DNA of 64,000 bases from Candidatus Nanohaloarchaea archaeon (GCA_013343275.1 CP046106.1:544001-608000); one strand, 5' to 3'; positions 1 to 64,000 are shown, counted from the first letter of the stretch. Made by a program: numbers and translations. The notes: a model not told the origin generated them from the sequence alone.

Positions 1-66
1 AGCTCTGAAGAGGAGCTTGAGTCAGAGGCCCTTGAGAGTTTTCTGCAGGAGAATTCGCGAGATTGA
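1..66 (+). CDS. 3' end of a gene entering from the left edge (partial)
   Basis: Frame 1 reads SSEEELESEALESFLQENSRD* with acidic composition typical of real genes here. Confidence 0.5.
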   Translation, partial: SSEEELESEALESFLQENSRD

Positions 67-98
67 TTTTTTATCTCTTCAGATTCCCTGATATAGTT

Positions 99-1874
99 AT
101 GACAGTTAGAGAGAGGGATGAGATCTCGGACGAGTACAAATGGGATGTCGAAAAAGTTTACAGTTCTGTAGATGAATGGGAGAAAGACTTTGAGAAAGCG
201 AAAAACTTAATTGAAGACCTGAAGGAGTACGAAGGACGGGTTATGAGCAGCCCTGAGGAGTTCTCCAAGTTTATGGATGATTACTCCGAGGCCAAGATCC
301 TTGTCAGCAGGCTTTCTTCCTATGCAAGCATGAGAAGAGACGAAGATACCCGCAGGGAGGAGTTCCAGTCCCTTGCTGCCAAAGCAAGCTCTCTTTCCAG
401 TAAGCTGTCATCAGATACAAGTTTTGTTGAGATAGAGATACAGAATGCTTCGGAGGAGGAGTACCGCGAGATAGTTGAGGACAGTGAGACGGAGGAATAC
501 TCTCACTTCCTTGAGAAGATCAGGGACAGAAAAGACCATACGAGATCTAAAGAGATCGAGCAGATTCTTTCAAACCTGGGAGAAGTCCTATCCAGTCCGA
601 GCGATATCTACTCTACATTCACCAATGCAGACCTGAGCTTCCCCTCTGTAGAGAAAGACGGCGAGGAAGTAGAGATAACACAGTCAAACTTCACCAAACT
701 ACTGAAAAACAGTGACAGAGGCCTAAGAAAAGAGGTCTACCAGAAGTTCTACGATAGATTTAATGAGTTCGATAATACTGTTGCACAGAGCCTGGACAAG
801 GAGGCCCGTACCAACTCCAAGTTCGCCGATATAAGAGACTACAGTTCGTCGCTTGAATCAGCTCTCGACAGCAAGAACATACCTGTAGATGTCTTCAACA
901 GTCTAGTGGATACTGTCAACTCGAACCTCGGGACTCTTCACCGCCACCAGGATCTGAAGAGAGATGTCCTAGGTGTTGACGAGCTAAAGATGTGGGACGT
1001 CTACATGCCGATGGCAGACTCCGATACAGAGATAAGTTACGAGGAGGCCAAGGGACACATTTTGAATGCTCTGGAGCCTCTGGGCGATGAGTACGTTGAG
1101 GTAGCTCGTAGAGGCTTGGAATCCGGCTGGGTTGATGTCTACGAGAACAAAGGAAAGCGGCCAGGCGGGTACAGCGGAGGCTCTTACGACACCGATCCTT
1201 ACATCTTGATGAATTTCCAGAACGATATCCAGTCGATGTACACGCTGGCCCACGAACTCGGTCACTCAATGCACTCCTACTTCGCCGAGGAAGAGCAACC
1301 TTACATCTACAGCAACTACGGTATCTTCCTAGCAGAAATCGCCTCAAAAGTAAACGAACAGCTTCTTACAGAATATCTGTTGAACGAAGTCGAAGATGAC
1401 GCTCTGAAGAAGCATGTACTTGATTACCAGCTCGAAAACTTCCGCAGCACCTTATTCAGACAGACCATGTTCGCTGAGTTCGAGAAAGAGATACATGAAT
1501 CTGTTGAAGAAGGTGAGGTACTGACCTCCGGCCAGTTAAACGAGAAGTACGGCGAGATAAAGCAGAAATACTATCAGAACGCCGATATAGATGACAGAAT
1601 CAAGAGGGAGTGGATGAGAATACCTCACTTCTACTACAACTTCTATGTCTTCCAGTATGCTACAGGTATTTCTATAGCGACCTATATCCGCGAGGAAGTT
1701 ATCGAGAACGGCCGTAAAGACGATTATATAGAGATTCTGAAGTCTGGCGGTAGAGAGTTCCCGCTGGAGACTCTAGATTTGATGGATATAGATCCAGACA
1801 GTGAGACATTTAGCGAGGCCATTGACCAGTACAGAGAGTATCTTGATAAGGCCGAGGAACTGTTTCAGAGCTAG
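99..1874 (+). CDS. pepF: Oligoendopeptidase F (M3B family)
   Basis: N-terminal R-x-E-I-x-x-x-Y-K-W-D, HELGH zinc motif, W-x-R-I-P-H-F-Y-x-x-F-Y-V-F-Q-Y-A; ATG at 99 preferred over TTG at 63. Confidence 0.93.
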   Translation: MTVRERDEISDEYKWDVEKVYSSVDEWEKDFEKAKNLIEDLKEYEGRVMSSPEEFSKFMDDYSEAKILVSRLSSYASMRRDEDTRREEFQSLAAKASSLSSKLSSDTSFVEIEIQNASEEEYREIVEDSETEEYSHFLEKIRDRKDHTRSKEIEQILSNLGEVLSSPSDIYSTFTNADLSFPSVEKDGEEVEITQSNFTKLLKNSDRGLRKEVYQKFYDRFNEFDNTVAQSLDKEARTNSKFADIRDYSSSLESALDSKNIPVDVFNSLVDTVNSNLGTLHRHQDLKRDVLGVDELKMWDVYMPMADSDTEISYEEAKGHILNALEPLGDEYVEVARRGLESGWVDVYENKGKRPGGYSGGSYDTDPYILMNFQNDIQSMYTLAHELGHSMHSYFAEEEQPYIYSNYGIFLAEIASKVNEQLLTEYLLNEVEDDALKKHVLDYQLENFRSTLFRQTMFAEFEKEIHESVEEGEVLTSGQLNEKYGEIKQKYYQNADIDDRIKREWMRIPHFYYNFYVFQYATGISIATYIREEVIENGRKDDYIEILKSGGREFPLETLDLMDIDPDSETFSEAIDQYREYLDKAEELFQS

Positions 1875-1919
1875 CTCTAGCCCCCAAGAATTTTATCATT
1901 ATTCATTTACTTTCTATCT

Positions 1920-2885
1920 ATGAAGTTCGACGATCCTGTTTACGGCGAGCAGACTGTAGAAAACGAAGTTCTCAAAGCGCTTATCAAGTCTGAGCCGGTC
2001 CAGAGATTGAAGGACGTGCATCAGGCAGGCCCTCAGCCATTCTTCACTGATAAAGAGCCTGTTACAAGGTTTGAGCATTCTCTGGGAGTTATGTTCCTGC
2101 TGAGAGAGCACGGTGCAAGCCTGGAGGAGCAGATTGCAGGCCTGCTGCATGATGTGCCACATACTGCGTTCTCTCACGTAGTTGATTTCATGTACGACAC
2201 CGAGGACCACGATTATCACGAGGATTTCCTTGAAGAGGTGATCTATGAGTCAAATATTCCTGAGATTCTGGAGATGCACGATCTGGATATAGATTACATA
2301 CTGGATGAGTCGAACTTCAAGCTGCTGGAGCGGGATATGCCTGATCTCTGTGCTGACAGGATAGATTACTTCCTGCGGGACAGCAAAGTTGTAGGCGGTA
2401 AAGATATTCAAGGACTGCTAGAGGGCCTTACTGTAGAAGACAACAAGTTCGTGCTGGAGGACGAAGGCGTAGGCGAAAGATTTGCCCGAAGATTTATCCA
2501 GGCCGACAGGCAGTGGTGGGCTGAACCAAAAGAGGTCGCTATCAATGAAATATTTGCGCAGGCCCTCCGCAGAGCTATGGATATAGATCTGATCGACGAG
2601 GAAGACCTGTTCAAGACTGATGAAGAGGTCCTTGAGATCTTAAGAGAATCTGACGATGAGAAAATCCAGGAGAAGCTGGAAACTCTGGATGAAGGTTTTG
2701 AAGTAGAGCTTGACTGGGATGACTACGACTTCCTTGTGGAGACAAAGGCCCGCTTCGTCGATCCAGAAGTGAAGGAGAACGGCGAGTTAACCAGAGTAAC
2801 CAATGTCTCCCGCGAGATAGGCCATATGATTGAAGAACATAAGGAGGAAGTTGAGGAAGGCTATCACATCAAGATCAAAGACTAG
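1920..2885 (+). CDS. HD-domain phosphohydrolase (dNTP triphosphohydrolase-like)
   Basis: RFEHSLG, LLHDVPH-x-x-FSH and ADRIDY motifs. Confidence 0.85.
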   Translation: MKFDDPVYGEQTVENEVLKALIKSEPVQRLKDVHQAGPQPFFTDKEPVTRFEHSLGVMFLLREHGASLEEQIAGLLHDVPHTAFSHVVDFMYDTEDHDYHEDFLEEVIYESNIPEILEMHDLDIDYILDESNFKLLERDMPDLCADRIDYFLRDSKVVGGKDIQGLLEGLTVEDNKFVLEDEGVGERFARRFIQADRQWWAEPKEVAINEIFAQALRRAMDIDLIDEEDLFKTDEEVLEILRESDDEKIQEKLETLDEGFEVELDWDDYDFLVETKARFVDPEVKENGELTRVTNVSREIGHMIEEHKEEVEEGYHIKIKD

Positions 2886-3208
2886 AAACCTTGCATCCCG
2901 GGAAGATGGCCTAGCTCGTCCTGAGCTTCATCACTCATTTTTTCAGGACTCCAGCGCGGTTCAAAGGTAAGTTCAACTTCGATATCTCTTTCATTTACTT
3001 CCTCTATCTTACCTACCTCTCTTTTCACCATTTCATCGAACACGCCATGAAGAGGGCACCCTGGTGTGGTCAAGGTCATCAGTATATCTACTTCTCCTTC
3101 TTCAGTAGTATCTATCTCGTAGATAAGGCCGAGATCCACTATATTGATATCCAGCTCCGGATCCATTACTTCTTTCAGCTGTTCCCTAACTCTTTCTTCC
3201 GTTACCAT
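2882..3208 (-). CDS. DUF59 / SufT-PaaD-like metal-sulfur cluster assembly factor
   Basis: DPEL-x-INIVDLGLIY, TLTTPGCP, PRWSPE motifs. Confidence 0.9.
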   Translation of the reverse strand: MVTEERVREQLKEVMDPELDINIVDLGLIYEIDTTEEGEVDILMTLTTPGCPLHGVFDEMVKREVGKIEEVNERDIEVELTFEPRWSPEKMSDEAQDELGHLPGMQGF

Positions 3209-3254
3209 CTTTACAGTTGTGTAAAGGGCCTGCGAATTTTATAAGGTAAACTTT

Positions 3255-3692
3255 TTAGATCAGGTTGTCCGCAGTCGCTGCACCTATGACTGAGAAAACT
3301 GAGATCATTGATACCAGTTTCAGCAGATGTAGAGAATTCTGTGCGAAGACCTCTTCAGCTGCAGTAATGCTGAGAAGGAAAAGCACGGTACCGAAGGAGA
3401 CAGTCATCAGTGAGATGTACCGGACCGTTACACCCATGAACTGTCTCTCACTATCCCAATCCCTATCGCGTTTAGCAACGTAGAGAATTCCATGACCCAG
3501 GAAAAGAGTAACCAGGATGCTTAGAGATGTCTGGAACAGGGATGTAGCTGCGGCCATCCTCCAGACCTCTTGGGTGAAGAGAAACGGAGCTGTCAGTATT
3601 GCGCTGCCTGTCACCTGCTGGAAGAAGTCATCGGCTCCGAAAGGATAGCCTTCCTCGGCCTTCAGAAGTATCTCTCTTATCATATCAACCAC
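3255..3692 (-). CDS. DUF2391-like integral membrane protein
   Basis: Four hydrophobic segments; D-x-x-QQ-x-x-G...APF-x-x-T-x-EVW signature. Confidence 0.65.
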   Translation of the reverse strand: MVDMIREILLKAEEGYPFGADDFFQQVTGSAILTAPFLFTQEVWRMAAATSLFQTSLSILVTLFLGHGILYVAKRDRDWDSERQFMGVTVRYISLMTVSFGTVLFLLSITAAEEVFAQNSLHLLKLVSMISVFSVIGAATADNLI

Positions 3693-5341
3693 AGCACCAT
3701 CAGCACGTACATACTGATCAAGGCTAGTGGAAGCAGCCGGATCATTATATTTATGCTGTAGATAAGGCCTTGGTAATCCGACTGTAAAAGCTTTACTCCT
3801 TCAGCCTTCCCAGTTCCCAGGCCTATACCTGCTTCTCCCAGAGTCTCTTTTGCCCTTGCAATACTTTCTCTGAGTCTGTTCTCATCTACACGGCTGCCTT
3901 TAGCCATTTCATGGATGCTCGCATGAGTGTCAGTAGTGAAGAAAACTGCTTCATCAAAATCCTCATTAATACTTTCATGCAGCTCCTGCAGTCTCTCAGT
4001 AGATCCATTACCTTCTATACCATATACAAGCGTTCTCTGACCGTCAACCTCTTCAACCCAGGTAAACACCGGTATATCGCCTGTTAAATCGGTGTCGAAA
4101 CCAGCATTATACTCTGAAACCTCCTGATCTTCGAGTTCGGAAACGAAGTCCTTGAGCATCCTCCTTAACTCCTCGGCCTTCGCTGTATCAGACCATACAA
4201 CCTGACTTGTCTCTTCATCGATGTGATTATGCAAGTCAACCACTAGAGTAGAGTCAAGATCGACACAGTCTCTCACAACAGACATTTCATAGTCATCGTA
4301 ATCCGGAATCTGCATGAAAACCAGGTTCTTACCATCAAACCTTCTGCCATAAAGCGTACCCAAGCTGTAATCTTTCTTGATCATCTTCGAGGCCTCGTCA
4401 TACATCTCCGGTCTCTCAACCTCATCCAGTATCTTTTCAGCATCGTCAGGATCCGCCATATCGGCCTCATGGTTGGAAGGGACGTGCATGAAGAACCCAT
4501 TTCCAACACCCTGATTCAGCTTCTCGATCACAGTAGTAGAGAGCTCTCCACCACCAAAAGCGCCGAGAGGACCAGGATGCACCCATGGAACACCTATAGT
4601 AGCTTTTCCTTCCTCGTTCTCTATCTGAAGAGTATGTACTTCCGGGTTAGCAGGATAGCCAAGATCTAGAGCCTGCTGTTTTTTCTGGAGAAGGCCAGAG
4701 GTAAGGTTGAAGGCCGAGACGTTTGATACGTTGCTTCCAACCAGATACTGTATTACGTGAAGCAGTAATCCGAGGACCAGGCCTGTAAAGAGTAGTACTC
4801 CCAGGTTTGAGGCGTAGTCCCACCATCTGAACTGCAGGAACGGCGACAGGTAGTGGTTGCCGACGAGTAGAACTATCAAGGGCTGGATCAAACTTACGAG
4901 AACAATCTTCTTGAGATGCTTCGAACCTAAAGTTAGTGTCAGTACGAGAGTGTTAACCAGGAAAAGCGTTATCAGGCCCAGCCATACGATTCTCCAGGCG
5001 TTTACGCTGCTGTTGGCGCCTGTAAGTATCATTCCAAACACGAATGTGAAGAACTGGTTAGCTGCTACCAGGAAGTACCCCCAGTGTCTTGGATAGTCGG
5101 GGAGCACCAGCGTGTATATCTCTCCTGCAACCAGGGCAGGCAGAATAAACAGCATTACCGCCAGGTAGAAAACCATGCTTGGCTCTATAGGTATTGCAGT
5201 AAACTTTGAGAACCCTAGATACATGAGGGAAGAGTAGAGAAAACTCAGAAAGGTCATCGCGATCAGGCTAGTTCTGACCTCAGGGATTCTGAAAATTATC
5301 CATTCAAAAGACTCCACGTTATCCATTCCCATCTTCTTCAT
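3680..5341 (-). CDS. DUF2070 family membrane protein
   Basis: N-terminal multi-TM region, then soluble domain with HPGPLG-x-x-GG, VVDLHN, TTDTH motifs and a C-terminal TM. Confidence 0.75.
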   Translation of the reverse strand: MKKMGMDNVESFEWIIFRIPEVRTSLIAMTFLSFLYSSLMYLGFSKFTAIPIEPSMVFYLAVMLFILPALVAGEIYTLVLPDYPRHWGYFLVAANQFFTFVFGMILTGANSSVNAWRIVWLGLITLFLVNTLVLTLTLGSKHLKKIVLVSLIQPLIVLLVGNHYLSPFLQFRWWDYASNLGVLLFTGLVLGLLLHVIQYLVGSNVSNVSAFNLTSGLLQKKQQALDLGYPANPEVHTLQIENEEGKATIGVPWVHPGPLGAFGGGELSTTVIEKLNQGVGNGFFMHVPSNHEADMADPDDAEKILDEVERPEMYDEASKMIKKDYSLGTLYGRRFDGKNLVFMQIPDYDDYEMSVVRDCVDLDSTLVVDLHNHIDEETSQVVWSDTAKAEELRRMLKDFVSELEDQEVSEYNAGFDTDLTGDIPVFTWVEEVDGQRTLVYGIEGNGSTERLQELHESINEDFDEAVFFTTDTHASIHEMAKGSRVDENRLRESIARAKETLGEAGIGLGTGKAEGVKLLQSDYQGLIYSINIMIRLLPLALISMYVLMVLWLI

Positions 5342-6380
5342 CTAACCTCCGGTAAATATCTTCAAGCTGCTCTATAGTAGTTGCAAGAGAGTATCTCTCA
5401 ACAGCCTCTCTACATCTATAATTACTGTTCAAAGCCTTACTAATAGCCTTGGCCATACTTTCCTCATCATCCAGGTCAAATCTTTCGCCATTCTCCTCTC
5501 CTATAGTTTCATCGAAAGGCGGATTGTCAGCAGCTACAACCGGCGTACCGCACGCATTGGCCTCCAGAGGAGAAAGACCTAAAGTATCTCCAGTAGAGGC
5601 CGTTACAAACGCATCAAGCCCGGAATAGAAACCAGGCAGATCCTCTCTATCGAGGAAGTCATGGAAGTAAACATTTTCCCCAGCCTTCTCCACCAGTTGC
5701 TCTTTCTGAGGGCCTTCACCCACTATAACCACCGATCCATCGAACTCTTCAGCAAACTCAACAGTCCTGTCAACATTCTTTTCTGGACTTAAACGACCTG
5801 AATAACCTATTACAGGCCTCTCGACATCCATCTCATCTATTATACTTTCATCTTGGGGCTGGAAAAACTGCATGTCGAGGCCTACAGGTAGCTTCAGGAA
5901 ATCTATATCACGGTTTATTCGGCTGGTGGATGCTGTAACCACATCGAACCGGCGCAGAAAATAGGTCTCCATTCTGCGGTAAATTGCTTTCGCCACTTTC
6001 AGTACCGCTCTGTTCTGCACAGCGTTCTGGAAGTATTCTTCTATAGGTGTGTGGTGTGTGTAGATCGCAGGAATGCTGTTCATCTTGGCGTAAACCATGC
6101 CAGACCATCCAAGAGAGGCCGGGCCGTGACAGTGAACTATATCCAGGTCAGGTAGACTGGAAGGCCTTACAGGGATCGGAATCCTGTAACCCTGGTAGAA
6201 AGGATTGGAGAAAGAATGTATCGGTATCTCGTTTTCCGAAGGCTCATACTCCGGAGAGTAAGGATAGAAAATATAGACCTCATGGCCTCGCTCCTCGAGA
6301 CGTTCCTTCCAGGCCTTCAAAGTGTACGTTACACCATCCAGACCCGGGAAATAGCTTTCTGTGAAAAAGCCTATCTTCAT
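5319..6380 (-). CDS. Glycosyltransferase family 4
   Basis: FTESYFP-x-x-DGV N-terminus, YSGRLSPEKN, TLGLSPLEANACGTPVV. Confidence 0.88.
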   Translation of the reverse strand: MKIGFFTESYFPGLDGVTYTLKAWKERLEERGHEVYIFYPYSPEYEPSENEIPIHSFSNPFYQGYRIPIPVRPSSLPDLDIVHCHGPASLGWSGMVYAKMNSIPAIYTHHTPIEEYFQNAVQNRAVLKVAKAIYRRMETYFLRRFDVVTASTSRINRDIDFLKLPVGLDMQFFQPQDESIIDEMDVERPVIGYSGRLSPEKNVDRTVEFAEEFDGSVVIVGEGPQKEQLVEKAGENVYFHDFLDREDLPGFYSGLDAFVTASTGDTLGLSPLEANACGTPVVAADNPPFDETIGEENGERFDLDDEESMAKAISKALNSNYRCREAVERYSLATTIEQLEDIYRRLDEEDGNG

Positions 6381-6467
6381 CCTGTAAACGAAGATTAAGC
6401 ATTCAGTATTTTAAACCGTCCACCTTTAAACCGCAGACAGAAACAGGTAAAACACAGTAAAGATCTT

Positions 6468-7466
6468 TTACAGTAGCTCTCTGTACGTTTCCGCGAGCTG
6501 GTCTGCTACTGCATCGATCTCGAACTCTCTGCTTTTCTCCTCCGCGTTCTCTCCAATCCTTTCCATTGTATCTCCGGACATAACTTCCTCCAGAACCGTG
6601 ACAAAATCTTTTTCGGACTTCAGACAGTTCTCACCGTGTTCCAGCCACTGAAAGGTTTCGATATCTCTTACTACAGGAGGCTTTCCGCAGGCCATCGCCT
6701 CAAGCAAGGCCATCCCTTCGTTTTCGTTCTTTGTAGGGAAGAAAAAGATATCTCCTGCAGCATAGGCTCCCCTGATATCCTCTACGTACCCTGTGAAAGT
6801 ACAGTTTTCCGGTGCGGATTCGACCAGTTTCTTTGTGTCTCTACTCTGTAGCAGAGAGTCGATGAACCCGTCTTCTCCGCTTGGATTGAGGAACCCGAAC
6901 CATACAAAGTCTGTATCTGGCATCTGCCTGGCTGTCTCGATGAAGCTTTCGAGGCCTTTCCTCTTGATAACGTGGCCTACCATGAAGACTACCGGAGGCT
7001 CCAGATCGTATTTCTCCAGGTATTCATCTCTGAGTTGTTGGTGACCTTCCAGCATTTCCGGATCGAACCCGTTGCTGATTACTTTTTTCGGTGCATCAGT
7101 GTACTCCTCGATAACTTCCTTATTGTGCTCGGAGGGACAGATTACCAAGTCTGCTAGAGAGTAGGCGTATTTGAGATAAGGCTTCATGGGCCTTGCAATT
7201 ATATTGGAGAACGCGAAGCTTTCGCGGAAATCCTCTGCTGTCTGATGTGCATGGATTACCACAGGAATATCTTTTTTTCGGGCCTTCCTGGCATAGTAAA
7301 TAGACTTTGGGCCCATATTGTTGAGGTGGAGGATGTCGGCCTCGAGGTCAGGTTCCGTGGTGTATTCGATTCCTTTTCTGTCCATGATCTTTCTCTGGTT
7401 CTTCACGGACTGCTTGTGGCCCCCAGTGATCATTTCCTCCCATTCGAAGTAGTGGCTGACCTTCAT
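6468..7466 (-). CDS. Glycosyltransferase family 4
   Basis: ISNG, RKG, ENEGMALLEAMACGKP (E-x7-E) motifs. Confidence 0.88.
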   Translation of the reverse strand: MKVSHYFEWEEMITGGHKQSVKNQRKIMDRKGIEYTTEPDLEADILHLNNMGPKSIYYARKARKKDIPVVIHAHQTAEDFRESFAFSNIIARPMKPYLKYAYSLADLVICPSEHNKEVIEEYTDAPKKVISNGFDPEMLEGHQQLRDEYLEKYDLEPPVVFMVGHVIKRKGLESFIETARQMPDTDFVWFGFLNPSGEDGFIDSLLQSRDTKKLVESAPENCTFTGYVEDIRGAYAAGDIFFFPTKNENEGMALLEAMACGKPPVVRDIETFQWLEHGENCLKSEKDFVTVLEEVMSGDTMERIGENAEEKSREFEIDAVADQLAETYRELL

Positions 7467-7505
7467 CTGCTTAACTTAAAAACTGTTAGCTAAACTTATG
7501 AAACT

Positions 7506-7790
7506 GTGTCGAAGACTATCGCAGAGGAACGGATTGAACGGCTTTTCCAGCTTGCAGAGAAGAGAATTGGCCGTGAAGATGAGCTAGCGGATAGATACGT
7601 GGAGCTGGCCCGGAAGATAGGTATGAAGGAAGAGGTCTCGATACCTTCAGATCTGCGGAAAAAGTTCTGCAGTAACTGTTACAGCTATCTGAAGCCAGGC
7701 TATAACTGCGAGATAAAGTTAAACTCAGATAAGAAAAAGGTAGAGTACAAATGCAGAGAATGCGGAAACATCGATAGATATGGCTACTAA
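7506..7790 (+). CDS. rnp4: Ribonuclease P protein component 4 (Rpp21)
   Basis: IAEERIERLF, RYVELARKI, CxxC...CxxC zinc ribbon. Confidence 0.9.
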   Translation: MSKTIAEERIERLFQLAEKRIGREDELADRYVELARKIGMKEEVSIPSDLRKKFCSNCYSYLKPGYNCEIKLNSDKKKVEYKCRECGNIDRYGY

Positions 7791-8787
7791 AAAACAGATC
7801 GCATGGTTCGGAGTATCAACAGCAATAATCGCAGCCCTGATTTTCTTCGCCGACGCAAGCAAGTTTATAGATGCAGTCCAACAGGCCAACGGATACTACC
7901 TCATCGCTGCACTGGTACTGGGAATAGCGCCCTTCTTCATATTCACATATACATGGCATAGCTTCCTGAACAAGATGGGTGCAGACACCTCCTACCTGGA
8001 GACCTACAAACTGTTCATGGCAGGTAACTTCATGAACTCTGTAACACCTCTAGGCCAGTTCGGCGGAGAACCATTCATGGCCTACGTAATAAAAAAGAAT
8101 ACGGATCTCACGTACGAGGAAGGGTTCTCAGCAGTACTTTCCTCCGACATAATAAACGCAGTCCCTATATTCACATTCATATTCGGAGGCGCAGCATTCC
8201 TGCTGCTTTTCGGATCACTAAACGACATAATACTTCAAACACTCTACGCATCAGTAATAATCATCCTGATAGGAGGTACTCTGGCCTACCTTCTCTGGTT
8301 CAAGTCAGGAACTCTGGAAAAAAAGATAATCAAAGGGTTAAGGAGAATTACCGACACAGTAGGCCGTGGGAAGGTCCGTGTAGATAGCATTGAGAAGAAA
8401 ATGGTTAACGTGCAGAAAGCATTCAACAGAATTGGTGAAGAGCCAAGACACCTGCTTAAAACCGCAATAATAGCCCATACATACTTCATAATCCAGGTTT
8501 TCTGCCTCTACCTGATCCTGGCATCACTTGGTTACTACCCCGACTTCACCCCGCTCTACTTTATACTTCCTCTGGCCTCGCTATCCAACTTCTCACCAAC
8601 CCCTGGAGGATCCGGTGCATACGAGGCCGCGCTTGCAACCATTATCACCGTAATGCCCGCTGCCATATTCCCTCAAATTCCTTTCGCTACTGCCCTGGTA
8701 GCAGGAATACTTTTCAGACTCTGTACATACTGGCCAGGCCTCATAATCGGTTACGGAGCACTTGTAAGCATAGGTGGAGCAGAATGA
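7780..8787 (+). CDS. Lysylphosphatidylglycerol-synthase TM / UPF0104 flippase-like membrane protein
   Basis: N-x-x-TP-x-GQ-x-GGEP and PTPGGSGAYE motifs, multiple TM helices. Confidence 0.8.
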   Translation: MATKKQIAWFGVSTAIIAALIFFADASKFIDAVQQANGYYLIAALVLGIAPFFIFTYTWHSFLNKMGADTSYLETYKLFMAGNFMNSVTPLGQFGGEPFMAYVIKKNTDLTYEEGFSAVLSSDIINAVPIFTFIFGGAAFLLLFGSLNDIILQTLYASVIIILIGGTLAYLLWFKSGTLEKKIIKGLRRITDTVGRGKVRVDSIEKKMVNVQKAFNRIGEEPRHLLKTAIIAHTYFIIQVFCLYLILASLGYYPDFTPLYFILPLASLSNFSPTPGGSGAYEAALATIITVMPAAIFPQIPFATALVAGILFRLCTYWPGLIIGYGALVSIGGAE

Positions 8788-9710
8788 CCTATCTCTACCT
8801 TCTCGCAGGAGAAAACCTCGAACTGGCAGAGGCAGAACTCAGAGGATTTCTCAGGAGCCAGGGTATAGAGGAAGAACTACAGCGAGAAGGCAGGATAGCG
8901 GAGACAGAATCGCACCCCGACCGGTTAAAGAGGCTGGCTCTGACACATGAAATAGCAGAGAAAATAGCCGAGATAGACTTGGAAAATATCGAAGTAGACT
9001 ACAGGCCTGAGAACTCCTTCGCAGTAAGGGTAGAGAACCTGAGAGAGGAGAACGTTGAGAGCAAGGATCTGGAAAGAGAGATAGGCCAGGAGCTGAAGAC
9101 CGAAAGTAACAGTGTAGACCTGGAAGATCCTGGAGAGATAATAAAGGCCTACGTCACCGAAGATGGAATCTTGTTAGGCAGGATAGTAGAGGATATTGAC
9201 AGAGGACTTTTCCAGAAGAGAGTCAACCAGGAAAGGCCTTTCTCATCTCCTATCTCTCTGGATCCTGTGCTTGCGAGGACGATGGTTAATCTTTCGGAGG
9301 TTTCAGCCGGAGAAAGACTTCTTGACCCTTTCTGCGGGACAGGAGGCATACTTATCGAGGCCGGTCTCTGCGGTGTCGATGTTTACGGCCTTGATATACA
9401 GGAGGAAATGGTAGACGGAGCTAAGGAGAACTTGAGAGAGTACGGAATCCTGAGCTACAGCATCCTTCAGGGAGATGTAGATAATGCAGAGGAAATCTTC
9501 AATGGGAGTTTTGACGCAGTTGTTACAGATCTCCCGTACGGAAAGGCCTCCAAGAAGCCTGAAGATGCTATAGATAGCTTCATCAATTTACTGGAAGAGT
9601 TCGATGGCAAGGCAGTTTTCATGTACAATGAAGAGGAGGTAGGACCTTACTCGGCGGACTACGAAATCTATGTCCACAAATCTCTTACGCGCTACCTGTA
9701 CGTAGTCTAG
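8784..9710 (+). CDS. tRNA (guanine-10-N2) methyltransferase, THUMP + SAM domain (Trm11/TrmG10)
   Basis: RPFSSPISL-x-P-x-LAR, LLDPFCGTGG, TDLPYG, VHKSLTR. Confidence 0.85.
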   Translation: MTYLYLLAGENLELAEAELRGFLRSQGIEEELQREGRIAETESHPDRLKRLALTHEIAEKIAEIDLENIEVDYRPENSFAVRVENLREENVESKDLEREIGQELKTESNSVDLEDPGEIIKAYVTEDGILLGRIVEDIDRGLFQKRVNQERPFSSPISLDPVLARTMVNLSEVSAGERLLDPFCGTGGILIEAGLCGVDVYGLDIQEEMVDGAKENLREYGILSYSILQGDVDNAEEIFNGSFDAVVTDLPYGKASKKPEDAIDSFINLLEEFDGKAVFMYNEEEVGPYSADYEIYVHKSLTRYLYVV

Positions 9711-10060
9711 TAATCGAGTTCGGAGGCAGTCCCACCTACTTCGATTACATCCTGCCAGTTAACCCCGATTTTGTCAGAGCTGAATGCGGAGGAAACGTTT
9801 TCTACATCTTCAACTCTGATATTTTCCGGCAGGTCTTCATCATCGTAGTTCTCAGAGATATGATCAAGAGCATCGAGATGTGAGGAATCTGCGTACTCCT
9901 CGCTCAGATCAAGAGTGTAATCAAGATCATCCCAGCCATAGGAGATCTCTACTACCCCTCTACGTCTGTCAGCATCGAAAACCACCAGAGAACGGCCCTG
10001 CTGCATAGAATTCAGTTCATCGTATTGATCCGGTTCCAGCTCATGAAAACTTTCTCCCAT
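9707..10060 (-). CDS. Hypothetical acidic protein
   Basis: 117-aa ORF, acidic composition, fills the gap between convergent genes. Confidence 0.55.
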   Translation of the reverse strand: MGESFHELEPDQYDELNSMQQGRSLVVFDADRRRGVVEISYGWDDLDYTLDLSEEYADSSHLDALDHISENYDDEDLPENIRVEDVENVSSAFSSDKIGVNWQDVIEVGGTASELDY

Positions 10061-10142
10061 AGGGTTGTTGTCACGGAGCAGTTATATCAATCTTTCGGCT
10101 CTGCCGCTCCGATTTAAAACTCTACAGAAAAAGTACACTGTT

Positions 10143-11051
10143 ATGGACATATGGACGGTCGGCACCTCTAGCGCAGTACCTACGCGCGAAAGAGGGCTCG
10201 CAGCAAACCTGATCAACTACAAAGGAGAAAGAATACTATTCGACTGCGGAGAAGGCACACAGAGAACCCTGATGTCAGAAAAACTAGGCCTCATGAAAAT
10301 CAACAAAATATTCATATCACACTGGCATGCCGACCACTTCTCCGGCCTCCTCGGACTAATACAGACAATGGAGATGGAAGGCCGGGAAAAACCGCTATAC
10401 ATCTACGGCCCACCAAGAACAGAGGAGTTCACCGACAGAATCCTCGACACAGGCTACTTCAACAGAAGCTATGACATATTCGTTGAAGACCTGGTAGAAG
10501 GCGACAACATCGTTGGTGAAGGCTACGAAGTAAGGCCTTTCGAGGTAGAGCATGGAATCAACGCGTTCGGATTTGTATTCAAGGAAGAAGACCAGAGAAA
10601 AGTAAACAAGAACAAGATGCAGGAACTAGGCCTCGAACAGTCACCTAAAATCGGCAAGCTGAAGGAGGGAGAGACAGTAGAGCTGGAAGGCAAAGAGGTT
10701 CAGCCTGAAGAGATAATTGAAGACATGCCTGGAAGAAAAGTTGTCTACTCCGGCGACACCGCTAAATGCCAGAACATGATAGACCATGCAGAAAACGCAG
10801 ATCTCCTGATACACGAGGCAACCTGCCTGCACGAGATTATCGACAAGAGAGAGGGACATACCTCTGCAAAACAGGCCGCAGAAATAGCAGACGAAGCAGA
10901 CGTTGAGAAACTGGTACTGACACATCTATCACGGAGATATAGAAACAACTCCGAAGAGCTACGGGAAGAGGCCCAGGAAGTATTCAGCAATACTGAAGTT
11001 GCTGAAGACGGAGAAAAATTCGAGGTAAAACCTCATAGGCCTGAAAAATAA
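10143..11051 (+). CDS. rnz: Ribonuclease Z
   Basis: GTSSAVPT-x-x-R, DCGEGTQ, HWHADH, SGDT, HEAT, THLSRRY; ATG at 10143. Confidence 0.95.
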   Translation: MDIWTVGTSSAVPTRERGLAANLINYKGERILFDCGEGTQRTLMSEKLGLMKINKIFISHWHADHFSGLLGLIQTMEMEGREKPLYIYGPPRTEEFTDRILDTGYFNRSYDIFVEDLVEGDNIVGEGYEVRPFEVEHGINAFGFVFKEEDQRKVNKNKMQELGLEQSPKIGKLKEGETVELEGKEVQPEEIIEDMPGRKVVYSGDTAKCQNMIDHAENADLLIHEATCLHEIIDKREGHTSAKQAAEIADEADVEKLVLTHLSRRYRNNSEELREEAQEVFSNTEVAEDGEKFEVKPHRPEK

Positions 11052-11717
11052 CTATAAATCGAATCCTGCGCGTCGAAGAACATCTAATGAGTCCTGAGGC
11101 TGGACTCCAAGTTCTTTAACCCTGTCTCTTAACCTGGCCTCATCGATATCAAACATTCCTGCATCAGACATTTTCTCAAGGTCGTAGAAAGTACCAGGCT
11201 TTTTCTCCAGGCGGAAAACCCCTTCAGAATCCCGCTCCAGCAAGTTAGGATCAGCCACCTTCGTATAGACAGCATCCTCCGGCTGTGGGATTGAAACCTC
11301 AAAACCTTCAAAATCAATTCTGCGGGCCTCATCCACGACCTCTCTGTAACCTGGTATAGGCCCATCCTCTACAATATGAACATCAGGTCGAACCCCGTTA
11401 TAGTACTCATTGTCATGCAGGGCCTGTAAAGCAGAGTTCCGGTCGCGTACAAGGTCATCTATATCATCAGTAGACCGGTGCTCGAACTCTCTCCGAACAC
11501 TGCTCATCCCTCCTACAGCATAGGCCTCTAACTGAGTTCCTATACCGCCGATAACAGCATAGTCAACATCTTCATCCTCCAGATATCGGGAACTATCTCT
11601 AAGGCCTTCCTGCATACACTCATCCAGAATGTTGCCTTTACAGCTGGAATGGGAGGCCCTGTTCTTTATCTCGTCAAGCCTCTCAAGCTCATCATCAATA
11701 CTGAAATCTGATGCCAC
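11052..11717 (-). CDS. Putative nucleotidyltransferase (AbiEii/DUF6036-like motifs)
   Basis: YAVIGG...R-S-T-D-DID motif and later K...D-L-x-x-M. Confidence 0.5.
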   Translation of the reverse strand: MASDFSIDDELERLDEIKNRASHSSCKGNILDECMQEGLRDSSRYLEDEDVDYAVIGGIGTQLEAYAVGGMSSVRREFEHRSTDDIDDLVRDRNSALQALHDNEYYNGVRPDVHIVEDGPIPGYREVVDEARRIDFEGFEVSIPQPEDAVYTKVADPNLLERDSEGVFRLEKKPGTFYDLEKMSDAGMFDIDEARLRDRVKELGVQPQDSLDVLRRAGFDL

Positions 11718-11742
11718 AGATCAATAACAAAATCCAGAATTT

Positions 11743-12276
11743 TTATTCATTTCCATCTACCTCGCGAGTAAGCTTCTGATCCTCACTCGGCTCAACCTCG
11801 ATCCCGGCACCTTCAAAATCTTCTTTTATCTGGTCCTCCTGAATCCGGTCCATGAAAACTGCGAGGGCCGCAATCTCGCTGTGAGGCTGATTACCTACAG
11901 AAATATTGTAGTCGACACGAGTGTAAACCCATCTCGGTACCTTCTCAGCACCTACAACGACAAGAAGATCGCCGGCCTCATCGAACTCTTCTTTAAGGCC
12001 TTCAATTTTCTCGCTAATCTTCTCGCCGTACATAGTCAGATGCACGGAAAGGCCTTCAAAACCACGTATAACTTTTTTCCAGTCCTCAGTGTATTCAATT
12101 TCTACATCTCCGCCCCAGCGATCGATTATATCTCTCTGGGACTCCAGAATACTAGTATCTTTCTCACCAGAATAGACTATTCTGTCAGCTCCCCACTGCC
12201 GGGCAGTAAGGCCTACATGAGTGGAAATTCTGTCATCTCTTCCTCTGCGGTGGCCTAGCCTGAGAACTGTTATCAT
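11743..12276 (-). CDS. tRNA (cytidine-56-2'-O)-methyltransferase (aTrm56)
   Basis: LRLGHR-x-x-RD-x-R-x-STHV, HLTMYG, VGAEKVP, NQPHSE. Confidence 0.95.
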   Translation of the reverse strand: MITVLRLGHRRGRDDRISTHVGLTARQWGADRIVYSGEKDTSILESQRDIIDRWGGDVEIEYTEDWKKVIRGFEGLSVHLTMYGEKISEKIEGLKEEFDEAGDLLVVVGAEKVPRWVYTRVDYNISVGNQPHSEIAALAVFMDRIQEDQIKEDFEGAGIEVEPSEDQKLTREVDGNE

Positions 12277-12296
12277 AACCTTGAATTGCTGGGATA

Positions 12297-12306
12297 GATT
12301 ATTAAG
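12297..12306 (+). promoter_or_regulatory. Putative TATA box for the leaderless thrS leader transcript
   Basis: ATTAAG begins 31 nt before the uORF ATG at 12332; identical spacing in the glyS leader. Confidence 0.5.
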
Positions 12307-12331
12307 AGCTGAGCCCAGAAACTTTTCTACA

Positions 12332-12446
12332 ATGAAGGGTGGACGTTTTACCTTCGGCCCACATGTTTCGCAACCAAGCCAGCTTTAACTTTAGCTGTCA
12401 AAACCTTTTCTATAAAATTAGAAACTTTGCAGGAGATTCTCAATGA
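12332..12446 (+). promoter_or_regulatory. thrS leader: uORF MKGGRF-T-FGPHVSQPSQL* (12332-12388) with putative +1 frameshift cassette; +1 frame ends in TGA overlapping the thrS ATG
   Basis: ATG AAG GGT GGA CGT TTT ACC; +1 frame 12348-12446 stop-free until ...TCT CAA TGA (ATGA overlap). Confidence 0.75.
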
Positions 12447-14368
12447 GTATTGAAGTAGAACTACCAGACGGCTCGACACTAGAAGTAGACGAAAACGCAA
12501 CAGTAGAAGACGTGGCCTACGAGATAGGTACAGGCCTCGGAGACGACACAGTCGCAGGAAAGATCAACGGCGAACTAGTCGCAAAAGAGGAAAAAGTCAG
12601 CGACGGCGACGAAATAGAGATCGTAACTCCGCAGAGCGACGAATACATCGATGTGCTCAGACACTCCGCCGCACACGTATTCGCACAGGCCCTGAAAAGA
12701 ATCTACGGCGACGAAGTAAAACTTACAATCGGGCCGTGGACAGATGAAGGATTCTACTACGATATCAAAGGAGTTGATCTGGATCAGGAGGACTTCGAGG
12801 AAATAGAGGAAGAGATGCAAAATATAGTAGATGAGGATCTCGATATCGAACGTGAAATGCTGCCCCGAGAAGAAGCAGAGGAGTTCTTCGAAGACAATAG
12901 ATTCAAGCAGGAGATTCTTGAAGAGGAGGCATCTGAAGGAGAGAAGGTCTCATTCTACAAACAGGGAGAGTTCAAGGATTTGTGTAAAGGCCCTCACGTA
13001 GAATCTACTGGCGAAGTCGAGGCCTTCAAGCTGCTGGAGATCGCAGGCGCCTACTGGCGTGGAAACGAGGAAAACGAGATGCTGACACGTGTCTACGGAA
13101 CTGCCTTCCCTTCAGAGGAAGAACTTGAGGATTTCCTGGAGAAGAAGAAAGAGGCCGAGAAACGTGATCACCGGAGGATCGGCGAGGAAATGGACTTGTT
13201 CTCCGTACCTGAGCACGCTCCTGGCTGCCCTCACTATCACCGTGCCGGCATGAAGATCAGGAGAGAGCTGGAAGAATATATAAGAACGAAGAACAAGGAG
13301 CTGGGCTACGAGGAAGTCTGGACTCCAGAGCTGAACAAGGCAGATCTCTGGAAGAAGACAGGCCACTACGAGGCCTTCAAAGAGGACGGCGAAATGTTTG
13401 CATGGGAGCAGGACGACACGGAGTATGGCCTGAAGCCTATGAACTGTGCGAACCACTCCCACATCTTCGACTCCGGAAAGAGAAGTTACAAGGAGCTTCC
13501 TATCAAGCTTTCCGAGTTCGGGACAGTTTACAGGAACGAACAGTCCGGAGAGCTTTCAGGCCTTCTACGCGTTCGCGGCTTCACACAGGACGACGGCCAC
13601 GCATATATCCGGAAGGATCAGATTGAGGAGGAGATCAGGAAGCATCTCGAGATAATTATAGAGATGTACGACGAGTTCGGCTTCGACACACACTTTATAC
13701 TGGAGACAAAGCCGGAAAAGGCTCAGGGACCGGATGAGCTATGGGATGAGGCCGAAAGCTCTCTTAAGAACGCGTTGAACCAGACCGTAGACGACTTCGA
13801 GATCAAACCTGAGGAAGGTGCTTTCTACGGGCCGAAGATCGGTGTTGAAGTAGAGGACGCGATCGGACGTGAATGGCAGCTTGGAACCGTTCAGCTCGAC
13901 TTCGTGATCCCACGTAACTACGGTCTGAAGTACGTAGGAGAGGACAACGAGGAGCACTACCCAGTAATGATCCACAGGGCAATCCTTGGATCTATCGAAC
14001 GGTTCATGGGGGTTATGATCGAGCACTTCGCGGGCGACTTCCCGACATGGCTGGCGCCTGAACAGGTCAGAATCCTGCCAGTAACCGACGACAATATGGA
14101 GTACGCGGAGAAGATCAAGGAAGAACTCTCGGATTTCAGGGTAGAGATCGAGGACCGCAGCTGGACGGTAGGCAAGAAGATTCAGGCCGCACACGACGAC
14201 AACGTACCTTACATGCTGATCCTGGGCGACGACGAGGAAGAAGCAGGAGAAATATCGGTTAGAGACCGTGAGGAAAACGAGGATCGCGGGTTCTCAGTTG
14301 AAGAATTCAGAGAAGCCCTCAGAGAAGAAGTTGAGGAGAAAAAACTGGAGCCCGACTTCCTCCAGTAA
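12443..14368 (+). CDS. thrS: Threonine--tRNA ligase (bacterial-type architecture: TGS, editing, catalytic, anticodon-binding)
   Basis: HSAAH, DLCKGPHV, RDHR, KPMNC, RVRGFTQDD, GAFYGPK, IHRAILGS. Confidence 0.97.
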   Translation: MSIEVELPDGSTLEVDENATVEDVAYEIGTGLGDDTVAGKINGELVAKEEKVSDGDEIEIVTPQSDEYIDVLRHSAAHVFAQALKRIYGDEVKLTIGPWTDEGFYYDIKGVDLDQEDFEEIEEEMQNIVDEDLDIEREMLPREEAEEFFEDNRFKQEILEEEASEGEKVSFYKQGEFKDLCKGPHVESTGEVEAFKLLEIAGAYWRGNEENEMLTRVYGTAFPSEEELEDFLEKKKEAEKRDHRRIGEEMDLFSVPEHAPGCPHYHRAGMKIRRELEEYIRTKNKELGYEEVWTPELNKADLWKKTGHYEAFKEDGEMFAWEQDDTEYGLKPMNCANHSHIFDSGKRSYKELPIKLSEFGTVYRNEQSGELSGLLRVRGFTQDDGHAYIRKDQIEEEIRKHLEIIIEMYDEFGFDTHFILETKPEKAQGPDELWDEAESSLKNALNQTVDDFEIKPEEGAFYGPKIGVEVEDAIGREWQLGTVQLDFVIPRNYGLKYVGEDNEEHYPVMIHRAILGSIERFMGVMIEHFAGDFPTWLAPEQVRILPVTDDNMEYAEKIKEELSDFRVEIEDRSWTVGKKIQAAHDDNVPYMLILGDDEEEAGEISVRDREENEDRGFSVEEFREALREEVEEKKLEPDFLQ

Positions 14369-14441
14369 AGGTCTTCCTCTCACTTTTTTCCTATTTTCGC
14401 TTTTTGAACAAAGTTAAATTTCTGGCACACAATTCCTGTAC

Positions 14442-15551
14442 ATGAAACAAGGACAGTTGGAGAAGTTTGCAGAGATACTTGTCGAGAGATCAGCGGAAAT
14501 TGAAGAAGGAGACAACGTATATCTGGCAGCTTATTCTACAGAGGTGCTTCCTCTGTTTGACGAGGTAAGAAGATACATTATTGAAAAAGGAGCTTATCCT
14601 CACGAGCATCTGATCTACGATTCTCAGCTTGGAAGGGCTGGAATGGATTACCAGTGGCTGAAGCATGCATCTGATGAACAGCTATCACATATCTCCGAGG
14701 CCAAGAGAAAGGAGCTCGAGGAGATGGATGCATACATCAATATAGGAGGCCGTAGAAACGAGAACGAGTTAAATAATATTGACTCAGAGAAAATTTCGAC
14801 CCGGAAGAGAAATACTAAGGCTCTGGCTGACATGAGGCGGGAGATGAAATGGGCCTTGACACGCTACCCTACACATGGAATGGCGCAGAAGGCCTCAATG
14901 TCGACAGAGAGTTTCAGAGACTTCATGTTTGAGGCTATCGACATCGACTGGGAGAAGCTTGAGGAGAAGAATGCGGAGATTAAGGAGAGGTTTGACCAGG
15001 CCGATAAGGTAAGAGTAGTATCGGAAGGTACTGATCTGGAGTTCAGTCTTGAGAACCGGACCGGGATGACCGGTGAGGGGAAACATAACTTGCCTGACGG
15101 AGAGGTATTCTACGCACCGGTGAAGGAGTCTGTCGAAGGAGAGATAGAGTTTACGTATCCTGGCAGAAAGCAGGGTAACGAAGTGAAAAATGTCTACCTG
15201 AAGCTGGAAAACGGCAGAGTGGTTGATTTCAGCGCCTCTAAAAACGAAGAGTTTCTCCGAGAACAGATCAGAACTGATGAAGGCTCAAGATACTTCGGAG
15301 AGTTCGGAATAGGAACTAACTGGAAGATAGACCAGTTCACCAACGAAATGGGATTAGACGAGAAAATTGGTGGCACAGTCCACTTTGCACTGGGAAGCGG
15401 ATTCAAGGGAAGCATGCCGGAAGGAGAAGAACCTAACGACTCTGCCATCCACTGGGACATCGTAAAAGACCTCAGAAAGCCAGAAGGCGATGGAGGAAAA
15501 ATCTATCTCGATGGAGAAGTCGTGATGAAAGACGGAGACTGGATGCTGTGA
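14442..15551 (+). CDS. Aminopeptidase, M29 family
   Basis: NLPDGEVF, GEFGIGTN, DEKIGGTVHFALG, SAIHWD. Confidence 0.92.
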   Translation: MKQGQLEKFAEILVERSAEIEEGDNVYLAAYSTEVLPLFDEVRRYIIEKGAYPHEHLIYDSQLGRAGMDYQWLKHASDEQLSHISEAKRKELEEMDAYINIGGRRNENELNNIDSEKISTRKRNTKALADMRREMKWALTRYPTHGMAQKASMSTESFRDFMFEAIDIDWEKLEEKNAEIKERFDQADKVRVVSEGTDLEFSLENRTGMTGEGKHNLPDGEVFYAPVKESVEGEIEFTYPGRKQGNEVKNVYLKLENGRVVDFSASKNEEFLREQIRTDEGSRYFGEFGIGTNWKIDQFTNEMGLDEKIGGTVHFALGSGFKGSMPEGEEPNDSAIHWDIVKDLRKPEGDGGKIYLDGEVVMKDGDWML

Positions 15552-15610
15552 AAGAAGAGCAGATATTCGCGCCGGTTTGATTTAAAAGTTTTTGAACATC
15601 GGTGTAATGT

Positions 15611-16015
15611 ATGACTACAGTATACGATGTAAAAGCGGAGCCTCTGATCATGGAAGTAGCAGAGGAACTCGAAGACGACTTCGAGGCCCCAGAATGGAGT
15701 AATTTCGTTAAAACAGGACAGCACAAGGATCGCACACCAGACCAAGACAACTGGTTCCACATCAGATCCGCAGCAATCCTGAGAAAGATCTACACAGACG
15801 GCCCGCTAGGAGTCTCCAGACTTCGAACCATCTACGGAGGAAAGAAGAACAACGGACACGGCCCTGAGCACCACGGAAAGGCTTCAGGAAATATTATCCG
15901 TACTGCACTTCAGAAACTTGAAGAAGCAGGCTACGTAGAGACAGAGGAAGGAGAAGGCCGCAAGATCACGGAGAAAGGTAAAAGCTTCCTCGACAACAAG
16001 TCCAACGAACTTTAA
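15611..16015 (+). CDS. rps19e: 30S ribosomal protein S19e
   Basis: PEW-x-x-FVKTG, W-x-x-IR-x-A-x-ILRK-x-Y, IIRTALQ-x-LE. Confidence 0.95.
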   Translation: MTTVYDVKAEPLIMEVAEELEDDFEAPEWSNFVKTGQHKDRTPDQDNWFHIRSAAILRKIYTDGPLGVSRLRTIYGGKKNNGHGPEHHGKASGNIIRTALQKLEEAGYVETEEGEGRKITEKGKSFLDNKSNEL

Positions 16016-16021
16016 AGACCG

Positions 16022-16348
16022 ATGGACGAAGACGAACTGGAGAAACTTCGCGAACAGAAAAAAGAAGAGATGCAGGAACAGCAACAGTCAGAGGAAGAGG
16101 CCCTCGAAGATCAGAGAGATCAGGTCAAACAGGAGGCCTCGAAGTACCTGACAAAGGACGCGAAGGAGAGAATGGGCAACATACGTGTTGCTCAACCAGA
16201 CTTGGCTTCCAGTATCGAGATGCAGATCGCGAGGCTCGGCCGATCAGGACGGGTCGAAAAGGTTACAGATGACCAGCTTAAAGATATATTGAAATCCTTC
16301 CAGAGTGAGAAGGAGAAAAACAGTTCAGATATAAAGTTCAGGAGGTGA
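16022..16348 (+). CDS. PDCD5-like double-stranded DNA-binding protein
   Basis: DELEKLR...LT-x-x-A-x-ER-x-x-NI...D-x-QLK-x-IL; conserved position after rps19e. Confidence 0.85.
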   Translation: MDEDELEKLREQKKEEMQEQQQSEEEALEDQRDQVKQEASKYLTKDAKERMGNIRVAQPDLASSIEMQIARLGRSGRVEKVTDDQLKDILKSFQSEKEKNSSDIKFRR

Positions 16349-16358
16349 AAACTGTACT

Positions 16359-16532
16359 ATGAGTTCAAACAAGTCACTAGGTAAGAAGAAAAGGCTTTCA
16401 AAAGCCAACAAGACAGCTAAATCCGCTCCACGATGGGTTTCACTGAAAGCGTTCGGTATGGACCGGGCAATGAAGAGGTCCATCAAGCCGCGTAAGAGCC
16501 GGCACTGGAGAAGAAACGACACCGACGAGTAA
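16359..16532 (+). CDS. rpl39e: 50S ribosomal protein L39e (not in the ORF track)
   Basis: MSSNKSLGKKKRLSKA...APRWV...RHWRRN; GGAGGTGA SD upstream. Confidence 0.9.
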   Translation: MSSNKSLGKKKRLSKANKTAKSAPRWVSLKAFGMDRAMKRSIKPRKSRHWRRNDTDE

Positions 16533-16547
16533 TCGGGTTTTTGACAA

Positions 16548-16985
16548 ATGACAAGATACAAGTTCAACATTTCAAAGGCCAGAGTTGTAGGCCCGAACAA
16601 GCGTTCAAAGAAGGCAATGAGCATCCTGCGCGAGAAACTGCAGGACGCAGAAGGAGAGGTAAGTATATCTCCGGAGCTTAACCAGGCTATCTGGCAGAAA
16701 GGCGGAGGCAATCCCCCCTCCAAGATAGCTGTCGAAGTTGAAGAAGTCGCTGGAAGAAAAGTTGCAAGGCCTGCAGAAGAGAAAGGCAGAGAAGAAACTA
16801 CTTCTACGACCGAAGAAACAGCTTCCGAGAACTACAGCGACGTAGTCGGAGGTACAGTAGGAGATGCAAAGGACGCGATCTCCGAAATGGAGAATCCTGA
16901 CTACGAGGCACTTCTTGAGGCCGAGAAAGAAGGAAAAGATAGGAAGACTTTGAAGGAATTTATCGAAGGCAAGATGGAAGGATAA
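16548..16985 (+). CDS. rpl31e: 50S ribosomal protein L31e with acidic C-terminal extension
   Basis: KRSKKA...I-x-x-ELNQAIW-x-x-G-x-x-NPP; gene order L39e-L31e-aIF6. Confidence 0.85.
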   Translation: MTRYKFNISKARVVGPNKRSKKAMSILREKLQDAEGEVSISPELNQAIWQKGGGNPPSKIAVEVEEVAGRKVARPAEEKGREETTSTTEETASENYSDVVGGTVGDAKDAISEMENPDYEALLEAEKEGKDRKTLKEFIEGKMEG

Positions 16986-16989
16986 GAAA

Positions 16990-17637
16990 ATGGAACTTTC
17001 TCGCTACAACTACCTCGGCAACTCGAATATAGGCTTCTACGCCACAGTAACCAATTCCCAGGCTATCTTCCCTCCAGAGTTCAAGGAGAAAGAGATGTTC
17101 GATACTGAAGATATAGAGACATATGTAGCGAGAACCAGGCTTGTAGGCCTTTTCACCGCAGGCAACTCCAACAGCATTCTGGTACCTGACGTAGTTACAG
17201 ATGTAGAGAAGAGAAAGATGGAGAAGGCCGGCATAGAGTTCACAGAGATCAGCGCACAGGAAACAGCACTCGGTAACCTGGTGCTGGCGAACGACAAAGG
17301 CGCAGTTATCAGCAAGACATTGGAAGATCAGAAGGAGAAGATTGAGGAGGCCTTGCAGGTAGAGGCCGAAGTAATGGATATTGCAGGAACGCCTAACCCT
17401 GGTTCATGCGGGGTAGCAAACAGTAGAGGAGTACTCCTTCACAGAGATACTTCGGAAGAAACTGCCGAGAAAGTGAAAGAAGTTCTGGATGTAGAATACG
17501 TAGATATCGGGACCGTTAACACAGGATCGCCTTTCGTTGGCGCAGGGGTTCTGGCAAACGACAAAGCAGTTTTAACTGGCCAGGACACTTCAGGACCGGA
17601 AGTAGGCCGGATCGACCGCGTACTGGTCGAAAAATAG
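16990..17637 (+). CDS. eif6: Translation initiation factor 6 (aIF6)
   Basis: GNSNIG, LVG-x-x-x-x-GNSN, ALGN-x-x-LAND, GTVN-x-G-x-x-x-VG-x-G. Confidence 0.92.
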   Translation: MELSRYNYLGNSNIGFYATVTNSQAIFPPEFKEKEMFDTEDIETYVARTRLVGLFTAGNSNSILVPDVVTDVEKRKMEKAGIEFTEISAQETALGNLVLANDKGAVISKTLEDQKEKIEEALQVEAEVMDIAGTPNPGSCGVANSRGVLLHRDTSEETAEKVKEVLDVEYVDIGTVNTGSPFVGAGVLANDKAVLTGQDTSGPEVGRIDRVLVEK

Positions 17638-17740
17638 TTCTTCAGGCCTGTAAAACGAGGCCCAGACTTTTCTCGCATTATTTTTACCTTTGAATCATAA
17701 CGCTCTCTTTAAATTCAGGGCTTTTCCATTCTAAAATATT

Positions 17741-20254
17741 ATGCCAAACGTACTATGGTTCGAAAACATTACAGCAGACGATACCTCCAGAGTAGGGGGT
17801 AAGAGTGCCAACCTCGGAGAACTTCAGAACGAAGTGGACGTACCTGTACTGCCAGGATTTGCCACTACAGCCAGTGCCTACGAGCAGTTCATGAAGGAAA
17901 CCGGCCTAAAAGATACTATCGAAAACCTTCTCTCAGAACTCGATATCGATGATGTAAACGATCTTCAGAAGAGAGGGGAGAAGATCAGAGGCCATATCCA
18001 GGACGCAGATATGCCAGAAGACCTGAGAAAGGACTTCGTTAAATCATACAGAGAACTGGAGGAGAAGCTTGGCGTCGACGAACCAAAGGTCGCAGTACGT
18101 TCCAGTGCAACAGCAGAGGACCTGCCAGGAGCATCATTCGCAGGCCAGCAGGACACATATCTAAACGTCTCCGGAGAGACCGAACTTATCCAGAAAATCA
18201 AAGACTGCTTTGCCTCACTTTTCACCAACAGAGCGATCTCCTACCGTGAGGATAAAGGATTCAGCCACTTCGATGTCAAGCTTTCTGCTGTAGTACAGAA
18301 GATGGGCCGTTCCGATACAGGATCCGCAGGAGTTATGTTCACACTCGATCCCGACAGCGGGTTCGACGAAGTAGTTACAATTAACGCAGCGTACGGTCTC
18401 GGAGATCTGGTTGTCGCAGGAGAGGTCAACCCAGACGAATTCACAGTACTGAAGAGAAACATGGGAATACTTGAAAGAAAGACCGGCGACAAGGAAATCA
18501 AGCTGGTTAGAAGCGAGGAAGAAGGGAAAGACAATGAAAGAGTCAAAGTACCTCAGGAAGAACGTGAAAAATACTGCATCACCGACAACCAGGTGAAAGA
18601 ACTCGCGAAGTACGGAATGAAGATCGAAGAGCACTACGGAAAACCCATGGATATTGAATGGGTGCTTGACGGCCAGACCAAGGAACTCTACATAGTCCAG
18701 GCCCGTCCAGAAACCGTACAGAGCGAGAAAGACGAAAACGTAATCGAAAACTACAAACTGAAAGAAGAATCTGAAGTACTTCTCGAGGGAGAGGCCATCG
18801 GCTCCAAGATCGGAAGCGGAGAGGCCCACGTACTGGACAGCCCGAAGCAGATCGACAAGTTCGAGGAGGGAGAGGTCCTGGTAACCGATATGACCGATCC
18901 TGACTGGGAACCGATCATGAAAAAGGCCGGAGCAATAGTCACGAACAAAGGAGGCCGAACCAGTCACGCAGCAATCGTCTCCAGAGAGCTGGGAGTACCG
19001 GCTGTAATCGGAACCGAAACCGCAACCTCAGAACTACACGACGGCCAGAACGTAACAGTCGATGGATCATCATCTACAGGAAAGATCTGGGAAGGTGCTC
19101 TCGAATTCGACATCGAGGAACACCACCTGGACGAGATACCGGAGACAGATACCGACGTACAGATCAATATTGGAGAACCAAGCGAGGTATTCAACCTTGC
19201 CCAGCTACCGGTCGATGGAGTAGGCCTTGCAAGAGAAGAGTTCATAATCTCCTCACATGTAGGAGAACACCCTCTGCACCTGATCGAGGAGGACAGAGGC
19301 GACGAATACGTGGAGGCCCTGCGTTCCGGCATAGGTAAGATCGGGGCCGCATTCTATCCCGACCAGGTAGTGGTAAGGCTTTCTGATTTCAAGTCAGATG
19401 AGTACGCACAGCTTGAAGGAGGAGAAAAATATGAGCCTGACGAGGCCAACCCTATGCTTGGTTTCAGAGGCGCCTCCCGTTACTACGACGACGAGTTCAC
19501 CAAGGCCTTCGAACTGGAGTGTGAGGCCCTGCGTAAATGTGTCGATGAGCTAGGCCTCGATAACCTGACAGTTATGGTTCCTTTCTGCCGTACAATAGAG
19601 GAGGCCAGGAAGGTCCGTGCAAAGATGAAAGAGTACGGCCTGGACCAGGGCGACATCGAGGTATACGTCATGGCAGAGATACCGGCGAATATCCTGCAGG
19701 CCGAGGAGTTCGCAGAGACCTTCGACGGGTTCTCGGTCGGTACCAACGACCTCACACAGCTGACTCTCGGAGTCGACCGCAACAGCGATAAACTGTCGCA
19801 TGTATTCGATGAGAGAGACGAGGCCGTGAAGAAATCGGTCAGAACCTTGATCAACAAGGCCCATCGTAAAGACCGGCACGTAGGCATCTGCGGAGACGCA
19901 CCTTCTACACACGACGAGTACGCCCAATTCCTTGTAGACGCAGGAATCGACGCAATCTCTGTATCACCGGACGTAGCCCTCGAGACAATTATGAAAGTAG
20001 CGGAGATCGAGGAAAACCAGGACGAGAGAAGCTCTGTGGAAGTCGATGTGGATGTAGAGGCCGATATAGGAAGTACCGCAGGCCAGATCTACGATACACT
20101 GAACCAGCAGGGCAAGACCACAGCCAACAAGATTCTGGAAACAGCTTCAGGAGTCAGTTCAAAGAAACTGAACCAGGCCCTCGGATGGCTTGCCAAGGAA
20201 GGCAAGATAGAGGTAGAGGAAGACGATGAAGGCAAGAAGTACTCTCTGAGATAA
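17741..20254 (+). CDS. ppsA: Phosphoenolpyruvate synthase with extra C-terminal winged-helix-like domain
   Basis: VGGK, VAVRSSATAEDLP-x-ASFAGQ, GGRTSHAAIVSRELG, EANPMLGFRGA, FSVGTNDLTQ. Confidence 0.95.
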   Translation: MPNVLWFENITADDTSRVGGKSANLGELQNEVDVPVLPGFATTASAYEQFMKETGLKDTIENLLSELDIDDVNDLQKRGEKIRGHIQDADMPEDLRKDFVKSYRELEEKLGVDEPKVAVRSSATAEDLPGASFAGQQDTYLNVSGETELIQKIKDCFASLFTNRAISYREDKGFSHFDVKLSAVVQKMGRSDTGSAGVMFTLDPDSGFDEVVTINAAYGLGDLVVAGEVNPDEFTVLKRNMGILERKTGDKEIKLVRSEEEGKDNERVKVPQEEREKYCITDNQVKELAKYGMKIEEHYGKPMDIEWVLDGQTKELYIVQARPETVQSEKDENVIENYKLKEESEVLLEGEAIGSKIGSGEAHVLDSPKQIDKFEEGEVLVTDMTDPDWEPIMKKAGAIVTNKGGRTSHAAIVSRELGVPAVIGTETATSELHDGQNVTVDGSSSTGKIWEGALEFDIEEHHLDEIPETDTDVQINIGEPSEVFNLAQLPVDGVGLAREEFIISSHVGEHPLHLIEEDRGDEYVEALRSGIGKIGAAFYPDQVVVRLSDFKSDEYAQLEGGEKYEPDEANPMLGFRGASRYYDDEFTKAFELECEALRKCVDELGLDNLTVMVPFCRTIEEARKVRAKMKEYGLDQGDIEVYVMAEIPANILQAEEFAETFDGFSVGTNDLTQLTLGVDRNSDKLSHVFDERDEAVKKSVRTLINKAHRKDRHVGICGDAPSTHDEYAQFLVDAGIDAISVSPDVALETIMKVAEIEENQDERSSVEVDVDVEADIGSTAGQIYDTLNQQGKTTANKILETASGVSSKKLNQALGWLAKEGKIEVEEDDEGKKYSLR

Positions 20255-20285
20255 GGCCTCTACTCCCAAAAATTCTCTTACTCTT

Positions 20286-20702
20286 TTATTTTATCCCAAT
20301 TACCTGATGCTCTACTCTCTGGCCATCATGCTTCAGAATTACATCATACCTGCCATCGGGAATGCTTGAAGTCTGTGCCTTGTAGACTACGGAGGCCAGG
20401 CATGAGTTAAAGTAATTGGCCGGTGCCTGAGTCTCGTTCTTTGCTATAATATCCAATTTGATAGTGTCCCCGCTTCTGCTGTACCTGTAGGAAAGATCGG
20501 CCTCGGTATTGTTTACAGGGTAGTGTCCGCTGAAAGCCAGAACGTTACCCGGCTTCAAGCTTATATCAAAGCCGGTCGTTCTATCGTAACGGCACTCTGT
20601 CTCCAGATCTGTGAAGTTAATCTGTTCTGATGGTGTTTCAAGAGCCAGAAAAGCCAGTGCAAGAACTAGAACCCCTCCCGTAACAAGCCAAAACCTGTTC
20701 AT
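20286..20702 (-). CDS. Hypothetical membrane-anchored/secreted protein
   Basis: N-terminal hydrophobic segment, N-x-S/T sequons, two Cys. Confidence 0.6.
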   Translation of the reverse strand: MNRFWLVTGGVLVLALAFLALETPSEQINFTDLETECRYDRTTGFDISLKPGNVLAFSGHYPVNNTEADLSYRYSRSGDTIKLDIIAKNETQAPANYFNSCLASVVYKAQTSSIPDGRYDVILKHDGQRVEHQVIGIK

Positions 20703-20814
20703 AACTACCGATTGTTAGTAAAAAGTTTTAAAGTCTGCGGAGTAACACATCAAGGTTTTTCTGGAGGCCGCCCTCACCTAGATTTATTAACCTGAGAGCG
20801 AAAACAATTGTTAG

Positions 20815-20904
20815 ATGTCTAAAGGCAGGATAATAGGCCTTATTTCAGGTAAAGGCGGCGTAGGGAAGACCGGTCTAACAGTAAACCTTGTCTGTATCTG
20901 TTAA
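20815..20904 (+). pseudogene. 5' fragment of a MinD/ParA-family ATPase
   Basis: MSKGRIIGLISGKGGVGKTGLTVNL then VCIC*: deviant Walker A (KGGVGKT) followed by an immediate stop; TTTATTAA upstream. Confidence 0.8.
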
Positions 20905-21084
20905 ACCTATGCAGCCACCGTTGAAAGGTAGGCCTCTGCAGGTCTTCACCTCTGTATAGCAGGTACCGGTTGCCGTTGAGTAGGTCAGGCCCTGTGTAAA
21001 TAGAAATACGGCTGCTGCGGCTATAACTGCTGCAGAGATCTTGAGGACCTGTTCTATGTTCAGTTTGCGGGGAACGTTTTTCAT
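20875..21084 (-). pseudogene. Probably truncated membrane-anchored protein resembling the N-terminus of 28775-29233
   Basis: TM then YTEV-x-x-CRG-x-x-x-x-GGCIG, compared with YTEI-x-x-x-CLG-x-x-x-GGFCLG; overlaps the minD fragment tail-to-tail. Confidence 0.5.
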
Positions 21085-21138
21085 GTTTTTATATTGTTTT
21101 AAGTAATAGCTTTAAGGGTAAGGTGAGAAATTTTAGTT

Positions 21139-21540
21139 ATGGCTATCGAACTCTGGATGGTTTTTGAGGCAGTTAGTAACGAGCAGGAGAAAGTTGAAGA
21201 AGCTCTAGATGAACACATTGAGGGATTGGAGAGCGAGGAAGAAGTTGAGATCCAGGAAGTTAACTGGGAGGAGGCTTCGAAAGTTAAAGACCCTCACCCT
21301 GACCTAGACGAAGGTTTCTCGAAGATTGTAGAAGTTGTACTTGAAACAGACTCATTCAACAAGGCTGTAGAGATAACCATCAACTATGGACCTACCTACG
21401 TACAGATAGAAGGCCCTGAGAACTTCAATCTTACACTGAAGGATAGCCAGGAGGCCCTACAGAAAGTTGCCGACACTATGCATAACTATGCTCAGATGGG
21501 GGCTGGTGGAGTACTTATATCTAAATCAGGAGAAGAATAG
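21139..21540 (+). CDS. Hypothetical acidic protein
   Basis: 133-aa ORF, acidic, TTTAAG upstream. Confidence 0.65.
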   Translation: MAIELWMVFEAVSNEQEKVEEALDEHIEGLESEEEVEIQEVNWEEASKVKDPHPDLDEGFSKIVEVVLETDSFNKAVEITINYGPTYVQIEGPENFNLTLKDSQEALQKVADTMHNYAQMGAGGVLISKSGEE

Positions 21541-21565
21541 AAGGTTTTTGAGAGACAAGGATAGC

Positions 21566-22456
21566 ATGAAGAAACTACTGGTCTGTCTGTTGCTCTTAGC
21601 ATCTATTTCCACAGCGTCAGCGACCGTTGTGGCTCATGAGAACGTGACTGTGGATCTCGAGGACTCCAGTTTCGATGTGAATTTGGATATCCGGGAGTTA
21701 ACTTCCGATAGTTTGACCTATGTTATTGCATACCCCATAGATAATCTTGAAGCAAAGATTAACGGCGAGAAAGCAGGTTGCTACGTTAAGGACCTGCAGA
21801 TAGGTTCGGAGATACATTGCAGAACCAATAAAACAAGCAACTTCACTGCTCATTTCCGGTTTCAGGCCTCGGGAATTACCTCGGACAGAGAGAGCGTGAA
21901 TTACTTCCAGTATACACGGGCTTTCAGAGTTCCGACAGATAATTATCGGCTTAAGGTAGTACTGCCTGAGGACTCCGGAATAGTTAACGACGAGAACATT
22001 TCACAGCCAGTAATCTCCCCGAGCTATGGCCAGACAGGAAGTGATGGCCAGAGAATCTTTGTGGAGTGGCAGACGAATCCGCGCCTAGGTGGCGAACCTA
22101 TCACATTCAGCATATTTTATAACGAGCCGGAGGAAGATTTCGGGCTAGTACAGTACATAGGTATAGCGCTCTTGGCCGCACTGATTCTGCTCCTTGGATT
22201 CTCAGTATGGAGAAGAATCTCCAAGATAGATATTTCAGAGGCCTACGAAGATCTGGATCAGGATCAGAAAGATATAGTGGAATTGCTGCGTGAAAACGAG
22301 GGTAGCATGCTTCAGAAGGATGTAGTGGATAGTTCAGAGTACTCAAAGGCCAAGGTCTCTGGAGTAGTGTCAGAACTTGTAGATAAAGGTGTTATAGAGA
22401 AGGAGAAAGAAGGTAGAAGTAACAAGCTTAAGATCTCCGACAAGTACAGTTTCTAG
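21566..22456 (+). CDS. Membrane-anchored protein with C-terminal cytoplasmic winged-helix (COG2512-like)
   Basis: Signal peptide MKKLLVCLLLLA, extracellular domain, TM, then Q-x-D-x-V-x-x-x-x-x-SKAKVS...L-x-x-KG-x-I-x-K-x-K-x-GR. Confidence 0.75.
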   Translation: MKKLLVCLLLLASISTASATVVAHENVTVDLEDSSFDVNLDIRELTSDSLTYVIAYPIDNLEAKINGEKAGCYVKDLQIGSEIHCRTNKTSNFTAHFRFQASGITSDRESVNYFQYTRAFRVPTDNYRLKVVLPEDSGIVNDENISQPVISPSYGQTGSDGQRIFVEWQTNPRLGGEPITFSIFYNEPEEDFGLVQYIGIALLAALILLLGFSVWRRISKIDISEAYEDLDQDQKDIVELLRENEGSMLQKDVVDSSEYSKAKVSGVVSELVDKGVIEKEKEGRSNKLKISDKYSF

Positions 22457-22457
22457 A

Positions 22458-22748
22458 TCAGTTGCTTACTGCTATGTTCCACCATCTTACGCTACCGTTG
22501 TAGCTCTTTCTGCAGACACATTTCAGTTCGGCAGATTCGTTTACCTTTTCCGGTAAATCTGTCTCAACCTGTTCAGGGGTAAAGCAGTCTACCGTGCCCT
22601 TGAAGCTCTTGTTCTGCATTATATTTGTCTCAAGAGTATCACAGTAACCTGCCTTCATTTCCTGGCTATTACCAGAGATTAGCTCTGCGGATAGTCCTCC
22701 TGCTACTATTCCTGCAATAAGCGCCGTTATCAGCATAAACTTCTCCAT
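22458..22748 (-). CDS. Hypothetical secreted Cys-containing protein
   Basis: ATG at 22748, N-terminal hydrophobic helix, 4 Cys. Confidence 0.55.
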   Translation of the reverse strand: MEKFMLITALIAGIVAGGLSAELISGNSQEMKAGYCDTLETNIMQNKSFKGTVDCFTPEQVETDLPEKVNESAELKCVCRKSYNGSVRWWNIAVSN

Positions 22749-22752
22749 TAAT

Positions 22753-23424
22753 TTATTCACCTGTACTATTCGTAAACCGCTCTTCAATATAACCTCTTGA
22801 CCTGTAACCATGTATAACCATTTCCCTGTTTATAACCAGGGCCGGAGGCTCAGAGATATTGTACTGGTGCTTCAGCACACTCACCATTCCATCATCCATG
22901 CTGGTAGGAACCGAGAAAATCAGGAGGTCATCCTGATACTTCTGCTTCAGAAGACTGAGCTGCTGGCCCTGCCTCTTACAGGCCCCACATTCCGATGCCT
23001 GAAGAGTTTCAGTGAAGAAAAGCACAGTATTCGCATTGTAGTCGCATTCCTTCTTTAATTCTCCTACAAACATCCAGTAACGAAGGCCTGAAAGCACGTA
23101 ACGCCTCTTTATCTGCTTGAAATTCCCAGCATTCATGATACTGTTCTTCTGGTATTCCTGAACCTTGTTCAGCCTCATATTGTAGTCTTTGATCATGTTG
23201 GTAAGGCCTTCTTCCATAGTAGAGCAGGACTGCACTTGGTTCGATCTCAGATAGGTAAGCTGAAGGTTCTGGCTCTGTAATTCCACCACGTCCTCATTCA
23301 ACTCTGCCTGCAGCCTCTCCGACCTCCTGTCATCCATAAAGTTGCTGAAGAGAATTCCCAGACTAAACACTAGTACAGTCAGCAGCGCTGCAAACAGGTA
23401 ACGGTATTTCTGTATTTCTCTCAT
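22753..23424 (-). CDS. Membrane-anchored protein with thioredoxin-like C-terminal domain
   Basis: N-terminal TM; LFF...CGAC...YNI-x-x-PPALVIN. Confidence 0.65.
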   Translation of the reverse strand: MREIQKYRYLFAALLTVLVFSLGILFSNFMDDRRSERLQAELNEDVVELQSQNLQLTYLRSNQVQSCSTMEEGLTNMIKDYNMRLNKVQEYQKNSIMNAGNFKQIKRRYVLSGLRYWMFVGELKKECDYNANTVLFFTETLQASECGACKRQGQQLSLLKQKYQDDLLIFSVPTSMDDGMVSVLKHQYNISEPPALVINREMVIHGYRSRGYIEERFTNSTGE

Positions 23425-23426
23425 CG

Positions 23427-24845
23427 CTAATTCACTCTGTATATACTGTAGTTACAGCTTTCACCTTTATCTTGATAAACATTCATATAATTCCTCTCCA
23501 CACTCTGCTCGAAGGCCTGTATTGAGGCCTTGCAGTCCTTGTCTCCCGGGAAACAGTACCAGGCACAGCTGTTTACGGAGATATAATCTGCTGTTCTCTG
23601 GGCGGCCTGATAACTGCTGTTCAGTGTCAATGGAGGTAGAGGATAGTACTTGAAATCGCCGTAAGGCATTATTCCAGCATCGTTCGCAGCCACAGTACCT
23701 GTCAGGTTGCTGTGAGCCTGATAGAAGTCCACTCGGGCCTCATTTACGTACCGGTTCTGGCCGTAAGTAATACCTGCAGAGATCAGAACCGCCAGGACCA
23801 GAAGGCCTGTTACAGCGAGATTTTTCCTGTCAAAGCTAACTCTATCCATTAACTCTCCATCCATCAACTGTTTCAATCCTTCTGCGGAGATCAAGGCCAT
23901 CAGAGGAAGGAACAGCAGCATGAAGCGGGTCTCCTTCCTCGGGAACGAGGCGAAGAATAGGTAGAGCAGCGAGAAAGCTGATGTAAACCCATAGTAACTG
24001 CTTTTCCTGTACTTCACTATGAAGTAAAGGCCTACAGGCAGAAGGATTAGGAATGGATTTACTTTTACGCCGTTGAACATGTAGTACAGGCCGTACATGT
24101 ACGAGCTTTCTGTAGAGGCTGGTATCGAAAAGCCACGTATGAAAGGCTGCAGAAAGCTTCCATAGACATATTTGTTGGCTAAGAGGTAAGGTGTGGCCAG
24201 TGTGAAAAATCCTGCAGTATAGACTGCCGAAGCCTTGAAGGCCTCCATTAATTCCTCTCTGTTGCAGTATACCAGATAGAAGACTGCTGCTGGCCCCACT
24301 ATTGCTGCAGGGAACCTGGTTAGGAATGCAAGGCCGCCTAAAAGGCCTGCTAGATAGATCTTCTTCTTAGTTGCCAGGTAGATGGATGTGAATACCAGGA
24401 AGGATGCAGGTATCCCTGTCAGCAGCATGTTAGTGTAGTATACAAATGTAAATGTGGCTGCAGTTATCCCGGCAGTGTAGGCTGCTGTCTTTCTGTCGAA
24501 TAGATCTTTTACCATTACGTAGACTCCTGTAAGCCCTGTTACTGAGATAGTTACTGCCAGCAGCCTAGTGAATCCTTCGGCCGGCATACCTAGTTTCCAT
24601 AGGGCTCCGAGAACGACAGGTAGCATTGGAGGCCTGAACTGCTCCCACAGCCCGATATTTCCACCTGAGAAAAGTGCTTTGCCCATCCCCCAGTAGATAG
24701 CTGTATCCCATATCAATGGGTGTGTCCAGATTCTGGATAGAATGAAAAGCTGTGCTAGAGCAAAAACAGTTATTATCGATGTAAAGGCCTTGTTACTGTA
24801 AATCCAGTTCCTGATGTTCTCGAAGATCTGACGATCTGCAGGCAT
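23427..24845 (-). CDS. GT-C fold (ArnT/PMT-like) glycosyltransferase
   Basis: WD-x-x-x-Y, RPP, multiple TMs, LAFLTRF, KETRF-x-L. Confidence 0.8.
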   Translation of the reverse strand: MPADRQIFENIRNWIYSNKAFTSIITVFALAQLFILSRIWTHPLIWDTAIYWGMGKALFSGGNIGLWEQFRPPMLPVVLGALWKLGMPAEGFTRLLAVTISVTGLTGVYVMVKDLFDRKTAAYTAGITAATFTFVYYTNMLLTGIPASFLVFTSIYLATKKKIYLAGLLGGLAFLTRFPAAIVGPAAVFYLVYCNREELMEAFKASAVYTAGFFTLATPYLLANKYVYGSFLQPFIRGFSIPASTESSYMYGLYYMFNGVKVNPFLILLPVGLYFIVKYRKSSYYGFTSAFSLLYLFFASFPRKETRFMLLFLPLMALISAEGLKQLMDGELMDRVSFDRKNLAVTGLLVLAVLISAGITYGQNRYVNEARVDFYQAHSNLTGTVAANDAGIMPYGDFKYYPLPPLTLNSSYQAAQRTADYISVNSCAWYCFPGDKDCKASIQAFEQSVERNYMNVYQDKGESCNYSIYRVN

Positions 24846-24922
24846 GTTAAAGAATTTCTGCAGTAACCCACATAAATCCTGCGCCCATCAAAGGAGAGAA
24901 GATGGGTTTTTGTAAGAAGATT

Positions 24923-26095
24923 TTACTCTTTCTGTATCTCTCTGAGGAATACTGTGGCGTACGAACCTTTTGGCAGGTCGAACTTGACCGTCATCTTGTT
25001 CTTCGCCATGTTCAGAGAGTCATCCCCGATATCCAGTATCTCAAAGTTCCGGAAGTCAGCGAAGGCACGCCGGTAACTCCCTTCAGACCGGAGTTCTGGA
25101 AGGTCTGAAAGTCTGAAGTCGTCCTGTGAAACACCTTCTTCCTCCAGAACTTCCTCCATCAGGTTCTCCGGTTTCTCATCCTTCAGATCTGTTTTGTAAC
25201 CTACAAGAGGGATCTCATAGTCCTCTTCGTACCATCCGTCAGCGAGAAGCTGTGAGAGAACGCGGTTGTAAACCCATGATTGATATGCGTGTATGAAAAG
25301 TGTCTGCAGGCCTTCAGGCAGCCTTTTGATCGCACCTTGATAGTCTTCCGGGTGCTTGGTCAGGTGGTACAGCAGTGTCTTCTCGTACCGATACTTCTTC
25401 GGGAATTTCTCTGCAGCACCTTCGACCTCTCTGGTTTCCCACAGCTCTTCCCTGGTCTTTCTGATGCTCTTGTACTCCTGGTCATAAGGCTTGGCGATAT
25501 ACGTCCAGACGGCCTCTTCATAGTTTCCTTTCAGAAGATGGCGGCCTACCTGATGCGTGATAGGTCGTGTGGAACCAAATCTCTGAGGGCCGAAGTAGTT
25601 AGGGAACTTTCCATCCATTTCATCTACTATCTTCAGTGTTCTGTTCCTGAGATCCTCTATCGGCAGGTTCAAATCCCTGATAGTGATCTCAAACCTGTTT
25701 GCAGACAGGTTGCCTACTCCTATCTTGTGGCCGTATCCTACTACTTCCAGATCAAATTCGTCAGTATATATTCCGCGGATATCCTCTGGATCTACTCCTT
25801 TCACAGAGATATACTGTTCTGTAACCGCTTTCTTGTCCTTGTTACCAGCGTAACCTATCCTGTCCTTCGAAATATGGAGCATGCTAGACAGCTTGTCTAT
25901 AGCATCCATTGTCGTCATGTTCTGTTTCCTGAGCTTGACTATGAGGTGATCTCCTTCCCCTGTCTCGTGGCTCGCAAGCTCTCTAACTACAAAATCGTTT
26001 ACCTGTTCTTTTAGAGCACCGTCTATACCAAAAGTATCTGTATAGTACTCCCAATCCATTTCCGACAAGTTTACCGTAGTATTTTCCATTTCCAT
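24923..26095 (-). CDS. truD: tRNA pseudouridine(13) synthase
   Basis: DFVVRE, GYAGNKDKKAVTEQ, PNYFGPQRFG, LPKGSYAT. Confidence 0.95.
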   Translation of the reverse strand: MEMENTTVNLSEMDWEYYTDTFGIDGALKEQVNDFVVRELASHETGEGDHLIVKLRKQNMTTMDAIDKLSSMLHISKDRIGYAGNKDKKAVTEQYISVKGVDPEDIRGIYTDEFDLEVVGYGHKIGVGNLSANRFEITIRDLNLPIEDLRNRTLKIVDEMDGKFPNYFGPQRFGSTRPITHQVGRHLLKGNYEEAVWTYIAKPYDQEYKSIRKTREELWETREVEGAAEKFPKKYRYEKTLLYHLTKHPEDYQGAIKRLPEGLQTLFIHAYQSWVYNRVLSQLLADGWYEEDYEIPLVGYKTDLKDEKPENLMEEVLEEEGVSQDDFRLSDLPELRSEGSYRRAFADFRNFEILDIGDDSLNMAKNKMTVKFDLPKGSYATVFLREIQKE

Positions 26096-26109
26096 CTTCT
26101 CAAAACCTC

Positions 26110-26457
26110 TTATTCAATCAAGTTAAGATCTCCTGTTATACTATCGATTTTAGACTCCGGGGCCGGCCCAATTCCCAGAGCAGTTACCGTGCCTGACTGT
26201 ACCTCGGTCAGACCAGCATCTTTCACAAGATAAGCCGGCAAGCCTTCCTCTTTAGCTTTCTGAAACCGAGACTTAATATCTTTATCTCCGATATCCAGAG
26301 CAATCTTCTTCGAACCCCGGGACTCCCATTCCTTTTTATCCTCCCCATCAGCCCTCTTGTAGGCATTAAGGGAGGCATGACAGGCCTGTGCAATAGACTT
26401 GCCTCTGGACATACCGAGGTCCTCTTTCAGAACTATGGCCTGTTTGTACTCCGTCAT
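26110..26457 (-). CDS. pth2: Peptidyl-tRNA hydrolase Pth2
   Basis: KQAIV...DL-x-MS-x-GK-x-x-AQ-x-x-HA, DAGLTEV-x-x-GT-x-T-x-LGIGP. Confidence 0.93.
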   Translation of the reverse strand: MTEYKQAIVLKEDLGMSRGKSIAQACHASLNAYKRADGEDKKEWESRGSKKIALDIGDKDIKSRFQKAKEEGLPAYLVKDAGLTEVQSGTVTALGIGPAPESKIDSITGDLNLIE

Positions 26458-26664
26458 GTTATCAGATTTTGTTTTTCGGATTTATTAAATAGGGAAACTG
26501 CGTCCACACCACTACAATACCCAACCAATCTTTATTTACCTTTTGGTGACAACACCACAGGGCTGGGAGGGCGTGGTTTCGAATTATGATTTTTGCCTGT
26601 AGACAGGTAGCAGATTTCCTTTCCGAGCAAGGTTATCTGCCAGGATCAGGTTCTATAGGAACTA

Positions 26665-26738
26665 TGGGTTCGCCCAGATTCGAACTGGGGATCTTCGCCT
26701 TGTAAGGGCGACGTCATAACCAACTAGACCACGAACCC
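26665..26738 (-). tRNA. tRNA-Val(TAC)
   Basis: GGGTTCG/CGAACCC acceptor, TCGCC-CTTACAA-GGCGA anticodon arm, CCCAG-TTCGAAT-CTGGG T arm; CCA not encoded. Confidence 0.95.
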
Positions 26739-26818
26739 TCTCTCAGCATTCCGACTTCCGGAACAGTGGCCTATCCGCATTGTAAATAGGGAGAAGTAAT
26801 TCTTAAAATAGGAACGGA

Positions 26819-28684
26819 TCAGATTTCCTTGCCGAGAATCGGATCGTAAACAGTTTCTCCCTTCGAAAAGTACGGATACCTTACTCTCGACACTTCCGAA
26901 CCCTGCAGATGGGAACGGGCCTCTTCCTCCGATACCTCGTAATCGATCAGCTCTTCGGCCTCAACACTCTGCTCATCTACCTCAAGATCCAGCACGGACT
27001 CAGTTACCTCATTTGAGTCCTCCTGGACAAGGCCTTTATCTCGCAAAGTATCTATCACTGCAGTAAACTTCGAGAGATCGATATCAAGCTCCTCAAGTAT
27101 CCCTGACTTCTCTCTTCCCTCTTTCAGCATGCTGTAGACCTCCCTCTCAGTACCTGAGACCTTAGGCCTTTCAGCCTTCACATTATTCTTCACTCCATCG
27201 ACTAGAACCTTCTTCTCATCGTTTTCAAGCAGGTAGAGAGGATAGTAGGCCGGCGAATACTTTTCACCCGTTTCAGACTCCAGCTCGCCGCGTGATTTCT
27301 TTGTCTCGAATACATCTACGCTCTCCTTCTCGACGTAGCTGTCAGAGGTCTGTGTCTCTCCTCCATGCTTCGATTTACGTGTCCTAACATCTGTCATGAC
27401 AGGATACTCGTTTCCAAGCACAAAGGCCACTCCAGGAGGCAATGATTTTATCATGTCCTCTACCTCACTGGTTATCCCCTCGAAGGACTTGGATATGGCC
27501 TTGAGATCGTTTGGATTAGTTACTCGAAGGATAAACTGAGTATTGGCCTGCGAAAGAACGTTTTTGTCGATCCTTGCGGGCCTCTGACTGATCACTCCTA
27601 GACCCAAGCCGAATTTACGGCCCTCCGAAGCAATTTTTCTAAGTATTGGATTTGATATTGTCTGGCCGAAACCTTTCTCCGGTGTGAAGTTGTGGGCCTC
27701 CTCTATCACCGTTATGAACGGAGGAATCTGATTCTTCTTCCTGAGATCAAACAGCTTCTTCGCTAGCAGATATGCAGTCATCTCCGCCGTATCCGGCTCA
27801 ACAGCTCTAAGATTGATGATCGTGGCTCTTCCTGGCTCTACAAGATTTTCCAGATCCATCGGATTATCGGAGAAAAGGCCGGAATCATCCAGCTGCTCCA
27901 GATAGTTCAGCAAGTTCCATTTAGCAGTTGAGTCCTCGTTAGATACTGCATCCATCAGATCGTTGAGGTTATAATCCTCGTCTTTCTCCTGTAACCGTTT
28001 CAGCGCGTTGTAAAGTACTCCCATCTGTGAGTTAGTCAGAGAGTCAGGGATCAGAGTCGTGAGCTCTTTTTTCTCGAAGTTCTTCGAGGAGAAACGGAGA
28101 GGTACAGCGTCAGAGTTGATATCAGTGTTAGGTGAGAACTCCTTGATATTATAGGCCTGTTGCTCTTCGTCGTTCTCCGGATTTTCCTGGCGGAGCGAGG
28201 AGTATTCTCCGTGAGGATCAAGTATAAGCACAGGGAAGTCATCTTCCAGCATCTCCTCGATTAAGACTCCCGTTAAATACGATTTTCCAGCTCCAGTCTG
28301 TGCAAGTACTGCGAAGTGCTTGTAGAAGTCTTCTGCATTGACGTGGATGTCGATACCAGGGTTGGTTTCTAGGGAGCCGATGCGGAGGCCGTCGTCTTTG
28401 AGGCCTAGTGTGTCGGAGATGAGTTCCTGGTCTGCTTTGTATACTATTGAGTCCGGTTCTATTACCCTTCTTGGCGCTTTTGTGAGGCCTTTGTCTCTGT
28501 ATCCGATTATGTTGGCGTGGGCCATTGTTTCGCCGTCTGGTTTTTTGGTTACTTCGTCGACCTGGCCTAGTATCCATTTTTCGTTGCTCTTTACTGATAT
28601 GAAGTCGAATTTTCTTACTTCTTCTACTGCTCGGAATTTGAATGATGAGGTGGTGACTTCTCCTTCGATTGTTCCTAGCTGCAT
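26819..28684 (-). CDS. HerA/DUF87-family ATPase with N-terminal HAS-barrel
   Basis: HFAVLAQTGAGKS Walker A, DPHGEY, IEEAHNF, EGRKFG, SQRPA. Confidence 0.88.
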   Translation of the reverse strand: MQLGTIEGEVTTSSFKFRAVEEVRKFDFISVKSNEKWILGQVDEVTKKPDGETMAHANIIGYRDKGLTKAPRRVIEPDSIVYKADQELISDTLGLKDDGLRIGSLETNPGIDIHVNAEDFYKHFAVLAQTGAGKSYLTGVLIEEMLEDDFPVLILDPHGEYSSLRQENPENDEEQQAYNIKEFSPNTDINSDAVPLRFSSKNFEKKELTTLIPDSLTNSQMGVLYNALKRLQEKDEDYNLNDLMDAVSNEDSTAKWNLLNYLEQLDDSGLFSDNPMDLENLVEPGRATIINLRAVEPDTAEMTAYLLAKKLFDLRKKNQIPPFITVIEEAHNFTPEKGFGQTISNPILRKIASEGRKFGLGLGVISQRPARIDKNVLSQANTQFILRVTNPNDLKAISKSFEGITSEVEDMIKSLPPGVAFVLGNEYPVMTDVRTRKSKHGGETQTSDSYVEKESVDVFETKKSRGELESETGEKYSPAYYPLYLLENDEKKVLVDGVKNNVKAERPKVSGTEREVYSMLKEGREKSGILEELDIDLSKFTAVIDTLRDKGLVQEDSNEVTESVLDLEVDEQSVEAEELIDYEVSEEEARSHLQGSEVSRVRYPYFSKGETVYDPILGKEI

Positions 28685-28774
28685 CGTGTATAATCAGCCG
28701 AGTCGAATATTGATAAAATACTCGATAATTAGGCCGGAGTGGGTTTTAAGAAGATAGTCAACAGATTTCTGAGT

Positions 28775-29233
28775 ATGGAAGTAATGGGCCAGGAGATCTC
28801 AGAGGAACTTCAGGAACAGCTCAAGTATGTAGGTATTTCATTTGCGATACTTGTTGTACTGCTTGCTGGCCATAACCTGCTTGCTCCTGACAGCGATCAG
28901 AAAGTAGGTTACACCGAGATCGATGTACAGTGTCTTGGAGTCAACGCTGGCGGTTTCTGTCTTGGTATGCAGAAACAGACTCATACTACTTACAACTACG
29001 ATAACTATACTGAAGTCGAGCCAGGTACCGCGAACTTCTACCGGAGAGTTGAATCCGAGCTCATGATGCAGGCCTACAATATCTGCGATGAGAAGATGAA
29101 TGGCATGGCCTGGACTGACGAGGCCTCTTACCGTAACAGGACTGCGACAGAGTGGATGCAGAATGAGAACGTGACCCTGCTTCCATGTGAGAAGACTTTC
29201 TTCAGGCCTCTTCCAGAGGATACCTCGAGTTAA
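28775..29233 (+). CDS. Hypothetical membrane-anchored protein
   Basis: TM near the N-terminus, 4 Cys, several N-x-T sequons. Confidence 0.6.
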   Translation: MEVMGQEISEELQEQLKYVGISFAILVVLLAGHNLLAPDSDQKVGYTEIDVQCLGVNAGGFCLGMQKQTHTTYNYDNYTEVEPGTANFYRRVESELMMQAYNICDEKMNGMAWTDEASYRNRTATEWMQNENVTLLPCEKTFFRPLPEDTSS

Positions 29234-29275
29234 AAAAATTTCCTTTCCCTAAAGTTTTCTATAGAAGGTGTAAAT

Positions 29276-29773
29276 ATGTCTGAAGAGTTTGAACATGTAG
29301 AAAAGACTTTCGTTGCTTTAAAACCTGATACTGTTAAGAGAGGCCTTATCGGCGATATTATCTCCCGTTTCGAGGATGCAGGTTTCAAGATCTGCGGTAT
29401 GAAGATGGTATGGGCCACAGATGAGCTTCTCGAAGAGCATTACGAGGAGCACGTAGAGAAAGATTTCTACGAGAGGCTTGCAGAGTACATGAAGAAAGGG
29501 CCTGTCGTTGCGATGGTTCTTGAAGGCGTTAATGCTGTTGAGAACATCCGGAAGATCGTTGGAGAGACCGATCCTACTGAGGCCGATCCTTCAACTATCA
29601 GAGGTACTTACGGCCATATCTCGTTCGCTCATGCGGATGGTTCCGGAAGGCTTCACAAGAACCTGATTCACGCATCGGCCGAGCCAGAGGAAGCTGAGAA
29701 GGAGATCAGCATCTGGTTTGAGGACGATGAGATCCACGAGTTCGAGACCGCTCAGGAAGAATGGGTTCGGTAA
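29276..29773 (+). CDS. ndk: Nucleoside diphosphate kinase
   Basis: TFVALKPD, GPVVAMV, TIRG, NLIHAS. Confidence 0.96.
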   Translation: MSEEFEHVEKTFVALKPDTVKRGLIGDIISRFEDAGFKICGMKMVWATDELLEEHYEEHVEKDFYERLAEYMKKGPVVAMVLEGVNAVENIRKIVGETDPTEADPSTIRGTYGHISFAHADGSGRLHKNLIHASAEPEEAEKEISIWFEDDEIHEFETAQEEWVR

Positions 29774-29869
29774 AACCCGTCTTTCCTCATTCTTTTCTCC
29801 AATTTTTTCTTCTGCAGTTCACGGAAATGATTTAATCCTTAACGACGAATTTTTCTACTGTGATTATTT

Positions 29870-30121
29870 ATGGCAGATAATAGACTTTACCGTTCAGAGA
29901 CAGATAGAATCCTGGGAGGAGTATGCGGAGGTATCGCAGAAGTATACGACTTTGATCCTTCCGTAGTCCGGTTGATTACTCTACTACTGATAATTACCGG
30001 AGTAAGTCCTCTACTCTATCTGATCGCATGGCTGATCATCCCTTCCGAAAGCGAGGTTAAAGACCGCGAGAACGTGGAAGTAGATCAGAGCCAGCACGAA
30101 GAACCAGAAGACGAAGAATAA
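29870..30121 (+). CDS. PspC-domain membrane protein
   Basis: LYRS-x-x-DR-x-x-GGVCGGIAE...D-x-x-x-VR...Y-x-x-x-W-x-x-x-P. Confidence 0.9.
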   Translation: MADNRLYRSETDRILGGVCGGIAEVYDFDPSVVRLITLLLIITGVSPLLYLIAWLIIPSESEVKDRENVEVDQSQHEEPEDEE

Positions 30122-30181
30122 TTACCGAGGACGTCAGCACTCAAAATCAAACCTCTGAAAGCAGTTGAGCGCAGCGATGCT

Positions 30182-30212
30182 GCTTCTGATGATCGAAATT
30201 TCAGAAGTTCGG
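30182..30212. repeat. Copy 1 of a 31-nt dispersed intergenic repeat (copy 2 at 56467-56497)
   Basis: gcttctgatgatcgaaatttcagaagttcgg vs gcttgtgatgatcgaactttcagaagttcgg, 29/31 identical. Confidence 0.8.
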
Positions 30213-30246
30213 TCCCGCAGGGTTCATCATCCGCCCTCTATTTTTC

Positions 30247-31896
30247 TTATTCTTTCAGGTCATGTACCTTCTCTATATTGATTTCCAGGCCTGCAGCTGG
30301 ATATTTCAGGTCCCAGTTCTGCATTACCTTCTCTGAGAACTCGCCGATTATTCCTACCCTCTTGTCCTTGAAGTAGATTGCAGCCGACCGCGATTCCTTG
30401 AAGCAGCCGCGGTATTTTTCCTGTAAGTTGAATTCCAGGCCTAGGTCTCTTTCAAGAGTCTGCAGTACTGCTCTTGCGTCTGTATAGTCTTTTTCGTTGC
30501 CTGTTGCTATGTAGGCTAGTTTTTTCTGGTTAGAGGCTCCTGTACTGGAGCTATCGAGCTGTACTACATCTGCTACTTCGAAGAATTCCTGTGGGTAGCT
30601 GTGGTGTCTGTTGTCGTGCAGTGTCTGGAATAGTGAGGGTAGCAGCCAGTTTCTGACTACTTCCTGTTCTCTTCCTGCCGCGTTCGCTACCTCTGCTACA
30701 TCGTCTTCTTCAACCTCCATCCTGTCGAAGATTTTCTCTTTGCTGGACAGGTAGTACGTGTTGGTCTCAAGTGCGCCAGCTCCAGCCATTACATCTCTGA
30801 TCCGATCCTCGAAGTCCTGAAGTGGTTTAATAGAAGCCATCTGATCGACATCCGGCACCTCAGGCTCTATATTGTCGTATCTGTGCGCTATGACTACATC
30901 TTCGATCAGATCATACTGATGCATGAGGTCCGTTCGATAACAGGGTATCTCTACCTTGATCTTGCCGTTATTCTTTTTCCGGATGCCGTACTTCATCATT
31001 TTCAAGCGCTCAACTACTTCTTCCATGGATAGATCGAGACCTGAAATCTCCCTGAAGTATTCAACATCCAGAGTCATCTCATCCGGTGAGAGATCAGGAA
31101 ACTCCTGTCCATCAACCATTACAGACTCTACCTGACCGCCTCTCTCTGCGAGAGCTGTGGAGAGAATATTCAGTGCCTTCAGTACCGTTTCACGATCTTT
31201 ACCCGTAACGTCGATAAATATATCCTGTGTCCCTGTATCAACCTCAGTCAACTGGTTGTTAATAATCGGCGGGAAACTGAGAACCTTCCCTTCACTATCT
31301 TCAATTATAGGATACTTTTCTTCATTCTCCAGAATCCAGGCATACTTCTGACCTTTCTCATGTTCATCTAGGATCTCTCCAAGCTGCATATGCCTATCGT
31401 ACTCCAGTGGCTTGAACGAGACCTTTTCCGGCTCTACAGCTTTGTAAGTAAATGGTTCCTCGACTGTAGACAGATCATGAAGGCCTATCGCCAGTTTATC
31501 TCTCCTGCGGCCCATAGTCTCGTGCATCTTCTCCTGTAGCTGTATCAAACCGTTAATTTTCTTCTCAGATAGGTCAAGTCCGCGGACAACAGCTCCTCCG
31601 ATGAAAGGCCTTACATCTTCGACCGATTCATCAACTTCTACCTCGACAAAGCCGTCATCTACGCTGTAATCTTTCCTACCTGTTTCTATGTCGAAGAATC
31701 CTCTGTATGCTCTGGCAAGGCCTTCTACTGAAAGCAGGTCGGGCCTGTTCGGATATGTTTCGACTTCGCAGACGTTGCCGTCGATGCGGTGCCAGTGCGC
31801 TCCAAGCATCGAACCCTCTTCAATCATTCTTTCGTTTTCGATCTCTTCTCCTACAAGTTCGTCGAACTCTCTCTTATCAACTTCAATATTTGGCAT
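30247..31896 (-). CDS. pheT: Phenylalanine--tRNA ligase beta subunit
   Basis: NRPDLLSVEGLARA, LQEK-x-H, SFPPIIN, YR-x-D-x-x-H-x-x-DLIEDV; TAATG overlap with pheS. Confidence 0.95.
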   Translation of the reverse strand: MPNIEVDKREFDELVGEEIENERMIEEGSMLGAHWHRIDGNVCEVETYPNRPDLLSVEGLARAYRGFFDIETGRKDYSVDDGFVEVEVDESVEDVRPFIGGAVVRGLDLSEKKINGLIQLQEKMHETMGRRRDKLAIGLHDLSTVEEPFTYKAVEPEKVSFKPLEYDRHMQLGEILDEHEKGQKYAWILENEEKYPIIEDSEGKVLSFPPIINNQLTEVDTGTQDIFIDVTGKDRETVLKALNILSTALAERGGQVESVMVDGQEFPDLSPDEMTLDVEYFREISGLDLSMEEVVERLKMMKYGIRKKNNGKIKVEIPCYRTDLMHQYDLIEDVVIAHRYDNIEPEVPDVDQMASIKPLQDFEDRIRDVMAGAGALETNTYYLSSKEKIFDRMEVEEDDVAEVANAAGREQEVVRNWLLPSLFQTLHDNRHHSYPQEFFEVADVVQLDSSSTGASNQKKLAYIATGNEKDYTDARAVLQTLERDLGLEFNLQEKYRGCFKESRSAAIYFKDKRVGIIGEFSEKVMQNWDLKYPAAGLEINIEKVHDLKE

Positions 31897-33299
31897 TATC
31901 GATCTCCTCCATTGCTTGGCCTCCATTTAGGAGTTTCCTCCAAGATTTCAATATCATTCCTATAAAGCTCTCGGATGTCCTGTATCTCTGCGGCTTTCAT
32001 AGCCACCCTTCCAAGACCTAGTCCCCATGCGAGAACAGTGGCCTCGAATCCTAGCATCGGTTTAACGACTTCCGGACGGAACAGGCCTGCTCCTCCGAGG
32101 CCCATCCATTCCTCTTCTTCGTCGTCCCATACCTGTACTTCTGTGCTCATCTCGGTGTAAGGATAGTAGGAAGGAATGAGGCGGAACTCTTCGTAACCCA
32201 TTTTCTCGAAGAACTCACTGAGGTATCCTTTCAGATGTGTGTAGTTGAGGTCCTCGCCGACTACGATTCCATCTAGCTGTATAAACCCGGGAAGATGGGT
32301 GCGGTCAACTGTTTCGTTCCTGAAATTGCGGCCAATTACAAACAGTTTCTTCGGTAGTTCCTCCTCATTGATATCGATTTCATGCAGTCTTCTTGCGCTG
32401 ACAGCTGTAGTATGTGTTCTAAGCACGTTTCTCGAGGCCTCATCCTCGCTCCAGTCATAGCCCCATCCTCTGCTTCCGGTTGTCCAGCCATCTTCATGCG
32501 TCTCCTTAACGTGCTGCACTTTTTCGCCGTACTCGGAGAGATCGGTCTCTGCCGGAGTCTCCATAAAGAATGTATCGTGCAGGTCACGGGCCGGATGGTC
32601 CTGAGCAGTGTAAAGTGCATCGAAGTTCAGGAAGCTTGGAACCACGAAGTCTCCGGTCATCTGCTGGAATCCCATCTCGACGAATTTTTCTCTCGCAAAT
32701 CCGAGAATTTCCTTGTAGAAATGCTTTTTACCTATCCGTGGCGTCTGGACCCGAGCCTCGACATTAAAGTCTTCTTCAACCTCTTCTACATCCAGATCTT
32801 CGCCTTTCTCAGTAAGAACAAGTATTCTCGTTACCTCAGTATCTATATCGACAAGGCCTCTGTCCTCGTCTTTCTGCATGAAATCTTTCTCATTTAGCCG
32901 AGTCTTGAGTTTGTCTTCTTCCAGTGCTTCTTTCCCTTTGTCTGTAAGTGCTACTGATCCTCCTTCTATCTCTATCCAGTCCTTCTGCCGGGCCTTCCCC
33001 AGCGCTACGTCCAGGTTGAGGTCCTGAAGATTGGCGAGGGATTTGTCTCCTTCGTCTACTCTTTCAATCAGTTTGTGTTCTGGAGATCCTTTTGCTGCTA
33101 CTTCTTTCCCTGTCTCTGTCAGGTATCGGGTTATTTCTTCCTCTTCTTCTACTTCTATCAGGCCTTTTTCCTGCAGTTCCATTGCTGAGCGGTTGACCAT
33201 TGACTGGTCGAATCCTTTCTTCTCCAACTCCTCTACTGTCTGCTTACCCTGTTTTTTCAGTTGTTCAAGTATATCTATGGCCTGAGTTGAGAGTCTCAC
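31896..33299 (-). CDS. pheS: Phenylalanine--tRNA ligase alpha subunit (archaeal type)
   Basis: NFDAL-x-x-x-QDHPARD-x-x-DTF, LRTHTT, FRNE, YYPYTE, FRPE, AWGLG. Confidence 0.96.
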   Translation of the reverse strand: MRLSTQAIDILEQLKKQGKQTVEELEKKGFDQSMVNRSAMELQEKGLIEVEEEEEITRYLTETGKEVAAKGSPEHKLIERVDEGDKSLANLQDLNLDVALGKARQKDWIEIEGGSVALTDKGKEALEEDKLKTRLNEKDFMQKDEDRGLVDIDTEVTRILVLTEKGEDLDVEEVEEDFNVEARVQTPRIGKKHFYKEILGFAREKFVEMGFQQMTGDFVVPSFLNFDALYTAQDHPARDLHDTFFMETPAETDLSEYGEKVQHVKETHEDGWTTGSRGWGYDWSEDEASRNVLRTHTTAVSARRLHEIDINEEELPKKLFVIGRNFRNETVDRTHLPGFIQLDGIVVGEDLNYTHLKGYLSEFFEKMGYEEFRLIPSYYPYTEMSTEVQVWDDEEEEWMGLGGAGLFRPEVVKPMLGFEATVLAWGLGLGRVAMKAAEIQDIRELYRNDIEILEETPKWRPSNGGDR

Positions 33300-33338
33300 A
33301 ACGCGGTTTTACTCAACGGAATCTTAAATAGATAATTT

Positions 33339-34091
33339 CTAGGCCGATTCCAGAACCGCTCCCAGAACTATAAACAGCACACCTGTCAGGAAGAGTTTTG
33401 TCAGGTCTTTCCAGGTGTCAAGGTCGAAATGTTCTCTGTACATCGCTGCCGACACCAGGCTTCCGCAGATACCTGCCACTACGAAACCTGCCATTTCAAG
33501 GGTTGCATGTGGAACATAGGCTACTGGTGATGGAGTCTTACCTGAACCCATAATCAGCTCTGCTATACCTTTGAGCTCTGAGACAAGCTGGGCGATGAAA
33601 ACTCCGAGAACAGAGGCATTCCAGGTAAGTATGAAAGCTCCTGCAGAACCTATAATCGCTGATACAGCGAATATCGAAAGATACAGCACCAGGTTATTAG
33701 ATAATACTACAAAGAAAATATCAGGTATTACCGCATTTCCTGCGAGGCCTAGCTGGGCGGCCTGTTCGCTGAAAACAGCAGTCTGCATAGCAAAGTCCTT
33801 GGTGAAGAACAGGCCTAGCGAGAGGAATGCTACGAACTCTCCCAGGAATAATGACCCATAAAACTCTATTTCATCGCTGTGAGGCCTTCCCCTATCTTCA
33901 TCATCAAGGAAGACCCTGGTCAATGGATATACGAGAGGTATAGATGCAAAAACTACAGAAAGAACAGATGTCTGGCCCGGAAAAACTATTTTAGCTACAG
34001 CAAATCCTGTTAAGCCAGATATAAGGCCTAGCAGGGCTACGAATAAAAGACTTCCCTGTTTCTCCTCCCTCAGAATAAGTTCCGGCAGCAT
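33339..34091 (-). CDS. SpoIIM/DUF95-like membrane protein
   Basis: NN-x-x-L, WNA-x-x-x-G, PH-x-x-x-E, A-x-x-ES terminus. Confidence 0.7.
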   Translation of the reverse strand: MLPELILREEKQGSLLFVALLGLISGLTGFAVAKIVFPGQTSVLSVVFASIPLVYPLTRVFLDDEDRGRPHSDEIEFYGSLFLGEFVAFLSLGLFFTKDFAMQTAVFSEQAAQLGLAGNAVIPDIFFVVLSNNLVLYLSIFAVSAIIGSAGAFILTWNASVLGVFIAQLVSELKGIAELIMGSGKTPSPVAYVPHATLEMAGFVVAGICGSLVSAAMYREHFDLDTWKDLTKLFLTGVLFIVLGAVLESA

Positions 34092-34134
34092 AAAGAAGAA
34101 ATGATGGTAGGTGGTTTAAACCGGTTTTCCAGAA

Positions 34135-35289
34135 CTATCTCTGGAGTTCTAGATCGATGTTTCTGTCCCACATTTCCTGGGCCAGTTCGCCGTCGTACAT
34201 CATCTGCTGCACCAGCTCATCTGCATTCTCCTTTCTCTCCTGGTGCTCCTGAAGGAACTCGTTCAACTCTTCTACCAGTATTTCCTTGATCTCGCCAGTC
34301 ATCATCTCGCCGGAGGAGTACTTCTCAGCGATCTCCCGGATTCTCTCATCGTCCTCCATCAAAAGGTTTCTCAACCACTGGAAAGAGGTATCAACTGCCA
34401 GATCAGCGCCTTCCTCACGGTGTTCTTCCAGAGTATCGCCTCCACCTGAGTAAGCATGCTTCTTGACCTTCTCCTCGACCTCTTCAGGGCTGTCATCCAG
34501 CATGATCGCGGTCTTCGGCTTCGAGGAACTCATCTTCCCCTCAGGCCCTGTCAACGCCGGGATAAACTTGGAGTGGATCGCCGCTGTCTTCTTGTGGCCG
34601 AACTTCTCGGCAATATCCCTCTGGATCCTCCAGTACGGATCCTGATCGATCGCAGCCGGGATAACGCACCGCTTGTCCTCGAAGAATGTCGGAATATTCT
34701 GTATAGCAGGCCAGAAATTCATTCCAATATTGGTCGAGCCTTCAAAGCCGAAAACGCTCTGGGCCTGTGAATTATTGATTTTTTCGGCAATCTTCACGAT
34801 TCCATCATACATGTGACCCATGTATTCTCTGTTTCGGAAGATGAATGTCTTGTCAGGATCAAAGCCAACAGCTGCGATCTCCCTGATATTATCCTCTGCG
34901 TACTTATCGATTTCCTCATCTGTTATATCGCGGTCCCAGTACTTCTCGTCGTCAGTAACCTGTATATACACGTTGACATCGAACTTCTCCTGAATCCACT
35001 TCGTGAAGTAGAAACTGATAATATGGCCTATATGCATCTTGCCGCTAGGCCCGATACCGGTATACAGGAAGAAGCCGTCTTCTTCCTCGTACTCATCAAG
35101 CGCCTTGTCAAGGCCTCTGTGGGAGTAGATGAAGTCTCTCTTCATGTAGAGGTTCTCATCTCCAGCCAGATCGAAGAATCTCTCCTTCAACTCCTCGTCG
35201 ATCTCCTCGGTTCCGAATTTATCTATTAGTCTATCGTAGTCTACCTGACCCTCCACATCGAAAGGCGTCACATCAAAATCCTCTGCCAT
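34135..35289 (-). CDS. trpS: Tryptophan--tRNA ligase (archaeal type)
   Basis: VTPF, DY-x-x-LI-x-x-FG, YTG-x-GPS-x-x-MHIGH, DQDPY, KMSSS; AGGAGG SD. Confidence 0.96.
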   Translation of the reverse strand: MAEDFDVTPFDVEGQVDYDRLIDKFGTEEIDEELKERFFDLAGDENLYMKRDFIYSHRGLDKALDEYEEEDGFFLYTGIGPSGKMHIGHIISFYFTKWIQEKFDVNVYIQVTDDEKYWDRDITDEEIDKYAEDNIREIAAVGFDPDKTFIFRNREYMGHMYDGIVKIAEKINNSQAQSVFGFEGSTNIGMNFWPAIQNIPTFFEDKRCVIPAAIDQDPYWRIQRDIAEKFGHKKTAAIHSKFIPALTGPEGKMSSSKPKTAIMLDDSPEEVEEKVKKHAYSGGGDTLEEHREEGADLAVDTSFQWLRNLLMEDDERIREIAEKYSSGEMMTGEIKEILVEELNEFLQEHQERKENADELVQQMMYDGELAQEMWDRNIDLELQR

Positions 35290-35305
35290 AGTTTTTATCG
35301 TCCTC

Positions 35306-36358
35306 CTAGTTAAGTTCTGATCGAAGAAAGCTTTTCAAGATTTCACAGTATGCTTCCAGGCTTTCAACCTCCACATACTCGTCTTCAGCGTGAAGATTGT
35401 AGCCTTCCGGGCCGAAACAGACCGCAGGAACACCTTTCTCGGTGAAGAACCTCATGTCGCTCGCAAAGTTCTCCCTCCTGAAATCAACCGTTTCTCCAGA
35501 AACTTCCTCAGCTGAAGTTTTCAGGGCCTGAGCTCCAGAATTTTCCTCCGAAGTCTCCAGCATCGGGGCCTCCGCCAGGACTTCGTACTCCAGGCCTCCC
35601 ATTTCTTCTAGATCTCTCAGAACTTCCTCCTTCGGGTACTGGTTTGAGTACCGGATATCTACCTGTAGAGAGGCCTTGTCAGGTATCTGGTTGACAGGTC
35701 CTTCAGCGGAGATATTGCCCAGGTTGATCGTGGTTCCAAACTCGGCCTCATGGTTAAATCCTGATCTGAACTCCATGTACTTTTTGAGGAGTTTTTCGGC
35801 CGCGTTCTCGCCTCTATCAGGTTTGGACGCGTGAGCGTTCTCCCCTGAGGCCTTTAACTCGAGCTGGAGAACCCCTTTCTGCTCTGTGACTATTGATGGG
35901 AAATGACCTGAGTCATCGGGCTCCGCTGAAATTACCAGTTCCGGTTCAATCCCTGTTTCTTCAGTTACGTGGCCTGTGCCGTTAAATCCTCCTCTTTCCT
36001 CGTCAGATGTAATTAGGATTCCTAGATTCTCGGCCTCAACTTTCTGGGCAGCTTCGATGATACAGGCAATCCCTGACTTCATGTCGGCTGTTCCTCGGCC
36101 GTAAATTCGGCCGTTACGCCTTTCTGGTCGGAAGAGCGAGTCTTTTGCATCTACCACATCGATATGGCCGTGGAGGAGAATTTGCGGTTCACCCCTCGTA
36201 GCCAGTAGAGATTTTTCTCCTTCCTCCTCGAATCTCTGTATATCAAAGTCTTCTGGCAGTTCTTTCTCAACCAGTTGAAGGCCTTTCTCTATTTCTCCTA
36301 GGTTTCCTTCTACCGTCCTGAGTTTTACCAGTTCTTCAGTCATTTCCTCTATATTCAT
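35306..36358 (-). CDS. M20 family metallo-hydrolase (ArgE/DapE-like)
   Basis: HGHIDVV, GRGTADMK, DEE-x-GG, HAS-x-P, H-x-x-DEYV; ATGA overlap with the upstream GNAT gene. Confidence 0.88.
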   Translation of the reverse strand: MNIEEMTEELVKLRTVEGNLGEIEKGLQLVEKELPEDFDIQRFEEEGEKSLLATRGEPQILLHGHIDVVDAKDSLFRPERRNGRIYGRGTADMKSGIACIIEAAQKVEAENLGILITSDEERGGFNGTGHVTEETGIEPELVISAEPDDSGHFPSIVTEQKGVLQLELKASGENAHASKPDRGENAAEKLLKKYMEFRSGFNHEAEFGTTINLGNISAEGPVNQIPDKASLQVDIRYSNQYPKEEVLRDLEEMGGLEYEVLAEAPMLETSEENSGAQALKTSAEEVSGETVDFRRENFASDMRFFTEKGVPAVCFGPEGYNLHAEDEYVEVESLEAYCEILKSFLRSELN

Positions 36359-37129
36359 GCCATTCTCTCGCCTCCTTCAGTGAATTCGTAGTCGGACTTC
36401 CTGGCTGCTCTTCCCAGGCTGTGTGCGGCCTCCGATTCGCTGACCTCTCCTGCTACAACCAGGGCATCGCCATCCTCGAAGGACATGTTGAGGCCTTCTT
36501 CTCCATACATAAAGTCCTGGAAATCATCGTTCTCCGGTATGCTGGAGTACATTCCTCCATCGTAGATGTCTGCGTAGGCCTCTCTCATTACCGGGCCTTC
36601 CATTTCTTTGTCGACGTCGATCGCTTCTCCCAGATCCTGTACTTCTTCCAGCATCTCCTCTTCTTTTCCTGGCTGTGGGTATACTTCGAAGCAGTTGTCT
36701 GCGCAGGCGTACATGTTCGGGTTCTGCGTTCTATAGCCGAAAAGCTCGTCTCCCTCCGCCTCCTCCACCACTCCTCTGCTGAGTAGTGTACTGCCGACGC
36801 ATCTTCCCTGCAGGCTATCGTCAACCGCAAGACCTACCTCGTAGACAGTGTCGTCCATCCGGGATAGGCCTGAGAATGCTACGTACTCTCCGTCCTCGTC
36901 TTTTGCTGTGACGAGTGTAGGTACTCTGAGGTGGTCTCTTGCGTCCTGATCGGTTGGGACACCTTCCTTGGAGAAAGCGTTCTGCGCGACGTCAACAAGC
37001 TGTTGTTCGGCCTCGGAGTTGGCCTCTAGAAATTCTTCTGGATTTTGATGTACCTCTATCTCAAGGCTTCCAAAAACGTCCACCCTGTTCTCGGGCTTCC
37101 GATGTCGAATAGTTTTCAGTCTGTTCCAT
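36355..37129 (-). CDS. GNAT-fold acyltransferase-like protein, proposed to be made by +1 frameshift joining 37129-37073 to the ORF called from GTG 37083
   Basis: LAV-x-x-x-LQGR-x-VGS acetyl-CoA motif; the upstream ATG frame MEQTENYSTSEAREQGGRF-W-KP* carries the TTT-TGG cassette and is acidic, whereas the +1-frame sequence upstream of the GTG is basic and has no ATG. Confidence 0.65.
37061..37129 (-). promoter_or_regulatory. Trp-sensing uORF B: MEQTENYSTSEAREQGGRF-W-KP*
   Basis: CAG GGT GGA CGT TTT TGG AAG CCT TGA; a +1 slip UUU->UUU enters the GNAT frame. Confidence 0.75.
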
Positions 37130-37332
37130 AAGTCAAATCACGTAAGCAAAGATTGCCAGAAAAGCTTTAAATAGCTTACAGAGCTTCTACCTGGTTTTTA
37201 GAGATAGCTGAAGCTGTAGAGATAAGTTTAACCTGGAGTAATACTGGCAAAGCTAAAATAAAACGTATGTGGAGTTAAGGCCATGAGAAGTTCTTGATTG
37301 AGGAGATCTGTAGATAGCTGTGGCTCAGAGAA

Positions 37333-37377
37333 TTATTTCTGTGCAGGAGGCCAAAAGCATCCACCTTTCTGAGCCAT
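37333..37377 (-). promoter_or_regulatory. Trp-sensing uORF A: MAQKGGCF-W-PPAQK*
   Basis: ATG GCT CAG AAA GGT GGA TGC TTT TGG; TTTTAA about 29 nt upstream; flanked by the 9-bp inverted repeat TGGCTCAGA/TCTGAGCCA. Confidence 0.7.
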
Positions 37378-37400
37378 GTTGAGATGTTGAAGGTTCACTG

Positions 37401-38159
37401 TTAAAATTCTTTTCTCTGGGCCCGGTAGCCAAGCGTTCCATTGTATCCATTTGTTGACATGAGAACCGGGTAGAACGGTTTTTCAGCACTTAAACTCTCG
37501 TCTCCTCTGGTAGCGTAGACTTCACCTTCCTCCACTTTCTTGAAGTTCTCGGCCTGGAAGCTCCAGTCACCTTCTACCTTATCAAATACCTCGAATAACT
37601 GTGGACTTGATTTCCGGGCCTTACCGTCTATAACGTTCTGGGAAGCTAGGAAGTTTTTGATTACACCTAGCGCGTTTTCAACGGCCTGATCTGTTCCCTG
37701 GAATCCCGCCTCTACAACCACTCCTTCTACGTGTTCGTGAAGCTTCCCTTCTTTACCAGGGAAATGCGCTGCATTCTTTGCTCCTGTCGATGCAAGCATG
37801 TCCCGGATTTCGTCGTTCAGAGTTGAGCAGGTTGCGAAAGGTAGCGGATAGGAATGCGTAGTGTGTATGTCCAGAAGCTTTGTGCCTTCTACAGCATCGA
37901 TTATCTTCGAGGCCAACCTCTCCTCGTACCTCTCTGACTCAGGATCTCCAGGAAAGGATCTGTTCAGGTCTGACTCGAGAAATCTCTGACCTTCAAGAAG
38001 CGCTTTTTCGTTTCCGATCACAAACTGGACCGGTTTACGGAACTCTCTTTCCTCCGATAGAAACTTCTCGATCGCTTTCTTGCCTGCCGGCTCATCACCG
38101 TGAACCGAGCCCATTACAGTAAATTCAGGCTCTCCATCTCCTCTTCTCACTACCTTCAT
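37401..38159 (-). CDS. Succinylglutamate desuccinylase/aspartoacylase family (M14-like)
   Basis: HGDEPAG, DLNRSFPG, LDIHT, VEAG. Confidence 0.88.
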   Translation of the reverse strand: MKVVRRGDGEPEFTVMGSVHGDEPAGKKAIEKFLSEEREFRKPVQFVIGNEKALLEGQRFLESDLNRSFPGDPESERYEERLASKIIDAVEGTKLLDIHTTHSYPLPFATCSTLNDEIRDMLASTGAKNAAHFPGKEGKLHEHVEGVVVEAGFQGTDQAVENALGVIKNFLASQNVIDGKARKSSPQLFEVFDKVEGDWSFQAENFKKVEEGEVYATRGDESLSAEKPFYPVLMSTNGYNGTLGYRAQRKEF

Positions 38160-38199
38160 AAAAAGAAAATTCTTCGAAGGTAATTCAAAAAGATTTCAC

Positions 38200-39360
38200 C
38201 TATCTCAGGGCCTCTACGGCCGCCAGTTTCTCTCCACTCAGATACCTGACAAAGGCTCCTCCTGCTATAGAGACATGTGAGAAATCTTCCAGTTCGTAGT
38301 TAAATCTCTGTACAAGCGAGGACGTGTGGCCTCCTCCAAGAACAGTGTAGGCATCGGACTCTGCCATGGCCTTGACTATTTTCCGCGTTCCTTCCGGATG
38401 TTCTTCGAAAGCACCCATAGGCCCTTTCATAACTACGGATTCCGCATCCCTGATCTCTTCAGCAAATTTTTCTGCAGTTTCAGGGCCTATATCCCACGTC
38501 ATTTCGTCCGGTATTTCCTCTACCCTGTACTCTCCAGAATCCGTTCTGACGTCCTCCGGGAGCACTACCTTCTCGCTGTAGTTATTGATTACTCTCTCAA
38601 GTTCTCCTTTCTTTGAGTCAAGGCCGTGGTCTTCAATCCACTGCTTCTTCTCTCCCAGATCGTGGCCTTCTATAATGAGAGCGAGTTCTCCAGGAATTCC
38701 CCCCAGTAGGACTTTATCCACAGATTCTATCATTTCATCCAGTATACCGATCAGGTCGGAAGGTTTCTCCCCACCGAGAACAAGCACCCCGTTATCAAAC
38801 CTGTCTCTAACTTTTCCACAGCTCTCAAGCTCCTTCTCCATGACAGGGCCTGCGTAAGAATCCAGTTTCTTGGTAAACCCTACCATGGAGCCATGGCTCC
38901 TGTGAGCTGCGGAGAACGCATCATCGACGTAGAGATCAAATTCTGGTGCAATCCTTTTCACAAATATATCTTCGGCGTGTTGTTCTGCCGAGGCATTTCT
39001 GAGCTCCTCTGAAAGAAACCTTACATTCTCCAGCAGCGCTACACCTCCTTCATCCATGTCTTCAACAGCTTCAGCAAGTTCAGGCCCGAAGAAACCCGGA
39101 ATAAATTCTACTTCATTCCCGAGAGAATCAGATAGGATCTCTGAATGCTTTTTCAGCGACATGAAATCGTTTCTACCTGGTCGGCCCTGGTGAGCCATCA
39201 CCACTGTCTTCGCGCCTCTATCAGAAAGCTCCTCTACCGTCTCAAGGTACCTCTTGAATCTTACAGTTTTCTGTGGTTCGCCGTCCTCAATCGGAAGGTT
39301 TAGATCAGTTCTGAGAAGAACTTCCTGGCCCTGAATATCAATATCATCTATAGAGTTCAT
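38200..39360 (-). CDS. pgk: Phosphoglycerate kinase
   Basis: RTDLNLP, AHQGRPG, LENVRF, DAFSAAHR, DIGPET, GGGHT, HVSIAGGA. Confidence 0.95.
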   Translation of the reverse strand: MNSIDDIDIQGQEVLLRTDLNLPIEDGEPQKTVRFKRYLETVEELSDRGAKTVVMAHQGRPGRNDFMSLKKHSEILSDSLGNEVEFIPGFFGPELAEAVEDMDEGGVALLENVRFLSEELRNASAEQHAEDIFVKRIAPEFDLYVDDAFSAAHRSHGSMVGFTKKLDSYAGPVMEKELESCGKVRDRFDNGVLVLGGEKPSDLIGILDEMIESVDKVLLGGIPGELALIIEGHDLGEKKQWIEDHGLDSKKGELERVINNYSEKVVLPEDVRTDSGEYRVEEIPDEMTWDIGPETAEKFAEEIRDAESVVMKGPMGAFEEHPEGTRKIVKAMAESDAYTVLGGGHTSSLVQRFNYELEDFSHVSIAGGAFVRYLSGEKLAAVEALR

Positions 39361-39411
39361 GGCTGCTGTATTACGATGTAATACTTCCAGGTTTTTAACT
39401 TTTCCAAGCAG

Positions 39412-39420
39412 CATTTAAGA
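39412..39420 (+). promoter_or_regulatory. Putative TATA box for the leaderless glyS leader transcript
   Basis: TTTAAG begins 31 nt before the uORF ATG at 39445. Confidence 0.5.
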
Positions 39421-39444
39421 TTCCGGTCAAAACTTCTCCATACA

Positions 39445-39559
39445 ATGAAAGGTGGATGTTTTGGACTGTCCTCAGAGGCAGTCACACGGCAAAGTATTCA
39501 ATAATCTAAAACCTTCTAGTTCTGACTATAAAAATTTCCACGAGAGTGTTTCTGCATGA
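39445..39559 (+). promoter_or_regulatory. glyS leader: uORF MKGGCF-G-LSSEAVTRQSIQ* (39445-39504) with putative +1 frameshift cassette; +1 frame ends in TGA overlapping the glyS ATG
   Basis: ATG AAA GGT GGA TGT TTT GGA; +1 frame 39461-39559 stop-free until ...TCT GCA TGA. Confidence 0.75.
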
Positions 39560-41268
39560 GCAAGTCACTTACAGAAAAACTTTCTGAGCTGGCGAAGAGA
39601 AGAGGATTCTTCTTCCAGTCTTCAGAGGCCTACGGTGGTGTCGCAGGTTTCCAGACCTTCGGCCCCGAAGGCGCAGAACTCAAGAGAAACATCGAAAACA
39701 GCTGGAGAGAAACATTCTCCGACAGCCTAGGCCATCGAGAGATCGAGGCCCCGACCATTATGCCGGAGCCGGTTTTCGAGGCCTCAGGGCATCTAGACAC
39801 GTTCGACGACATGATAATAGAATGCCCGGAATGCGGAACATCAAGCAGAGCCGACCATCTCGTGGAAGATAACACAGATATCGAAGAAGCAGAAAGCTTC
39901 TCACACGAGCAGGTAGAGGCCTTGATCAAGGAACACAACCTTGAATGCCCAAGCTGCGGAGAAGACCTCAGTAACGTAGCAGTAGAGGACTTCAACCTGA
40001 TGTTCGAGACAAGCATCGGCCCAGGATCAGGCCAGACAGGATACCTCAGGCCGGAAACCGCACAGGGAATATTCGTAGAGTTCCCACGGCTGAAGGAATA
40101 CGCAAGAAACCAGCTACCGTTCGGCATAACACAGATTGGTAAAGCATACAGAAACGAAATTTCACCGAGGAAAGGTCTCGTCAGAGTCCGTGAACTGACT
40201 CAGGCCGAGCTTGAGCACTTCATCGATCCGGAAGAAGACGAACCACGGCTTGAGAAAGTTGAAGATGTCGAGCTGAAGCTTTACAGCCGTGAACAACAGA
40301 ATGCTGAAGACGGTGAACCTCAGTTCATGACCGTCAAGGAAGCAGTTGAAGAAGAGGTTGTCGAATCTGACTGGATTGCCTATTATCTCGGTATCGCGAA
40401 GCAGTGGTATGAGGAGATCGGAGTCGATATGGAGCGCTTCCGGTTCCGCCAGCATCAAAACGATGAACTCTCCCACTACGCAAGCGACTGCTGGGACGCA
40501 GAGAGCCAGGTCGACGGCGACTGGATCGAGATCACCGGTTTCGCGTACAGAGGCTGCTACGATCTGAAGAAGCACGACCAGTACAGCCGAGAAGACTACA
40601 AGATCTTCAAAGAGTACGACGAACCAAAGACCGTAGAGAAGAATACAGTCAGCCCGGACATGGGTTATCTAGGCCCTGAGTTCGGTGATAAGGCAGGCAA
40701 GATTGCAGAGAAGCTTGAGGAGATCGCAGAGAACGAACCTGAAGCCTTTGAAGCAGACAAGGTATTTGTCGAAGTGGACGGCGAGGAATACTCCGTTCCC
40801 GCTGATAAATGCAACTTCAGCGTCGAAGAAGTCACTGAGAACGGCGAGCATATTCTCCCTCACGTTGTCGAGCCTTCATTCGGTATCGACAGGATGGTTT
40901 ACACAGTTCTGGCTCATGCCTACGATGAGGACGAGGTCGACGATGAGGAGAGAACTGTTATGCGGTTCAACGAAGAGGTTGCTCCGACAGAGGTCGCTGT
41001 CTTCCCTCTAATGGATAAAGAAGGCCTTGGCGAGAAAGCACAGGAAGTAGCGGACAAGCTGCGTGAAGAAGGTTTCTCCGTCAAGTACGATGATACCGGA
41101 AATATCGGTAAGCGTTACAGAAGGCAGGACGAAGTCGGCACACCTGTCTGCGTAACAATCGATTATGAGACACTTGAAGATGAGCCTGAGACCGTAACTG
41201 TCAGGGATCGTGACTCGACGGATCAGGAACGTGTGGAGATCTCAGATCTGGCCGATTACCTGGCCTGA
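39556..41268 (+). CDS. glyS: Glycine--tRNA ligase (alpha2, archaeal/eukaryote type)
   Basis: KRRGFF, RADHL, FNLMF, YLRPETAQGIF, RNEISPR, EPSFGIDR, IGKRYRRQDE. Confidence 0.97.
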   Translation: MSKSLTEKLSELAKRRGFFFQSSEAYGGVAGFQTFGPEGAELKRNIENSWRETFSDSLGHREIEAPTIMPEPVFEASGHLDTFDDMIIECPECGTSSRADHLVEDNTDIEEAESFSHEQVEALIKEHNLECPSCGEDLSNVAVEDFNLMFETSIGPGSGQTGYLRPETAQGIFVEFPRLKEYARNQLPFGITQIGKAYRNEISPRKGLVRVRELTQAELEHFIDPEEDEPRLEKVEDVELKLYSREQQNAEDGEPQFMTVKEAVEEEVVESDWIAYYLGIAKQWYEEIGVDMERFRFRQHQNDELSHYASDCWDAESQVDGDWIEITGFAYRGCYDLKKHDQYSREDYKIFKEYDEPKTVEKNTVSPDMGYLGPEFGDKAGKIAEKLEEIAENEPEAFEADKVFVEVDGEEYSVPADKCNFSVEEVTENGEHILPHVVEPSFGIDRMVYTVLAHAYDEDEVDDEERTVMRFNEEVAPTEVAVFPLMDKEGLGEKAQEVADKLREEGFSVKYDDTGNIGKRYRRQDEVGTPVCVTIDYETLEDEPETVTVRDRDSTDQERVEISDLADYLA

Positions 41269-41362
41269 TCCTCCTTTCTTCTCTCTTTCTTTTCTGGTAC
41301 CGATTAGAGCAGAATCAATTTAATTTTTAGGCAGGCCTAAACTATGTTGTGATCGAGGTCAT

Positions 41363-41623
41363 ATGTCTGTACTTGATGTTGTTGAGGAGATAGAGAATGG
41401 ATGTGTTGATAACCGGTACCGTGATGAAGTCCTGGAGGTAGCTAGCGAGGTTGAGGAATATTTTGAATCCCTTGAGGATGCTGCATCATTTGCTGAGGCA
41501 TATGATAGAGAGTATAACCGAGAAAACCCGGGTTATGATCCTGAGGGTTATGCTGAGCAGTGGGCCGATAGTTTCGACGGCGATATGTCCGGTATTGTAG
41601 ATTCTCTGAGTCACGAAGATTGA
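41363..41623 (+). CDS. Hypothetical small acidic protein
   Basis: 86 aa, very acidic, GAGGT upstream. Confidence 0.5.
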   Translation: MSVLDVVEEIENGCVDNRYRDEVLEVASEVEEYFESLEDAASFAEAYDREYNRENPGYDPEGYAEQWADSFDGDMSGIVDSLSHED

Positions 41624-41651
41624 TAAAAAGGTACTTGAGTAAGGCCTTTGC

Positions 41652-42608
41652 ATGGGAGAGTGCTCGAAATGCGGGAAGCAGGCAATGACTTTCACCTGCC
41701 GTTACTGTAACGACAAGTTCTGTTCAGAGCACCGTCTGCCGGAGAACCATGACTGTGAAGGCCTTGAGGAAGGCGTGCAGCAGGAGAAAGAGGAGACTCG
41801 TAAATGGTTCGAGGAGAAGAAGCTGAAGCAGGAGACCAAGCATGGCCAGCCAAAGAAGCAGAAGTCATCATTTTTCCGCGACGCGGTAAATTCACTGAGT
41901 AGAAATGCTACTTTCGGTATAATCACTGTTACTGTTATCTCCTTCATGCTTCAGGCTGTGCCGGGATACGTTGAGTTCATGCAGCTTTCACCGGCGCTTA
42001 CCCAGGCAGCTGTTGAAGCCACAAATTCGGCGGTAGAAGGAACTTTACTTACTACCACACTTGTACAGCAGCCATGGACTCTTCTGACAGTTATGCTCCT
42101 TCACAGCGGCTTCCTTCATATCTTTGCGAACATGGTTACTTTCTACTTCTTCGGAAGCGTTGTGGAGAGATCTATAGGTGCGAAAGAAACACTGAAGATA
42201 TATCTTATTTCAGGCCTTGCAGCAAGCATAGGTTTCGTGGTATTCAGGAATCTAATCTACTACATACACGATTCTGCAATTGTAGGAGGCTTGCCTGTTC
42301 TCAGCCCAGCAGTTGGGGCTTCAGGAGCAGTAGTTGCATTCCTTGGCATAGTAGCTATGCTCTATCCTGAAGCAGAGGTACTGCTCTACTTCTTCATACC
42401 TATGAAGATCAGAACTGCGGTACTCGCTTTCGGAGCAATAGAGTTCGTCAATCTGGCCTTCAAGCTTGCAGGCACCACACTACCTGTAATCGGTATGTTC
42501 GCGAGCTCAGCTCACCTCACAGGGCTTGCAGTGGGCCTCTGGTACGGCAGAAAGCTTCAGGACAGGTACGGCCGTAAAAACAGTTTCTTTGATATAGCCC
42601 GTTTCTAG
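41652..42608 (+). CDS. Rhomboid intramembrane protease with N-terminal AN1 zinc finger
   Basis: C-x2-C...C-x2-C-x4-C-x2-HRLPE-x-H-x-C; H-x-x-x-x-H-x-x-x-N, GASG, AH-x-x-G. Confidence 0.92.
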   Translation: MGECSKCGKQAMTFTCRYCNDKFCSEHRLPENHDCEGLEEGVQQEKEETRKWFEEKKLKQETKHGQPKKQKSSFFRDAVNSLSRNATFGIITVTVISFMLQAVPGYVEFMQLSPALTQAAVEATNSAVEGTLLTTTLVQQPWTLLTVMLLHSGFLHIFANMVTFYFFGSVVERSIGAKETLKIYLISGLAASIGFVVFRNLIYYIHDSAIVGGLPVLSPAVGASGAVVAFLGIVAMLYPEAEVLLYFFIPMKIRTAVLAFGAIEFVNLAFKLAGTTLPVIGMFASSAHLTGLAVGLWYGRKLQDRYGRKNSFFDIARF

Positions 42609-43147
42609 AGAGTTGAACGCTCAACTTCGTAGTAAGTTACATCGTTCTCTGTATCGACCACGCCCCACAGCATTGTGGCCCGAACGTTCTGAGCCAGTCG
42701 AGCACCTCTAGACATCTCCTGAAAGCTCATGGTATGGTTCTCAGGTACAGCATGCACAAGATACTTTGTATGCTGTCTATCCCGTTTATCTCCTTCAGCA
42801 TATGGATTTACGCCACGTGGGTAAACTCTGAAATGGGAGCCGAACTTGAAACCACTCTTCACGATGTAACCTCGTTCACGGAGATCGCTGTAGACAGTAA
42901 ACTTCTGGTCGAACTCCTCATCGATATCGGAGAATCGCTGGAATATCTCATCCCTACCAAGCTCTTCCCCTGATTCATCTTCGACCTCTATCTCATCTCT
43001 CTCGTAGAGGTGAAAGGCCTCGGAGAATGAAAGTTCAAGTCTGCCATCGTCCAGGATCTTCCCATAGTATTTCTCGCTGTGGATCTCTTCCGCATCCTCC
43101 TCATCCCAGACCTTGACAGTGCTACCAGTAATTTTTGCTGTAACCAT
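42605..43147 (-). CDS. endA: tRNA-intron endonuclease (single catalytic unit)
   Basis: LS-x-x-EA, VY-x-DLR-x-RGY-x-x-KSG-x-KFG-x-x-FRVY, H. Confidence 0.9.
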   Translation of the reverse strand: MVTAKITGSTVKVWDEEDAEEIHSEKYYGKILDDGRLELSFSEAFHLYERDEIEVEDESGEELGRDEIFQRFSDIDEEFDQKFTVYSDLRERGYIVKSGFKFGSHFRVYPRGVNPYAEGDKRDRQHTKYLVHAVPENHTMSFQEMSRGARLAQNVRATMLWGVVDTENDVTYYEVERSTL

Positions 43148-43183
43148 AATTCAGAAATAGAACGTGAGACTTTTAGGCCTATT

Positions 43184-43846
43184 TCAGAAACTTCCGAGAT
43201 CTTTCTGCGAGGCCTCCTTCAGTATTCGCTCCGCAGTACTCCACGACTTCCTTGTCTCCTTAGGTAGCTCTCCTTTCTCCTCCACATACTTCTCCAGGAA
43301 ACTAATCGTAGGCTTATCATGAGGGTATCCCGAGGCAAAGTCATAACCGTACTTCTTCTTCAAATCGTCGACATGACTCTCCCTTGCAGACTTCGCCACA
43401 ATAGAAGCAGCAGAGACAACAGGAAAAGTATCATCGGCGCCATGCTCCGCAACAAAATCTACATCTGCAAATCTTTCAGGTAGCTGATCCTTCAGCTTAT
43501 TGATAAATCTCTCCGCGTTCGGTTCCGGGAGATCAACGATCACTTTATCCGCATCAGTTCTTCCAATTACATCTGTAAAGGCCTTTACCTCGATCTCGTT
43601 TAGAGACATTACATTTCGAAGCTCATCTATCTCCTCGGCCTTGACTTCCTTCAGAAAGGCCTCTCCATGCTCTTCCAGCTGATCCCGAATTGATTCTCTC
43701 TTCTTCCCAGATAGCTTCTTCGAGTCCTTTACTCCAAGTTCCTCGATCTCATCTATTCTTTCTTCGTCTATCATGAATCCTCCGATAAACATCGAGCCTA
43801 TTACCGGGCCTCTTCCTGCTTCGTCAATTCCTAGAACCTTGGCCAT
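43184..43846 (-). CDS. rnhB: Ribonuclease HII
   Basis: GIDEAGRGPVIG, DSKKL, VSAASIVAK, SGYP-x-D. Confidence 0.96.
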   Translation of the reverse strand: MAKVLGIDEAGRGPVIGSMFIGGFMIDEERIDEIEELGVKDSKKLSGKKRESIRDQLEEHGEAFLKEVKAEEIDELRNVMSLNEIEVKAFTDVIGRTDADKVIVDLPEPNAERFINKLKDQLPERFADVDFVAEHGADDTFPVVSAASIVAKSARESHVDDLKKKYGYDFASGYPHDKPTISFLEKYVEEKGELPKETRKSWSTAERILKEASQKDLGSF

Positions 43847-43907
43847 AGAATACAGATTTGATATTTCGCCCAAGATATATAGTTCTATCTCGGGAAACTC
43901 TGTCTTG

Positions 43908-44237
43908 ATGGTAGAGAAGAGAACTATCGATTTACTTAACATTCTTCTACTTGCGGTCCTGTTATTGAGCCTTAGTTCGTATCTTCCATCTAGCTCCTCA
44001 AAACTTACAGGAAGCTTCTACAGCCAGCCTGTTGATCAAGAACCGCAGTGCTATTTTTCGAATGACGGCGAAGTGTCGCAGATACCTGTAGGATCCTGCT
44101 GTCCGAGTGCAAGAGAGATGGCAAGATGCGTATCCAGCAGTAGCGGAGTAACCTGTTTCAACTCGGAAGACAGAAATCTGACACTCAATCATGAAGCAGT
44201 AGAGTACTGCAGTTCAAGAGGGATCGAACTTGGATAA
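43908..44237 (+). CDS. Hypothetical secreted Cys-rich protein
   Basis: Signal-like hydrophobic helix, 6 Cys; overlaps the GH3 gene start. Confidence 0.55.
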   Translation: MVEKRTIDLLNILLLAVLLLSLSSYLPSSSSKLTGSFYSQPVDQEPQCYFSNDGEVSQIPVGSCCPSAREMARCVSSSSGVTCFNSEDRNLTLNHEAVEYCSSRGIELG

Positions 44238-45441
44238 GAAGTACCACCTTGCAGCGACTTTTCTACTGGTATTCGCCATAGTTACTGTTCAGGCAGTAGG
44301 CCAGACAGCCAGTGTAAAAACCGAGACTCCAAACACTACTTCAAATGAAACCAATACAAGCGAAAAGGCCTACGACCTTACCGGATACCAGGGGATCAGA
44401 CTTTACGAAGAAAACAGGACCATCTATCTGGATTCGATAGGCCTCAAGCAGAAGATAGGTTTGATGACGGAAACCTGGAGGCTTAACAGTGGAAGAATCA
44501 GTCAGGATGATGTAATGGGTGGTTTCCATCTCGGAGGCCTTGGTTCACGGGAGTCAACTATGGAGGTTATACATAACTACAGTCAGGGCCGGCCGATTGA
44601 ACCACTTGTCTCTATGGATATGGAGGGCTGTGGAAACCCTATATCAGGCTTCATGAAAAGCAAGTCCCTGGATGAGATCAAAAATGTTTCTTCAGCCCGT
44701 AGACTTGGTGAGAAGCACGGCAGCCATCTCAGGAAAATAGGTGTAGACATCAACTACGCCCCCGTCCTAGATGTTAACGATACGATATGGAAATGCCGGA
44801 GTTTTGAAGGAGACTACAGAGAAACCGCGGAGAAAGGATGTGCATACATAAGAGGTCTTCAGAGCGAGGGAGTAATGGCTACCGCCAAACACTTCCCAGG
44901 AGAGACCTTGACAGGCAAGGATCCTCATAACAAGATAAAACACGTCAACCTCACAAAGGAAGACACCTACCCCTTCAGGAAGGCCGTTGAATGCAACGTC
45001 TCCGCCATCATGATATCACACCAGATAACTACCGGCGTGATAGACTCAAACGGCAAGCCTGCCTCAGTCTCCAGAAACGTAGTGAGAACCCTGAGAGAAG
45101 AATACGGATTCAAAGGCCTTATAGTCACAGATGCTATCAACATGGGCGGTATTGACAAGTACTACGAGAGCGAGAAGAAAAAATATCTTGCGCTCTTCAG
45201 GGCCGGTAACGACTTCATCCTGAATCTGGCTGGCAACGAGCAAGACAAGAAAGAGATGGTAAAGTTTGTCGCTCAGGCAGTTAGATCAGGAAAACTGGAT
45301 AAAAGCAAGATAGATAGATCAGTAACCCGGCTTCTGAACGCTAGAGGCTGGACAGTAGTTACAGAGGACGATAACAGAACCAGAGTTTACCGGCCCGGAA
45401 GACTGCCTGGCCCAACCAACATCAACAGTTTAAAAGAGTAG
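44230..45441 (+). CDS. Secreted glycoside hydrolase family 3 (NagZ-like beta-N-acetylhexosaminidase)
   Basis: Signal peptide; D-x-EG, APVLDV, RSF, KHFPG-x6-DPH, LR-x-x-x-GF-x-G-x-IVTD-x-x-x-M. Confidence 0.85.
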   Translation: MDKKYHLAATFLLVFAIVTVQAVGQTASVKTETPNTTSNETNTSEKAYDLTGYQGIRLYEENRTIYLDSIGLKQKIGLMTETWRLNSGRISQDDVMGGFHLGGLGSRESTMEVIHNYSQGRPIEPLVSMDMEGCGNPISGFMKSKSLDEIKNVSSARRLGEKHGSHLRKIGVDINYAPVLDVNDTIWKCRSFEGDYRETAEKGCAYIRGLQSEGVMATAKHFPGETLTGKDPHNKIKHVNLTKEDTYPFRKAVECNVSAIMISHQITTGVIDSNGKPASVSRNVVRTLREEYGFKGLIVTDAINMGGIDKYYESEKKKYLALFRAGNDFILNLAGNEQDKKEMVKFVAQAVRSGKLDKSKIDRSVTRLLNARGWTVVTEDDNRTRVYRPGRLPGPTNINSLKE

Positions 45442-45462
45442 GACTTTATCTGATAGTTAGAG

Positions 45463-45537
45463 AGCGGGGTGGAGCAGCCAGGAGTGCTCGTCGGGCTCAT
45501 AACCCGGAGGTCCGTGGTTCAAATCCACGCCCCGCTA
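45463..45537 (+). tRNA. tRNA-Met(CAT), initiator type
   Basis: A1-U72 acceptor AGCGGGG/CCCCGCT, GGG/CCC in the anticodon stem, loop CTCATAA, TTCAAAT. Confidence 0.93.
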
Positions 45538-45830
45538 TCAAACCCGCATATCAAACTTGCTTGAAATTCTCTCTACCTAGGATCAGAGCATTCTACAAAA
45601 CTACATAGACTCTTCGACATCAAATTAACCGCCCAGATATCTAGCAATAATTCAGAATTAGTCTTTCAGGCTGGAAGATCTATTACCAGCTTTTTAGCTA
45701 ATTTGAAGGTGCCGTGAACAGTCCCTATTTCCGGCTGGAAGAGTCGTTAATTTAAATAAGGTTGTTGAGGATTGTATACTTACGTGGGGGCGTAGGGGTA
45801 GATGGTACCAGACAGGTGTAAAAACAGCAA

Positions 45831-46187
45831 ATGCAGAAACTTGGAAACATACTGATCAATGTAATGCAGGAACTTTCGAGAACCTCCACAAACGGAGAGG
45901 CTCATATAGAGGTAAACAGCACTGTCTGCAGCCCTGAAGAGTTTGAGACATTATTCGGCTACTTTACCCGCGGAACAATTCTTGAGAGGATCGACCTGGA
46001 CGTGGAGAAAATTGATCCTGTTGTAACATGTGGTTGTGGATTTACCGAGAAAGCAGATGAAGGCCACGATGGATACACTAAATGCCCGGAATGCGGCAGA
46101 TTCGCCGAGATCAGAGACCCAACATACAACATTGTGAAGCCTAACCCCGAGACTAATGGGGAAAGACAAAGCATCCGCTTCTCGTAA
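45831..46187 (+). CDS. HypA-like zinc-binding protein (degenerate)
   Basis: F-x-x-x-x-RGTILE...C-x-CG...CPECG, resembling the HypA core but lacking the N-terminal MHE motif. Confidence 0.5.
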   Translation: MQKLGNILINVMQELSRTSTNGEAHIEVNSTVCSPEEFETLFGYFTRGTILERIDLDVEKIDPVVTCGCGFTEKADEGHDGYTKCPECGRFAEIRDPTYNIVKPNPETNGERQSIRFS

Positions 46188-46275
46188 AAATATATTCAAA
46201 AAGTTTCCAGCAAATTCTAAATTTAACCGAAAGTGTGAAGGCCAGAAACTCTCTGGTCTTCGACAGACTCTTTAT

Positions 46276-46358
46276 GCCGGGGTAGCCAAGTGGCCAAAGG
46301 CGATGGACTCAAGATCCATTCCCGCAGGGGTTCGCAAGTTCAAATCTTGTCCCCGGCA
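46276..46358 (+). tRNA. tRNA-Leu(CAA)
   Basis: GCCGGGG/CCCCGGC acceptor, ATGGA-CTCAAGA-TCCAT, long variable arm, TTCAAAT. Confidence 0.94.
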
Positions 46359-46445
46359 ATCCTTATCTAAGGCAGTTTCAATAGAAATATTAAGACATTT
46401 TAGATGCTTTTTTCTAAGAGAAGAAACGGTTAGAAGACCTGTATC

Positions 46446-46880
46446 CTATTTCAGATCTGAAAGCTCGTTTTGAAGGTTATCAAGCTCGCTTCTCAGCTCT
46501 TCTATCGAGTTATCCATCTCCGGGTTCTGAGCGGAGTCGATATCTAGGTTCTGGTCAAGGTTAGCGGTACTGTTTGCCTCCATCTGCTGATTATTCTGTG
46601 GAGAGGAAGTCTGCGCGCTCTGGCGGTCGTTAAGTTCTTCTTCAGGCATGTTATCCTCTAACTCAGGCATCTGGCCTGCTACTTCGCCCAGCTCGTTGTT
46701 CAGGCGTTCTATATTATCATTTACCGTATCTATTGCAGTCTGCTTCACCTGTCTGACCTGTCTAAGGACCTCCATTGCCTCTTCAATATTGGAAATCGTA
46801 TCCTCTACCGAGTCCAGGTCATTGAGAAGTTCTCTGTATCCATCCAGTTTGACGTAAAGCTGGTCCTGTTCGGAGTCCAT
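46446..46880 (-). CDS. Hypothetical coiled-coil protein
   Basis: Heptad-rich acidic 144-aa ORF. Confidence 0.65.
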   Translation of the reverse strand: MDSEQDQLYVKLDGYRELLNDLDSVEDTISNIEEAMEVLRQVRQVKQTAIDTVNDNIERLNNELGEVAGQMPELEDNMPEEELNDRQSAQTSSPQNNQQMEANSTANLDQNLDIDSAQNPEMDNSIEELRSELDNLQNELSDLK

Positions 46881-46967
46881 AATGGTACAGTGGAGAAAGC
46901 TGCTTATTAAAAATACTGATCAACCCAATCGCGAAAATCGGCAAGTCCTGTAAGGGATAAAAACAGG

Positions 46968-47040
46968 GCTCAGAGGTGTTCAGTTGTCATCAACCCTCTG
47001 TTCGAGGTTCAGACGATGTCGAAAAATTCCTCATCATCGC
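46968..47040 (-). ncRNA. Candidate C/D-box guide sRNA
   Basis: Minus strand: ATGATGA (C) -18 nt- CTGA (D') -hairpin- TTGATGA (C') -13 nt- CTGA (D); TTATTAAA about 30 nt upstream. Confidence 0.55.
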
Positions 47041-47099
47041 ACAGGTCAAAGATAACCCTCCGAATTTAATAAGGTCTTTCTAGAGAAAACATTGAGTAA

Positions 47100-47678
47100 A
47101 TGGACAGGAAACAGTTGGCGTACCGAATCTCCCAGATCTTCCACCCTGCTGTAATCGAGACACCTGCAGCAATCACTGCCCTCTACATGTATGGCCTTAC
47201 AGCAGGAGAAATACTTTACTTCGCAGTCATCCCTATAGCAACTTTAACGGCAGTACTGTACGCACTCCTCCGGATTCCAAGGTATAGAGGCCTCGATATG
47301 GATATCCAGAAGGACCGCCATATCATGTATCCCCCGGCAATACTGCTTCTGTCGATTTTCGCAGCTCTAACCAGTCTACTCAACGGCCCGGAGATTATAG
47401 TTTCACTCTATCCCGGAATGGTTGGCGTGGCTGTCGTTAACTTCCTGGTTAATAGAGAGGTGAAGATAAGCCTGCATACAACAGGCATGGGAGTGCTTAC
47501 AGCTATCTTCACAGGCATCTTCGGAATGCTAGGCCTCGCCTTTTTCCTTGCCTCTGTCTTCGTAGGCTGGTCGCGTATAATGCTGAGAAGGCATACCTTG
47601 ACCGAGGCCATGCTCGGTTTCTTCGTGTCGTACAGCCTGGTTTTGAGTTCTCTGCTTGTGTGGATGGGAAGCGCATAA
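47100..47678 (+). CDS. PAP2-like membrane protein
   Basis: Multiple TMs, KISLH and SR-x-x-L-x-x-HT-x-x-E-x-x-x-G motifs. Confidence 0.65.
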   Translation: MDRKQLAYRISQIFHPAVIETPAAITALYMYGLTAGEILYFAVIPIATLTAVLYALLRIPRYRGLDMDIQKDRHIMYPPAILLLSIFAALTSLLNGPEIIVSLYPGMVGVAVVNFLVNREVKISLHTTGMGVLTAIFTGIFGMLGLAFFLASVFVGWSRIMLRRHTLTEAMLGFFVSYSLVLSSLLVWMGSA

Positions 47679-47715
47679 AAAATTCATCGGAGAAACTCTG
47701 TAGTGTTGATATAAA

Positions 47716-49026
47716 ATGATTGAAAGAACCTACACCAACAAAGTTACAGCCGATCAGGACGGCGAGACAGTCGCTGTTTCCGGATGGGCTCACGAGATCC
47801 GCGATCTCGGAGGAATAACCTTCGTAGTTCTGCGGGACAGAAAAGGCCAGATACAGCTAACATTCAAGGAAGACGAAGACGAAGAACTTTTCGAAAATGC
47901 ACAGAATATAGGTAAAGAAGACGTTATCTGGGCCAAAGGTGTAGTACAGGCGAACGAACAGGCTCCTGGCGACAGAGAGCTTCACCCTGAAGAACTGAAG
48001 ATTATTGGAGAGGCTGAATCTCCTCTGCCTATGGATATCTCCAGCGAAGTCGAATCAGAGATGTCCACCAGACTTGACAACAGATTCATGGATCTCAGAA
48101 GGCCTGAGAAGCATGCAATCTTCTCACTTAGATCCCATCTCCTAGATGCGATGGAGGACTGGTTCGATGAGAACGAATACATCAACATCCAGACGCCTAA
48201 TATTGCAAAAATGGGTGCAGAAGGAGGAGCAGAGCTCTTCCCTGTAGTATACTATGGTGAAGAGGCTTTCCTTTCCCAGAGCCCTCAGCTTTACAAGCAG
48301 ATGCTGATGGCAGCAGGATTCGACAAGGTCTACGAGACAGGCACCGCTTTCAGAGCTGAAGAGTTCGCAACTTCACGCCACCTCTCAGAAATCTCCATGT
48401 TCGATGTTGAGCTGGCATTTATCGACAGCCAGGAAGATGTAATGGATGTGCTAGAGGAATCTCTGCGGCATACACTGCAGGAAGTCGAGAAAGAAGCCGC
48501 CTCCGAACTGGAAACTCTCGGAGTAGATCTTGAAGTACCGGAAGATGACTTCCCGAGAATCAGCTTCGAGAAGGCCCGCGAAATCCTGAAGGAAGAGTAC
48601 GATCACGTACCAGAGGACGAAGGAGATCTCGACACCAAGGGAGAGAAGCTTCTCGGAGAGTACTTCGAGGAACAGGGTCATCCTGCGTTCTTCGTAATAG
48701 GTTATCCTGGCGAGAAATTCTACTACATGGAGGCCCGTGAAGGCGATGAGTACGGATCCAGACGGTTCGACCTGATCTACAAAGGCCTTGAGCTCGCATC
48801 AGGAGGTCAGAGAGAGCATGACATGGACCGACTAATGGCCGCGATCGAGGAGGAAGGTATCGATCCCGACGACATAAGCTTCTATCTGGAGTCTTTCAAG
48901 TTCGGAATGCCTCCACACGGTGGATACGGCCTTGGAATCGACAGGCTTGTCAAGCAGGTCGCAGAACTTGACAACGTCAAGGAAGCAATCCTGTTCCCAA
49001 GGACACCAGAACGGTTAACACCGTAA
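47716..49026 (+). CDS. aspS: Aspartate--tRNA ligase, archaeal type, probably non-discriminating
   Basis: GWAHE-x-RDLG, RLDNR-x-x-DLR, QSPQLYKQ, FRAE, GMPPHGG-x-G-x-G-x-DR; His in GWAH and Pro in QAPG match the ND signature. Confidence 0.93.
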   Translation: MIERTYTNKVTADQDGETVAVSGWAHEIRDLGGITFVVLRDRKGQIQLTFKEDEDEELFENAQNIGKEDVIWAKGVVQANEQAPGDRELHPEELKIIGEAESPLPMDISSEVESEMSTRLDNRFMDLRRPEKHAIFSLRSHLLDAMEDWFDENEYINIQTPNIAKMGAEGGAELFPVVYYGEEAFLSQSPQLYKQMLMAAGFDKVYETGTAFRAEEFATSRHLSEISMFDVELAFIDSQEDVMDVLEESLRHTLQEVEKEAASELETLGVDLEVPEDDFPRISFEKAREILKEEYDHVPEDEGDLDTKGEKLLGEYFEEQGHPAFFVIGYPGEKFYYMEAREGDEYGSRRFDLIYKGLELASGGQREHDMDRLMAAIEEEGIDPDDISFYLESFKFGMPPHGGYGLGIDRLVKQVAELDNVKEAILFPRTPERLTP

Positions 49027-49101
49027 AGACCTCCATTTTTCCTCCTTCTCATTTCTACACCGCACTTTTTAATCAAGTAAGACGCACAAAAATGTATTGT
49101 T

Positions 49102-51645
49102 ATGGCCGCAGAAACAGAAACCGTGCAGAAAGAAGATGAAGGCAGGAAGGCCCAGACAAAGATCAACAAGGTCACCTGTAAAGGATTCAAGAGCTTCCAG
49201 AGAAAAACCTCAATACCGTTCTATAAAGGCCTTACAGCTGTTGTAGGGGAGAACGGTAACGGCAAGTCGAATATTCTGGATGCGATCAGTTTTGTTTTCG
49301 GCAAGAGGTCTTCTCAGCTCCGTGCAGAAAAGCTTGAGCAGCTGATTTTCAACGGTGGAGATAACCGTAAGGCCGCAGATCATGCTCATGTAACAGTTTA
49401 CCTGGACAATACCTCCGGAGTTTTCGATGAGTTTATCGAGGATGAAGAAGAGGGAAGCCCTGACGAAGTTACTGTAGGTCGCAAAATTACCCGTGCAGGT
49501 TCCTCCATGTACAAGTTCCAGGGCACTAACTGCAAGAGAAGCAAGATTGACGAATTATCTCGGAAGGCTGGTATCGATCCGGATGGATATCACTTTGTCA
49601 GGCAGGGCCAGATCACGGAGATCGTTGAGCAGAGCCCGACTGAGAGAAGGAAGATTATCGACGAGCTTTCCGGCGTGGCAGAGTTCGATGAGAAAAAGGA
49701 TGAGGCGATGGAGGAGCTTGAAGAGGTCGAGCAGAAGCTTCAGGAGCAGGAGATACTGCTTGATGAGAAAAAAGAATACTTGGAAAGTCTTGAAGATCAG
49801 AAAGATGCGGCGATAAAGTACAGGGAGCTCGATGAGCGGAAGGACAAGCTGCAGGCCTCTATCCTGGAGGTCCGTAAGAGAGCACTGTCTAACCAGCTGG
49901 CGAATATTAATACCGATACAGATGAGAAGAAGGAGAGGATTGAAGAACTGGAGGAAGAGCTGGAGGAGATAGATGAGGAGATCGATGAGAAACAGGCCCG
50001 TATAGAGGAGATCGAGGAGAGTCAAGGCGGTAATAATGATATTCAGCACCTTCAGAACAGGATTGAGAAGAAGGAGGGTAAGATCGAGAACAAGCGTGAT
50101 AAGGTCAAGGACCTGGAAGAGACGATCAAGGAGTTGGAGCGTATGCAGAACAACCGCAGCACAGGCTCCAAGGCAGTTGACGCAGTACTGAACATGGATA
50201 ACGATTCTGTCAACGGCATGTTCCAGGACCTTATCTCATACGAAGACCGATTCTCTACAGCCATCCAGACTGCGGCAGGAGGCCACATGAACGACGTCGT
50301 TGTGGAAGATAAGCAGACCTCTGTTGACATGATTAACTACCTGAAACGTGAGAACATCGGCCGGGCCCGTTTCCTGCCTCTGGACAAGATCAAGGACCGA
50401 TCAAAGTCCGCAAAAAGCCAGATGGCGAAGAAGCGGAAAGGCGTAATCGGCTATGCATCCGAGCTTGTGGACAACGACTCCAAGTTCGACAAAGCTGTCA
50501 GCAACGTTTTCTCCGATACACTTATTGCCGAAGATCTGGACTCCGTGAAAGATATCGATGGTGTCCGCGTGGTTACTCTTGACGGCGACGTCATGAGCAG
50601 AGGAGGAGCAATGACAGGTGGTAAGAAGAAAAGAAGTCGTTCCAGTTCCAGCAGCTCTTCTTCCGGCCGACTTGATCCAAAGAAGAAAAAGAAGGAGAAG
50701 GAAGAACTTGAGGACGAGATAGAGGACCTGCAGAAAGATATTGCCGAACTGAAAAACATGAAGGAACGCAAAGAAGAGGAAGAAGAGACTGATGAAGAGC
50801 TTCGTGAGGAGAAAAAGCAGCTGCGCGAAGATCTTAACGAGTTGAGGGATGAAAGGCAGGAGAAGTACTCTGAGAAGCAGAAGCTGAAGAGCAAGATCGA
50901 CAGCGTAGGCCAGAAGAAAGCCAATCTGAAAGCCGAACTGGAGAATGTGAAGGAGGACCTTGAGGACTTTGAATACGATGAAGATGAGCTCTCTCTGGAG
51001 GCCTCTCCTGAGGACCTGAAGAAGAAAAAGAAGAAGATTGTACGGAAGCAGAACAATATGGGGCCTGTGAACATGCGAGCCATCGATGAGTACAAGGAGA
51101 AGAAGGAGGAGTTTGAGGAGTTCAAGGAGAAGGTATCTGAGATCAGGCAGGAGAAGCTTGAGATCGAGGACTGGATCGAGGAGATAGAGTCAGAGAAACG
51201 CGAGCGATTTATGGATACCCTGGAAGACGTGCAGGACAGCTTCGAGGAGATATTCCAGAAACTGTTTGAAGGTGGCGAAGGCAAACTGGTTCTGGAGGAC
51301 GACGATATCGAGAAAGGCCTCCAGTTCAAGGTCGCACCTCCGGGAAAGGATCCGCATATCATTTCATCGCTTTCCGGAGGAGAAAAGACCATGACCGCGA
51401 TCTCCTTCATCTTTGCGATCCTGGAGTACGAGGAAAGTCCTTTCTACATCATGGACGAGATCGACGCCGCGCTTGACAAGGACAACTCCCGCAAGCTTTC
51501 TGAATTACTGAAGGATTACGCAGAGGACAACCAGTTCATAGTCATCAGCCACAACGACATCACTGTACGGCACGCAGAGAGGGCCTACGGAGTTTCGATG
51601 CGGGACGGCGTTACAAAGATGCGGAGTATCGAACTGGATGCCTAG
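49102..51645 (+). CDS. smc: Chromosome segregation protein SMC (unusually short, 847 aa)
   Basis: GFKSF, GENGNGKSN Walker A, QG Q-loop, hinge (GRARFLPLDKI, VTLDGD-x-x-x-x-GGAMTGG), PVNMRAI, LSGGEK, DEIDAALD. Confidence 0.93.
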   Translation: MAAETETVQKEDEGRKAQTKINKVTCKGFKSFQRKTSIPFYKGLTAVVGENGNGKSNILDAISFVFGKRSSQLRAEKLEQLIFNGGDNRKAADHAHVTVYLDNTSGVFDEFIEDEEEGSPDEVTVGRKITRAGSSMYKFQGTNCKRSKIDELSRKAGIDPDGYHFVRQGQITEIVEQSPTERRKIIDELSGVAEFDEKKDEAMEELEEVEQKLQEQEILLDEKKEYLESLEDQKDAAIKYRELDERKDKLQASILEVRKRALSNQLANINTDTDEKKERIEELEEELEEIDEEIDEKQARIEEIEESQGGNNDIQHLQNRIEKKEGKIENKRDKVKDLEETIKELERMQNNRSTGSKAVDAVLNMDNDSVNGMFQDLISYEDRFSTAIQTAAGGHMNDVVVEDKQTSVDMINYLKRENIGRARFLPLDKIKDRSKSAKSQMAKKRKGVIGYASELVDNDSKFDKAVSNVFSDTLIAEDLDSVKDIDGVRVVTLDGDVMSRGGAMTGGKKKRSRSSSSSSSSGRLDPKKKKKEKEELEDEIEDLQKDIAELKNMKERKEEEEETDEELREEKKQLREDLNELRDERQEKYSEKQKLKSKIDSVGQKKANLKAELENVKEDLEDFEYDEDELSLEASPEDLKKKKKKIVRKQNNMGPVNMRAIDEYKEKKEEFEEFKEKVSEIRQEKLEIEDWIEEIESEKRERFMDTLEDVQDSFEEIFQKLFEGGEGKLVLEDDDIEKGLQFKVAPPGKDPHIISSLSGGEKTMTAISFIFAILEYEESPFYIMDEIDAALDKDNSRKLSELLKDYAEDNQFIVISHNDITVRHAERAYGVSMRDGVTKMRSIELDA

Positions 51646-52076
51646 CTTTTCTTGGAAGCAGTAACAGATAATGCAATTAATAGTGCAAGCAATACCAGAG
51701 AAAGAGCTACAGATATCTCGGCATTAGGACTTCCAGATACACTGGCCGGGCCAAGCCAGTCCTCAAGAACCCCTATAGTACTTCCTACTAGTGCCAGACC
51801 TATGAAGAGTTGAGGCCTTAACTCCCGGTTTTCCTTCAATATCTCTCCCGCTACTGATCCAACCAGAGAAACCATCAGCACCGTACTCAGGAAGGCTATT
51901 AGCTGTGCAGGTCCAGAAACAGGTATTATTTTAGAGAAGAAACCTGCCGCAAGGCCTGATACTGCTGCGGCAAAGGCTATAGATAGTAGAACTGCAAATA
52001 TTACCTGCAGCTTTCTCATTGCTCTGTGAGCTAGCTCGGCACCTTTTCTAACTCTTGGATCAATTTTCTTCGGCAT
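51642..52076 (-). CDS. Hypothetical membrane protein
   Basis: Four TM segments; ATG at 52076. Confidence 0.6.
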   Translation of the reverse strand: MPKKIDPRVRKGAELAHRAMRKLQVIFAVLLSIAFAAAVSGLAAGFFSKIIPVSGPAQLIAFLSTVLMVSLVGSVAGEILKENRELRPQLFIGLALVGSTIGVLEDWLGPASVSGSPNAEISVALSLVLLALLIALSVTASKKS

Positions 52077-52584
52077 GGGACTTGTGATGAACCAGTTCTC
52101 TTCTCTCCTGTTTATGTACAACGTAGAAAGCAGCCACCAGGACGACAAGTATCAGCGAGTAGGCTGCGCCGGCAAGCAATGCATCAGTTTTAGTCGCGTA
52201 CGCCTCAACCCTGTAGGTGATCAGACTTCGGACAACACCAATTATTGCGACATCAACGACCAGTGGTAGAACCGCAAGGCCCTCAAGATGCGCTACCGAA
52301 GTCCTGAAAACCTCGACTATCAGGAAGAGAAGCAGTGCTGTTTCAAGAATTCCTATAATATTTGAGGGGTTGAAAATTGCTCCCGACATCATAGTCTGGA
52401 AAAGCATGACTGCCAGATCAAACACAGCAAAAGCAAATAAAACCAGCAAAATATATGCTACACCTAGCTGAAGATAGTTCATACCTCTCTCAGAGATCTC
52501 TGCAAGCCGTCCAACCATATCAGAGGACTCTTCATGTGTCTTCTCCACTGTTTCCTCAACCATCTCCTCCTCAGCTTCACTCAT
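52060..52584 (-). CDS. PsiE-like (phosphate-starvation-inducible) membrane protein
   Basis: LLLFLIVEVFRT...AIIGVVR pattern, 4 TMs. Confidence 0.7.
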   Translation of the reverse strand: MSEAEEEMVEETVEKTHEESSDMVGRLAEISERGMNYLQLGVAYILLVLFAFAVFDLAVMLFQTMMSGAIFNPSNIIGILETALLLFLIVEVFRTSVAHLEGLAVLPLVVDVAIIGVVRSLITYRVEAYATKTDALLAGAAYSLILVVLVAAFYVVHKQERRELVHHKSHAEEN

Positions 52585-52707
52585 GGCAAAAAGATTAGCC
52601 TAACCAGAACTTAAATCTAAGGCCGCCAGTACCTGTTTATTTTAATGAGTTAGTACAAAAACTCAACACGGGGGCCAGATGAGGGGTAAACAGCAAGAGT
52701 TGTAATA

Positions 52708-53454
52708 ATGGATCAGTACGATATTCAGATGCTTGCAGAGCAGCCCTGGGAAGAAACACTTAACGCCTTGACAGCCGATATGCCTGCTGAGGAAGTAGAT
52801 ATATGTGTTCTAACAGACCGTTACAAGGAGTACATCGACCAGCTGCAGCAGTACGATCTTAAAGTACCGGCCCGCGCAATAAGAGTCTGCGCAGCGCTTC
52901 TAAAGATGAAAGCTACCGCAGTGTACTTTGAAGACGAAAACGAGCAGGAAGAGGAACCAATGGAAGATCCTATGGCCTTTGAAGATGAGGAAATGATGGA
53001 GGAGGATCAGGGCCGTGATCCTGATCTTGAGATGGGGCCTGAGCTTGATATGCCTGTTAAGGCGAAACCTAAGAGGCGTGTACAGCTTGAGGAGCTGAAG
53101 AGTTCTCTGCGTTCTGCGCTGGAGGTTAAAGAGCAGCGTGAGGAACGGCAGCAGGAAAGGGCCGAGATGGACGATGTCTTCGAGATGGATAAAGAGGATT
53201 TAACCAGCAAGATCGATTCTCTTTTCAACCGTATCAAAGGCATGATTTCAGAGGAGACCAAGGAAGAAGTCGAGTTCGAAAAGATCGTCGAATCAAATGA
53301 TACCGAGGAGAAGATCGAGAAGTTCAAACACATACTGCATCTTGAAAACGACAGGAAAGTAGATGTAATACAGGAAGAGTTCTTCGACGACCTCAAGGTG
53401 AGGCCGGAAGCTGAAAAACCTGGAAACGAGGACGAAAACTATGTTACAAACTAA
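52708..53454 (+). CDS. scpA: Segregation/condensation protein A (kleisin)
   Basis: VDI-x-x-LTDRY...A-x-LL-x-MK, R-x-V-x-L-x-EL, F-x-x-x-LHL...Q-x-x-FF; lies between smc and scpB. Confidence 0.85.
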   Translation: MDQYDIQMLAEQPWEETLNALTADMPAEEVDICVLTDRYKEYIDQLQQYDLKVPARAIRVCAALLKMKATAVYFEDENEQEEEPMEDPMAFEDEEMMEEDQGRDPDLEMGPELDMPVKAKPKRRVQLEELKSSLRSALEVKEQREERQQERAEMDDVFEMDKEDLTSKIDSLFNRIKGMISEETKEEVEFEKIVESNDTEEKIEKFKHILHLENDRKVDVIQEEFFDDLKVRPEAEKPGNEDENYVTN

Positions 53455-53464
53455 GTGATCAAAA

Positions 53465-53974
53465 ATGGAAGACGGAAAGAAAGCAAGACTGGAGGCCGCA
53501 CTGTATCTTTCAGAGGAGCCAGTAGACAGCAAAGAGATAGCAGATGTTCTCAACCTTGGAAGCATGGGATACGTAGATATGCTGATCGATGAGTTCAAGG
53601 AAGACCTCAAAGACGAGCACAGAGGATTTGAACTGATCGAGACGGACGCAGGCTACGAGCTGAAAGTCAAAAAAGACCATCTGGAACACGTATCACATCT
53701 AGCCCCGCACCAAGACCTCAACGAAGGCCAGCTCAGGACACTCTCTCTTATAGCATACAATGCACCGCTGGAACAGGCAGATCTCGTCGAAATCCGTGGA
53801 AACCGGGCCTACCAGCACGTAAAAGAACTAGTAAACCGCGGATTCATCGAGAAAGAGAAAGACGGCCGTACAGCAATACTAGACGTTACAAACTTCTTCC
53901 TGGACTACTTCGATATCGACTCAGTCGACGAGTTCAAGGAAGGCCTGGAAGAAGATATGGAGATAGAGGAGTAA
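53465..53974 (+). CDS. scpB: SMC-Scp complex subunit ScpB
   Basis: LEAALY, LRTLSLIAY-x-x-P, IRG, T-x-x-FLDYF. Confidence 0.92.
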   Translation: MEDGKKARLEAALYLSEEPVDSKEIADVLNLGSMGYVDMLIDEFKEDLKDEHRGFELIETDAGYELKVKKDHLEHVSHLAPHQDLNEGQLRTLSLIAYNAPLEQADLVEIRGNRAYQHVKELVNRGFIEKEKDGRTAILDVTNFFLDYFDIDSVDEFKEGLEEDMEIEE

Positions 53975-53980
53975 AGAGAA

Positions 53981-54322
53981 CTATTCAAGGCCTGCATGTG
54001 AGCACTCCTCGACGTACAGCTCGAAGAAATCACCTGGTTCTCTGAGATCCTCTTTCTGAAGCAAGATATCTGCCGCAACCTCTCTCATCGCAGGATCTGC
54101 ACCAATGTAGGATTTGGAAGCTTCCAGACAGGCCTCGAAGATCTCTTCCTGCGAGCTTCTGTCGTCAAGGCCTTCATTGACTTCTGTCACCAGCTTCTCC
54201 GTTTTAAGATCCGGCTGCGCGTTCTCCAGAGCCTGATCAAAAATTTCTCTAACTGTTTTGGAACCTTTTTCCTCCCGAATATCTTTCTCTTTACTCCTCT
54301 GTTCGATCATAATGTGGAACAC
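53981..54322 (-). CDS. Stand-alone ATP-cone-like domain (resembles a ribonucleotide reductase N-terminus; possibly a remnant)
   Basis: L-x-D-x-x-S-x-EEI...I-x-x-DP-x-x-x-x-VAA-x-x-LL pattern. Confidence 0.5.
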   Translation of the reverse strand: MFHIMIEQRSKEKDIREEKGSKTVREIFDQALENAQPDLKTEKLVTEVNEGLDDRSSQEEIFEACLEASKSYIGADPAMREVAADILLQKEDLREPGDFFELYVEECSHAGLE

Positions 54323-54362
54323 ACCTCTTCAGATATAGCAGCAGCTACAACAACCGCTGATT

Positions 54363-54410
54363 TACTACATGTAGTGGTTAAGAAATGCTCCCTCCCCCGA
54401 CATGTAGTGT
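54363..54410. promoter_or_regulatory. Tandem palindromic operator pair resembling NrdR boxes
   Basis: Perfect palindrome ACTACATGTAGT (54364-54375) and CCGACATGTAGTGT (54397-54410), centres 33 bp apart. Confidence 0.55.
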
Positions 54411-54525
54411 CTATCTGACTTTTTTCGATAGGTCAAATATAAACCCTGCCATGTTGAGGAAGAGCGAATAAGCTGAACATCTGAGAGTTCCTGTTATTTT
54501 AACAATTCGGAACCAAGTTCGAGTT

Positions 54526-56421
54526 ATGGAGTTAACCAGTCTAGACCTCTCAATACTGATGAAAGAGCTGAAGCAGCTGGAAAAAGGGTTTGTGCAGAAA
54601 GTATACCAGCGCGGAGAAGAACTAACGATAGAGGTTTACGTGCCAGGAGACGAGAAAAAGAGACTGGTGATCGGAACAGACAGATGCTTCATATCGAAAT
54701 ATAAGCGAGATAATCCAGAGAGACCTCCAGGTTTCTGCATGGAGCTGAGGAAACATCTGGGCCGTATCGACAGTATAGAGCAAAGCGGTTTCGATCGTAT
54801 ACTTGAGATAGATGCCGGCGACAAGAAGTTTATCGCAGAGATGTTCGGAAAAGGGAACTTCATACTTCTAGACGAGGGAAAAATAATTGGAGCTCTACGA
54901 GAACAGGAATGGGCCGATAGATCTATCAGAGTCGGAGAAGAATACGAATATCCCGAACCGACAGAGGATCCACGAGAGGTTGACGACTACTTCTCATTGA
55001 TGGACGAAGAAAGCGAAATAGTAAGAGATATAGCCTCCAAGCTAAGTTTCGGGGGAACATACGCAGAAGAACTGTGCCACAGAGCAGAAATAGAGAAAGA
55101 CACTGTAATAGAGGAACTCAGCGAGGATGAAAGAGACAGAGTCAGAGAGGAGATCGATAAAATACTGGAACAGGAAGACGAGATAAGGCCTGTACTGTAC
55201 ATCGATGAGCTCCCTGAGAGAGCTGCACCTTTCCCTCTGGAAAAATACGAGGACCTGGAAAGAGAGGAAATGGAGACCTTTTCCGAAGCTCTAGATGAGT
55301 ACTACTACCGCAGAACACGGCAGAAGAAAGAAAAAGAGAAGAAGGAGGCCTTCCAGGAGAAGCTCCAGGGACTGGAGGCTCAGAAAGAACAGCAGGAGCG
55401 CAAGCTGCAGGGCCTCCAGAAGTCGTCGGAGCAGAACCGGGAGAAGGCCGAGATAATTTATGAGAACTATCAGCTGCTTCAGAAGATCAAGGACAGCCTG
55501 GAAGAATCCATCGAAGAACACGGCTGGAAGGAAACCCAGGAGAAACTGAAAGAGGCCGAGACAGAGCTTTCTGAACACGTCAACTCGCTGAACGAAAGAG
55601 AAGAGTTTTTCTCAGTCAGCGTCGACGGTTACAGCATCAAACTAGAACCCGATGAGAGCCTTGAGGCAATTGCATCTTCCTACTACGACAAGGCCAAAGA
55701 TTCGGAGTCAAAGATGGAGAGCGTGGAGAAGGCCCTGGAGAAGACTCAGGAGAAGATAGATGAACTCAGCGAGGAAGAGTTCGACTACGAGGAGGAACTC
55801 GAGGACAAGTCACAGAAGCGGTCGAAAAAGTGGTTCGAGAAGTACCGCTGGTTCTACTCCTCAGAAGATTATCTGGTGATCGCAGGTAGAGACGCTCAGA
55901 CCAATGAAATGCTGGTAAACAAGCACATGGAAAACGATGATCTCTACTTCCACGCCGACTTTGACGGCGCACCCAGTGTCGTAGTCAAGGAAGGTCAGGA
56001 CTGCGGAGAGGCCACTCGTGAAGAGGCTGCGAAAGCTGCTGTCACGTTTTCAAAGACATGGAAAGCTGGCATAGGTGCAGACGATGTATACTACGTCGAT
56101 CCCGAACAAGTCACAGAAAACCCTGAATCCGGAGAGTACCTGCAGAAAGGTGCATTTGTCATTCGCGGCGAAAGAGAATACATGAGAAACATCTCAGTAG
56201 AGGCCTCAGTAGGAGCATACCAGATAGAAGACTCTCGGGTGCCGATGTGCGGCCCGGAATCAGCAATCTCCGAACACTGCGACGAATATATAACCCTACA
56301 ACCAGGCCACACCAAGAAATCAGAGATCGCCAAAAAGATACAGTCAGGCCTCAACAAAGATCTGGATCTCGACTACATAATCCGCTCACTACCGCCCGGA
56401 AAATCAGAAATCAAAAACTAA
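54526..56421 (+). CDS. rqcH: Ribosome quality-control protein Rqc2/RqcH (NFACT/NEMF family)
   Basis: F-x-M-x-LRKHL, Q-x-x-FDRI, E-x-FGKGN, WFEKYRWF, GRDA-x-x-NE, HAD-x-x-GAP, GEYL-x-KGAFVIRG. Confidence 0.92.
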   Translation: MELTSLDLSILMKELKQLEKGFVQKVYQRGEELTIEVYVPGDEKKRLVIGTDRCFISKYKRDNPERPPGFCMELRKHLGRIDSIEQSGFDRILEIDAGDKKFIAEMFGKGNFILLDEGKIIGALREQEWADRSIRVGEEYEYPEPTEDPREVDDYFSLMDEESEIVRDIASKLSFGGTYAEELCHRAEIEKDTVIEELSEDERDRVREEIDKILEQEDEIRPVLYIDELPERAAPFPLEKYEDLEREEMETFSEALDEYYYRRTRQKKEKEKKEAFQEKLQGLEAQKEQQERKLQGLQKSSEQNREKAEIIYENYQLLQKIKDSLEESIEEHGWKETQEKLKEAETELSEHVNSLNEREEFFSVSVDGYSIKLEPDESLEAIASSYYDKAKDSESKMESVEKALEKTQEKIDELSEEEFDYEEELEDKSQKRSKKWFEKYRWFYSSEDYLVIAGRDAQTNEMLVNKHMENDDLYFHADFDGAPSVVVKEGQDCGEATREEAAKAAVTFSKTWKAGIGADDVYYVDPEQVTENPESGEYLQKGAFVIRGEREYMRNISVEASVGAYQIEDSRVPMCGPESAISEHCDEYITLQPGHTKKSEIAKKIQSGLNKDLDLDYIIRSLPPGKSEIKN

Positions 56422-56466
56422 AAAATTCTCCAGAGAGTTACCTCTTACCAGAAGCCACCCTGTGTG

Positions 56467-56497
56467 GCTTGTGATGATCGAACTTTCAGAAGTTCGG
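56467..56497. repeat. Copy 2 of the 31-nt dispersed intergenic repeat
   Basis: Matches 30182-30212 at 29/31; contains TGATGA and the hairpin CGAACTT-TCAG-AAGTTCG. Confidence 0.8.
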
Positions 56498-56553
56498 CGG
56501 GGTGCGAAACTCCTCTCGGAGTTTCTGTGCCCACAGAAAAGTTTGAATTTTTC

Positions 56554-56626
56554 GGCGGGGTAGTGTAGTGGACTATCATCGTACCCCGGGGCGGTACGGA
56601 CCCGCGTTCAAATCGCGGCCCTGCCA
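56554..56626 (+). tRNA. tRNA-Pro(GGG) with atypical C33
   Basis: GGCGGGG/CCCTGCC acceptor, GTACC-CCGGGGC-GGTAC anticodon arm, CCGCG-TTCAAAT-CGCGG T arm. Confidence 0.85.
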
Positions 56627-57430
56627 TCAAATGATTTTTCTTTTCAAAACCCAGAGATGCTGTAGCGGGATATTCGCGAGAGCGTTCAGAGTGAACAGGT
56701 AAGGTCTGTGCAACCTGTCTTCTCGAGCTTTGAAGAAAAGTTTCTTCTGTCCAGAGAAGCTTGGAACGATCTCTGTGGCCTCCTCCAATTCGGGCGCATT
56801 TCCAGTAGTGAGAGCATAGCAGTTGTAGTACGACATTTTCTGCGCCTCCATCGCGTAGTCAACTGCCCTCTGTGAGAATATTCTGTAAACCGGCTGAGGT
56901 ACTGCGAGAAGCATGGAGTTAAACATGCTTCCGAAAAGCTGTGAAGGCCAGTGCCTTTCAGGTTCAAGTTTGCCCAGCCATTCTATATCAAGTTCAGAAC
57001 CATATATCGATTTCATCTGACCAAATATACCTTTAAGCAGCACTTCGTCTGCGATAAAGTAGTCGACAAAAAACGGTAAACCAAAAATTCTGTGGTGGAC
57101 AGGTTTCTTGAGCCTTTCCTGTGAAGTTACCTGCGTCCAGACAAATATGCCTGCTGCTCTCTCAAACCAGTACTGCCGGGAGGATACATCGAAAAACTGT
57201 CTCTCAAAATCAGCTATTTCTTTCTCAACCTGCTGAATAACCTCTTTATCTGGGTTTCCTTCCAGCACCAGCAGGAGATCCAGATCGCTTGATTCAGATA
57301 CTTCTCCACGCACGCCACTACCATATGCCTGAACAGAAGACACCTCATACCTTTCAACCACTTCAGACAGCTCTTCCAGATATTCTCGAGTTCGTTCAGG
57401 CAGCTGCAAATCAGATAAATCGAACTCCAT
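56627..57430 (-). CDS. Pol-beta-type nucleotidyltransferase domain protein
   Basis: YGS-x-x-RG-x-x-x-x-x-SDLDLL motif plus a helical C-terminal region. Confidence 0.7.
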   Translation of the reverse strand: MEFDLSDLQLPERTREYLEELSEVVERYEVSSVQAYGSGVRGEVSESSDLDLLLVLEGNPDKEVIQQVEKEIADFERQFFDVSSRQYWFERAAGIFVWTQVTSQERLKKPVHHRIFGLPFFVDYFIADEVLLKGIFGQMKSIYGSELDIEWLGKLEPERHWPSQLFGSMFNSMLLAVPQPVYRIFSQRAVDYAMEAQKMSYYNCYALTTGNAPELEEATEIVPSFSGQKKLFFKAREDRLHRPYLFTLNALANIPLQHLWVLKRKII

Positions 57431-57444
57431 AAGAAATCAACCTC

Positions 57445-58380
57445 CTAGACAACCATCATACCTATACCGGCAGTCAAGGCCATTGAAAGAAGGAATGCTC
57501 CTATCCATGCGGCTGCCGTCCTGCCGATCTTCTTCGGATCTGTGTTGGATTTTCCTTCTACAAGGCCTGATCCTATAACAGATGCTATGACTGCTTCGTT
57601 GAAGGAGATCGGTATTCCGTAGAATATTCCTATCTGGGCAAGTATAGCTGCTGTTCCAAGGGCTGCAACACTTCTTCGAGGCCCGATATTGGAGTAGTCG
57701 AATGATATAGCTCTGATTATCCGTGGACTGTACAGCCAGGCACCCATCAGGATTGAGAGGCCGCCCATCAGCAGCAGGGCGCTGGTTGAAGATATCAGTC
57801 CTGTCAAGGGGCCTACTGCAAGGCCGACTGCTGATGCTCCTGCGGAGTAGGCTACGTAGCTCCCTGTGAGAAGTAGCAGTAGTCGGATCTCTCTTTCCGA
57901 GTCTTCCTTCGAGACATATTTCCTGAGGAGTTTGGCGATAGTGTAGCTGAGGCCTACCGAGAGGAAAGGTATTGCTATCCAGTACGCAAAGATCTTGCTT
58001 ATCCCGGAAAGCAGTATCGGGTTGCCGAACGCCAGGCCGCTCCCTATAACCGCTCCTATAACTGTAAAGGCTGTAGGCATAGGGTAGTCTCCCATAACCG
58101 ATATTATAACCAGGCCGGCAGCTACGAAAAGTATCAGTGCGGCCTGAGCTGTCTGAATCTGACCTCCTATTATTCCGGAGCCGACAGTTGATGTAACGTT
58201 CTGACCCTGAGTTAAAGCCCCGAGAAAAGCGAAGAAGCCGGCGAAAAGTGCGGAGCGCAGAACGTTAGCTGATCGAGCGCTGTTAACCGGGCCGAAAGCC
58301 GATGCTACTGTAGAGGCGCCGATAGATATCCCCATAAAGATTGAGGCCGCGAGCGCTGATACGTAGAGGAGTTCCTGCAT
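57445..58380 (-). CDS. Inorganic phosphate transporter (PiT/PHO4 family)
   Basis: Duplicated GA-x-x-x-A/G signature, P-x-S/P motifs, about 10 TMs. Confidence 0.8.
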   Translation of the reverse strand: MQELLYVSALAASIFMGISIGASTVASAFGPVNSARSANVLRSALFAGFFAFLGALTQGQNVTSTVGSGIIGGQIQTAQAALILFVAAGLVIISVMGDYPMPTAFTVIGAVIGSGLAFGNPILLSGISKIFAYWIAIPFLSVGLSYTIAKLLRKYVSKEDSEREIRLLLLLTGSYVAYSAGASAVGLAVGPLTGLISSTSALLLMGGLSILMGAWLYSPRIIRAISFDYSNIGPRRSVAALGTAAILAQIGIFYGIPISFNEAVIASVIGSGLVEGKSNTDPKKIGRTAAAWIGAFLLSMALTAGIGMMVV

Positions 58381-58955
58381 TATTCTTCCTCTCTAAAGTT
58401 TTCTTTCAGGCCTTCTCTTTTCTCTTCTTCTGGCACTGCTACATCCATCTCGAACTTGCCGTTCTTCTTGTCCTTTATATCGACTGAGAAGTCCTCTGTA
58501 TCCAGATAGTAAGGGTTAAATCTCAGAGTTATCCATGAGTAGATCGCAGACTCTATCTTCCTGAGCAGGCCTGCAATGCGAGAGTAAAAGGGTTTGGCAG
58601 CTTCTTCAGATGCTTCAATTATTTCCTTGTCCGGAACCTGTTTCTTCGCAGCCTTCTGACCTGCCTCTGCCATTTTACCGGAGGCCTCTTTCAGGTCGTT
58701 CCTAACTCCGTCGCTTTCCTTCTCCAGCTTCTTCTCCTTCATAACTGCTTCGTCAACAGTTTTCCGCTTGACATCGCTCTCAGATTCCTCTACCTTCGGC
58801 CTCCATTCTCCGAACTTCTCCAGAGACTCGGCCTCCGAGCCGGATTTCTCCATTATATCTTCTACTTCTTCCCCGAACTCGGCTATCTCCTTCCAGTTTC
58901 CGTTTTTCTTAACGCCAGAGTTAGTCTCATTCACAGAGTCCTCATCTTCCGCCAT
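58380..58955 (-). CDS. Conserved haloarchaeal-type protein (DUF5828-like)
   Basis: G-x-W-x-EI-x-E-x-GE, EWRPK, K-x-KT, PYY-x-D. Confidence 0.55.
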   Translation of the reverse strand: MAEDEDSVNETNSGVKKNGNWKEIAEFGEEVEDIMEKSGSEAESLEKFGEWRPKVEESESDVKRKTVDEAVMKEKKLEKESDGVRNDLKEASGKMAEAGQKAAKKQVPDKEIIEASEEAAKPFYSRIAGLLRKIESAIYSWITLRFNPYYLDTEDFSVDIKDKKNGKFEMDVAVPEEEKREGLKENFREEE

Positions 58956-58991
58956 CTATACCATGTAGAAGATGCAGGCGTCTATTAACCT

Positions 58992-59582
58992 TTACGGTTC
59001 AGAGACCTTATCCATCAGATCGGAGAAAACAGTTTCTTTAGACTGCGACGCATCCACAAGAAAAATACTTTCATCCAGTTCATCAACCAGCTCTCTGTAT
59101 CTGACAACCACTTTCTCCTGGAAATCCAGCTCCTCAAATATATTGCCGTCACGGCCTCTATCATCAACCCGTTCCATACCTATCTCAGCAGAAACATCCA
59201 GTACAACAGTTAAGTCGGGTCTCAAGGCCTCACTGTTCAATTCCTTCACCCAGCCGAACTCTGCTCCGAGAACAGGCTGGTAAACCAGAGAAGAGTGATA
59301 GTACCGATCACATACAACAGTCTGGCCTTCCATCAGCCTCGGGATTACTTCCTCCTCCAGATGCACCATTCTATCTGCCGCAAAACCTAATGCAATGGCC
59401 TCCGGAGAGTACTCATCTGAGGAAATCATTTCGTCAACTTTCTCACCTACAGAGTTAGCTGCAGGTTCATGCGTCCAGAAAGCGTCAAGCTCTTCAGCCA
59501 GTTTCTTCGACTGCGTCGTGGTACCAGCGCCGTCAGCACCTTCAACCACGATAAAAGTTCCAGGAAAGTCCTCTGATCTCAC
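58992..59582 (-). CDS. tmk: Thymidylate kinase
   Basis: FIVVEGADGAGTTTQ, EP, FAADR, DRYYHSSLVYQ, PDL. Confidence 0.93.
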   Translation of the reverse strand: MRSEDFPGTFIVVEGADGAGTTTQSKKLAEELDAFWTHEPAANSVGEKVDEMISSDEYSPEAIALGFAADRMVHLEEEVIPRLMEGQTVVCDRYYHSSLVYQPVLGAEFGWVKELNSEALRPDLTVVLDVSAEIGMERVDDRGRDGNIFEELDFQEKVVVRYRELVDELDESIFLVDASQSKETVFSDLMDKVSEP

Positions 59583-59660
59583 ACCGAGAAATTACTTCTG
59601 AGAGCTTTTTGTACCTATCCATCCGCCAGGTTTAAACAGTTACGACCTGAAGTCCTGAAT

Positions 59661-60305
59661 ATGAAAACAGATGAGCTCAAGAGCATAGGCCTCAGCGCAG
59701 CACTCATACTGGCAAATATCGCAGTAATGTGGGTCTTCGCGTTCACACCGCTCTCACAAATCTCTGAAATAGTATTCACACACCTTATCCTCGGAGTAAT
59801 ATTCTACGGAATACTTCTGACAGCAGGAGTACACCTCGCAAAGAGCGGGATAAGAAACAGCGACAGCAAAAAGGCCTGGACAGGCACAGGAGTACTGCAG
59901 TTCGCCTACGGCATATTCGGAGCCGGAGTACTCAGCATGGTAGGCCCGAAAACACAGGCCCTCGCACTTGGAGCCACAGCAGTAATAACAACAGGAATAA
60001 CAGTTATCAGCGGCCTGGCAGTCTACCTGACAGACCACAACTTCTCCTCATGGCAGCGATACTCAAACTACCTTTTCATGGGAGTATTCCTCATGGCCCT
60101 CATAGGAACATTCACCGCACCACTGGCAATCCTGGCCTTCATCCTTGCACTGCTCGGATTCATAACCTACCTGGTCTACGAAATCTGGGATATGAAACAG
60201 AGGCCCTCCAGCATCTACCTCAACGGCATCGGTATCTACGTGGCCTTCATGGGAGTCTTCGTCCAGATCCTCCAGCTAGTTATCGAGATGATGGCCGACA
60301 GATAA
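59661..60305 (+). CDS. Seven-TM membrane protein (Bax inhibitor-1/YccA-like)
   Basis: About 7 TMs, C-terminal IYVAF-x-x-x-F-x-x-IL-x-L. Confidence 0.55.
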   Translation: MKTDELKSIGLSAALILANIAVMWVFAFTPLSQISEIVFTHLILGVIFYGILLTAGVHLAKSGIRNSDSKKAWTGTGVLQFAYGIFGAGVLSMVGPKTQALALGATAVITTGITVISGLAVYLTDHNFSSWQRYSNYLFMGVFLMALIGTFTAPLAILAFILALLGFITYLVYEIWDMKQRPSSIYLNGIGIYVAFMGVFVQILQLVIEMMADR

Positions 60306-60373
60306 CATCTTCCCCCTATTCCTTTTTTCTATAACCTGAAAGCTTAAACAGGAGGAAAAACCATCTGTGTTAC

Positions 60374-62506
60374 ATGAAGCATAAAGCTCTAGCCGCAGCA
60401 CTAATCGTACTTCTAACCCTCCCAGCAGCATCAGCACAGATCAGCGACAGCCTGCAGGAAAAACTCTCTCAAACACCCGGCACCGAAAGAGTCGATGTCA
60501 TAATTTTAACAGCCAGGAACGCCAGCGATCAGGCGAAGAAAGCAGTTAGGCAGGCCGGAGGAAACGTTAAACATGAATTCAACTTGATAAACGGAGTGGC
60601 AGTTAGTATACCAGAGGTAGCAGCGGAAAACCTGGCCAGCAAAGATTTTGTCCGGGAGATACAGCCTGACTTCAAGGTAGAGACAGTTCTAAGCGAAAGC
60701 ACACAGACAGTAAACGCAGAGAAAGTCTGGAACAAAAACGCGACAGGAGAGAACATCGATGTGGCCGTACTGGATACCGGAATCGAAGATAACACCATAC
60801 TTGATGTGGAAAAGCAGGTTTACTACGCCGGAAGCGATACTGACGACCTGAACGGTCACGGAACACACGTCGCAGGGATAGTAGCCTCACCAAACGAAAG
60901 ATACACAGGCGTAGCCCCCGGAGCAGATCTGTTCGACGTTAAAGTACTTGAAAGCGAAGGAACTGGATCCGCATCAGACGTGATCGAAGGCCTGGAGTAC
61001 GCAGTCAACAACGGCGCTGAAATCGCTACATTAAGCCTTGGCGCACAAGTAGAGACATGTGACGGTTCAAGCGCACTCTCAGAAGCAGTAAACAACGCCG
61101 TCGAGAAAGGTCTTGTCGTAACTGTCGCCGCAGGGAACGCAGGGCCGGAAGATCAGACGATTACAGCTCCAGGATGTGCGGAACGGGCGCTTACCGTAGG
61201 CTCCAGTAGCAACGGCGAAGTCTCCGAGTTCTCCAGCAGAGGCCCTACAGCTGACGGCCGTACAAAACCAGATCTAGTTGCCCCAGGAGAACGTATTACC
61301 TCACTCTGGAAGAACTCCGGGAACAGCCCGCAGTTCAACACTCTTTCAGGTACTTCAATGGCCACACCTCACGTGGCAGGTGCAGCAGCGATCCTGCTGG
61401 CGGAGAAGTCAGGCCTGACACCAAGAGAAGTTAAGAACATAACCACCTACACAGCCACGGATCTGGAGTATCCTGATGATGCGCAGGGTAGCGGCCGACT
61501 GAACGTGTACGCAGCATATCAGGCCGTCACTGAACCAAATCAGACTGGAAGCTCGGAAAACAACGCCCCTTCAATCAGCGTAGTAGGTTCAACCGTAAAC
61601 ACAACAGGAGAAATAACAGCTGAACTCAAAGTTAACGTCTCAGACCCAGACAACAGCTCTCTAAACACATCTTTCTACATTGACGGAGAGCTCAGATCCA
61701 AGGTCGAAGGCTACGGAGTTACGACCTACACAGCCACGAATCTCAGCGCCAACACCACATACAACTGGAGTGCTGGGACAACAGACGGCATTAACACAAG
61801 CCGAACAGCTGTAAAGACCTTCAGCACAGAAATTAGGGAAGAAAGCAACCGGACTGAAAATGTGACCGGGCCTCTCCCTCCAGGAATCAGAAAGAAGGAA
61901 GAAAAGCCTCCAGCATTCCAGTGGGGCTTACCAGCATTCCTGAGACCTGATTTCTCATTCCCTGGCAACTTCTTCCAGGGGATCAGCCAGAGTATAGGTC
62001 TGGGCCAGCAGAAACAGCAGCCGGAAAAGAAAAGAAGTCCAAAAACAGAGAACCCAGAACAGGCCCAGAAAGCCACAGAAAGCAGATCAGGAAAACCCGT
62101 CGGACAGAAAGACCAGAAACCAGGAAAGAAAGCGCAGAAAACGGAAGAAAAAGGCAGTAATCTCGAACAGGCTAACAGCAAATCTCCTAACCTTGAGAAA
62201 AAACCCGGAAAGGCCAAAAACAGCTCGGAAACTTCAGATAAGGATCGAGGATCTTCAAAAGCCAGAAACGCTACAGAAGCAAGGAGTCCGGAAGCAGGAA
62301 AGAAGAACCAGTCCAGAGAAAAACAAGGCAAGAAGAGAGGTAGTGACGCAGAGGCGAAAGCAGGTGCCAACGCATCTATTGAGACAGGGAACGGAAAAGC
62401 ATCAGCAAAAGCCGAAGGAAAGGCCTCAGCAGAGAAGAAATCAGGAGAGGAGAAAGAACCGGGAAAAGGGCCTCTGAACAGGGCCGCGGGTTTTTCTGAC
62501 CGGTAG
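60374..62506 (+). CDS. Secreted subtilisin-like serine protease (S8) with I9 propeptide and long low-complexity Lys-rich tail
   Basis: Signal peptide, [30 protein letters not shown]. Confidence 0.92.
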
Positions 62507-62570
62507 ATGGTTCATGGGCTTCCTCGGCTGAATCGAAAGACAGTTATGACTTAAAGCAGAATACTGTAAC

Positions 62571-63833
62571 ATGAAGCACCGAGATCTCTCCGAGGCCGAT
62601 CCCGAAGTCCACAAAGCACTGAAGAACGAGATTGAGAGGCAGGAAAGCGAGTCCCTTGAGATGATCGCGTCCGAAAACTTTGTGCCGAAACAGGTGCTCC
62701 AGGCCCAGGGATCAGTACTGACGAACAAGTACGCAGAAGGTTATCCCGGAAACAGATACTACGCCGGATGCGAGCACCACGACCGTGTTGAAAACTTAGC
62801 GCGGGAACGGGCCTGCGAAATATTCGATGCAGATCACGCGAATGTTCAGCCGCATTCAGGTTCTCAGGCCAACTTTGCAGCATATTTCTCACAGCTCGAG
62901 GCCGGCGACAAAATACTGGGGCCAGTACTATCCCACGGGGGACATTTAACGCACGGACACGGCGTAAACTTCTCAGGCGACCTGTTCAACTTCGAGACCT
63001 ACGGAATCAACGATGAAACGGAGAGATTTGAGAAAGAAGACGTAATGGAGGCCGCAAAGGAACACAATCCGGATCTAATCGTCTGTGGATACTCTGCCTA
63101 CCCACGCGAGATAGATTTCGAGATGTTCAGAGATGTCGCTGACGAAGTCGGATCATTACTCATGTGTGATATCGCTCATATCTCAGGCCTTGTAGCTGCT
63201 GGAGAGCACCCAAATCCATTCCCACAGTGCGACATAGTCACAACTACCACTCACAAGTCTATTAGAGGCGCCCGCGGAGGAATGATCCTGTGCAAGGAGG
63301 AATTCGCTGATGATGTAGATTCAGCAGTATTTCCGTACAGCCAGGGAGGGCCTCTGATGCATCAGATCGCAGGAAAAGCTGTATGCCTGAAAGAAGCTCA
63401 GAAATCAGAGTTCAAGGATTACGCAGAGCAAATCAAGAAGAACACGAAGGCGCTGGCGGAAGGCCTTCGTGAAGAAGGTCTGAAAATGGTTTCAGGCGGT
63501 ACGGATAATCACCTGGTGCTTGTCGACCTGAGAGACGAAGAGGTAAGCGGAAAGGAAGCTGAAGAGGCCCTGGAGGAGGCAGATATAGTTGTTAACAAGA
63601 ACGCTGTGCCTTACGATCCCAAACCCCCTATGGTTACCTCCGGTATCAGGATCGGAGCCCCTGCACTGACAACCCGGGGAATGGAGGAAGAAGAGCTAAG
63701 TGAGATCGGAGAGATGATCGGAAAAATAGTGAAGAACCCTGAAGATGAAGGCCTGAAGTCGGAGATACAGGAGAGAGTTTCAGAGTTGCTTGACGATTTT
63801 CCTCTGTACGAGGATTCAGATGTCGAGATCTAG
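62571..63833 (+). CDS. glyA: Serine hydroxymethyltransferase (bacterial-type)
   Basis: [15 protein letters not shown]-x-RYY-x-GCE, [17 protein letters not shown]-x-RG-x-RGG, GGTDNH. Confidence 0.97.
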
Positions 63834-64000
63834 CGGTACATGTCTCCAAAATCGAAGTCATCCCAGTCAGGTTCTTCATCCAGACAGAAATCGTAGTGGT
63901 TGTCGGTAAGCAGACAGGTCATACCGTACTCGAAATCGTACATAGAACTCAGAGGCCTTGACACATGGATAGACTCCTCTTCTGTTTTACCAGTCACTCT
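63830..64000 (-). CDS. 3' end of a gene entering from the right edge (partial)
   Basis: Open frame ...[24 protein letters not shown] convergent with glyA. Confidence 0.55.

Follow-up and report, generated by a model that had tools for sequence, protein, structure and literature searches.

The window, the whole stretch of DNA analyzed here, covers 64,000 nt of the genome of a Candidatus Nanohaloarchaea archaeon (GCA_013343275.1, CP046106.1:544001-608000), a single contig of 915,886 bp (G000). Within it lies a gene for glycyl-tRNA synthetase, glyS, that is preceded by a leader (39445-39559 as a whole) with a near-leaderless upstream open reading frame (uORF). The leader and its gene are laid out as follows.

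39413-39419, + strand: TATA-like box ATTTAAG, the putative leader promoter, about 31 nt before the uORF ATG
39445-39504, + strand: uORF of the glyS leader in the 0 frame, MKGGCFGLSSEAVTRQSIQ followed by a stop (MKGGCF...); the stop lies 52 nt before the glyS ATG
39448-39462, + strand: core of the glyS leader, AAAGGTGGATGTTTT, a conserved 15-nt element
39450-39455, + strand: SD-like AGGTGG inside the core, followed by the spacer ATGT
39460-39462, + strand: TTT of the core, the P-site codon
39463-39465, + strand: putative sensor codon GGA (Gly), cognate to the downstream GlyRS
39464-39559, + strand: +1 frame of the leader, 31 sense codons and a TGA, ending GCA TGA in an ATGA overlap with the glyS ATG
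39508-39533, + strand: second conserved block, AAAACC (39508-39513), TTCTAG and TATAAAA (39527-39533)
39542-39548, + strand: imperfect SD GAGAGTG (AGTG), 7 nt before the glyS ATG
39556-41268, + strand: glyS, encoding GlyRS of 570 aa (Pfam)

The TGA that closes the +1 frame (39557-39559) overlaps the glyS ATG at 39556. The -1 frame is closed at 39507-39509, and the ORF listing of the window includes a GTG-started ORF in the +1 frame at 39452-39559. A paralogous leader, spanning 12300-12446, precedes thrS, and Pfam matches identify the genes downstream of the two leaders as ThrRS and GlyRS.

12300-12306, + strand: TATA-like element of the thrS leader
12332-12388, + strand: uORF of the thrS leader (MKGGRF then ACC)
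12335-12349, + strand: core of the thrS leader
12350-12352, + strand: putative sensor codon ACC
12351-12446, + strand: +1 frame of the thrS leader, ending in a TGA over the thrS ATG (12443)

The original prediction was that the two leaders share a 22-nt stretch and an identical geometry. The shared 22-mer is present at 39441-39462 and 12328-12349, both on the + strand; these are its only matches in the window at up to three mismatches, and none of 100 shuffles matched. Also confirmed were a TATA-like box about 31 nt before the uORF ATG (ATTTAAG, against the ATG at 39445), a distance of 111 nt from uORF ATG to gene ATG in both leaders (39445 to 39556 for glyS and 12332 to 12443 for thrS), a GGA directly after TTT as the sensor codon, a +1 frame open to GCA TGA over the glyS ATG, and a -1 frame closed in the glyS leader; in the thrS leader the -1 frame closes only at 12451-12453. 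The identical geometry stood in part. The 111-nt spacing holds within the genus (G000, G001 and G002) but not elsewhere, GlyRS leaders ranging from 84 to 177 nt when measured from motif start to gene ATG. Conserved length therefore fails as a general rule, and the conserved feature is the frame relation.

The 15-nt core, AARGGTGGAYGNTTT, has seven exact copies in this 0.92-Mb genome. Five of them precede synthetase genes, thrS (ACC), glyS (GGA), tyrS (TAT), cysS (TGT) and valS (GTA), and in all five the codon after the core is cognate to the downstream synthetase. Variant leaders precede the genes for a bacterial-type ProRS (..KGGYV then CCA), HisRS (MKGDYD then CAT) and SerRS (MKGGRP then TCT). 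These three keep GGTG, 8 nt and the cognate codon, and in each the +1 frame ends as an ATGA overlap with the gene. For the eight synthetase leaders of the genome together, the +1 stop falls at +1 six times, at -5 once and at -10 once. The genome also has an Ile leader (..TGGRF then ATT), upstream of a gene that lacks annotation. One exact core, at 6413-6427 on the - strand and followed by AAA (Lys), was rejected as a family member: it is without an in-frame start, its +1 frame stops after two codons, and a glycosyltransferase lies downstream. By eye, no leader was seen before nine other synthetase genes assigned by family matches (IleRS, LeuRS, MetRS, Asp/AsnRS, ArgRS, GluRS, AlaRS, archaeal-type ProRS and PheRS alpha), and a LysRS gene was not located during this survey of synthetase upstream regions. 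A generic scan of the genome for GGTG, 8 nt and a codon, with an in-frame ATG and a shifted frame open to a gene start, returned 25 matches for the +1 frame vs 13 for the -1 control. The credible ones among them are only the copies with an AARGGTG context.

We surveyed the genome and 40 relatives for the core. The exact core occurs in 98 copies in these 41 genomes vs four for a reversed-pattern control, though the genomes are related and such counts overstate independence. Besides the genome of the window, 23 of the 24 further genomes from its family have it, as do four of 16 from other families of the order. At the level of the phylum, 51 of 70 genomes carry the core: 45 of 49 in the family of the window, and 2/10, 3/8, 0/1 and 0/1 in the others. 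A wider DNA scan of all species returned at least 117 matching stretches. Among the matches listed, records of Nanohaloarchaea, Nanohalobium, Nanosalina, Asbonarchaeaceae and uncultured archaea recur, and the named bacterial records include no recurring group, as chance expects. Genomes without the exact core can still carry variants. The thrS leader of G026 reads MKGGC, then CTT, then ACA, and that of G027 reads MQGGCF, then ACA; both have their +1 stop at the gene start. No leader was seen before thrS of G016 and G039.

Every place found in the 41-genome search was analyzed, giving 108 unique copies. The codon after the core is most often one for Trp (26), Ser (16), Gly (14), Thr (14), Val (10) or Tyr (10), and more rarely one for Ile (8), Cys (4), Phe (3), His (1), Lys (1) or Leu (1). 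For the 61 leaders of the relatives with Cys, Phe, Gly, Ser, Thr, Val or Tyr codons, NCBIfam assigned the first long ORF downstream to the cognate synthetase in 56: all of the 13 Gly, 14 Ser, 12 Thr and 9 Tyr leaders, together with 5/7 for Val, 2/3 for Cys and 1/3 for Phe. The five misses are short or unassigned ORFs. All 13 genes after GGA leaders in the relatives encode glycine--tRNA ligase. The original prediction had named a non-Gly codon after TTT as evidence against it; GGA is present in 14 of 14 GlyRS leaders. Ile leaders precede genes of PLP-dependent, threonine-dehydratase-like enzymes or a gene of no assigned function, and their +1 frame ends 44-143 nt before the next long ORF, a misfit to the model developed below. 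Chance similarity, or a small peptide gene that happens to lie upstream of synthetases, might be suspected from the shortness of the uORF, the one point that speaks for it. The 98 copies vs four in the control, the cognate gene downstream in 56 of 61 and the frame statistics given below make this explanation practically negligible.

The 0 frame appears to be read. Reading back from the core in its own frame, one comes to an ATG ahead of any stop in 104 of 108 copies, compared with 5 of 108 for either of the other frames. In 46 copies this ATG is directly next to the core; in the rest it is 1-15 codons farther upstream and always in frame. TATA-like hexamers cluster 27-38 nt upstream of the uORF ATGs (62 leaders); across the genome, hexamers of this kind are most frequent 28-32 nt ahead of gene ATGs. 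The spacing before the uORF ATGs suggests that the uORF mRNAs are leaderless or nearly so.

These observations bear on whether the element is translated at all. It could instead be a T-box-like RNA that binds tRNA through the triplet, or a protein operator at the transcription start; a conserved 15-mer sits near the predicted transcription start in many leaders, and a triplet matched to the amino acid recalls the T-box specifier. Yet 104 of 108 copies have an ATG in frame, at a distance that varies without loss of the frame. This marks a reading frame, for which an untranslated element has no need, and an operator found up to 48 nt from the uORF ATG would be odd. There is no conserved fold (see below). 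Rfam gave no match to 39380-39600 at E values up to 1 and only tRNAs in the whole window; a T-box or other Rfam family was ruled out for lack of a covariance-model match in the leader or the window. An untranslated element is thus very improbable.

We then compared the three frames downstream of the sensor codon in 62 synthetase leaders from 26 genomes, with the gene start fixed by the conserved N-terminus. A typical leader measures 78-195 nt from core start to gene ATG. In 57 of the 62 leaders, the first +1 stop after the sensor is no more than 20 nt away from the gene ATG. By the same measure the count is six of 62 for the -1 frame and none of 62 for the 0 frame, with 15.5 expected from shuffled leaders. 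Fisher's test of 57/62 vs 6/62 gives 5e-22, a value that is descriptive only, the genomes being kin. When Trp leaders are left out, +1 scores 56 of 57 and -1 six of 57; the one +1 exception has a TTG start that is doubtful. The commonest ending is the ATGA overlap (18 of 62), followed by a stop 5 nt into the gene (nine). Stops in the +1 frame of orthologous leaders had also been named beforehand as evidence against the prediction; in the 14 GlyRS leaders the first +1 stop falls between -13 and +10 nt of the ATG in every case (at +1 nine times, and at +10, -6, -6, -9 and -13). The 0-frame stops, by comparison, lie 45-156 nt upstream of the gene (median 66). Where the sensor is GTA, the following base is C or T in eight of eight leaders, consistent with avoidance of TAA or TAG in the +1 frame. 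An SD-like tetramer is found at -16 to -5 of the gene ATG in 44 of 62 leaders vs 72 of 236 genes genome-wide.

The sequence after the sensor is unconserved, no fold is conserved, and the +1 frame reaches the gene start. This fits the earlier proposal that selection acts on the delivery of ribosomes to the gene and not on a peptide product. Together with the codon-gene matching, it suggests that the glyS leader is one of a set of leaders that sense amino acids during translation, probably through programmed +1 frameshifting at a hungry codon.

The core itself points to constraint beyond the peptide. Its form is R-GGUGG-A-YGN-UUU. A search with the synonymous-free pattern ATGAARGGNGGNYGNTTY matched 47 places; 46 have GGT-GGA and one GGT-GGC, and TTT is present in all 47. 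In genes of this genome Phe is encoded by TTT in 25% of cases, Gly by GGT in 20% and Arg by CGT in 13%. Ahead of GGT stands AAG, AAA, CAG, ACA, GAA, AGG, CAA, GGA, GAG or ACG, with a purine in third position every time; ahead of TTT stands CGT, CGC, TGT, TGC or CGG, so that Arg and Cys swap. The constraint on the core thus acts on nucleotides. The 16S gene of this genome ends ..GGATCACCTCC, and RGGUGG can pair with the UCACCU of this 3' end. On a by-eye reading, the R and Y positions of the core are exactly those at which either allowed base pairs with 16S. At real gene starts AGGT peaks 8 nt and GGTG 7 nt before the ATG. In the leaders GGTG stands 5 nt before the P-site codon, two bases closer than at real starts; in E. 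coli prfB the SD spacing is 3 nt.

The variants hold GGTG, 8 nt and the sensor while the P-site codon changes to CTT (G026), GTT (proS), GAT (hisS) or CCC (serS), a feature in favor of the frameshift. Two features of the codons count against it. Only one codon serves as sensor, and in glyS this codon is not rare, GGA being 41% of Gly codons. Moreover, re-pairing after a +1 slip is poor for GTT and GAT; CCC_U is among the known shift sites.

A leader peptide that acts by stalling is a further possibility. KGG[RC]F could be prone to arrest, and the pause could alter the folding, stability or transcription of the mRNA with the frame unchanged. Such a leader would account for a conserved peptide-like core followed by a cognate codon, and bacterial leader peptides offer analogies. 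It is quite unlikely, however, as it gives no reason for the +1 frame alone to be open as far as the gene start, and the conservation is at the level of nucleotides, with Arg and Cys interchanged. A signal of structure is also missing. Over 58 leaders folding energies show no excess relative to mononucleotide shuffles (mean z -0.26, with 8.6% below -2), and RNAalifold returned no conserved pairs for 13 GlyRS and 14 SerRS leaders (last 66 nt plus 12 nt). Structure-based attenuation was ruled out on these two results.

The Trp leaders differ from those of the synthetases described above. Two lie in tandem in the window, upstream of an operon on the - strand that is headed by a GNAT-like gene and includes an M20 deacylase and TrpRS.

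37061-37377, - strand: Trp leaders 1 and 2, in tandem
37333-37377, - strand: uORF of Trp leader 1 (MAQKGGCF then TGG), with the exact core
37061-37129, - strand: uORF of Trp leader 2 (..QGGRF then TGG), in which CAG replaces AAR
36355-37071, - strand: GNAT-like ORF (238 codons) that continues the +1 frame of Trp leader 2
35309-36358, - strand: M20 deacylase
34138-35289, - strand: TrpRS

The +1 frame of Trp leader 1 stops after 25 codons at 37275-37277, and that of Trp leader 2 continues directly into the next gene. In the GNAT-like ORF the first ATG, GTG or TTG after the shift site is codon 71, and the Pfam match starts at residue 49, which corresponds to profile position 31. Similar fusions are encoded in two relatives. 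In G012 the ORF of a HisC-like aminotransferase continues the +1 frame, with its match beginning at residue 28 and its first start codon at 119; this genome has two nested Trp leaders, and a shift in the first would set the frame of the second. In G035 a TrpD ORF continues the +1 frame for 94 codons before the first start codon. In all three fusions the family match starts ahead of that first start codon. In some Trp leaders, then, the +1 frame after the shift site encodes the gene itself (GNAT-like, aminotransferase or TrpD), unlike in the synthetase leaders, where it stops at the gene start. Among the relatives Trp leaders precede TrpRS, TrpB-like, TrpD, M20, aminotransferase and GNAT-like genes. 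The distal copies in tandem Trp arrays do not fit the model, their +1 frame ending 137-750 nt before the gene.

Judged from their reading frames, the fusion genes would need either a frameshift or initiation at the GTG inside the core. The latter belongs to an explanation with two overlapping uORFs and no frameshift. A second uORF in the +1 frame would begin at the GTG in GGTGG (an ATG in proS and hisS), and a ribosome stalled at the hungry codon would cover its start and alter its translation, helping or hindering initiation at the gene. Every core does have a start-like codon in the +1 frame (GTG, or ATG in the proS and hisS variants), and an open +1 frame with a stop on the gene ATG is accounted for equally. 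Yet the GTG of the core is internal and has no SD at a usable distance, and the uORF ATG is up to 16 codons away. In the Trp fusions, moreover, a stall on TGG would shut off the start of the gene just when tryptophan runs short, a response in the wrong direction. Nor does this explanation account for a TTT that is never replaced by TTC, or for the purine and pyrimidine positions that pair with 16S. We consider two overlapping uORFs unlikely.

Returning to the programmed frameshift, we infer it from the reading-frame architecture and from the resemblance to prfB. For the glyS leader the pathway would run as follows. A promoter about 30 nt upstream would yield a leaderless or near-leaderless mRNA, on which the ribosome would start at the 5' AUG. 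With ample Gly-tRNA, GGA would be read, the frame kept and translation terminated too far upstream for reinitiation. That unshifted ribosomes would be too distant is suggested by their stops, at least 45 nt upstream, set against a coupling limit of about 20 nt; in the experiments described in PMC10666635, reinitiation in Haloferax and E. coli was almost lost at a distance of about 20 nt. With Gly-tRNA scarce, the A site would be empty and the ribosome would wait with tRNA-Phe on UUU in the P site. Pairing of RGGUGG with 16S only 5 nt from the P-site codon, where 7 nt is usual, may then move the ribosome on by one base, in the manner of bacterial prfB. The tRNA-Phe would slip +1 on UUU_N, and the shifted ribosome would read the open +1 frame, terminate at the ATGA and reinitiate on glyS, helped by the SD 7 nt upstream. 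More GlyRS would be made when charged tRNA-Gly is short. In the Trp leaders whose +1 frame is the gene, the shift would yield the protein directly.

Extended to the other leaders, the same reasoning suggests an amino-acid regulon of the Nanohaloarchaeota built on one module, in which a leaderless uORF carries an SD-like GGUGG, then a slippery UUU and finally an exchangeable sensor codon that, when hungry, would cause a +1 shift. For this broader proposal we hold the evidence to be just in favor.

The leader may not be the only route to expression. Of 58 leaders, 52 have an AAAACC-like block, located 33-72 nt ahead of the gene ATG; by-eye inspection found no general pairing of AAAACC with the core or the SD spacer. 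In 26 of the 58 a TATA-like hexamer starts 26-40 nt ahead of the gene ATG, with a peak at 28-30. This is the usual distance of leaderless promoters in the genome, suggesting that the synthetase genes may also have their own promoter. In the glyS leader the second block (39508-39533) may be such an internal leaderless promoter. The gene may then be expressible without the leader, with the leader adding a regulated share.

Several known systems resemble parts of this design. The bacterial trp, his and pheST attenuators also have a leader ORF with codons for the regulated amino acid, by which the ribosome that translates it gauges charged tRNA, and also act on synthetase or biosynthesis genes. 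Unlike them, the leaders described here have one fixed sensor codon and not a run, no terminator or antiterminator fold, and an output that would be set by frame and not by transcription termination. The T-box of Gram-positive bacteria is likewise a leader with a swappable triplet before synthetase, biosynthesis and uptake genes, but it binds uncharged tRNA untranslated, whereas here the triplet lies in a translated frame, as the in-frame ATG in 104 of 108 copies indicates. The ATGA ending of the +1 frame in 18 of 62 leaders, and its ending within 20 nt of the ATG in 57 of 62, resemble termination-reinitiation coupling at ATGA or TGATG. In contrast to the usual coupled pair, the upstream "gene" would be reachable only after a change of frame.

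The closest likeness is to prfB. Its shift site, as described in PMC5009743, is CUU_U, with UUU_U in a minority, and has a 5' SD stimulator. According to the same account, prfB has a short sensor ORF in the 0 frame with an internal SD-like sequence a few nt before the NUU shift codon, a slow A-site codon sets the rate of shifting, and the output restores the limiting factor (PMC5009743). The leader counterpart of this layout is RGGUGG, 4 nt, UUU (CUU in G026) and the sensor codon. The two differ in that the A-site codon of prfB is a stop that senses release factor, while in the leaders it is a sense codon that would sense aminoacyl-tRNA. The leaders are also archaeal, use one design with about 12 codons as a regulon, and have a +1 frame that would mostly just carry the ribosome to a separate start. 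In eukaryotes, antizyme and zip-2 similarly use a frameshift into a productive frame as the sensor; for C. elegans zip-2, slowed elongation is described as shifting ribosomes +1 from an overlapping ORF (PMC11831180). Unlike the leaders, these are single genes whose signal is general or a polyamine; they lack codon specificity and an SD stimulator, and they form no regulon. The leader family would combine sensing by a leader peptide with prfB-like frameshifting and is a member of neither group, as it has neither the stop-codon sensor of prfB nor the terminator folds of attenuators.

Full-text literature searches found no published description of such leaders, and in the literature searched no T-box or leader-peptide attenuator is described for archaea. 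A review from 2021 on recoding in archaea names fucA1 as the sole case of a programmed -1 frameshift known from a cellular gene of archaea (PMC8211752). The relevant passages of another review call the natural role of hungry-codon frameshifting unclear and mention a frameshift in pheL as incidental (PMC5009743).

For a whole phylum of host-dependent archaea with small genomes, the leader family offers a testable answer to how the expression of synthetase and amino-acid genes is matched to the supply of charged tRNA. If the model is correct, the leaders would be the first regulated or programmed +1 frameshift in a cellular archaeal gene and the first cis-acting sensor of charged tRNA in archaea, a recoding-based counterpart of the T-box. 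They would also give hungry-codon frameshifting a natural use. The sensor codon would in addition predict the amino acid to which unannotated downstream genes relate: Trp leaders would mark the GNAT-like protein, the M20 deacylase and the aminotransferase as tryptophan-related, and Ile/Leu leaders would similarly mark an unannotated 393-aa protein. A swappable module of about 20 nt plus an open frame would suit an amino-acid-specific translational switch.

Both synthetase leaders of the window, those of glyS and thrS, contain a second conserved block, AAAACC(N)TTCTAG, followed by a TATA-like box (39508-39533 and 12400-12417, + strand). The block is kept in 52 of 58 leaders from the relatives. 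As the spacing between the TATA-like box and the synthetase ATG is that of an ordinary promoter, the two elements together could be an internal leaderless promoter. The block also resembles a BRE plus TATA on the opposite strand and therefore an antisense promoter is possible as well. Instead of either promoter, it might be a tether for reinitiation.

Elsewhere in the same genome, the serS leader (G000:C1:670696-670866, locus L220) has 54 in-frame bases more than that of G001, a member of the same genus. Despite this difference, the Ser codon is retained 8 nt past GGTG, with CCC as the P-site codon, and the +1 frame stays open as far as ATGA. The extra stretch contains two small hairpins of the GAAAATC-N3-GATTTTC type. 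Similar hairpins are found at other places in the genome and may represent a small repeat family. Two ProRS genes are encoded about 0.6 kb apart (G000:C1:239952-243645, locus L218). The Pro leader belongs to the 408-aa bacterial-type gene, which is without the insertion domain, and the 492-aa archaeal-type gene has no leader. A tRNA-Pro (GGG) was called by ARAGORN at window 56554-56626 (+); at its gathering score, the Rfam tRNA model gave no hit there.

At window 6413-6427 (-), an exact copy of the leader core followed by AAA (Lys) is flanked by genes for a 332-aa protein and a glycosyltransferase. It lacks a start codon in its own frame, and in the +1 frame a stop comes two codons later. This copy may be a relic or serve another role.

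In the Ile leaders and some Val leaders, the uORF that holds the core contains another core-like motif, KGGRV followed by a Leu codon and then Q. Such leaders are found in the window's genome (G000:C1:250694 (-), locus L093) and in G001, G003, G015, and G019. From the sequence, the second motif with its Leu codon suggests these leaders would act as combined branched-chain sensors. The first long ORF downstream of the double-motif leader in G000, G001, and G003 codes for 376-393 aa. None of the three had a Pfam match (E 1e-5), nor did the G000 copy match NCBIfam (E 1e-3).

Double leaders are found for Trp. In locus L032 of G012 (1449-2548) they are nested, and by their reading-frame layout a ribosome that slips by +1 within the first uORF would go on in the second uORF's frame, where another +1 shift would lead into a HisC-like aminotransferase ORF. 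In the window the two are in tandem. The +1 frame of leader 1 (37275-37377, -) ends after 25 codons, far from leader 2, with its stop 7 nt beyond the ATG of an 18-codon ORF. A conserved stretch after the first Trp uORF is common to the window and G021. The tandem leaders, the operon behind them, and the PheRS genes after it occupy 30250-37377 (-):

Genes behind the tandem Trp leaders
36355-37071, -, GNAT-like ORF, reachable in the +1 frame only
35309-36358, -, M20 ArgE/DapE-like deacylase
34138-35289, -, TrpRS
same operon, 250-aa ORF, no family
31896-33299, -, PheRS alpha, after the Trp operon, starts with GTG and has a separate TATA box, no leader
30250-31926, -, PheRS beta

A tblastn search of G000 with a relative's TrpB as the query gave no match. 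The operon behind the Trp leaders may be a tryptophan salvage set.
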